33,293 bases of DNA from a virus (Duplodnaviria > Caudoviricetes): positions 1-33,293 of IMG/VR virus record IMGVR_UViG_3300032237_000969. One strand, given 5' to 3'. Positions 1 through 33,293 of this stretch are shown piece after piece. The notes beneath the pieces are model-generated. The model was not told the origin of the DNA. It made no database searches and worked only from the letters and a program-made list of their open reading frames with translations. A program made the position numbers and the translations under genes. Numbering within the stretch: the first letter of the stretch is position 1; the number at the start of each line of letters is the position of its first letter.

Positions 1-2435
1 TCTGCATTAGCAACATTAAATCCTAAAGATGGATTAGTCCAAGAAGGTGCTGCAGTACCATTAGATTTTAGTATATAACCAGCAGTTCCGTTCGGTATGA
101 ACGCTGTAGTATTTTCTGCAGTTTGATAGGGAATCTGTGAAGCAATACCACCTTTAAGATTAGTTGCAATTCCCGCATTATCAGCATAGGTAGCAACACC
201 TGCTCTGGTTGCATAAGTGGCAATACCAGCACTTGTAGAAAATCCAGCACTTACTGCATAAGTGGAAATACCTGAGCTTCCTGCATAAGTAGCATAAGTA
301 GCAGTATCTGCATTTCCAATAATTTTTCCATAGAAATTATTTGCATAAACATTATCCCAAAGATTGAGAGTACTACCAAGATTTAATCCGGTAGTAGAAG
401 GTAATATTGAACTGCCAATTCTAGAAGTAAAACTTACTAAATCTGTAGTATTATTTCCAAATTGAACATTATTATCAAATGTTGCTATTCCAGTTACACT
501 GAGATTGCTACTAACAATAGTAGTTCCACCGTTACTGTTGAGTGTTAAATTTCCACTAGTAGTATCAATTGTATTATCATTGGTGATCCCAATTTGAATA
601 TTATCAATATATGCTCCACCATTAGCATCAATATAACTATCAAATGTGCTAATTCCAATAACTCTAAGATTTCTGGTTGTAGTAAGACCACTTACACCCA
701 ATGTTGCTATGGTTGATATACCAGTTGCTTTAAAATCTTTAGTTTCTAAATATTCTGCAAAAATTCCCCTTCTTGCATTAACTTCATCATAAAAAATATC
801 GTCTCTTATATACAAATCCCCACCAACATATAAATCTCCACCAGTTGTAGTGATACCACCACTGGATGCTAATGTTGTGATTCCAGTAATATTTAATTGT
901 CCACCAACATTAAGATTCTTCTCAATTCCAACACCACCATTCGTAACAATAGAACCAGTATCTTTATCATCAGATTGTGTTGTATCATTTACAAAAAGTT
1001 GATCATTTATCTGAGTTGTTCCTGCATTAGAATCTAAAGTAAGATTACCAGTATTTGTACTAACAGTATTCGTATCAAGTTTAATATTGTCAAAAGTTCC
1101 TACACCAGTTACAGATAAATTATTGATAATAACTTGATTATCAAATGTTGCTATTCCAGTAACTTTTAAATTTTTGGTTGTTGTTCCATTGGTTACATTT
1201 AGACTATCGGTAGTAGTAAGAACACTAACTCCCAAAGTTGCTATGGTTGCTACACCTGTTACATTTAAATTTACAAGATTTGTTTGAGTTATATTAAAAA
1301 CATTTGCCGTTACAATACCACTAAAATAACCATCTCTTGCAGTAATAAACCCAACGGAGGTAATTCCAGTTACAGTAAGATTATCATCAACAATAGTAGT
1401 TCCACCATTGCTATTAAGTGTTAAATTACCTGTGTTAGTATCAATTGTATTATCATTGGTGATCCCAATTTGAATATTATCAATATATGCGCCACCATTA
1501 GCATCAATAAATCCAGTAAAAGTGCTAAATCCAGTAACACTTAAATCTTTGGTTGTAGTAAGATTATTAACCTTTAATTGTGATGCTGTTGCTATTCCAG
1601 TGATATTTAAATAATCAATCTCAGTTTGTCCAGTAAATCTAGAATATCCAAGAACATCAAGAAGATATCCCGGCCTTGTACTTCCAATACCAATACGACT
1701 GTTTATATAATCAAATACAAAATTAGCAGCACCATCAACTAATCCAGCATTATTATGATACTGAATATTAGTGATCGTTCCTCCGGCACCTGACCTAATT
1801 GTATTTTGATCTACCCAAGTTAATCCCCCAAAATTATTTTTTACTAATATATTTGTATTATTTCCTGGTCGATTATTATAATCATAAATTGTTCCAGTTA
1901 ATCTTATATTCCCATTAACCTGAAGTTCTTGCGTTGGAGGTGTAGTAGTAGTTCCTACTCCAACATAATTTGTTGAATTATCGTAGAAAAGACTTGATGC
2001 ACCTTTAAAATCATTATTATTATTAAATATAACTTGCCCTTGAGAACCAGGAGAGAATACTGTAATAGTAACTCCTACTCCCGGAGATCCATTAGGATTT
2101 AAGTACCCTTTGGCAGTAATAGCGGCTCCAACAAGATTTAACTGTGTGGTGCTACTTAAACCACCAACAAGATTTGTCTCATCAAATATACTGATAGATC
2201 CTGGTATAATACCACCTTGATTTGGAATCCAATATCTTTCTCCAGGTTTACCATCTACAGCAACAATTATGTATTGTGCTCCAAATACAATAGGTTTTGC
2301 GCCAACTGAAGATGGTCCTACCAAAGGATCTCCAAGATTTGGTTCTGAATCAGAAACAGACAGATATTGGTATCTATCTGCTTTTAATTGAGTTAATGGA
2401 GTTACTTTAGATCTTCCGCTTAAATATTTTGCCAT
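1..2435 (-). CDS. Large tail fibre / virion structural protein, 3'-truncated by the window edge (absent from the ORF track)
   Basis: ATG at 2435 (MAKYLSGRSKVTPLTQLKADRYQYLSVSDSEPNLGDP...). The window-edge sequence reads open in the same frame (...NLKGGIASQIPYQTAENTTAFIPNGTAGYILKSNGTAAPSW...). Gly/Thr/Asn-rich repeats (VTGIATF, GIGST, AGIATYA) resemble cyanomyovirus fibre proteins. Confidence 0.8.
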   Translation of the reverse strand, partial: MAKYLSGRSKVTPLTQLKADRYQYLSVSDSEPNLGDPLVGPSSVGAKPIVFGAQYIIVAVDGKPGERYWIPNQGGIIPGSISIFDETNLVGGLSSTTQLNLVGAAITAKGYLNPNGSPGVGVTITVFSPGSQGQVIFNNNNDFKGASSLFYDNSTNYVGVGTTTTPPTQELQVNGNIRLTGTIYDYNNRPGNNTNILVKNNFGGLTWVDQNTIRSGAGGTITNIQYHNNAGLVDGAANFVFDYINSRIGIGSTRPGYLLDVLGYSRFTGQTEIDYLNITGIATASQLKVNNLTTTKDLSVTGFSTFTGFIDANGGAYIDNIQIGITNDNTIDTNTGNLTLNSNGGTTIVDDNLTVTGITSVGFITARDGYFSGIVTANVFNITQTNLVNLNVTGVATIATLGVSVLTTTDSLNVTNGTTTKNLKVTGIATFDNQVIINNLSVTGVGTFDNIKLDTNTVSTNTGNLTLDSNAGTTQINDQLFVNDTTQSDDKDTGSIVTNGGVGIEKNLNVGGQLNITGITTLASSGGITTTGGDLYVGGDLYIRDDIFYDEVNARRGIFAEYLETKDFKATGISTIATLGVSGLTTTRNLRVIGISTFDSYIDANGGAYIDNIQIGITNDNTIDTTSGNLTLNSNGGTTIVSSNLSVTGIATFDNNVQFGNNTTDLVSFTSRIGSSILPSTTGLNLGSTLNLWDNVYANNFYGKIIGNADTATYATYAGSSGISTYAVSAGFSTSAGIATYATRAGVATYADNAGIATNLKGGIASQIPYQTAENTTAFIPNGTAGYILKSNGTAAPSWTNPSLGFNVANA
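560..1509. repeat. 74-bp near-identical direct repeat inside the fibre gene (560-633 and 1436-1509)
   Basis: TAGTATCAATTGTATTATCATTGGTGATCCCAATTTGAATATTATCAATATATGC[T/G]CCACCATTAGCATCAATA occurs twice with one mismatch. The offset of 876 bp is in frame. It encodes IDANGGAYIDNIQIGITNDNTIDT. Confidence 0.9.
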
Positions 2436-2447
2436 TTATTGTAATTA

Positions 2448-3116
2448 TTAGGTTGTACTGTTTTCTAGAATACTACAAATAAACTCCATTTGAAGTGGTG
2501 CTGCCTGACCACCACTTAGATAAGTATGAGCAATTCCTGCTACTACACCAGAATTAGTCACAAATGTCTTTGAAACCCCAACACTTCCAATGATAGAATT
2601 AACTATAAATGATTGTTGTGGTGATGGGAAAATTGTAGTTGTAATACCACTACTTCCCGAACAAGTAAATGCAAGACCACTCATTGTAACTTCATCACCA
2701 ACATTAAAATTATGGGCAGTAATAGTAGTTACAGTTGTTATTCCCGTAACATTGTTATATTTACAATCAGTGATTGATACTATTCCAGATTGAGTTGCTT
2801 TGATTACAATAGAGTCTGATATAAGTGCGGTTCTTTCCAATACTAATCTACCATCAATAATGATTAAAGAATCATTTGGAGGAACTTCGGCATTTTTAAT
2901 GACTCTATTAATTCTGGTATTACCAGCAGTCTTTGATGATGTACTTTTTCTTTGATGACTAAAAGTAATTGTTGGATAAGTATTTACTCCAACATTAGAT
3001 ACCTGGGCATAAAGAATAATTGCAGATACTCCAACTGGAGTTGTATAAACTGTTTGTTCTCCGGGAGCAACGGGAACAGCAATTGTTAAAAATTTATTTA
3101 GTGCTGCGACTGCCAT
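2448..3116 (-). CDS. Putative virion structural protein
   Basis: 222-aa ORF tightly packed between two fibre-like genes; T/G/S/V-rich, beta-strand-like composition. Confidence 0.65.
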   Translation of the reverse strand: MAVAALNKFLTIAVPVAPGEQTVYTTPVGVSAIILYAQVSNVGVNTYPTITFSHQRKSTSSKTAGNTRINRVIKNAEVPPNDSLIIIDGRLVLERTALISDSIVIKATQSGIVSITDCKYNNVTGITTVTTITAHNFNVGDEVTMSGLAFTCSGSSGITTTIFPSPQQSFIVNSIIGSVGVSKTFVTNSGVVAGIAHTYLSGGQAAPLQMEFICSILENSTT

Positions 3117-3117
3117 A

Positions 3118-5616
3118 TTATCGTAATGCGAGTATTAGTGGTGTAACTTCTGCTTGTATTGCTCTACTAAAATCTCTTCCTCTAATTGTAGAAGTTGTTT
3201 GGTCAATTTGAATACCTTTTCCGATATCAAAATTTCCCTTTTGATCTGTACTAGTAAATGGAATTTGGGCTCCATCACGAGCAACGATCTCGTTAGCTTT
3301 AATAGGAACTCCACCAAATTGTGGTGTTGCTGTATTTATATTAGTACCAGCACCAATATATTCAAAAGAATGACTGCTAGTAAGGATACGACTAATTCTT
3401 TTTAATTCAACTACATCATTTTTGAATAATTCATATGGAACAAATTCATTGAAAGTTGTTGTCGTAATTCCAGTTGGAGATGTGACAGGAGTTGATTCGG
3501 AAATCGTAAAATATATTGGTTCCATATTGACAACATAATTTGTTGTAGGTTGAGGATCTCCATTAATGACAACTCTAATATCTTGTGTGGACAGATAATT
3601 TCTCCCACTACTAAGTACATCTATAGAAATAATCTTTCCAGTATTATTATCTATATTTGGACTTACTTCTGCCACAATTCCCTGCGGGCCCTTTGGTAAA
3701 AATGTGCCGTCAATATCTTGAATAATAATTGATGGTGGGGAACTAGCACTGTAATTGGAAGCACTATTTTTTACAGTAATAGATCCCAATCTATTCATAG
3801 GAGCAGAAATTACTCCAGACCCTACAGCATATTGCCTAGATTCTGGATAATTATTTAAATTAATCTTAAACCAAAGTGCCTGCCCATCATAAGGTCTTCT
3901 TGGAGTAGTGGTATTAATCAAGAATATTGAAGTTAAACCAACTTTATCTGAGTTTGCTGGAGTATCTGCAATAACGCTACCTGTAAATTCAGTTCTACCT
4001 AAACCAACGGAAACTAATCCATAATTACCAAATGATGAGTTTGAGTTTGTAAGATCACATTGTCCACCAGTATCAGTATAAATGGCAATATCGCAATTAA
4101 TTGTAAAAATAGAAACTAATTGAGCATATCCATTATTTGTAATAGAAACTCCAATACCTGCCTCATTATATTGTGTAAATGAGTCGCAAACCATACACTT
4201 AAGGTTTGCACCAATTTCTGTAGCAGTTGCATGATCTCCATTAATCTTCATACCTATACTTAAAGGCATAAAGTTGGTACAGTTTCTTACATATGGAGAT
4301 CTCCATCTTCCACTAGAACCTTCTGTGGCTGGTCCAGGTGCAGTATATCCACTAACTGCAGGATAAGATTTTCCTGCTACTATATCGGTGGTTGTTGGTG
4401 GGAATGCAAGAGCACCTCCACCGGGATTTGATTGTCCAGTATCACATGAAAAGTTAAGATTCTCAATTAAACATCCCCTTCTTACGTGAAATATATCTTT
4501 ACCTAAATTTTGAGGAACAATAGTTACGAGACGTAAATCTTGACCGGATACTGCAACATCTGTACGAAGACCAATTGGATTATTCTCATAATAGACTCCA
4601 GAACGAACAAAAATTGTATCTCCCGATTCTGCAATTGCTGCTGCTGCTCCAATAGTTCTTTTTGCATCACCCTCCAAATATCCACTATTTGTATCGTTAC
4701 CATCTATTGTAACCCAAATAGCATTTTGAGTTTGAACTCCCGGAGGTCTCCAAGAAACACCAGTACCTACAGATGATAAACGATAATCAAACTTTCCAAA
4801 TGCAGTACTATTATTAATATCAATTAGAGAAGAATCTAATTTTAATGTTCCAATAAGTTCTGTATTTTTACCAACGTTTAGATTCTCCTCAATACCAACA
4901 CCACCATTAGAAACTACTAAAGCACCAGTATCTTTTGATGTTGAAGATGTTGTACCATTAATTGTAGCATTATTACCAACATTTAAGTTTTCTTCAATAC
5001 CAACACCACCATTAGAAACTACTAAAGCACCAGTATCTTTTGATGTTGAAGATGTTGTACCATTAATTGTAGCATTATTACCAACATTTAAGTTTTCTTC
5101 AATTCCAACACCACCTGTAGTAACTACTAAAGCACCAGTATCTTTTGATGTTGAAGATGTTGTACCATTAATTGTAGCATTATTGCCAACATTTAAGTTT
5201 TCTTCAATTCCAACACCACCTGTAGTAACTACTAAAGCACCAGTATCTTTTGATGTTGATGAAGTTGAATTAGTAAACGTAACAACACCATCAACATTTA
5301 ATTTTGAATCAAAATCAACATCTCCAGTAGCATGAACAGTTCCCGTAATATCTAATGTTGTTGATGGATTGTTATTTTGAATACCAACCTTTGTCATCCT
5401 ATAGATATTACTAGATCCGGCGCCGGTATAACCCCAAAAATCTTGTGTACGGATATCAGCAATCCAATTTGGATTACTAGGATTAACTATAGGTATTAAC
5501 GTATCTGTTCCAACACCAAGACTATTTGCCTGAACAAAATTTAAAGCAGCAAATGCTTGAGCTAAGTCATTTGTTGGGATAAATATGCCTTGATCTTGAA
5601 CATAAAATCTTGTCAT
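3118..5616 (-). CDS. Tail fibre/spike-like structural protein with a tandem-repeat shaft and a probable parallel beta-helix domain
   Basis: 832 aa with four 35-aa repeats. These are followed by 'IWVTIDGNDTNSG...AKRTIGAAAAIAESGDTIFVRSGVYYENNPI', a typical N-cap of pectin-lyase-like beta-helices. Late promoter TATAAATA upstream. Confidence 0.75.
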   Translation of the reverse strand: MTRFYVQDQGIFIPTNDLAQAFAALNFVQANSLGVGTDTLIPIVNPSNPNWIADIRTQDFWGYTGAGSSNIYRMTKVGIQNNNPSTTLDITGTVHATGDVDFDSKLNVDGVVTFTNSTSSTSKDTGALVVTTGGVGIEENLNVGNNATINGTTSSTSKDTGALVVTTGGVGIEENLNVGNNATINGTTSSTSKDTGALVVSNGGVGIEENLNVGNNATINGTTSSTSKDTGALVVSNGGVGIEENLNVGKNTELIGTLKLDSSLIDINNSTAFGKFDYRLSSVGTGVSWRPPGVQTQNAIWVTIDGNDTNSGYLEGDAKRTIGAAAAIAESGDTIFVRSGVYYENNPIGLRTDVAVSGQDLRLVTIVPQNLGKDIFHVRRGCLIENLNFSCDTGQSNPGGGALAFPPTTTDIVAGKSYPAVSGYTAPGPATEGSSGRWRSPYVRNCTNFMPLSIGMKINGDHATATEIGANLKCMVCDSFTQYNEAGIGVSITNNGYAQLVSIFTINCDIAIYTDTGGQCDLTNSNSSFGNYGLVSVGLGRTEFTGSVIADTPANSDKVGLTSIFLINTTTPRRPYDGQALWFKINLNNYPESRQYAVGSGVISAPMNRLGSITVKNSASNYSASSPPSIIIQDIDGTFLPKGPQGIVAEVSPNIDNNTGKIISIDVLSSGRNYLSTQDIRVVINGDPQPTTNYVVNMEPIYFTISESTPVTSPTGITTTTFNEFVPYELFKNDVVELKRISRILTSSHSFEYIGAGTNINTATPQFGGVPIKANEIVARDGAQIPFTSTDQKGNFDIGKGIQIDQTTSTIRGRDFSRAIQAEVTPLILALR
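4868..5260. repeat. Tandem 105-bp (35-aa) repeats, about 4 copies
   Basis: AACTACTAAAGCACCAGTATCTTTTGATGTTGA starts at 4912, 5017, 5122 and 5227. Protein unit: TSSTSKDTGALVV(TT/SN)GGVGIEENLNVGNNATINGT. Confidence 0.95.
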
Positions 5617-5637
5617 TTTATTAGTTTATGTTAAAAA

Positions 5638-5645
5638 TATTTATA
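5638..5645 (-). promoter_or_regulatory. T4-type late promoter TATAAATA
   Basis: Exact consensus on the minus strand, 22 nt upstream of the ATG at 5616. Confidence 0.75.
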
Positions 5646-5652
5646 GAGTATA

Positions 5653-6255
5653 TTATCGTGGATAAAGAGGTACTCCCTCGTCCAAAACGAAAATTCCATC
5701 AGTACCAATTCCAGGAACGTCTGATCTAGGTTCTGCAATTAGAGGAATCCAACGAATTCCACCATCATCTCTAACCAATTCATAACCATTTCTACCTGGA
5801 TTATTTATTGAATCGTAAATATTTTCATCTATTTTTACACTTCCCGCAACATCAAGTTTTTGTTGTGGATTTATACTACCAATACCAACCCTATTACTGA
5901 TAACTGCGGTTCCAATAACATCTAATACTTGTGTTGGATTTGTATTACCTATTCCTACCTTACCACTTGAAAATGGAAGTCCATCAAAATCTGCAATTGC
6001 CCTTATTACTGTTCCACCAATTCCAACATCTAATCTTTTTCGTACTGTTAAAATTCCTACATTTAGATTCCCATCAATATATACATCACCTTTAAATTTA
6101 CCATCACCTTCAACAGTAATATTATTAACTGTCAGTGTTGTTGTTCCTATTCCTACAGAAAGATCATAATATAAATGACCGTAAATATAAACGTCTTTAA
6201 AGAATTTAGCGTCATCATTAAAAAATGATTTTGATCCTACAACATAATCGGTCAT
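5653..6255 (-). CDS. Short fibre-like structural protein
   Basis: 200 aa with repeated 'VGIGNTNPTQVLDVIG / VGIGSINPQQKLDVAG' motifs typical of phage fibre proteins. Confidence 0.65.
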   Translation of the reverse strand: MTDYVVGSKSFFNDDAKFFKDVYIYGHLYYDLSVGIGTTTLTVNNITVEGDGKFKGDVYIDGNLNVGILTVRKRLDVGIGGTVIRAIADFDGLPFSSGKVGIGNTNPTQVLDVIGTAVISNRVGIGSINPQQKLDVAGSVKIDENIYDSINNPGRNGYELVRDDGGIRWIPLIAEPRSDVPGIGTDGIFVLDEGVPLYPR

Positions 6256-6256
6256 A

Positions 6257-6832
6257 TCATAATCCTATAAGTGAAGTTATACCCGATGCAGGTCCACTAA
6301 ATGCTGACCTTATAATATCTTGTCCAACAAAAGTATCTGCAAAAACAAGTTCACCAAAACTAGTTCCTTCGGGAACAAGATTTCCTGTTAACCCATTTCC
6401 ATCTAATTTGTTACCTTTCAATAAAACTCTTCCAGAACCAGCATCCAAAGTAATATTTCTTCCCGCTTTAATATCAACATCTTCATCAGCATCAATCATA
6501 ATATTTTGAGCACGTATTCTTACTCTTCCATTTTTTTCTGCAGTAATACAAACGTCACCATTTCTACCACTGATAATAATATCGACTCCATTTGAATTAC
6601 TTCGTTGACCTGCAATAATTTCTATAGAATGGTCATTATATATTTTATAATTTCCACCTTCACTTAATCCGGTAAGACATACATCATTATTATTAGTTAC
6701 TGCGTACATATTATATACTTCAGTACCGTTACAACCCATTTGAGGGTTATTCATATCTATTCTGAACTTTGGTCCAAAGCTTGTTAAACTTCTACCTTGC
6801 CAGTTTTGATTATCAATAGGTCTTTCTGCCAT
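6257..6832 (-). CDS. Probable baseplate spike protein resembling a gp5 C-terminal beta-helix
   Basis: 191 aa directly downstream of the gp5-like gene. Short periodic beta-strand motifs (VDIIISG, VCITAE, VRIRAQ, IMIDAD, VDIKAG, ITLDAG). Confidence 0.55.
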   Translation of the reverse strand: MAERPIDNQNWQGRSLTSFGPKFRIDMNNPQMGCNGTEVYNMYAVTNNNDVCLTGLSEGGNYKIYNDHSIEIIAGQRSNSNGVDIIISGRNGDVCITAEKNGRVRIRAQNIMIDADEDVDIKAGRNITLDAGSGRVLLKGNKLDGNGLTGNLVPEGTSFGELVFADTFVGQDIIRSAFSGPASGITSLIGL

Positions 6833-6833
6833 T

Positions 6834-8891
6834 TTATGTCACACAATCGATTACTTGTTTTATTTCACCTTGGAATTCTGTTGGTATTGTATCAAGTATT
6901 GGTCTCAATATAGCACCAGAACCAGTATCAGACTTGATAGTAATTATTGGAAGATCATTTACTTGAACACTATTAGTATTTGCAACTGATGCATTGATTG
7001 TAGTGTTTTCAGTTTTTCCAATAGTAGATATAACCGTTTCAGATGTTCCAGTTGTTGTAGTAGTATTTATTGGTCTTGCTTTGGTTATAGATCCATCAAA
7101 TACTTCTATAGAATATGAATTGCCAAATTGATCTGTTGCAGTGTCAGTTACCTGATAATTTTGACCAGGATTTTGTATTACAATGTCACTTACGATATAA
7201 TTTTGAATAAATTCAATTGGATAATTTTCACCCTCTGATACAATATAAACGGAATCAACTTCACCAGAATCATTAATCGTTGTTCTTGCGATTGCGCCAT
7301 ATCCTTGACGACAATTATCCATTATCTGCACAAATGGTGGAAATCTATATCCAGAACCACCATTGGTTATTTTTGCTCCAATAATACTTCCAGTTGTCCC
7401 AACAATAGAACCAAGTAATGGAATTGAAGTAGCACCAGAACCACCACCACCAAAAATAATAATTTCAGGAGCACTGCAACTTAATGGTTTTCCAGTATAA
7501 CAATTTCCAATTTGATTTGGGATATTGTTTATAGCACTAAATGTTCCAATGATATCCTGTGCTCCACCTAATATGTCATTAGCAGTTGCTATTGCATTAG
7601 AAATATTTGCATTTTCTAAAATTTTGTCAAAACTAGGTATTGGAGCATTATTTGGACCACATCCAATTATCCATTGATCTACAATACCATCAGATTTTCC
7701 TTTGCTTTGATTACAATCAAACATTCCAACAATACCTTTGATAGAATCAATACTTCCTCTTAAGAAATTATCAACACTAAAGGATGAGAAAAATTGTAGA
7801 AGTTTTTGAACTCCTCCAATTGCAGATTCTAGTCCACTAGAAATTTTGCCAATAATATCATTAATAAGTGATCCAACAAATTGATCTGCGGCACAACTTA
7901 CAAAATTTTCAATATTATCTACTGCAGATATAAGAATATCTTTTATAATACTACCTAATGAACTAATAATTTTACCCGCAACACAAGGAATTGCCTTTTG
8001 TAATATTTGAACCGGAGAAACCATTGCAGTTTGTGCTGCAACTCCTGCAAGATGGGCAGTTCCAGGATTACCAGTTGCTAAGAATACGATATCATAAACT
8101 TTCTCATATAATAGTCTTAAACCATTATTCAATAATGTTGATAATTTTCCATATAATCCATTCATCATATTGCCAACAAGACTATTTGAAATTGCCTGAA
8201 TCTTATCAGTTACTCGATTAATTTCATTTTTGATGTCTGTAAATATTTTGGGAACTTTAACTTTATTGATTAAATTTTCAACTTCAGTAGATATTTTACC
8301 AACTATTGTGTTATTTACAGTATTTGCAAGTTGAATCTTGTCTCCAATCGCACTAAAATATGAAATTTCATCAGGACCAATATTTTTTGCTTGCTCTGGA
8401 GATACATTTCTTGGTGATTTTCCCGATGCTGCATTTTGCTCACTTGATTGATCGGGTTTAAGTGTGCCATTTGGTTTTTTAATCTTACTAGTATATCCAG
8501 TAAAAGGTTGAAATGGTCCTGCACTCTCGGAAGTGAGTACTTGAGAAGTTCTTCCGAAACATCCCATGATGATTGGTGTCTGAGCATTATCAGTGTCCAA
8601 GAAAAATCCAAAGACAACATCACCAGGAGAAATCTTTATACTTGTGGAATTATTTCCTGCTCCTGTTCCCGAAGTTGTTGGAAGTAAGCATTGTGCCCAA
8701 GGTAAATCTTCATCTGGAAGTTCGACAATATTATATGGATGATATCCCATAATGCGAACTTTAAATCTATTTCCCCAACCACCACCATTTATTTGAGAAC
8801 CATGAGCACTCTCTGGTGGAATCTGTCCAATCCACCAACGAAATCCATCTCTTCCTAAAAAATTACTTTTGAATAAGGATTCTTGTATCAT
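6834..8891 (-). CDS. gp5: gp5-like baseplate hub subunit (N-terminal OB-fold)
   Basis: N-terminus 'FLGRDGFRWWIGQI...RFKVRIMGYHP...LPDEDLPWAQCLLPTT...GDVVFGFFLD...QTPIIMG' matches the T4-like gp5 OB domain. No T4-lysozyme domain recognised. Confidence 0.8.
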   Translation of the reverse strand: MIQESLFKSNFLGRDGFRWWIGQIPPESAHGSQINGGGWGNRFKVRIMGYHPYNIVELPDEDLPWAQCLLPTTSGTGAGNNSTSIKISPGDVVFGFFLDTDNAQTPIIMGCFGRTSQVLTSESAGPFQPFTGYTSKIKKPNGTLKPDQSSEQNAASGKSPRNVSPEQAKNIGPDEISYFSAIGDKIQLANTVNNTIVGKISTEVENLINKVKVPKIFTDIKNEINRVTDKIQAISNSLVGNMMNGLYGKLSTLLNNGLRLLYEKVYDIVFLATGNPGTAHLAGVAAQTAMVSPVQILQKAIPCVAGKIISSLGSIIKDILISAVDNIENFVSCAADQFVGSLINDIIGKISSGLESAIGGVQKLLQFFSSFSVDNFLRGSIDSIKGIVGMFDCNQSKGKSDGIVDQWIIGCGPNNAPIPSFDKILENANISNAIATANDILGGAQDIIGTFSAINNIPNQIGNCYTGKPLSCSAPEIIIFGGGGSGATSIPLLGSIVGTTGSIIGAKITNGGSGYRFPPFVQIMDNCRQGYGAIARTTINDSGEVDSVYIVSEGENYPIEFIQNYIVSDIVIQNPGQNYQVTDTATDQFGNSYSIEVFDGSITKARPINTTTTTGTSETVISTIGKTENTTINASVANTNSVQVNDLPIITIKSDTGSGAILRPILDTIPTEFQGEIKQVIDCVT

Positions 8892-10237
8892 TTATCGTTT
8901 GTCCCGTATGTTCCAAAAGTATCACTAATCAATTTCATTGAAGTATATGATGCATCACTATCAAAATGGTGACACAATTCTTTTATCATATATAGACCAC
9001 TTTGTTCATTATCATACTCATCTTTATTTCCTCTTGAAATTTTTGGGAAATTACATCTAATAATATCGCCTGCTTTTAAATTTGTATTTGATCCAACCAT
9101 GATACTCAATGTTTGACTAAAGATCATATTATATCTCATAATCGCCTGAGATTGATATTTAAATGGATCAGAATTTACATCAGTTGAAACATCCTTTTCG
9201 ATTGTACCAATATCTAAAACCTGAGTTAGAAATCTGGTTGGAATATGTCCAAGATCGACATTAGAACTATTAGTAATCTTGGGCAATTCAAATTTTTGTC
9301 CAAGATTTTTTATTCCATTTGTATAATCATCAATGGTAAATGTACCTTTCTGAGGATCTGTGAATTCAAATGTTAATGGATTATAAAACATACGGTAACT
9401 TGAAAAAGCACCAACTCTCAATTGTTCAATTAAATCTGAGTGTGAATCTGTTTTATAATTCAAAATTGCAAAATCATTATCTCTTGTTACTCCAGATTCA
9501 TTAACCTGAGTATAAGTATATGTTGGAATTTGATCTGGTTTTTGTGAAATTAAACTATCAATAGATCTAAATTGAAATCCTTCTCTTGTTTGGTAAAATA
9601 CAAATCCTGCAGTAGCATCTTTAGAAATTTCTGCGGGAACTCCTTTTGATGCTAACCATACTAAAACCGTGAAGGGTTTTCTTAAATTTCCAATAAACCC
9701 ATATTTGTTTTGCGTTTTATCAATAGTTCCAATTTTGTCGGTTTTTAAATAATTTTTAAGAATGTCTTTTACTGATGTATCAATTGTTGAACTTGTGGGA
9801 TATTTTTTTCCAACTCTTGAGGTTTCGTTTGTAATTGCTTCTCTTGAAGTTAAGTGTAAAAGGAATGTTTCTCTTTGAGTTTCTGTTACAATATCAGTAA
9901 TAGTTGAAACATATAGGTAATCTTTTTGATTTGTTGCAAAATCTAATCCAGGATTTTTATCAGTATTTCCTTTAATTTTTAATGAAACTCTTTCTCCGCC
10001 ACGAAGAGGAAGACCATTATAAATTGATTGCTTTTCTCCATCAGGATTTCCTTCTTTATCGGGAGGTTGAATAGTATCTCCAGTATCAACTACTCTTATT
10101 TTAGCAGTAATTGTGGGCGAAAAAATATCTTCATAATAATCAATTGATATCGTACCTTGTCTAATATCAATGGTTCTTTTTTGATCAGTTGACTCTAATA
10201 TCAACTCCTCATAAATTGACTTATTAATTGCTGCCAT
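8888..10237 (-). CDS. Probable baseplate hub protein (gp27-like)
   Basis: 449 aa upstream of gp5. Motifs 'IDYYEDIFSPTITA', 'FVFYQTREGFQFRSIDSL' and 'SGLYMIKELCHHF' are typical of contractile-tail hub proteins. Confidence 0.6.
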   Translation of the reverse strand: MAAINKSIYEELILESTDQKRTIDIRQGTISIDYYEDIFSPTITAKIRVVDTGDTIQPPDKEGNPDGEKQSIYNGLPLRGGERVSLKIKGNTDKNPGLDFATNQKDYLYVSTITDIVTETQRETFLLHLTSREAITNETSRVGKKYPTSSTIDTSVKDILKNYLKTDKIGTIDKTQNKYGFIGNLRKPFTVLVWLASKGVPAEISKDATAGFVFYQTREGFQFRSIDSLISQKPDQIPTYTYTQVNESGVTRDNDFAILNYKTDSHSDLIEQLRVGAFSSYRMFYNPLTFEFTDPQKGTFTIDDYTNGIKNLGQKFELPKITNSSNVDLGHIPTRFLTQVLDIGTIEKDVSTDVNSDPFKYQSQAIMRYNMIFSQTLSIMVGSNTNLKAGDIIRCNFPKISRGNKDEYDNEQSGLYMIKELCHHFDSDASYTSMKLISDTFGTYGTNDK

Positions 10238-12189
10238 TATGTGTACGCTAATTCTAGAAGTATTTGTTTCTTAATCATACTATTTAACGAATCTTCAATT
10301 GGCATCATTTGTGATTGAGATCCTCCACCCACAAAAACTTGTTGGGGTGCAGATTGTTGACGATCTTCTATGACTACAGTTTGTCTACCTTTTCTATTTT
10401 GTGTAATTGATGGTACATTTTGTCCAGGTGCAGATGTTGGTGAGAGTTGTGCTTGTGCTGGTTGATTTTCTGGCGTTTGTACTTGAAATACTCTTGGATA
10501 TACTTGTGCTGGTTTAGTTGATGATACTTGTGCTGGAGTTGATTTATCTGAATAAGGTGTATTAAAAGGTGCAAATTTACTATATTTGTTAAGAGGATCA
10601 AATCTCCCTGTTATATATCTACGATCCCATCCAGTTCCAGATTCCCAGTGAAGATGAGGTCCAGTAGTTCTTCCAGTCATTCCAACTTTACCTATTACCT
10701 CACCTTTTTTAACCGAACCACTACGTTTATATCCAGATTGCATATGACCATATAAATGATATATTCCACGATCATCTTTCATCACTAAAAAGTTTCCCCA
10801 ACCTTTTTGAAAATCAGAATCGACAATTACACCATCAGAAATTGCCCTTAGTGGAGTTCCATAATTAACCTGTAAATCAGTTCCACCATGATTTCTGCCA
10901 GCTCCAAGTCTATCTCCAACTATTGGATTTATTTTTCCGGGAGGAACTTGAACTATTTGAGTTGATGATTGTGCTTGTATTGGTTTGGGTAAATTAAATG
11001 ACGCAGGCCCTGCAGGATTAATTCTATTTCTGTCACGTATTGGATCTTTAAGGAATTGATTATCTCCAGCACCCCCTCGCCAACCAGAACCATAAAACCT
11101 ACCATCTGGTCCCATTTCTCCTGGCACTAATCCATTTTTTAAGTAATATTGCGGAGAAGCTCTATATTCCATAGCACCACCAACATATTTTGCCGCACTA
11201 GATTGTAGTGAAGGATTTTGAATATCTCTAATAATTCCTAACAGAGTTGCTTCACTTTGCCCAGACCATTTAGATGCATCTTGTAATGTTTGAATTTTTT
11301 TAAATCCACTAACACCTTTCTTTTCTACACCTTCAAATTGGTTTGGTCTAGATAAAATTTCAGTATAAGTAGATCCATATTTTCCGGATGCTTTCCTATT
11401 CACAACAACTTGCATCATATCAACATTAGATTGTGCTCCACTTCCCTCAGTAGAAAGTGCAGCAGCAATTCTATACATTTCTGGTGATTGACTACCAGGA
11501 AGTCCTCCACCAGTTCCTGTAGTAGGAGCAGGTTGAGTATAATCGGTATTTAATGCTGGAACTGGTTGTTCTCCAGGGCCTTCTCCAAGAGGAGTTTTGA
11601 GCAAATCAAATCCTTCCATAAATTGATCATGCATTAAATCAAGATTTACATTCAAATCATCCATTGCATTTTGCACTCTTCTTGATTGATCAGTAAAATC
11701 AAAATGAGTAATATCCTGATATACTGCAGAAAGAAGCGTACCAAAATTTTGAAATGTATTTGTGATATTAGATATAAATCCAGTCAATATTCCATATAAA
11801 GATTTGATTCTAATAATCAGATCCTCAATTCCTGTAATAATTGTCGGTAAATTATAAAGTAACCAACCAATTAAAATGGAAGATGCAAAATTTAATATTC
11901 TATCTAGAAATCCTTTTGTACTATCACCAATGACTGATGTAGTTCTTTTAAATGCACCACCAATACCAGAAGCTTCAATTATACTTTCTTGATCTCTTCT
12001 TTTAATTTGTTCTTCTCTCATATTACTAAGAATTTTATCCCTAACAATAGATTCTCTCTTTACTTTTATTTTATTCAGAGAGACCATTTTTATGGTGTCT
12101 GAAGATTTTTTTAATTGCCCAATTCCAGTATTAAGAGACTTTACACTACCTGATACCTTATCTAAATTAATTGAGGATGTAATTGCCAT
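10237..12189 (-). CDS. Tail-associated muralytic protein: helical N-terminus, SleB/Hydrolase_2-like domain and M23 peptidase
   Basis: M23 motifs HGGTD (HxxxD), 'YGHM' and 'GMTGRTTGPHLHWE' (HxH). A central segment 'AAALSTEG...MQVVVNRKASGKYG...ILSRPNQFE' resembles SleB-type cell-wall hydrolases. Confidence 0.75.
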   Translation of the reverse strand: MAITSSINLDKVSGSVKSLNTGIGQLKKSSDTIKMVSLNKIKVKRESIVRDKILSNMREEQIKRRDQESIIEASGIGGAFKRTTSVIGDSTKGFLDRILNFASSILIGWLLYNLPTIITGIEDLIIRIKSLYGILTGFISNITNTFQNFGTLLSAVYQDITHFDFTDQSRRVQNAMDDLNVNLDLMHDQFMEGFDLLKTPLGEGPGEQPVPALNTDYTQPAPTTGTGGGLPGSQSPEMYRIAAALSTEGSGAQSNVDMMQVVVNRKASGKYGSTYTEILSRPNQFEGVEKKGVSGFKKIQTLQDASKWSGQSEATLLGIIRDIQNPSLQSSAAKYVGGAMEYRASPQYYLKNGLVPGEMGPDGRFYGSGWRGGAGDNQFLKDPIRDRNRINPAGPASFNLPKPIQAQSSTQIVQVPPGKINPIVGDRLGAGRNHGGTDLQVNYGTPLRAISDGVIVDSDFQKGWGNFLVMKDDRGIYHLYGHMQSGYKRSGSVKKGEVIGKVGMTGRTTGPHLHWESGTGWDRRYITGRFDPLNKYSKFAPFNTPYSDKSTPAQVSSTKPAQVYPRVFQVQTPENQPAQAQLSPTSAPGQNVPSITQNRKGRQTVVIEDRQQSAPQQVFVGGGSQSQMMPIEDSLNSMIKKQILLELAYT

Positions 12190-12190
12190 G

Positions 12191-13918
12191 TTACGTTATT
12201 ATATTATAATTAATTTGTGAATATAATGCGTAAAAATTATCAGAATTTGATGAAGAAATAAAAGGAACATCACTTGCAGGACCAGTTTTCAATGGTTGTT
12301 GTTGTGGATTAGAAGATCCAGAAGATGCATAAACAATATTTGGTTTTAATTCTGGTTCTGGTCCAATATTAAATGGAACTGTTGGAACTTTTGATACTTC
12401 TGCTGGTGTGATTGATGGAGTTTCTGCTGCATTTCCAGTTACTTGAGCAGAGGTGTTAATATCTGGCAATTTCATTTCTTTCCAATCATATCCCTTTGAT
12501 GTTGCCCAATTTATGGCCTGTTGTTTTTCTTCATTATTCATTTTATTCCAAGCACCTTCTATTCTACCTCTTGCCATTGGATTATTCCTATATTGCCATG
12601 CCATTTCATATTGTTTTATTTTTGATGCATCTGGTGGTGGTGTTGAAGTAGTTGATGGTTCTGAAGTAGTTGGAGGAATTTTAGTATCTGGTGTATTAAT
12701 TTTCAAATCACTTGCAGGAGGAATTTTTGGAGTTATTGGTTTAACAGTTGGAGATTGGGGTTTTGGTGGTTCTTTTTTTTCTTTTGGTTTATTAACTCCA
12801 GTCAATAAATCAGCGCCTTTTCCTGCACCAAACCAACCAACTCCCGCTCCAGTTATACCGCCCAATAAACTTCCAACTGGACCAAAAATACTTCCCATTT
12901 CTGCTCCCGCAGTGCCAAGAACTTCAGCACCAGCCATACTTGCTGCTGTTCCTGCTCCAGCTTGAACATTAGTTTGACCTTCTTTTTTTCGATCTATAAA
13001 TTCAAATCCACCAAGAGCAAGACTAAATCCAGTTTTAGCAACTCCTTTAAGTCCTTTACCAATATTACTGAAAAGACCTTCTAAACCACCTTTCTCAGAT
13101 CCTTCAACAGCACCTCTTGTTGCAGCCGCTGCTTCTTTGCCACCAGAACCAGTTACTGCTCTGGTTGCAGTTTTTATAACACTACTTGCTCCTTGAAAAA
13201 CTCTTCCAATTGTATTTTTAAGCAAAAACCTGCCAATTTTTCCTACAAGTCCGGTGATTGATCCAATGACCTTACCTATACCAACATTAATAATAAGAAA
13301 TATACCACCAGCAATTCCAAGTGTTTTAAGTACAGAGTCTTTAATATCATCAAGTTTGGTTTTATTATCATCCTGATAGGCCTTAATCGTCTTAATTCCT
13401 TCAAGAGTTAACCATCCTCCAAGTAATGTCGTTATGAATGACATTAAATTTTGGAATCCAAAAGAAACTGTATTTCCAATACGACTTAATGGTTCTGATA
13501 ATGCACTTTGAATTTTAGTTTCTAAAAGACTTTCCTGTCCTCCTCTTGCGCCAGATTCTGCTAATTTTTTTTGATTTTCTTGTTCAATCAGATCTTTTTG
13601 CCTTTCAATTACACTTTCACTTGCAATTGTAGTTGCAACAGATTCTAAAGTATCATTAACTTTATCTAATTGTGATCTTACGCTACCAATTTGATTAGAA
13701 AAAGATTCTTGAAAACTTGAAAAAACACCAATATTAGTAATATTATTTTTACTTAACTCATTAACTTGATTTTGTAATGATGATATTGAAAATGTAAGTG
13801 ATTGTAGTTTAGATTTTGTTTCAGGATCTTGTCTATCACCACCAAAAATATTTCCCGACACGGTACTTTGATTAATGCCGTCAATAGAACTAGAAAGTGG
13901 TGATGGTAGAACTGCCAT
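12191..13918 (-). CDS. Tape-measure-like / baseplate hub protein
   Basis: 575 aa with a coiled-coil N-terminus, hydrophobic helices and a Gly-zipper (GSIFGPVGSLLGGITGAGVGWFG). Lies immediately downstream of gp26/gp51. Confidence 0.55.
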   Translation of the reverse strand: MAVLPSPLSSSIDGINQSTVSGNIFGGDRQDPETKSKLQSLTFSISSLQNQVNELSKNNITNIGVFSSFQESFSNQIGSVRSQLDKVNDTLESVATTIASESVIERQKDLIEQENQKKLAESGARGGQESLLETKIQSALSEPLSRIGNTVSFGFQNLMSFITTLLGGWLTLEGIKTIKAYQDDNKTKLDDIKDSVLKTLGIAGGIFLIINVGIGKVIGSITGLVGKIGRFLLKNTIGRVFQGASSVIKTATRAVTGSGGKEAAAATRGAVEGSEKGGLEGLFSNIGKGLKGVAKTGFSLALGGFEFIDRKKEGQTNVQAGAGTAASMAGAEVLGTAGAEMGSIFGPVGSLLGGITGAGVGWFGAGKGADLLTGVNKPKEKKEPPKPQSPTVKPITPKIPPASDLKINTPDTKIPPTTSEPSTTSTPPPDASKIKQYEMAWQYRNNPMARGRIEGAWNKMNNEEKQQAINWATSKGYDWKEMKLPDINTSAQVTGNAAETPSITPAEVSKVPTVPFNIGPEPELKPNIVYASSGSSNPQQQPLKTGPASDVPFISSSNSDNFYALYSQINYNIIT

Positions 13919-14088
13919 TAGGATTGTTGATTTTTAAGATTTTCTTCTTCGATATATTGCTGCAAAAGTGTAATATAAATTTCCCTCTCCCAAGGTATCA
14001 TATTCTCAAGTTCTGTTAATGAATATTTATGATGCTGCATCAAAGAAAAATTTGTTTTGTAGTATGACGCAAGATCAGTATGCGCCAT
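13918..14088 (-). CDS. gp51: Small gp51-like baseplate hub assembly protein (56 aa; absent from the ORF track)
   Basis: Manual translation: MAHTDLASYYKTNFSLMQHHKYSLTELENMIPWEREIYITLLQQYIEEENLKNQQS*. The 'LMQHHKYSL.E.ENM.PWER..Y' motif is characteristic of this family. Confidence 0.85.
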   Translation of the reverse strand: MAHTDLASYYKTNFSLMQHHKYSLTELENMIPWEREIYITLLQQYIEEENLKNQQS

Positions 14089-14090
14089 AC

Positions 14091-14807
14091 TTAACCGAAA
14101 AAATCAGTGAGTCCTTCTAAGACTACTTCACTTTCAACTTTTGTATTTGGATTTGTAATTTTAATTTTATGTGAAAGTTTAGGCATAGTATCAAAGAATT
14201 TTTCAACTTCTTTGAATTGTGACGAGTTTAATTGCTCAACAAATTCTAAGAGTTCTTTTTTTGAAGAATCACTTCCTGTCCAAGATTCTTCTTCCGAATA
14301 GATCTGATCGATACAAGAAGCAATTAAATCGAAAGATTCATTAATCCCAATTCCTCCTGCACCATTGAAATTATTTTTAACAAATTCTGCCATGGAAGGA
14401 TACTTCATTCTCATAGTTAAAATATCATCCAATTTAATATCTTTACTATGACCTTCTTGATCTTGAACTTCAATTTCATCAAGATTAATACTTACAGGAA
14501 CTTTAGTAACACCATCATCTGGGCATGTAACAAAAACATCTACACTTTCGCCAACAGACTTTCCTCTAAAGTTAAGAAACATATATTCAATATCAAATGT
14601 TGAAAGATTTTCTACTTTAATACCTTTGCTTAAAATACAATTTGAAATTACTGTTTTGACTGCAGTTGCAATTTGTTTGCTATCCTCACTTTCCATTGCA
14701 ATAATGAGAATCTTTTCTTCTTTAACTAAAAATGGGCGATATCTAATTTTCTTTTTTAATGATGGAATTTCCAATTCATAAATTGGAGTCGCAATCGTTG
14801 GTAGCAT
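14091..14807 (-). CDS. gp26: gp26-like baseplate hub assembly chaperone
   Basis: Motifs 'LPTIATPIYELEIPS...IRYRPFLVKEEKILIIA', 'FDIEYMFLNFRGKSVGE' and the C-terminal 'LEGLTDFFG'. Confidence 0.85.
   Translation of the reverse strand: MLPTIATPIYELEIPSLKKKIRYRPFLVKEEKILIIAMESEDSKQIATAVKTVISNCILSKGIKVENLSTFDIEYMFLNFRGKSVGESVDVFVTCPDDGVTKVPVSINLDEIEVQDQEGHSKDIKLDDILTMRMKYPSMAEFVKNNFNGAGGIGINESFDLIASCIDQIYSEEESWTGSDSSKKELLEFVEQLNSSQFKEVEKFFDTMPKLSHKIKITNPNTKVESEVVLEGLTDFFG
14097..14103 (-). other. Candidate -1 programmed ribosomal frameshift heptamer T TTT TTC
   Basis: The minus strand reads GAT TTT TTC GGT TAA GT ATG GCG. The -1 frame continues TTT CGG TTA AGT ATG GCG into the gp51-like ORF with no stop. 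Confidence 0.6.
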
Positions 14808-14837
14808 GATTTTTTAATAATTTAATCAATTCAAATA

Positions 14838-14845
14838 TATTTATG
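14838..14845 (-). promoter_or_regulatory. Late promoter (CATAAATA) overlapping the endonuclease stop codon, driving gp26
   Basis: NATAAATA motif about 30 nt upstream of the gp26 ATG. Confidence 0.55.
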
Positions 14846-15683
14846 TGTAAATTTGAATTCTTAATTTAGTATCAATATTTCTTGCTTTTTGATATATTGT
14901 TAATGGACCAGATGTACTTATATAACCAGTAATAATACATTTCCATTTTTGAGAATTTAATATTTTTACTTGTTTACTTCCAATATTTTGAATATGTCCA
15001 GTTTCTTTATTTTTATTTCCACCCCTCTTACCAATATCTATTCTTTCTTTTTTAGAAAAACTATGAATTCCTGTTTTATTTTTATATGCTTTAGTTCCAC
15101 TCACTTTTCCACCATTACTAGAATTTTTCTTCCTTTCATCTTCACTTAATTTAAATATTCCCAAATTATTCTCATAACATAATTTACCATATTTTTTACC
15201 AAGTTCTTGTATGTGCCCAGTTTCTTTATTTTTAGTTCCGATATTTATACCATTTTTTTGTCTAATTTCTATGGGCAAATTATAAATTCCAATACCTAAC
15301 CTTTTTTGAGTTTCCCTTCCTTTATCGCCATCTATTTTTATTTGCTCTTTTGTTTTAGAATGTATTCCCAATTTATTTTTAATTTGAGTTTCTGTTCCCT
15401 TTTTGCACATATTGGATGAAACTATTCCACCACAATTTTCATTTAAACACAATTTATCATTAATAAATGATTTTATTAATCTATTTTCAACAATATTTGC
15501 ATCTTCTCTTGAATTAAATATTTCCAATATCTGCTTCTTTGGCGTATAAAAATCCCACGCCCATTTATGAGTTACTGGAGAACCCCAATATTCTTCATTA
15601 AATCTTTTTTCCTTTTTACTTCCATAGTAATAATAAGGAACTTCTTCAAAAGTAATTTTATACGTGTAAATACGTGGTTGCAT
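14841..15683 (-). CDS. Free-standing GIY-YIG-like (Seg-type) homing endonuclease #1
   Basis: N-terminal 'RIYTYKITF...YYYYGS...YWGS...REDANIVENRLI...CLNEN'. Basic repeated C-terminal modules (NKETGHIQ twice, GIHS twice). Inserted between core structural genes. Confidence 0.75.
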   Translation of the reverse strand: MQPRIYTYKITFEEVPYYYYGSKKEKRFNEEYWGSPVTHKWAWDFYTPKKQILEIFNSREDANIVENRLIKSFINDKLCLNENCGGIVSSNMCKKGTETQIKNKLGIHSKTKEQIKIDGDKGRETQKRLGIGIYNLPIEIRQKNGINIGTKNKETGHIQELGKKYGKLCYENNLGIFKLSEDERKKNSSNGGKVSGTKAYKNKTGIHSFSKKERIDIGKRGGNKNKETGHIQNIGSKQVKILNSQKWKCIITGYISTSGPLTIYQKARNIDTKLRIQIYT

Positions 15684-15784
15684 GACTGCTCTTAAACTGG
15701 TGGTTATAAGTATTTATATAAGAAAAGGAGCAATGCTCCTTTTCTTCCCGAAAAGAACCACCAGTTCAGGCATTAATATTTATA
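15684..15784 (-). promoter_or_regulatory. Endonuclease leader cassette #1: late promoter, antisense RNA, terminator, late promoter, target UTR
   Basis: TATAAATA at 15777-84; AACTGGTGGTT at 15756-66; 12-bp hairpin AAGAAAAGGAGC-ATT-GCTCCTTTTCTT at 15720-46; TATAAATA at 15711-18; AACCACCAGTT at 15695-705; then AAGAGCAGTC-ATG. Confidence 0.75.
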
Positions 15785-15812
15785 ATATCCTATAAAGTTC
15801 AGGTGCTTTTAT

Positions 15813-16655
15813 TTATAGAGTTCTAAACCAATTAGAAGTATTTGGATTTGTGCTATTAGAATTTAATTTTGCATTTGGGCTAGGGTTGATAGATCCGCCG
15901 ATTCCTCTAGGTCTTGGATCATCCAATCTTCCCGTACCAAGATTCAGGTTTCTCCAGATTAATTCTTCTCTTCCAGTTGCAAGTCTATTTGTATTATTTG
16001 ATGCAGTAACATTTTGAGGTATTAAATTGTTATCTCTCAAGTAAGAAACATCAATACTTCTAATTGATCCACAAACATATCTTTCATAACTAAATGATGC
16101 CGTCACAGTTAATATTTGCGACTCATTATATGCAATAGTTGGTGAATACATTGCAATTGGAAATAATCCATAAAAATTATATTCAATTTCATTTCTATAA
16201 TCTCTATCAAATTTTAAAACTTTTGTTGTATCTGATTTATAATCTTTTGGATATTTCATTCTGAAAAAATATCCCTGTGCATTGGGTCTAACTCCAGAAC
16301 CACTGGCAATAAATTCTATCCAGTGTTCTAAAAATTTTATCATTTTATATTCTTTATCGACATAAAATGTTAAATCAGTTGAAGTAAATATTCTAGTGTG
16401 TGCCATCTTCTCACTCACTCCCGTAACATCACCAACAATATCTGATGTTCCCAAAGAACTACTAGGTAATGTTGCAGAAGAACACAATAATCCAGCATTT
16501 TCAGCAACAAATCTCCAATCAACACCTCTCAAACTTAGATGATCTTGAAGAAGTTTTGGCAATGATCCAAAAGAAACTTGATAATGACTAGTTTGTGCAA
16601 GATTACCAAAAATTGGTTTAATTTCTGATATTCTGCGAGGACGTGCAGTGGACAC
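15813..16655 (-). CDS. Tail tube initiator / tube-like baseplate protein (gp54/gp19 family); likely GTG start at 16655
   Basis: Tube-protein-like motifs 'LLCSSATLP', 'TDLTFYVD...FLEHW', 'YNFYGLFP', 'LTVTASFSYE'. The track's 16721 start overlaps gp4 and lies upstream of the promoter, so GTG at 16655 is preferred. Confidence 0.65.
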   Translation of the reverse strand: MSTARPRRISEIKPIFGNLAQTSHYQVSFGSLPKLLQDHLSLRGVDWRFVAENAGLLCSSATLPSSSLGTSDIVGDVTGVSEKMAHTRIFTSTDLTFYVDKEYKMIKFLEHWIEFIASGSGVRPNAQGYFFRMKYPKDYKSDTTKVLKFDRDYRNEIEYNFYGLFPIAMYSPTIAYNESQILTVTASFSYERYVCGSIRSIDVSYLRDNNLIPQNVTASNNTNRLATGREELIWRNLNLGTGRLDDPRPRGIGGSINPSPNAKLNSNSTNPNTSNWFRTL

Positions 16656-16656
16656 T

Positions 16657-16690
16657 CTAAATACTACTAAGATCTTATATATGTATTTAG
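16657..16690. promoter_or_regulatory. Overlapping face-to-face late promoters (CTAAATA on both strands) in a near-palindrome
   Basis: CTAAATAC-TAC-TAAGATCTTA-TATAT-GTATTTAG lies between the two divergent start codons. Confidence 0.7.
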
Positions 16691-17128
16691 ATGTCATATA
16701 AAGGAAAATATCAACCAACAAATCCTAAAAAATATCGAGGAGATTTTAATAATATAACTTATAGATCTTTATGGGAACGTAAATTCATGAAATATTGTGA
16801 TACAAATGAAAATATTCTAGAATGGTCCTCAGAAGAAATATTTTTACCTTACCGATCACCTATTGACAATAAGATACACAAATATTTTCCAGATTTTTAT
16901 ATCAAAGTAAGAGAAAGCAATGGAGAAATTAAAAAATGTATAATTGAAATAAAACCAAAAAAGCAGACAATTGAACCAATACCACAAAAGAAAAAGACAA
17001 AAGGTTATATCTATGAGGTTTATGAGTATGCAAGAAATCGGGCGAAATGGAAAGCTGCAGAAGAATACTGTAAGGATCGTCAATGGGAATTTAAGGTGTT
17101 CACGGAAGAAAATTTAGGGATTAGGTAA
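16691..17128 (+). CDS. gp4: Head completion protein gp4 (TnsA-like nuclease fold)
   Basis: 'YKGKYQPTNPKKYRGD...YRSLWERKFMKYCD...WSSEE...YFPDF...IEIKP...N.AKW.AA'. Confidence 0.9.
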   Translation: MSYKGKYQPTNPKKYRGDFNNITYRSLWERKFMKYCDTNENILEWSSEEIFLPYRSPIDNKIHKYFPDFYIKVRESNGEIKKCIIEIKPKKQTIEPIPQKKKTKGYIYEVYEYARNRAKWKAAEEYCKDRQWEFKVFTEENLGIR

Positions 17129-17691
17129 TGGCACTCACAGGATACGAAAAACCAATCGAGCAATATAGTAAAAATGAATTAGTTGAAATTGCAAAAAAAT
17201 ATACCATATATTATCAGACTGATTCTGGAAAAGGTTCTATAGGCAATTACGGTAGATTAACAAAAGAGAAATTAATCTCAATTATAAAATCTGATAAAGA
17301 TTTTCAGAAAGCTGCTCCACCTTCTAGGAAATTAAGCAGAGTTGAAATGATGATGCAAAGAATATCGCAAGCGACTGATAGTCCAGAAAAGATTATGAAA
17401 ATCATTCAAGAGATTTTTGATGATACAGATCCATATCCAAGACCTGGAAATATATACACTTTTGTATATAAAGCAACCACTCCAGGAATTCTTTATGATA
17501 AACATCCATTATTGATGGTTGAATCAGTCAATCTTTCTGGATTTAAAGGATTCAATGTTCATTGGCCAGATCACAGAAATTATCTTCGGGAAAATGCTAT
17601 TGGTGTTTTTCATAGAGTTAGAAAAGGTGAAGAATTTGATTATCTTCATGATGTTCCCTACAGAAAAATATTATCAACAAGGTCTAAATAG
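17128..17691 (+). CDS. gp2: gp2-like DNA end-protector protein
   Basis: C-terminal 'PGNIYTFVYKATT...YDKHPLLM...FKGFNVHW' motif; position between gp4 and gp48. Confidence 0.6.
   Translation: MALTGYEKPIEQYSKNELVEIAKKYTIYYQTDSGKGSIGNYGRLTKEKLISIIKSDKDFQKAAPPSRKLSRVEMMMQRISQATDSPEKIMKIIQEIFDDTDPYPRPGNIYTFVYKATTPGILYDKHPLLMVESVNLSGFKGFNVHWPDHRNYLRENAIGVFHRVRKGEEFDYLHDVPYRKILSTRSK
17684..17690 (+). promoter_or_regulatory. Late promoter CTAAATA upstream of gp48
   Basis: Motif ends 16 nt before the ATG at 17706. Confidence 0.6.
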
Positions 17692-17705
17692 TTATAAAAA
17701 TATAA

Positions 17706-18590
17706 ATGGCAACCTTAGGATCTTATAGATATCCACAAAAAAGATTAGATGCATCAGATGATTATCTGAAAATTCTTATTGTTGATTATATTCCTCCAGG
17801 ATTGGGTGCAAGCACAGCAACAGATATTATCCAAAAAACTGCCACTAGGGCATTAGCAGAAAGTGGAAAGTTAACAAATCCTTTATATCAGATTCTTCTT
17901 CCCATGCCACAGGGAATTAGTGATACTAATATGGTTAGTTGGGGTGATGATACATTAAATCCTCTAGCAGCTAGTGGTGTTCAAGCTGCAGAATCCGCCA
18001 TGACAGGAGATGTTGGAGGAGCAGTAAGTAACCTTTTGTCACAATTCAAAAATGTTGCTACTAATGGAAATGGGCAAGATGCAGTCACTAATTTCTTCGC
18101 TGCAATGGCAGTAAATAACTTTGGTGCAAATGTGAGTGGTGAAAGTCTTCTTACAAGAGCATCTGGTCAAGTTCTTAATCCAAATATGGAACTTCTCTTT
18201 AAAGGAGTTCAGTTAAGATCATTTAATTTTTCCTTTAATATGGCTCCAAGAGACGAAAAAGAATCGAAAGATATTAAAGATATTATAAGAGCGTTTAAAA
18301 AATCAATGGCTGCAAAAACTTCAATTGGTCCTGGTGCTGGATTGTTTATTAGTTCTCCAAGTATATTTCAACTTGAATATCGAAGCGGAAATAAAAAACA
18401 TCCATTTCTAAATTCATTCAAACCGTGCGCCTTATTAAACATGGGAGTTGATTATACAGGATCTGGTGTTTATGCAACGTATGAAGATGCAACACCAGTT
18501 CATATGAAACTCACACTCTCATTTCAAGAATTGAATCCAATTTACTTTGAAGATTATGATGATTCCACAGATATTGGAGTAGGGTACTAA
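17706..18590 (+). CDS. gp48: Baseplate tail-tube cap gp48
   Basis: 'ILLPMPQGISD...W', 'NPNMELLFKGVQLRSFNFSF.MAPR', 'FKPCAL..MGVDY...YATYEDATPV...LSFQELNPI'. Confidence 0.85.
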   Translation: MATLGSYRYPQKRLDASDDYLKILIVDYIPPGLGASTATDIIQKTATRALAESGKLTNPLYQILLPMPQGISDTNMVSWGDDTLNPLAASGVQAAESAMTGDVGGAVSNLLSQFKNVATNGNGQDAVTNFFAAMAVNNFGANVSGESLLTRASGQVLNPNMELLFKGVQLRSFNFSFNMAPRDEKESKDIKDIIRAFKKSMAAKTSIGPGAGLFISSPSIFQLEYRSGNKKHPFLNSFKPCALLNMGVDYTGSGVYATYEDATPVHMKLTLSFQELNPIYFEDYDDSTDIGVGY

Positions 18591-18591
18591 A

Positions 18592-19245
18592 ATGTCATAT
18601 TTTAGGGAATTGCCAGATCTGGAGTATCAATCACCTTTTGAAAATAAGGTTTCTTCGGATGCATATATACGTGCAAAGAATCTATTTCGTAGAGTTAAAC
18701 TTCGTGATGATTTGCAGAATGTTTTTACTCTCTTCAACAAGTATCAAATTCCAGATGGTGCTAGACCAGATACTGTAGCAGAAGAACTTTATGGTAGAGC
18801 AGATTTAGATTGGGTTGTTATTTTAACAGCAGGAATTATTAACATAAGAAATGAATGGCCTTTATCTGATAGAGATATTTACGATTATGCTGAAGAAATT
18901 TATGGTACTCAATTAAATAATATACATCATTACGAAACTATAGAGATTAAAGATTCACAAGGTCGTTTGATTCTTCCAGCGGGAAAAGTTGTAGATTATA
19001 ATTTTACAATTCAAGATCCAAATATTCCAATTCAAAATATTACTCCTGCACCAGTTACTGGAATTAGTAATTATGAATATGAGGTTATCAAAAATAATAA
19101 AAAAAGAACAATTTATATCTTAAAAAAATCATATTTACAACAATATCTGAATGATATGAGAAAAATTATGTATTATGATAAATCTTCTCAGTATGTTGAT
19201 AAAACTTTAATTCGTACAGAGAATACTAGAGTTACAATGCCATAA
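18592..19245 (+). CDS. gp53: Baseplate wedge subunit gp53
   Basis: 'MSYFRELPDLEY...KNLFRR...GARPDTVAEELYG...WVVIL...EWPLS...IHHYET...SNYEYE...N.KKR.I'. Confidence 0.9.
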   Translation: MSYFRELPDLEYQSPFENKVSSDAYIRAKNLFRRVKLRDDLQNVFTLFNKYQIPDGARPDTVAEELYGRADLDWVVILTAGIINIRNEWPLSDRDIYDYAEEIYGTQLNNIHHYETIEIKDSQGRLILPAGKVVDYNFTIQDPNIPIQNITPAPVTGISNYEYEVIKNNKKRTIYILKKSYLQQYLNDMRKIMYYDKSSQYVDKTLIRTENTRVTMP

Positions 19246-19268
19246 AAAAAGAGGAGATTTCTCTCCTC
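19244..19268 (-). terminator. Intrinsic terminator between convergent gp53 and gp32
   Basis: GAGGAGA-N4-TCTCCTC hairpin with a T7 tail on the minus strand. Confidence 0.8.
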
Positions 19269-19285
19269 CAATCTTATTACTCAGA

Positions 19286-20206
19286 TCACTGAGCTAATTT
19301 TGCGAAATACGACATCGTGTCGTCATTTTCATCATCATCATCATAAGAAGATGTAGATCTAGTAGCAGTCAGATTGTTAAGTTCAGAACGAAGATTTTCA
19401 TCAAGGTCACGAACTGGACCGCGAGTATTTTCTTCATCTTCAACTTCCAAATCTTGGCGACGAGCACCTTTTGCTCCAAGAACGGAATCAAGACGAGTCT
19501 TCAGTTCATCATAGGATTTAAATTGATCTGGAGAAACAAACTCAAGAAGAGAATATTGCTTTTTCCAGATTCCTTCAATCACATCATCATCAGCATCAAG
19601 AACCGAAACAGGTGCAAACTCTGAAGAATCATAATTACGATAACCAGCAACATTCTTTGCTTTCAGTTTAAAATTAGCACCTGTCCAAAAATCAAATGGA
19701 TCAATTGCTTGCTCATCCTCAAATTCTGGTTGCATTGCTGCAGTCAGTTTATCAAAGATTTTTTTACCATACTTATACAGAAAGACCTTACCTTCATTTT
19801 CAGGATTTGCAGGATCTTTAACAACATAAATGTTGCTCACATAAGTCAGTTTACGCTTCTGCTTACGTGCTACTTCTTTATTGGAATCAATTCCAGAATT
19901 CCAAAGTTCAGAATTGTGTTCACAGACCGGACATTTTTGATTCATGGTTGTAAGGCACTGATCAATTAACCAACCACCAGGACCTTGAAATGCATGACTA
20001 TAGACTTTAACAAATGGGAGATCTTCTCCATCAGGGGCAGGAAGGAAACGAATAATTGCATAACCATTCTGTGCCTTATCACATTCAAGTTTCCACAAAC
20101 GTTCATCAGCAGAACTATTCGTATTATTCATTTTTTCGACTTCTTTCACCAATTTTGCGGTGAGAGAACCAAGTTTGGATTGTTTTTTAAGATCGGCAAA
20201 AGCCAT
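19286..20206 (-). CDS. gp32: Single-stranded DNA-binding protein gp32
   Basis: 'DERLWK...NGYAIIRFLPAP...HAFQGPGGW...C...CPVCE...GANFKLK...YRNYDSSEF' and the acidic tail ending 'YFAKLAQ'. Confidence 0.95.
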   Translation of the reverse strand: MAFADLKKQSKLGSLTAKLVKEVEKMNNTNSSADERLWKLECDKAQNGYAIIRFLPAPDGEDLPFVKVYSHAFQGPGGWLIDQCLTTMNQKCPVCEHNSELWNSGIDSNKEVARKQKRKLTYVSNIYVVKDPANPENEGKVFLYKYGKKIFDKLTAAMQPEFEDEQAIDPFDFWTGANFKLKAKNVAGYRNYDSSEFAPVSVLDADDDVIEGIWKKQYSLLEFVSPDQFKSYDELKTRLDSVLGAKGARRQDLEVEDEENTRGPVRDLDENLRSELNNLTATRSTSSYDDDDENDDTMSYFAKLAQ

Positions 20207-20249
20207 TTGGATACCTCGGATAATTTTGGATTTGTTTGATTACTTGGAT

Positions 20250-20278
20250 ATTATAACAAGATTTTTTTTATTTGTCAA
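20250..20278 (-). promoter_or_regulatory. Consensus sigma70-type (early) promoter for gp32
   Basis: TTGACA-N17-TATAAT, an exact match. Confidence 0.85.
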
Positions 20279-20600
20279 CAAACTGCCTGAGCGATTCAAT
20301 CGTTTTATTCATGCTATTGAAAAGTAAATTCATATCTGTATCTGGAGGAAACCCCATAAGTGCCACAGATTTACGCAGATTCTCTTTCATCTCAATCGCT
20401 TGTGGATCGTCAGAAAGAGAGAGTCTTGTGTACATAATTTGTTGTTTTTCAAGCAATAAAGTTATTTTTTCAATATGTTCTATTTTATCTTCACGGGACA
20501 TAGATCCAAATGATAAAATACTTCCATAAATGAACTTTTGAAGATCATTAATCTCTTTTAATTCATTCTGAATCATTTCTGAGTCAAAAAATTTACTCAT
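20268..20600 (-). CDS. Conserved cyanophage hypothetical protein (DUF1825-like)
   Basis: 'FFDSEMIQNEL...LLEKQQIMYTRLSLSDDPQA' motif; position between gp59 and gp32. Confidence 0.7.
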   Translation of the reverse strand: MSKFFDSEMIQNELKEINDLQKFIYGSILSFGSMSREDKIEHIEKITLLLEKQQIMYTRLSLSDDPQAIEMKENLRKSVALMGFPPDTDMNLLFNSMNKTIESLRQFVDK

Positions 20601-21189
20601 TTACAATTTCCCTTAAAAGTTTTTTGTAATTGAACACATTAATATTTAGAAATGGTTTGTACTTCTTAATTTTTAAACTTACGGTTTCCCATACTGGATC
20701 TGATAATTTCGTATCAAATACATTCCCAAACTGAAAGATAATATCATAAATTGTCAAAGTTTCAATTGATATTTTTCCTCCCAGGAATTTTTTTAATACT
20801 GGTGGATGACCTTTCAAGCAACTGAAAGCATCTTCTAATTTGATTTCCGAGAGTAATTCTTCTGACTGTTCTTTGAACAAGTAAGTTAAACTCTGCTGTC
20901 GTTTCATCCACTCTGTGTATGTTCTTTCTCCAGAACTTATAATTTCTCCAATCCATATTTGATTTACACTGCTAGATTCTATGAAGTTTGCAACTAAGAA
21001 ATCAACAATCTCTTCGTCTTTATATTTGCGACTTGTTTTCTCGAACCAGTATTTATCGGATCGGGCATTAAACGATGTTGCAGAGGCACGAACTTTTTTG
21101 TTGTATTTGAAGTAATCGTATTTTACATTACTAAAATGTGATTTTAGGGCAAGATATTCAATATAAACTTGATAGGGAGTCACCTTCAA
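20593..21189 (-). CDS. gp59: Helicase loader gp59 (TTG start)
   Basis: 'YLALKSHF...YDYFKYN.KVRAS..SF..RSDKYWFEK...ISIETL...IKKYKPFL'. Confidence 0.85.
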   Translation of the reverse strand: MKVTPYQVYIEYLALKSHFSNVKYDYFKYNKKVRASATSFNARSDKYWFEKTSRKYKDEEIVDFLVANFIESSSVNQIWIGEIISSGERTYTEWMKRQQSLTYLFKEQSEELLSEIKLEDAFSCLKGHPPVLKKFLGGKISIETLTIYDIIFQFGNVFDTKLSDPVWETVSLKIKKYKPFLNINVFNYKKLLREIVNE

Positions 21190-21212
21190 TTTCTTACATT
21201 ATAACTCTATGT

Positions 21213-21241
21213 ATTATAGCACGAACTCTGGGTGGAGTCAA
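21213..21241 (-). promoter_or_regulatory. Sigma70-type promoter at the cassette 3' end, driving gp59
   Basis: TTGACT-N17-TATAAT with an extended -10 TG; the -35 box overlaps the endonuclease stop codon. Confidence 0.75.
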
Positions 21242-21900
21242 GACTCCGGATCCAGAGGCGCATTTTCAAGGTTTTTCATTAGATCACGTTGTCTTTGATA
21301 TTCTATTAATCTTTCTCTATTTTTTTGATAATACTGTTTATGATATTCTCTTAATTTTTCTTTATTTTTTATTTGATATTGTTTTTGAACTTCTTTTATT
21401 GTTTCTTTATTTTTTTCTCTATATTTTTTATTAACTTCTTTTTTTGTTTTACTATTTCTACCTTTTTCATTTAATTTTTCTTTATTATTATCTCTATATT
21501 TTTTCTTAATTTCCTTTACTCTTTCTTTATTTTCCTCCACCCATTTATCATAAGTTTCTTTTCCCTTTTTGGATTGTTGATATTTTTTTACAGATTCAAT
21601 TCTCAATTTTTCTTTTTCTTCTTTACTTCTTATTAAACTTGCTCTATTTTTTCCACCAATGCTTCTGTTAATCAGAATACCACCCTCACTTTTTCTTTTA
21701 TATACGGATATTAACTCCTCTTCAAATAAGTAACTTTCTTCTTCATTATCAAAATATTTAACTATTACTATTCTATCCTTTGGTGGAGGAGAAATCCATC
21801 TTTTTCCCCAAGTATGCTTCACATATGCCCGGTATTCTTTACCTTTACCGACATAATAAGGAGTTCGGTCTTCTCTTACCCAGAGATAAACATAGTACAT
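21238..21900 (-). CDS. Free-standing GIY-YIG-like homing endonuclease #2
   Basis: 'MYYVYLWVREDRTPYYVGKGK..RAY...EEESYLFEEELI..Y.RK..GGILIN...GG' followed by a K/E-rich repeated C-terminus. Confidence 0.75.
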   Translation of the reverse strand: MYYVYLWVREDRTPYYVGKGKEYRAYVKHTWGKRWISPPPKDRIVIVKYFDNEEESYLFEEELISVYKRKSEGGILINRSIGGKNRASLIRSKEEKEKLRIESVKKYQQSKKGKETYDKWVEENKERVKEIKKKYRDNNKEKLNEKGRNSKTKKEVNKKYREKNKETIKEVQKQYQIKNKEKLREYHKQYYQKNRERLIEYQRQRDLMKNLENAPLDPES

Positions 21901-22004
21901 TTCTGCTCTTAAGTTGGGTGCATTACTATTTATGCAAGAAAAGAGGCATTACTGCCCCTAATCTACCTGTGAAGATTGCACCCAACTCAGGCACCATTAT
22001 TTAG
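21901..22004 (-). promoter_or_regulatory. Endonuclease leader cassette #2
   Basis: CTAAATA at 21998-22004; GTGCCTG-AGTTGGGTGCA at 21977-94; hairpin AGGGGCA-GTAA-TGCCTCT plus TTTCTT; CATAAATA at 21927-34; TGCACCCAACT at 21912-22; then AAGAGCAGAA-ATG. Confidence 0.75.
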
Positions 22005-22010
22005 TCACCT

Positions 22011-22316
22011 TCATATTGGCAACCGTGCCTTTGAAGTTTTCTTCATGAAGTTCAGATTGATTGCATCATATTTTAATCTTTCTTTCAATGGTTTTGAAAT
22101 TAGTTTAGTAACTGATTCTATTTCAATGCTATTTGTTTCACAATAATGAACAATCGCATCAATATAGTTACATTTTTCTTCGGTGACAATTTTTTCTACT
22201 TCCAGTGCGAATTTGGAAGGAGTTAAAAATTTACTTTCTATTGCTTGCTCTAGTTCTTTATTTGGTTCCATATATTCTATTTTAAATTCAAGAAGATTTT
22301 CTAGTGCATTACTCAT
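22011..22316 (-). CDS. gp33: Late-transcription co-activator gp33
   Basis: 'KFALEVEKIV...YIDAIVHYCE.N.IE.ESV.KLISKPLKERLKYDA..LNFMKKTSKARLP'. The true start may be the internal MEPNK. Confidence 0.85.
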   Translation of the reverse strand: MSNALENLLEFKIEYMEPNKELEQAIESKFLTPSKFALEVEKIVTEEKCNYIDAIVHYCETNSIEIESVTKLISKPLKERLKYDAINLNFMKKTSKARLPI

Positions 22317-22338
22317 AATTTTTTACAATATAATATTT

Positions 22339-22367
22339 ATTATAACTCAAAATATCATATTAGTCAA
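22339..22367 (-). promoter_or_regulatory. Sigma70-type promoter driving gp33
   Basis: TTGACT-N17-TATAAT; the -35 box overlaps the final stop codon of the pseudogene. Confidence 0.75.
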
Positions 22368-22781
22368 TAAAAATGCAAGATTTTTTAATCATATGTCGTG
22401 ATATACCCAGTTTTTCAATAGCATCTTTTATACAATCAAAAGGTTTTCCATCAAAAATAATTTTTTATGCTCTTCTGTATGTTTTTTTCCATATGTTGAA
22501 AATCCAGTAGAAGTCTGATATGATCTATTAGCAAAGTGCTTATTTTGAACCACCTTATAATATTCTTGTAATATAATCTCATCAATATATGCTTCTTCTC
22601 TTGTAGAATAATCACTTTTCAATATTATTTTTTGTGTAGGTTTAAAGTTTTTATCTTTAGAAGACCCAAAATATTTTATATCTTCTTCTGGAAGGCAATA
22701 GCATTTTCTACTGCCAAAATATCCTTTGCCCCATTCTTCATAATAATAGTAAGTATAATAATATTCTTTTCAAGTTTTCAT
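22360..22781 (-). pseudogene. Inactivated GIY-YIG-like homing endonuclease #3, paralog of 23538-24167
   Basis: ATG AAA ACT TGA gives a stop at codon 4 (22770-72). The frame continues KEYYYTYYYYEEWGKGYFGSRKCYCLPEEDIKYFGS...ANRSYQTSTG...KKHTEEHKK. A frameshift then separates an HTH-like tail IIFDGKPFDCIKDAIEKLGISRHMIKKSCIFID*. Confidence 0.85.
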
Positions 22782-22875
22782 ATATTTACACTATCAGGGT
22801 CGCATTAGTATTTATAAGGGGAACATTACTGCTCCCCACCTGAAAAGTGCGACCCAGACAGGCACCTTTATTTAG
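22782..22875 (-). promoter_or_regulatory. Endonuclease leader cassette #3
   Basis: CTAAATA at 22869-75; GTGCCTGTCT-GGGTCGCA at 22848-65; hairpin GGGGAGCA-GTAA-TGTTCCCC at 22818-37; TATAAATA at 22809-16; TGCGACCC at 22797-804. Confidence 0.7.
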
Positions 22876-23548
22876 ACATAAGTTCCAAACGGTCATTAAC
22901 AAACTTTTTAATATATTCGACCACAAGTTTCATATATTTTTTCAAATCTCTTTCCTCATAAAGAACACATTCTCCAGTTTCACACGCCATAATAATTACT
23001 AGTTTTTTAATAGGAGTCCCAGTCATTTCATAATATGCCATACCATAAAACATTGCTTGAACAAAATAATGATCAATCCAGTCTCGTGGTTTTGGTTTCT
23101 TTGAAGTCTTAAAGTCGATTACAGCAAGTTCTTGGTTGTGTTCTCCAATACAATCCGTCGTTCCTGCTACACCAAGTTGCTTACTATACAAAGCACCTTC
23201 TAAACAATGGATATTATTAATATGATTAAGTTCAAATTTAGAAATATTAAATAGAAACTCTGAAAGAGGTTGAACTGTAGGAAGATCAAGATTTTTTAGA
23301 TAATATTCAGTAAGAGTATGCATATCCGTACCACGACTAGTTGCTGCTTTTGTGATACGGTCTGCTTCAACATCTCCAACTTTCTTACGCCATTTTACAA
23401 AAATTTCTTTATTAAAATGACTAGTAACAGAAGTGATTGAAACTAGTTTGAGTAGTTCTTCATCATCAGGTACGAAGTAATACCTTGTACCGTCAATTGT
23501 AGTCCTTTCAAGTTTAGGTAATTTAATATCAATATGATTAAAAGTCAT
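22868..23548 (-). CDS. PD-(D/E)xK (Cas4/RecB-like) exonuclease; likely start MTFNH at 23548
   Basis: 'SITSV...W...VG..EA...A..RGT.MH...E', 'LEGALYS..LGVAGT.DCI...AVIDFKTS.KPK...YFVQ...Y'; position next to phoH. Confidence 0.85.
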   Translation of the reverse strand: MTFNHIDIKLPKLERTTIDGTRYYFVPDDEELLKLVSITSVTSHFNKEIFVKWRKKVGDVEADRITKAATSRGTDMHTLTEYYLKNLDLPTVQPLSEFLFNISKFELNHINNIHCLEGALYSKQLGVAGTTDCIGEHNQELAVIDFKTSKKPKPRDWIDHYFVQAMFYGMAYYEMTGTPIKKLVIIMACETGECVLYEERDLKKYMKLVVEYIKKFVNDRLELMSK

Positions 23549-24167
23549 TAATTTTGGGGGTTGTCCATCCGTTATGTTGTTTTCTTTTTCCAGATATAAC
23601 ATTAAAAATGTGCCTTTTGTTTAAATTGTTGTCTTTGCAAAATTGAGATACATTGCTTCCACTTACTATTTTACCATATGGATCTAATAATGTAAACTCT
23701 TTGGACTTTTTTTGTGCCCTTTTTAGTTTGTGTTCTTCTGTTTGTTTTCTTCCTTTATTTTTTTGCCTTATTTTTTCCTTTATCTCATCTGAAACACATT
23801 TACCTTTATTCCAAGCAATTCTACCTTTATGAGATTCACTTAATTTTTTTCGAGTTTCATCAGATGGAAATAATCCAAGAGTAGTCCATCCTGTAGAAGT
23901 TTGATATGCTCTATTAGCAAAATGTAGATTTTCTACTACTTTATAATGCTCTTGTAAAATAATCTCATCAATATATGCTTCTTCCCTTGTAGCATAGTCA
24001 TCTTTGAGTATTATTTTTTGAGATGGTTTGAATGTTTTATCTTTGAATGATCCAAAATACTTTATATCTTCTTCTGGAAGACATTTACAACTTCTACTAC
24101 CAAAATATCCTCTACCATATTCTTCATAAGAATAATAGACATAGTGATACTTTCTTAAAGTTTCCAT
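23538..24167 (-). CDS. Free-standing GIY-YIG-like homing endonuclease #4 with NUMOD3-like motifs; likely start METLRK at 24167
   Basis: 'YHYVYYSYEEYGRGYFGSR...YFGS...REEAYIDEIILQ...FAN', 'SDETRKKLSESHKGRIAWNKG' and a C-terminal HTH-like '...RKQHNGW'. Confidence 0.8.
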   Translation of the reverse strand: METLRKYHYVYYSYEEYGRGYFGSRSCKCLPEEDIKYFGSFKDKTFKPSQKIILKDDYATREEAYIDEIILQEHYKVVENLHFANRAYQTSTGWTTLGLFPSDETRKKLSESHKGRIAWNKGKCVSDEIKEKIRQKNKGRKQTEEHKLKRAQKKSKEFTLLDPYGKIVSGSNVSQFCKDNNLNKRHIFNVISGKRKQHNGWTTPKINDF

Positions 24168-24274
24168 AGTTCTGCTTCTAATTTGTGTTCGCAATACTAT
24201 TTATACAAGAAAAGGTGCCAAAGCACCCTTTCCACTCTCATGGATGCGAACACATTAGAGCACTATTATTTATA
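24168..24274 (-). promoter_or_regulatory. Endonuclease leader cassette #4
   Basis: TATAAATA at 24267-74; GTGCTCTAA-TGTGTTCGCA at 24245-63; hairpin AAGGGTGC-TTTG-GCACCTTT plus TCTT; TATAAATA at 24198-205; TGCGAACACA at 24184-93; then AATTAGAAGCAGAACT-ATG. Confidence 0.75.
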
Positions 24275-24294
24275 CTTAAACATTACAAATCCAC

Positions 24295-25059
24295 TTAACG
24301 ATAGAAAATTCCAAGTTCGTGTTTTGCAATCAGATACTCTTTAACTAATCCACTTCTGCAAATATCATCCACAGTGAATTCAATCGTATCAAAAGAAATC
24401 ATTGTTTTTAAGATTTTGAGAAATTCAACTACACCATCTCTTTCGTGCTGTTTTAATAGATCACTTTGTTCAGTATCTCCAGTAAAAATGATTCTGGTAT
24501 TTTCTCCAACTCTTGTAATGATAGAATCTAATTCATGAAATGAAAGATTACTAAACTCATCTACAATAATTACTGCATTGTCTAGAGTAGTTCCACGAAG
24601 AAATGAAGTGCTCCAAAATTTAATGGTTTCTTGAGATTTCAAATTTCCATAAAGCATTTCAAAGTCAGCATCAGAAGGCATTTGGAACATGTATTTTACC
24701 ATATTCTTATAAGGAATTTGGTAAATATCTGCCTTATCATCATGACTACCAGGAAGAAATCCAATTTCTCTTGTGGCAACTAAAGAACGAACAATATAAA
24801 CTTTTTCTACTGGTGAATGTTCATTTAATACATCTTTTAAAGCATTGTAAAGACTAATAAAAGTTTTACCAGTTCCAGCGCAACCATAAGCGACAATATG
24901 TTTTTGGGAATCATAGGCATTAAATAATTTTTTTTGATTTTCTGTTAATGGTTCAATATCAATTAAAGTATCTAATCCAATCGGTTTTTTAGTTTTTTTT
25001 TGCTTTGGAACTCCACTTAATTCATTAAATTGATCATTAGACCTTTTTCTTCGTGCCAT
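24295..25059 (-). CDS. phoH: PhoH-family ATPase
   Basis: Walker A 'GCAGTGKT', 'IGFLPG', 'SFLRGTTLDNAVIIVDE', 'TRVGEN..IIFTGD..QSDL', 'DICRSGLVKEY'. Confidence 0.95.
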   Translation of the reverse strand: MARRKRSNDQFNELSGVPKQKKTKKPIGLDTLIDIEPLTENQKKLFNAYDSQKHIVAYGCAGTGKTFISLYNALKDVLNEHSPVEKVYIVRSLVATREIGFLPGSHDDKADIYQIPYKNMVKYMFQMPSDADFEMLYGNLKSQETIKFWSTSFLRGTTLDNAVIIVDEFSNLSFHELDSIITRVGENTRIIFTGDTEQSDLLKQHERDGVVEFLKILKTMISFDTIEFTVDDICRSGLVKEYLIAKHELGIFYR

Positions 25060-25068
25060 ATATTTAAT

Positions 25069-25308
25069 TTAGATTTTTTTTACTTTTGACCCAGGAGCCT
25101 TTCCAACTTTTTCTAATACCGAATTCCATGAAGGATGCTTTGATGTCAATTTATTTTGCCAATCACCAACTTCACCAACATTCATTTGTGTTGGGATAAG
25201 TGGTTTTAGATTTGGATTTTCATTGAGATATGGTTCTTTTTCTGCCATAAGCATCCATTTTTCAAAGATTTCTCCAGTATCAGTATTTTCAAATCTATAA
25301 GTAGGCAT
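25069..25308 (-). CDS. Conserved T4-like phage hypothetical protein (FmdB-like N-terminus)
   Basis: 'MPTYRF.N..TGE..E...YL.ENP...W..VL.KV.KAPGS'; CTAAATA late promoter at 25331-37. Confidence 0.7.
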   Translation of the reverse strand: MPTYRFENTDTGEIFEKWMLMAEKEPYLNENPNLKPLIPTQMNVGEVGDWQNKLTSKHPSWNSVLEKVGKAPGSKVKKI

Positions 25309-25338
25309 AAGTTTTAATAATGTGTATGGTTATTTAGA

Positions 25339-26094
25339 TCAAGGACTCAAACGTGCTTTATACAATCTTTTTTCTTCATAATAACTAAAGATTTCAGGAA
25401 CCCATTCTTTAATTAGGGGAGAAATTGCGTGACAAAGTGCTTGAATTTCTACTTGAGCATCAAGTTTAGCACGAAGATCTAAAAAGTGAAGAACAGCACG
25501 AAGAGAGAATGTAGCGACAAAGTTTTGACGAATATTCTGAGGAAGATAATCCCGAAGATGTTCTTCTGCCATACCACGCTTAGTATAACCCTCCTCATAC
25601 CTCTCAGATGCCGCCAGACAGAACTTTAACTGTCTTTCGTAATCTTCCCTCGTCCATTCATACTTATGCCCTTTACGGTCCAGATAGAGACCTTCTGGAC
25701 GCACATAGAATACTTCTTGTGGTTTCAGTTCACCTTTTGCAACTTTCAATACACGACGACCAGTATATCTCTGAGATTGAACATCAAAAGAAACTCCAAC
25801 ACGGTGAGTTCGTGCCTGAACGATTACATTATGAACGAATCCAACACAATCAAAAGAAATTGCAGGATGCTCCAATGGTCCCCAATGTCCTCTTTCATTT
25901 GCAAGTAGATGTTCAACTGCCCATTTACCACATTCCTTTTCTACAGGTGGCATCACTGTATGAATAGGTACTTCTGAATAATCATTTTTACCTGCCTGCC
26001 AAACAAGAGTCTGAGGAAGTTGTGACTGACGAATCATCACAACTTTCATTTCTTGGTCAAGTTCCAGTAGATCTTTTGCTTTAATAGGTCTCAT
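25339..26094 (-). CDS. thyX: Flavin-dependent thymidylate synthase ThyX
   Basis: 'HWGPLEH', 'QARTHR...SFDVQSQRY', 'GMAEEHLRDYLPQ', 'HFLDLR...AQVEIQ'. Confidence 0.9.
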   Translation of the reverse strand: MRPIKAKDLLELDQEMKVVMIRQSQLPQTLVWQAGKNDYSEVPIHTVMPPVEKECGKWAVEHLLANERGHWGPLEHPAISFDCVGFVHNVIVQARTHRVGVSFDVQSQRYTGRRVLKVAKGELKPQEVFYVRPEGLYLDRKGHKYEWTREDYERQLKFCLAASERYEEGYTKRGMAEEHLRDYLPQNIRQNFVATFSLRAVLHFLDLRAKLDAQVEIQALCHAISPLIKEWVPEIFSYYEEKRLYKARLSP

Positions 26095-26252
26095 TTCCCA
26101 AATCCTTTTGAGTATTTTGTTTCAATTTGTGATAATGCTTCTTTGGCAGTTTTTAGTTGAGATTTCATTTTTTTGAGTTGCTCATCAGAATATAAATGGT
26201 CTTGTTTAATTAATCTTTCTAAAAGTTTAATCAGTTCTTTTGATCTACTCAT
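26091..26252 (-). CDS. Small conserved hypothetical protein (53 aa; absent from the ORF track)
   Basis: MSRSKELIKLLERLIKQDHLYSDEQLKKMKSQLKTAKEALSQIETKYSKGFGK*; ATGA overlap with thyX. Confidence 0.75.
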   Translation of the reverse strand: MSRSKELIKLLERLIKQDHLYSDEQLKKMKSQLKTAKEALSQIETKYSKGFGK

Positions 26253-26403
26253 TATTATCCTCAAAAATTTCGTCGTAATCTAGTTCTTTAGGTTTAATAT
26301 CATCATACCTGGATAATGGCATATCAGAATAAATTTCTGCTTTCAGAGAATCAACAAGAAGTTCAAGATTGCGAACAATTAGTTTCAGTCTTTCTTTGTC
26401 CAT
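26245..26403 (-). CDS. Small conserved hypothetical protein (52 aa; absent from the ORF track)
   Basis: MDKERLKLIVRNLELLVDSLKAEIYSDMPLSRYDDIKPKELDYDEIFEDNNE*; overlaps the start of the next gene. Confidence 0.75.
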   Translation of the reverse strand: MDKERLKLIVRNLELLVDSLKAEIYSDMPLSRYDDIKPKELDYDEIFEDNNE

Positions 26404-26434
26404 GAATTAAGTTCATTTCAATTTATTTTACCAC

Positions 26435-26461
26435 AAAAAAGGGAGGGAATCAATCCCTCCC
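26435..26461 (-). terminator. Intrinsic terminator
   Basis: GGGAGGGA-N5-TCCCTCCC hairpin followed by T6 on the minus strand, downstream of the 433-aa gene. Confidence 0.85.
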
Positions 26462-26483
26462 AAAAAATTATTATTTTATATTT

Positions 26484-27785
26484 TTATCCAGCAGGTTTAA
26501 ATTTAACTCCAAGTGCTTTGTTACGAGCAGTGTCAGATTGTCTTGCCGTAGCAAGTTTCTTAGCAGCATTAGCAGCATCAGATTTCTTATATGCACCAGC
26601 AAATAAAGATCTTCCAACTCTTTCTAATGGATTAGAAGAAGTTTTTGCAAGAGACTGAGCACTTGGTCCTGCTTTATAAACTGCTTTACCACCTTTGAAT
26701 GCAAGATTTCCGGCAACAGATTGTCCACCTCTTTGAACTACACCAGTCTTAGCAAGTTGAACAGTTGATCTTTGCTTACCAACACCAGTTGACATAAATG
26801 CTGGGCCACCTGGTTTTTTCTGACTAAAACTAGTTTGACCACCAATACCTTTAACTGATGTTCCTGCCTGACGTTGACGATTTGCAGTTGCCATTGCTTT
26901 TCTTTCTTTTGCATTTGCACCAGCAACAGTATCAAATGCCTTCTCAGCAGCAGCACCACCCGCTAAAGCACCGGCAGTTCCAAGTACGGCACTACCAACA
27001 CCACCACCACCAATTGCACCGGCAGTACCACCAAGAACACCACCAGCAGCAACTGTAGCACCTTTTGCCAATGATCTTGCCCATCCAGAACCTTTTGATC
27101 TTTCATCTGCAGTAGATAATGCAGTATCAAGTGCTGCAGATGCTGGACCTGCAAGTTTTCCAATCTTTGCAAATTTTCCTGCAGTTTTTCCTCCAGGAAC
27201 ATTCATATTAGTACGAATTTTCTGTGGATTTGATTTTGATCCTACTGGTGCAGATGGGGTAGATGTAGGTCTTATTGCTAATGGACCACCTTTAGTGGTG
27301 GATGAACTAGATCCAACATTCCTATAAGGTTTTGGTTCTCTGGTATTAGATGGTGAACCACCAGAAATCGAAGGAGAAGTACTAGAAGTAGCATTAACTG
27401 TTGATGGTTTAAATGCTGATGGAGTTGCAGGAGTTGGTGCTGCAGGACCACTTGATGGTCTTCCACCAGGAATAACTTTACCTTGAACACGAGTACGACG
27501 ACCAGATGGTAAAGAAGGTCGTGTAAGTGGACTTGGTGGAGTTGCAGTACCTCTTACACTGGATCCAGGAACATTAGTAGTTGTTCCTTGTGGTCTAAAT
27601 TGTGTTGAAGGATTGGCAGCAGCACCTGTTGGAACTCTCGCTGCTCTTCTTGCTGCTGCGTCTGCTTCTTTAGCATCTTGTGCTGCTTTTACATCTTCAT
27701 AAGAAGGAGCGTTAGATCTTGCTTTTTTTGCTGGTCTTTCTTCACTAAAATATGATTCATTTAAAAACTGATTAAAAGACTTCAT
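26484..27785 (-). CDS. Low-complexity Ala/Gly/Ser/Pro-rich basic protein, candidate capsid-internal protein
   Basis: N-terminus MKSFNQFLNE resembles the T4 capsid-targeting sequence. It has its own late promoter TATAAATA (27809-16) and a downstream terminator. Confidence 0.65.
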   Translation of the reverse strand: MKSFNQFLNESYFSEERPAKKARSNAPSYEDVKAAQDAKEADAAARRAARVPTGAAANPSTQFRPQGTTTNVPGSSVRGTATPPSPLTRPSLPSGRRTRVQGKVIPGGRPSSGPAAPTPATPSAFKPSTVNATSSTSPSISGGSPSNTREPKPYRNVGSSSSTTKGGPLAIRPTSTPSAPVGSKSNPQKIRTNMNVPGGKTAGKFAKIGKLAGPASAALDTALSTADERSKGSGWARSLAKGATVAAGGVLGGTAGAIGGGGVGSAVLGTAGALAGGAAAEKAFDTVAGANAKERKAMATANRQRQAGTSVKGIGGQTSFSQKKPGGPAFMSTGVGKQRSTVQLAKTGVVQRGGQSVAGNLAFKGGKAVYKAGPSAQSLAKTSSNPLERVGRSLFAGAYKKSDAANAAKKLATARQSDTARNKALGVKFKPAG

Positions 27786-27831
27786 TTCTTTCGTATATGC
27801 TTTTTAGTTATTTATAAAATCCTGTAGAAAC

Positions 27832-27866
27832 AAAAAATACCGGAAAAATTTTTCCCAGTATTTTTG
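27832..27866. terminator. Probable bidirectional terminator
   Basis: Imperfect inverted repeat AAAAATAC-CGGAAAA...TTTTCCCA-GTATTTTT just past the stop of 27870-28244. Confidence 0.55.
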
Positions 27867-27869
27867 TAA

Positions 27870-28244
27870 TCATTTTCTCCTTTTAGTTTCTGGTGGTTTA
27901 TATCCCCAAAGTCTAGGATTCACTTTACCATCAGTCCATTCGATCGATTGAATACAATTTCCAAACTTATCATAATACATATCAAAAAGACTTACTTGTT
28001 TACCTGCTCTGACAAGATCATAACAACTAGTATCATCAATTATATAATTGACTAAGTATGTATCACGAGGCAATTGATTATCTTTTGCATCGTCTTTCAA
28101 ACATTTTTCTTTTATAATTTCACATCCATAGCGAGATTTAGAAGTTTCTTTGTCTTGATTTGACCAAACTTCACCTATACTCTCTGTAGTAGATGCTGTA
28201 TCTTGTTTTTCTGACATTTTATCATTTTTAGTTTTATTTTCCAA
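27870..28244 (-). CDS. Conserved cyanophage hypothetical protein
   Basis: 'LPRDTYLV.Y...YDLVR...LFDMYYDKFG...I.WT.G.VNPRLWGY'; exact start uncertain. Confidence 0.7.
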   Translation of the reverse strand: MENKTKNDKMSEKQDTASTTESIGEVWSNQDKETSKSRYGCEIIKEKCLKDDAKDNQLPRDTYLVNYIIDDTSCYDLVRAGKQVSLFDMYYDKFGNCIQSIEWTDGKVNPRLWGYKPPETKRRK

Positions 28245-28246
28245 AT

Positions 28247-28855
28247 TTATCCTCTATTGCCCCATTGAATATCAGGATATGCTTCTGCAACAATTTCCTT
28301 AGTAATTTTGTATTTTGTATCAAGTTTTTTATCTTTTACGAGACAAAGAATTTCTGCCTCTAATGGATGAAGTCCTTGAAGAATATTAATGAACATACTC
28401 TCTCTACGCAGAGAACTTAATCCATCATTTCCACCTTTTATAAAATTATAAAATTTTTGATATTCTTTACGAATTGTTGATCTTCCTTGATCTTGAGAAC
28501 CAAGAGAATTTGATCCCATTTCATCCATTTTACTTACAGCATCTTCAATTTTTTCAGATAAAGTTCCACTGAAAGAATTTTGTTCACTTGTTGCAGCATA
28601 AGGAACATCTCCAGTAGGAAGAATTGAAACAATACTTTCATCAAAATTCCAGATGAAAATTGCTTTCAAAGATGAATGTTCATATTTACGTAGAACTTCT
28701 ACCTTTTTTACATTTGAACGTTGTTTTGATGCTAGATTTAAAACTTCAAAAATAAAAGGATTTGCTGGAAGTTCTTCAATTGGATTATCAACAGGATTTG
28801 CTGCTGTTACTGTTTTTGGTTTACTAATTGTCTTCTTCTGTGTCGTCATATTCAT
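28247..28855 (-). CDS. Conserved T4-like phage hypothetical protein
   Basis: 'IFEVL..ASKQR...KKVEVL...IWNFDES...LP.G.VPY...RRESMFI.IL.GLHP.EAE'; start uncertain (28849-28870). Confidence 0.75.
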   Translation of the reverse strand: MNMTTQKKTISKPKTVTAANPVDNPIEELPANPFIFEVLNLASKQRSNVKKVEVLRKYEHSSLKAIFIWNFDESIVSILPTGDVPYAATSEQNSFSGTLSEKIEDAVSKMDEMGSNSLGSQDQGRSTIRKEYQKFYNFIKGGNDGLSSLRRESMFINILQGLHPLEAEILCLVKDKKLDTKYKITKEIVAEAYPDIQWGNRG

Positions 28856-29051
28856 AGTCGATATTTTCAAAACGGAATGCTATGACCTCATCAGGAATAA
28901 GATTACCCTGATTATCAAACATCTCGGGATGAGGTCTTGGAATTTCCCGATAGTTCATCATATACTCTCTGGCAACCCAACCAGTTACTAGTCCCACTAT
29001 AAGAAATAATACGGTTAAAAATGAACCGAATACTAGACTGATAGCTAACAT
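28824..29051 (-). CDS. Small membrane protein, conserved hypothetical
   Basis: N-terminal hydrophobic helix followed by 'HPEMFD..GNLIPDEVIAFRFEN'. Confidence 0.7.
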   Translation of the reverse strand: MLAISLVFGSFLTVLFLIVGLVTGWVAREYMMNYREIPRPHPEMFDNQGNLIPDEVIAFRFENIDYEYDDTEEDN

Positions 29052-29069
29052 TTATTTTTCTCCGGGAAA

Positions 29070-29255
29070 CTACTTTTTTCTTAAAATAAAAGAAAATTCA
29101 AAATAGATGGTTACTTCCCGTTTTAGAAAGCAAATCATCTTTTCAAAGATGATATGAAATGGATAGGTCTGCTTTCTTTTTCCTCCATAGAGCATAAGTT
29201 CAACACCACGATTCATACCATGATGTTCAGATTTATTTATGTTCTTATCAGACAA
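29070..29255 (-). CDS. Hypothetical protein
   Basis: 61-aa ORF overlapping the glutaredoxin stop; contains 'NRGVELML'. Confidence 0.6.
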   Translation of the reverse strand: MSDKNINKSEHHGMNRGVELMLYGGKRKQTYPFHIIFEKMICFLKREVTIYFEFSFILRKK

Positions 29256-29484
29256 TTTGATTCTCTTTTAAAAACTTAACTGTATCAATACATCCACCAA
29301 GTTTTTTATCATCACAAATAACTTGTGGAAAAGTAGAACTTTCGCCAAACTCAGAGAAAAATTCTTCTTTAGTAAAATCTTCCCCTAAAGTATATACTAC
29401 AAAATTACTTCCCGTTAGTTCAAGAACAGTTTTAACTTTGTAACAATAAGGACAATCTTGTTTAGAATAAACTGCAAAATTCAT
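29248..29484 (-). CDS. nrdC: Glutaredoxin
   Basis: CPYC active site, 'TFPQV' and 'GG' motifs; 78 aa. Confidence 0.9.
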   Translation of the reverse strand: MNFAVYSKQDCPYCYKVKTVLELTGSNFVVYTLGEDFTKEEFFSEFGESSTFPQVICDDKKLGGCIDTVKFLKENQIV

Positions 29485-29565
29485 AATTGTTTAATATTTA
29501 AAGTAATTTATACAACAAAAAAATAAACTTTTCTTGAAGTTCTAAGCAATTATCAAGAAGTTAAT

Positions 29566-29594
29566 ATTATATCAGATTTATAATTGTGTGTCAA
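29566..29594 (-). promoter_or_regulatory. Consensus sigma70-type promoter upstream of the glutaredoxin gene cluster
   Basis: TTGACA-N17-TATAAT, an exact match. Confidence 0.8.
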
Positions 29595-29772
29595 TAGGTT
29601 TTTCCCATTCAGTTCCGTCTTGAACCATACCATTACCATCTCTTGTATTAGATTTATATCCATCATCAATCATTTCTTCTAATGTTGGTTCTTCTATTGC
29701 ATTCCAAGGTATTTGCTATTATATGTCCACTTTACTTTTAAGCGTATTCATCAAGGGGATGATGGAGAATTA

Positions 29773-30363
29773 CTATGAAATAATATCAATAAATCTCAAA
29801 GGAAGATTACAACTTCTTGCGAGTTCAATCAGTTGTTCTTTAAGTTCTTCTGAAATTGGAACTACACTAGTAATTGCTTCCCAAGTATTCTCAAAGTCTC
29901 TAAATGAATCAGTTTCAATCTTCAAAAGAGTTGCAGGAAGTGCTATTGTCGCAATAGGAATAACTAACATCGCAGAAGAAACATAAGCATTCAGAGCAGG
30001 AGAAATTAATGCAGTTCTTTTAAATGTTTCCCAATCGCTAGGAACATCATTGGCGGTTATAAAGTTTCCACTATCATAAGGAGTCTCATCCACACTTCTC
30101 TCTAAAATTACATAACGTCTTTCTGCACGATACCATATTGCCTTATGAGTTTCTCGGTCATAATCATAAGACTCCAAGACATCATTACCATTCTCATCTA
30201 GTTGTCGTGCGACTGGAATACTGATTGGACCTAACCAATTCAGTTGGTTCAGTTGAGTATCAGATAGAGATTGAAGGTCAGTTCTTACTGTTCCGTCTTC
30301 AAATCTCCAGCGGTCTGGAAGTTCTTGGGGAGAACCAAAGGTGGGAGGACTGTAGAGTTTCAT
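29773..30363 (-). CDS. Hypothetical protein, possibly tail-fibre assembly-like
   Basis: 196-aa ORF co-oriented and packed with its neighbours; N-terminal 'PQELPDRWRF.DG.VRTDL'. Confidence 0.6.
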   Translation of the reverse strand: MKLYSPPTFGSPQELPDRWRFEDGTVRTDLQSLSDTQLNQLNWLGPISIPVARQLDENGNDVLESYDYDRETHKAIWYRAERRYVILERSVDETPYDSGNFITANDVPSDWETFKRTALISPALNAYVSSAMLVIPIATIALPATLLKIETDSFRDFENTWEAITSVVPISEELKEQLIELARSCNLPLRFIDIIS

Positions 30364-30369
30364 AATTTT

Positions 30370-30723
30370 TTAGGAATAGATTTTAACTTCTTGTTGTGAT
30401 GAGCAGTAGTAATCATTAATCTGTCTTTTTATTTCTGCTCTTGTATCATTTATTATATAGACTTGTCGTGCTTTGATTATAAACTGGTCGGAGAAGTCTT
30501 GTGATTTCTCGTGAAGTCTTAATTCATCTTCAATATTCCAGAGTTTTGAGTTCACTTCTGAAAGTTGTTCTAGAAAAAGAGTATTATAAACATCATTAGA
30601 TTCTGCAAGAGTTTTTAGAGTTTGAAGTTCTTCTTGAACTTTAGAAGTGTATTGGGATTTGAGTTGAAGAATTGTTATTCGGTCTAGAAGTTCACCGATG
30701 GGAATGGAAATTTTGAGGTTCAT
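30370..30723 (-). CDS. DUF6165-like hypothetical protein; likely start MNLKI at 30723
   Basis: 'IPIGELLDRITILQLK...L.EVN.KLWNIEDELR..E...DF...FI..ARQVY..ND.RA.IKRQIN...S...EVK.Y'. Confidence 0.7.
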   Translation of the reverse strand: MNLKISIPIGELLDRITILQLKSQYTSKVQEELQTLKTLAESNDVYNTLFLEQLSEVNSKLWNIEDELRLHEKSQDFSDQFIIKARQVYIINDTRAEIKRQINDYYCSSQQEVKIYS

Positions 30724-30763
30724 AAAAATTCTGTTACAAAGTACAAGAAACAAAAAACAAAGT

Positions 30764-31234
30764 TCAATAAGTCACACACCGGAAGGCGCGAACAGAGGCC
30801 GCGGTCGACTTACTGGTGCCGCTCGTAAGACCATTATTGAAGTACACGCCGTAAGCATTCGTAGGACTGCGCTCCGTAGAAGACCAATAGTTGGCGGAGG
30901 AGAAAGTGTCCCATTGACTTCTGCAGGAGTATCCTGGATTATTCAGTAGAGCATTACAGGGAACAAACCAATCACAAGGATTAAAACCACAATTGAGTAA
31001 TTGGGTATTTAAACCACTCCACTCACATATACAACACTTATTACCCACTTGAGTACTATTATATTGACCTCCTGCCCAGTTAGAACTTACTTGAGTGCAG
31101 TTTGGAGCAACAATCCAGGCAGTTCCTCCTGCTTTACAAATGATTCTACTTCCATCAGGTAATGTGGTTCCTGTAGGACAAGTTGAAATTAAACTTGACT
31201 GCCACCAAGGAGTTGGTCCGATAATCATTCCCAT
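30764..31234 (-). CDS. Cys-rich DUF1566/C-type-lectin-fold protein, candidate DGR target
   Basis: C-terminal 'W.VP...L...YWSSTE....AY.V.F..G......K......VRAFR' motif; CTAAATA late promoter at 31258-64. Confidence 0.75.
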   Translation of the reverse strand: MGMIIGPTPWWQSSLISTCPTGTTLPDGSRIICKAGGTAWIVAPNCTQVSSNWAGGQYNSTQVGNKCCICEWSGLNTQLLNCGFNPCDWFVPCNALLNNPGYSCRSQWDTFSSANYWSSTERSPTNAYGVYFNNGLTSGTSKSTAASVRAFRCVTY

Positions 31235-31283
31235 AAGAATTTAAAAAGTATTTTAGGTATTTAGGAAAGTGCAAATAGAAACA

Positions 31284-32006
31284 TTAAATTGAAAAACGTG
31301 CTCTCATCGCATTAAAGTTTTGTTTAATTTCTGCTGCGGAGAGTGCTCTGTTGTAAAATTTAAAGGAAGGAATATTTCCATTTACATATAATGAGTTGTT
31401 ATAAGTATATTTTCCAATTGCTGCATCAATATTAGATGGAGTAAAGGTATAATTTGCAGTTCCTGCGGATGCTCCATTTATATAATATATAATATTTCCA
31501 GAGTTATAAGTTACGGATACATTATAAAAAGTATTTGAGGAAAGAGTTTGTGTTGAATATGTATATGTTTGACTAGGAAAAACCTGTAAAAGAATTTTGG
31601 AGTTATAAACTTCAATCTGGTATCCAGATGATCCCGAAGTATTAGTTGTGCTAAAAAATACTTGTTCCGAAGCAATATTGTTAGACTTAAACCAAAAATC
31701 TATAGTAAATATTGTAGAATTATTGATTATTGAATTGTATGAAATATTAATAAAATCATTCACCCCATCAAAACTCAAACTTCCTCCATTAGACCCACTA
31801 TATCCAACACCATTCACAAGAGTTCCAGTATTACCCAAACCACTCAAATCAGTCCAAGTAGTTCCAGAACCTCCATAAGAACTTAAAACTCCAGCATCAA
31901 GATTCAATACTAATCCTGATTGAACTACAACTTTTGTGGAAGCATCTAATCTATTTGCATTTGTGCGATTAGACCAGGCATTTGAAGGACCACCATAACA
32001 ACCCAC
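31284..32006 (-). CDS. LamG/concanavalin A-like lectin-domain protein
   Basis: 'GLVLNLDAG..SY.GSGTTWTDLSG.GN.GTL.NG...LSFDG.ND...YNRALSAAEIKQNFNA.R.RF'. Confidence 0.8.
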   Translation of the reverse strand: MGCYGGPSNAWSNRTNANRLDASTKVVVQSGLVLNLDAGVLSSYGGSGTTWTDLSGLGNTGTLVNGVGYSGSNGGSLSFDGVNDFINISYNSIINNSTIFTIDFWFKSNNIASEQVFFSTTNTSGSSGYQIEVYNSKILLQVFPSQTYTYSTQTLSSNTFYNVSVTYNSGNIIYYINGASAGTANYTFTPSNIDAAIGKYTYNNSLYVNGNIPSFKFYNRALSAAEIKQNFNAMRARFSI

Positions 32007-32007
32007 T

Positions 32008-32259
32008 TTACATTACCTCCATAGGTGCAGACCACTCATCAGTATTCAGAATATCCAACATCTCCTCATAAGTATAATAACCTTGAATGGTTGTAAGACT
32101 TCCAAGACACGATGGTTGCTCTCCGTCCCACTTTATAAACGTCAAATCTCCTGAAGTGCTGGTGCGAACAGTCTCTGCCGAAGTTTCTAATATCTGTGAG
32201 AAATCAATGAGATTGAGTTCTGATGTTGAGAATATACAAAAATTTCTTTCGTCGTACAT
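32008..32259 (-). CDS. Small acidic conserved hypothetical protein
   Basis: 'IDFSQILETS.ETVR.S..G..TFIKW...P...YTYEEML.IL.T.EW'; CTAAATA late promoter at 32274-80. Confidence 0.7.
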   Translation of the reverse strand: MYDERNFCIFSTSELNLIDFSQILETSAETVRTSTSGDLTFIKWDGEQPSCLGSLTTIQGYYTYEEMLDILNTDEWSAPMEVM

Positions 32260-32276
32260 AATAGTTTTTTGAATAT

Positions 32277-32951
32277 TTAGGTGAGACCATAACGACCTTT
32301 AAATGCATTATAGTTTTGTTTGATTTCTGCTGCGGAGAGTGCTCTGTTGTATATAGAGACTTGTGCTATGTTTCCATTAAATGGAGCAACTGTACCAAAT
32401 CTACCAATTTTTAATGTTGCATTTTCAAAATAAAGATTATCCGTTCCAGTACCAACTTCTATACTATCCAGGTATATACTAACTGAATTATCTACTCTTT
32501 TAACACCAACTACATATTTCCAAACATTTGTTGGTATATTACTTGCAGAAACTGCTATATCACTTCCACCCTTCCACCAAGATAATTTAGAATTATTTTC
32601 CCTAAATCCAAATCTATTAGCAGAACTACTATATTGTGTTATTATTCCTCCGACAGTAGTAATCCCCGTACGATTTATCCAAGCAGAAAGAGTATATGGA
32701 TCTGATGAATTACTTGTAGATAACTGATATGATGTTATAGACACATCATCATCAACCCCATCAAAACTCAAAGACCCATAATTGTTTGCACTATATCCCA
32801 CTCCATTCACAAGAGTTCCATTATTTCCATTACCACTTCTATCAAACCAAGTCGTTCCAGATTTTGGATAAGACCTTGCATTTGCCGCATCAAGATATAA
32901 GACTAATCCTGATGTTACTCCCAGTGGTTCTTTTGCTCCGTGCATTAACAT
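32277..32951 (-). CDS. LamG/concanavalin A-like lectin-domain protein
   Basis: 'GLVLYLDAAN..SYP.SGTTW.D.SGNGNNGTLVNG...LSFDG.DD...IYNRALSAAEIKQNYNA.KGRYGL'. Confidence 0.8.
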   Translation of the reverse strand: MLMHGAKEPLGVTSGLVLYLDAANARSYPKSGTTWFDRSGNGNNGTLVNGVGYSANNYGSLSFDGVDDDVSITSYQLSTSNSSDPYTLSAWINRTGITTVGGIITQYSSSANRFGFRENNSKLSWWKGGSDIAVSASNIPTNVWKYVVGVKRVDNSVSIYLDSIEVGTGTDNLYFENATLKIGRFGTVAPFNGNIAQVSIYNRALSAAEIKQNYNAFKGRYGLT

Positions 32952-32976
32952 TTTTTATTTCCTCCTCTTTTTATAT

Positions 32977-33293
32977 TCAAAGACCATAGCGGGACTTGGT
33001 TGCATTATAGTTTTGTTTGATTTCTGATGCGGAGAGTGCTCTGTTGTAGATTGAGACTTGTGAGATGTTGCCTGATAAGTATTCCTGATTATTAAGATTT
33101 CTACCAATCACAACTGGGTTGGTTGTAGGTTGAAAGTTTACACTGCCCGAGACACTACCAAACTGGTCCCCATTTTTATACGAGACAAGAGAACTTCCAT
33201 TATAGACGAATCCATAATTTCCCCACACATTAAGTTGGGAATAAATGGGTAAAGCTAACAATGGAGATCCAGATGATGCCCTAACAATAGCAA
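32977..33293 (-). CDS. LamG/concanavalin A-like lectin-domain protein, 5'-truncated by the window edge
   Basis: The frame is open to position 33293 (AIVRASSGSPLLALPIY...) and ends 'GNISQVSIYNRALSASEIKQNYNATKSRYGL'. Confidence 0.8.
   Translation of the reverse strand, partial: AIVRASSGSPLLALPIYSQLNVWGNYGFVYNGSSLVSYKNGDQFGSVSGSVNFQPTTNPVVIGRNLNNQEYLSGNISQVSIYNRALSASEIKQNYNATKSRYGL

Follow-up and report, generated by a model that had tools for sequence, protein, structure and literature searches.

Known systems

In the available text of reviews, homing-endonuclease control is assigned to cis hairpins, terminators and autorepression. The closest described systems are the translational masks of T-even phages (I-TevI, I-TevII, I-TevIII, segB and Aeh1 mobE), with metagenomic cases of the same type in the accessible part of PMC2677866. 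The loci described here share with them, as far as the accessible descriptions go, the gene class, a late-promoter box between complementary arms and predicted silencing of read-through RNA, and as in a T4-type mask the late box is placed so that the late transcript lacks the upstream complementary arm. In the accessible descriptions, however, the 5′ arm of the T-even masks is given no promoter, stem-loop or terminator of its own, and the supplementary sequences are plain arm-box-arm, whereas here the arm looks like a separate gene, exchanged between nuclease families; the arms are not simply parts of one continuous early or middle transcript without a separate unit for the arm.

Several antisense systems are also comparable. 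RNA-OUT of IS10 comes from the strand opposite its target, RNA-IN, and complementarity is automatic. As in RNA-OUT, a hairpin loop is predicted here to be complementary to the 5′-terminal bases of the target, but the antisense lies upstream on the same strand, ahead of nuclease genes, and must co-evolve with the leader. Type I antitoxins are likewise small cognate RNAs, and the RNA described here is similarly predicted to act as a translational repressor of a protein that could be harmful; the type I target is a small toxin peptide, here a nuclease of 200–300 aa. C4 RNA is a processed, multi-loop RNA which controls an antirepressor in temperate phages. In phages P1 and P7 it is an antisense RNA whose loop-exposed complementary sequences act on a ribosome-binding region, and its sequence differences define immunity groups (accessible part of PMC12197685); here, in contrast, there is no Rfam C4 match, and a lytic T4-like phage is predicted to make the RNA as a primary late transcript. 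In cyanophage S-PM2, CfrI is likewise a non-coding RNA associated with a homing endonuclease gene, described in the available text as ca. 225 nt long and antisense to psbA and the nuclease gene, whereas the RNA predicted here is of ca. 55 nt, sense-strand, and at non-psbA sites. A literature search, with most subscription papers outside its scope, found no description of the module.

Four modules in the window

The window, i.e. the whole analysed stretch of 33,293 nt from a T4-like cyanophage, contains four modules on the minus strand, each ahead of a nuclease gene (Table 1). The unit is about 105 bases long, and its front half is complementary to the start of the message of its own gene. The coordinates, strand, order of parts and complementary segments A (the seed) and A′ given in the original prediction were borne out at all four loci. 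Late promoter P1 had been assigned to each locus; the box is present throughout, in its full form (TATAAATA) only at loci 1 and 4, and as CTAAATA at loci 2 and 3. What had been taken for a plain short linker after A was corrected, as the RTGCY bases in front of the seed pair with it to form a stem of 5–6 bp (stem 1) with the seed in the loop. The discrete RNA, expected at about 55–65 nt, has predicted lengths of 53, 58, 47 and 56 nt at loci 1–4, and the terminator-like hairpin is found at every locus, that of locus 3 being followed by only two T. One of the four supposed nuclease genes is broken: locus 3 holds a pseudogene (stop at codon 4, later frameshift).

A strict module pattern gave 2 matches in the window versus 0 in 100 shuffles, loci 2 and 3 being missed due to the CATAAATA box and the short U run. 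The only perfect matches to a given segment A within the window are A itself and the A′ of the same locus, and net binding at the four loci was −14.0 to −17.1 kcal/mol for cognate pairs, compared with −0.1 to −6.5 kcal/mol for the 12 non-cognate pairs. The partial duplicate upstream of locus 1 is likely the remnant of an older module; a similar remnant is also present in L048–L050.

Table 1. Features of the four modules and associated genes in the window.
Feature	Position	Strand	Remarks
Locus 1 partial upstream duplicate: late box and short seedless stem	15789..15817	-	Weak model match 15792-15815, E 2.1
Locus 1 P1 late-promoter box TATAAATA	15777..15784	-	
Locus 1 predicted 53-nt antisense RNA: seed A 15756-15766, terminator-like hairpin 15720-15746	15719..15771	-	Ends predicted
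Locus 1 P2 late-promoter box TATAAATA	15711..15718	-	
Locus 1 predicted 22-nt leader: A′ 15695-15705, then AAGAGCAG	15684..15705	-	
Locus 1 GIY-YIG-like free-standing nuclease, 280 aa	14841..15683	-	PHROG 314 homing endonuclease, E 1.7e-10
Locus 2 P1 box ACTAAATA, directly after gp33 stop	21998..22005	-	
Locus 2 predicted 58-nt antisense RNA: seed A 21977-21987, terminator-like hairpin 21942-21959	21935..21992	-	
Locus 2 P2 box CATAAATA	21927..21934	-	
Locus 2 predicted 21-nt leader: A′ 21912-21922, AAGAGCAG	21901..21921	-	
Locus 2 GIY-YIG-like nuclease, 220 aa	21238..21900	-	Family alignment and fold matches
Sigma70-type promoter (11/12) at locus-2 cassette 3′ end, before gp59	21213..21241	-	
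Locus 3 P1 box TCTAAATA, overlaps exonuclease gene end	22869..22876	-	
Locus 3 predicted 47-nt antisense RNA: seed A 22848-22855, hairpin 22818-22837, two-T tail	22817..22863	-	
Locus 3 P2 box TATAAATA	22809..22816	-	
Locus 3 predicted leader: A′ 22797-22804; purine motif degraded in comparison with that of intact relatives	22782..22803	-	
Locus 3 nuclease pseudogene, locus-4 family	22360..22781	-	PHROG 314, E 1e-5, open fragment
Locus 4 P1 box TATAAATA, after phoH	24267..24274	-	
Locus 4 predicted 56-nt antisense RNA: compensated stem, seed A 24245-24254, terminator-like hairpin 24208-24233	24206..24261	-	
Locus 4 P2 box TATAAATA	24198..24205	-	
Locus 4 predicted 25-nt leader: A′ 24184-24193, GAAGCAG	24168..24192	-	
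Locus 4 GIY-YIG-like nuclease with NUMOD3, 209 aa	23538..24167	-	Pfam NUMOD3, E 2.4e-9; PHROG 314, E 4.7e-15

The P1 late box and terminator-like hairpin across homologues

The first generic set comprised 185 modules, from which 20 without terminator or seed match were removed, including three second-type scaffolds and Sf-CH5, leaving 165 clean modules in 69 leader types. The second scaffold follows the same logic and was found alongside the main head type; Sf-CH5, considered as a classical hairpin, was rejected as such, since it carries this scaffold.

In a scan blind to P1, TAAATA was present at P1 in 50/50 module matches and in 0/67 non-module matches, and all 50 module matches had the terminator-like hairpin and a late box of their own. 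Among loci selected by protein, 37 of 41 had P1 and the other four a one-mismatch CTATATA. The bases following P1 mirror those after P2, with T at −1 in 65/68 and a purine at +1 in 67/68. As the late box occupies −13 to −6 (PMC1524935), the predicted +1 of P1 is the first base of the stem, and the predicted sense-strand RNA is 47–72 nt long across modules. The dinucleotide TA precedes TAAATA at 25/160 P1 sites versus 162/165 P2 sites; P1 is thus the weaker match, and target RNA may exceed the repressor in number. In 52/152 cases the TAA of P1 is at the same time an upstream stop codon, and a reading of P1 as a mere stop codon fails for the other 100. The P1 of S-CREM2 was tried as a sigma70 site and rejected, since it is a late box with one mismatch, corresponding to the full box of MA01. 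Module structure without P1 was seen in L212.

The locus-3 type has nearly no U tail, intact relatives included. Promoter-like sites were present at 43/107 cassette 3′ ends versus 1/107 inside the ORF, a control that compares intergenic with coding DNA, and they fit real termination. At locus 2, the sigma70-type promoter likely replaces read-through blocked by the cassette.

Alternatively, the module may be a cis mask only, in which A pairs with A′ in read-through RNA, as in T4 I-TevI, segB and Aeh1 mobE, the terminator insulates the gene, and any RNA from P1 would be a by-product or serve only to keep A folded. This mechanism is established for the gene class (available text of PMC2988022), P1 is non-consensus, and where orientation could be assigned, the gene ahead of the module is mostly on the same strand (79 same, 2 opposite; a further 74 ambiguous and 10 short). 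It leaves unexplained, however, the near-universal P1 at exact start-site spacing and the intact modules in divergent context (L079 and L561, with no same-strand gene directly upstream), and the published cis-hairpin sequences, as far as accessible, contain no terminator or second promoter.

Stem 1 and predicted pairing with the nuclease leader

Stem 1, at the 5′ end, holds segment A in its loop and encloses the seed in 67/68 types. It covaries, being perfect in 24/68 types when 5.6 were expected. The stem can form only in the absence of A′, competing with the cis helix, and the bases facing mRNA positions +1 to +4 have a predicted unpaired probability of 0.84–0.99. In folding predictions the leader had a mean unpaired probability of 0.13–0.19 in read-through RNA versus 0.54–0.89 in P2 RNA. 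The predicted masking of the leader in read-through RNA is as a cis mask requires, yet neither the covarying, competing stem nor the loop exposure of exactly those bases is explained by it, and the cis-only alternative is considered unlikely, if the strongest of the rivals. A model from a MAFFT alignment of 57 heads retained only 5 terminator pairs and was excluded from the covariation analysis, as the alignment was not structure-true; it recovered the four training modules and weak matches at the gp32 terminator and the locus-1 remnant. Rfam gave 0 gathering matches in the window, and at E≤1 no module was matched in 12 + 12 loci.

The search pattern took no account of complementarity or of the downstream gene. 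A duplex of ≤ −16 kcal/mol was found in 107/111 viral pattern matches versus 1/117 cellular ones. Over 55 types the duplex energy was −20.9 ± 2.1 kcal/mol for cognate and −8.6 ± 3.4 kcal/mol for non-cognate pairs. The excess of pairing ends at the +1 predicted for the nuclease mRNA from P2: pairing at −1 is as frequent as chance would give (60 vs 58.8), that at −2 to −5 is at or below chance, and that at +10 and +11 far above, a limit which could partly reflect promoter constraints in a cis helix. At +10/+11, positions not used to set the register, G-U outnumbered A-C by 21 to 1 (35 to 3 over +1 to +11), which points to pairing as sense-strand RNA. This tolerance of G-U and not A-C argues against a DNA-level inverted repeat (a cruciform or recombination end) aiding cassette movement, a reading consistent with the position of A and A′ at the cassette 5′ boundary and with the seedless locus-1 remnant, which suggests nested replacement. 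Both repeat ends coincide with predicted transcription starts, and a matching repeat was not found by eye at cassette 3′ ends; a role at the DNA level is very improbable.

The duplex is of 15–19 bp, often bulged, covers part of the purine motif and ends 2–13 nt before the ATG, ahead of the start codon in every scored type. The purine motif is no canonical Shine-Dalgarno, and ribosome occlusion is accordingly proposed from distance. Within genomes, cross pairing occurred in 0/90 pairs versus 3.1 expected (P=0.09), a difference from chance that is not significant, and the data thus give no significant sign of selection for orthogonality. Of the orthogonal, type-I-antitoxin-like repressors originally envisaged, the lack of cross pairs stands; the proposed mechanism resembles more closely IS10 RNA-OUT or the C4 RNA of phages P1/P7.

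Nuclease genes

Sequence clustering confirmed three dissimilar nuclease groups. Structure models were built for the locus-2 and locus-4 proteins, and the best fold matches of both were GIY-YIG structures, at modest Z (6.0–6.5): the I-TevI catalytic domain for locus 4 (Z 6.4, rmsd 2.6 over 75 residues), and 9u75 (Z 6.5), UvrC (Z 6.1) and I-TevI (Z 6.0) for locus 2. Foldseek gave no match at E≤0.001, GIY-YIG domains nonetheless ranking first. In Pfam, no match was obtained for the locus-1 nuclease and no GIY-YIG match for any window nuclease; PDB sequence searches gave weak matches only. The locus-2 family alignment has invariant Y3, Y5, Y16, G18, R24, E60 and N78, and the locus-1 nuclease aligns with the locus-4 family, with Y-x-Y / Y-x-G invariant. 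Intact 217-aa relatives of the locus-3 pseudogene occupy the same site in L333 and L342.

Mobility and exchange of the head

The cassettes are optionally present at fixed sites among related phages, as are free-standing homing endonucleases. At gp33 junctions, 76/80 had no late box and 2/80 had the module, so P1 travels with the cassette; in empty alleles the gp33 stop overlaps or abuts the next start. Empty exonuclease-site alleles (L334, L351 and L373) likewise lack the locus-3 P1 box, and P1 as a resident host-gene promoter was rejected at both sites. Cultured phages carrying the module are S-SRM01, B23, S-B68 (on Synechococcus WH 7803), MA01 and S-CREM2. The head is absent, by eye, from distant nuclease relatives L031, L038–L042 and L044–L047, and also from those of ACG-2014f, RN05-S, S-N03, XG4 and RSP15.

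Heads precede GIY-YIG, HNH, EndoVII-like and NUMOD3-only ORFs. An identical leader stands before different protein clusters in 18/34 multi-copy types (16 without two truncated fragments), one type on four clusters, and a single site has different seeds (five at gp33, six at gp32). Guide systems generally have a constant scaffold with a variable loop beside a nuclease gene, and the RNA might be a guide or cofactor for targeting or for RNA-guided binding of the nuclease to its own promoter. The sharing of leaders by differing protein clusters and four ORF classes, the many seeds per insertion site, and seed recurrence in nearby flanking DNA at control level (2/165 vs 1/165) make this highly unlikely, in agreement with the low rank originally given to it: seeds track neither nuclease nor insertion site.

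Proposed mechanism and significance

Taken from comparative sequence data, the probable explanation is that an antisense sRNA made late acts in trans to repress the mRNA it matches, read-through RNA being masked in cis. The discrete trans-acting RNA originally proposed fits P1 at start-site spacing, the display of the seed on a covarying stem-loop, and the limit of pairing at P2 +1. Each cassette carries a portable head of late box, stem-loop, terminator-like hairpin, second late box and nuclease leader, the front half of which is likely transcribed as a discrete RNA of 47–60 nt. The free 5′ bases of the P2 mRNA would pair with the exposed loop of this RNA, the 3′ arm of the stem would be displaced, and a duplex of 15–19 bp would zip up to about 2–10 nt before the start codon, within the ribosome footprint, so that nuclease translation would be repressed by RNA binding the 5′ end of its own mRNA in trans. 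In transcripts that run past the terminator, this helix would form in cis, as happens in T4, and mRNAs from upstream that stop there would bear the loop as well.

With the same anatomy, trans pairing might act mainly on RNA fate, through RNase III cleavage, premature termination of the P2 transcript or 5′-end shielding. The IS10 duplex is an RNase III target (PMC4737173), and the duplex here halts short of the start codon in every scored type, but it spans only 15–19 bp, is frequently bulged and consistently extends to the purine motif, fitting ribosome occlusion; an effect mainly on RNA fate is rather improbable. Under translational repression in trans, nuclease output would likely be capped or pulsed and buffered against genome copy number, since one template gives both repressor and target at one stage.

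More speculatively, and with doubt, the at least 69 lock-and-key pairs may also act between genomes, an sRNA silencing the same-seed nuclease of a co-infecting phage and so creating immunity groups; heads outliving decayed nucleases (locus 3, orphan second-type scaffolds) would then be defences against rivals.

According to the accessible part of a 2010 review (PMC3014915), the functional characterisation of any small trans-acting regulatory RNA from T4 was still lacking. The module is directly testable, as it is carried by cultured phages. If true, the mechanism would add a trans RNA layer to the biology of lytic T4-like phages, show a route from a cis hairpin to a separate antisense gene, and provide dozens of compact antisense pairs from nature, comparable to those that have been engineered from IS10.

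Regulatory heads in the window

The window, a fragment of 33 kb, comes from a T4-like cyanomyophage and carries gp32-like, gp59, gp33, exonuclease, PhoH, tail and baseplate genes; its four nuclease cassettes lie behind the tail-tube gene, gp33, the exonuclease gene and phoH. The original prediction placed before each nuclease a module of late box P1, seed A, terminator-like hairpin, late box P2 and a leader with the complementary A′, and all four modules were found as described. The linker after A, previously taken as plain spacer, pairs with the bases after P1 into a stem of 5–6 bp (stem 1) whose loop holds the seed; both stem arms are changed at locus 4. Of the four nuclease genes claimed, four cassettes are present, but the locus-3 gene is broken: codon 4 is a stop, and a frameshift follows further on. 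Intact 217-aa versions of it occur in the related loci L333 and L342, at the same site and with the same seed type in front. Within the window the sole perfect match of each A was its own A′, with net cognate binding of −14.0 to −17.1 kcal/mol versus −0.1 to −6.5 for all 12 non-cognate pairs. The closest cultured match to a window module was in Synechococcus phage S-SRM01 (93% over 113 nt).

The mini-module directly upstream of the locus-1 head is conserved in relatives (L048–L050, L194) and suggests nested replacement of heads. The terminator after gp32 resembles those inside modules at the relatives' gp32 site; it could be left over from a module or have supplied that module part.

Coordinates of features in the window and in related loci
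Feature	Position	Strand	Description
Locus 1 head	15684–15784	minus	module
Locus 2 head	21901–22004	minus	module
Locus 3 head	22782–22875	minus	module
Locus 4 head	24168–24274	minus	module
Mini-module	15789–15817		seedless; late box and short stem
gp32 terminator	19244–19277		after gp32
832-aa ORF	3118–5616		about four near-identical 36-residue repeats; tail-fibre-like
433-aa ORF	26484–27785		low-complexity, Ala/Gly/Ser/Pro-rich; behind late box; no Pfam match
L343	1604–1640		CRISPR-DR21-like match
L372	3312–3348		CRISPR-DR21-like match
L384	2045–2081		CRISPR-DR21-like match

Spread and specificity of the module

A pattern search restricted to two late boxes, the stem start and a run of T gave 126 viral loci, and the collection is estimated to contain about 560; the 112 unique matches comprised 108 modules and 4 chance matches. 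The expected complementarity of A and A′ held across homologues, with a duplex of ≤−16 kcal/mol in 107/111 viral versus 1/117 cellular-genome matches under identical scoring; the sole strong cellular match was on a 1.8-kb metagenome-assembled contig. Among 55 sRNA types, binding was −20.9 ± 2.1 to the cognate leader versus −8.6 ± 3.4 to other leaders, the cognate ranking first in 43 and within the top four in all. Dropping 20 of 185 candidates left 165 unique modules, whose 9-nt leaders are of 69 kinds; cultured carriers were S-SRM01 (five modules), B23 (two), S-CREM2, S-B68 and MA01. The module is a real, widespread and mobile regulatory head, and the comparative signs of a predicted discrete antisense RNA from it are strong.

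The P1 late box

A scan blind to P1 gave 127 loci, 120 unique and 118 scorable, in which TAAATA stood at the P1 position in 50/50 strong-duplex matches versus 0/67 non-module matches; many of these 50 modules share contigs with the pattern-search set, their selection being independent of P1. Outside both counts is L212, a module-like locus whose pair is imperfect and which lacks P1; it is an apparent chimera, the front half of one seed type being joined to the leader of another. In protein-selected loci P1 was TAAATA in 37/41 and CTATATA in the other four. Passages of PMC1524935 place the T4 late box at −13 to −6, with −13 poorly conserved, and give CTAAATA as a putative late promoter in Aeh1; the S-PM2 late box is reported as NATAAATA in a passage of PMC2984593. 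At T4 spacing, +1 of P1 is the first stem base and +1 of P2 the first base of A′, both a purine after T. Counting against P1, its box has a TA prefix in 25/160 modules versus 162/165 for P2, and its TAA doubles as the upstream stop codon in 52/152.

Of the gp33 junctions in 80 relatives, 76 had no box and two a module, and in two a box precedes a different gene; the elements P1, loop, terminator and P2 therefore come in as one. Directly after gp33 in L343 and L366 lies a different kind of insertion, a late box and then an ORF that begins MKTFNQF or MKTFIQF and has no relation to the nucleases.

Predicted pairing in cis and in trans

The leader is masked in the predicted read-through RNA, and the cis mechanism of T4 is therefore available; that a cis mask alone accounts for the module is nevertheless unlikely, as four features exceed it. 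Stem 1 encloses the seed in 67/68 types and shows covariation, being perfectly Watson–Crick with its own arm in 24/68 versus 5.6 with another arm, although it is incompatible with the A:A′ helix. The loop is exposed, the bases opposite mRNA +1 to +4 having a predicted unpaired probability of 0.84–0.99. The excess of pairing ends at +1 of P2: because the register was set on +1 to +9, only other positions are informative, and pairing was well above chance at +10 (59 vs 30.1) and +11 (55 vs 31.9; non-Watson–Crick pairs at the two being 21 G-U and 1 A-C), at chance at −1 (60 vs 58.8) and at or under chance at −2 to −5. Finally, L079 and L561, two anecdotes, have intact modules whose neighbouring gene runs the other way. 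The duplex ends 2–10 nt upstream of the ATG in 67/68 types.

Promoter-like sites were found at 43/107 cassette 3′ ends versus 1/107 inside ORFs, a control of coding DNA, and the window has one before gp59 that scores 11 of 12, which is compatible with a terminator truly blocking read-through. A motif recurs behind many of the nuclease genes, at cassette 3′ ends (e.g. L061, L062, L082, L091, L114, L317, L319): GACACTT ... AACTGG, then a hairpin and a box resembling TATAAT. It has the look of an early-promoter element that these cassettes share.

Guide reading and orthogonality

In 18/34 multi-copy types (16 once two truncated fragments are set aside) one 9-nt leader stood before differing protein clusters. 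Five leaders were used by the eleven gp33-site modules and six by the twelve gp32-site modules, and seeds recurred in flanking DNA in 2/165 modules versus 1/165 controls. Such leader exchange, varied leaders per site and control-level recurrence argue against a guide RNA, and the wider proposal of an sRNA guide or cofactor of the nuclease is left with very little probability. A and A′ as a DNA element is equally hard to credit.

In 17 multi-module contigs (45 modules), 0/90 ordered cross pairs reached −10 kcal/mol versus 3.1 expected by permutation (P = 0.09), and first-five-base sharing was at chance (4 vs 4.5). The proposed orthogonal pairs are predicted to be independent within one genome, but not significantly in excess of chance.

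The CRISPR-DR21-like Rfam matches in three related loci are weak (E 0.007–0.07, under the gathering score), share one homologous position upstream of gp33 and are probably chance.

Nuclease cargo

Cargo proteins of loci 1, 3 and 4 matched PHROG 314 and that of locus 2 an unnamed PHROG. For N-terminal domain models of loci 4 and 2 the best structure matches were GIY-YIG (I-TevI, modest Z of 6.4 and 6.0). Cargo behind heads includes GIY-YIG, HNH, EndoVII-like and short NUMOD3-only ORFs; more distant nuclease relatives are without a head. In L121, L136, L177 and L183 the ORFs behind the heads are short and show no recognisable catalytic domain, two having NUMOD3 alone by Pfam; these ORFs may be nucleases in decay or regulators that bind DNA. 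The nuclease family is hidden by GenBank labels, as GIY-YIG-like members in MW015081.1, MN695335.1, PV340852.1 and OR473000.1 are named 'translation initiation factor 2' or 'UvrC'.

A second scaffold

The frame GGGCAGCA to TGYGTAAGTCC was found at 124 loci (80 unique matches; carriers L343, L372, L384, L328 (Sf-CH5) and L413–L536), and no Rfam match was found. Where a late box followed within 45 nt, mostly before the same nuclease families as the module, the inner segment was complementary to that leader in 54/54; the other 26/80 lay in other contexts with no late box. The scaffold has no separate terminator hairpin and an upstream box in some copies only; it is possibly a processing site or merged terminator. 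It points to a second RNA on which the same logic arose. In L423, L353, L354 and L449 second-type scaffolds are retained and the nuclease lost, three without late box and leader and one with its complete head standing immediately ahead of the next core gene.

Relation to known systems

In its predicted working the module combines the T4 late-promoter mask (passages of PMC2988022, PMC2677866) with an antisense RNA of RNA-OUT or C4 type, and by the criteria applied is a member of none of these. As described in a passage of PMC4737173, IS10 RNA-OUT begins pairing through its loop, at the RNA-IN 5′ tail, the same geometry as here. Unlike the module, metagenomic hairpins in the consulted part of the PMC2677866 supplement are plain arm-box-arm, and CfrI is longer than the predicted module RNA and on the opposite strand. 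A passage of PMC3014915 states that, up to 2010, T4 had yielded no characterised small RNA that acts in trans. Passages of the S-CREM2 and S-SRM01 papers found by word search do not mention the module, the word 'endonuclease' is absent from the main text of PMC5737381, and PMC7892883 added nothing on promoter spacing. Supplement rows of PMC10690425 list unannotated candidate RNAs (DNAVirus_1557, 227, 5667) upstream of GIY-YIG or NUMOD3 genes of freshwater viruses, so the catalogue there may already include parts of the module, uninterpreted. No published description was found in the literature searched.

Proposed mechanism

The reading we consider probable from these comparisons is that late RNA polymerase would start at P1 to make an sRNA of stem-loop and terminator, and at P2 to make the nuclease mRNA, the sRNA capturing the mRNA 5′ end and blocking initiation, while leaky read-through RNA would be masked in cis. 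That trans pairing would instead act on RNA fate is improbable, more so than the cis mask alone. Repressor and target off one template would form an incoherent feed-forward loop, by which nuclease synthesis would be capped or pulsed as genomes multiply.
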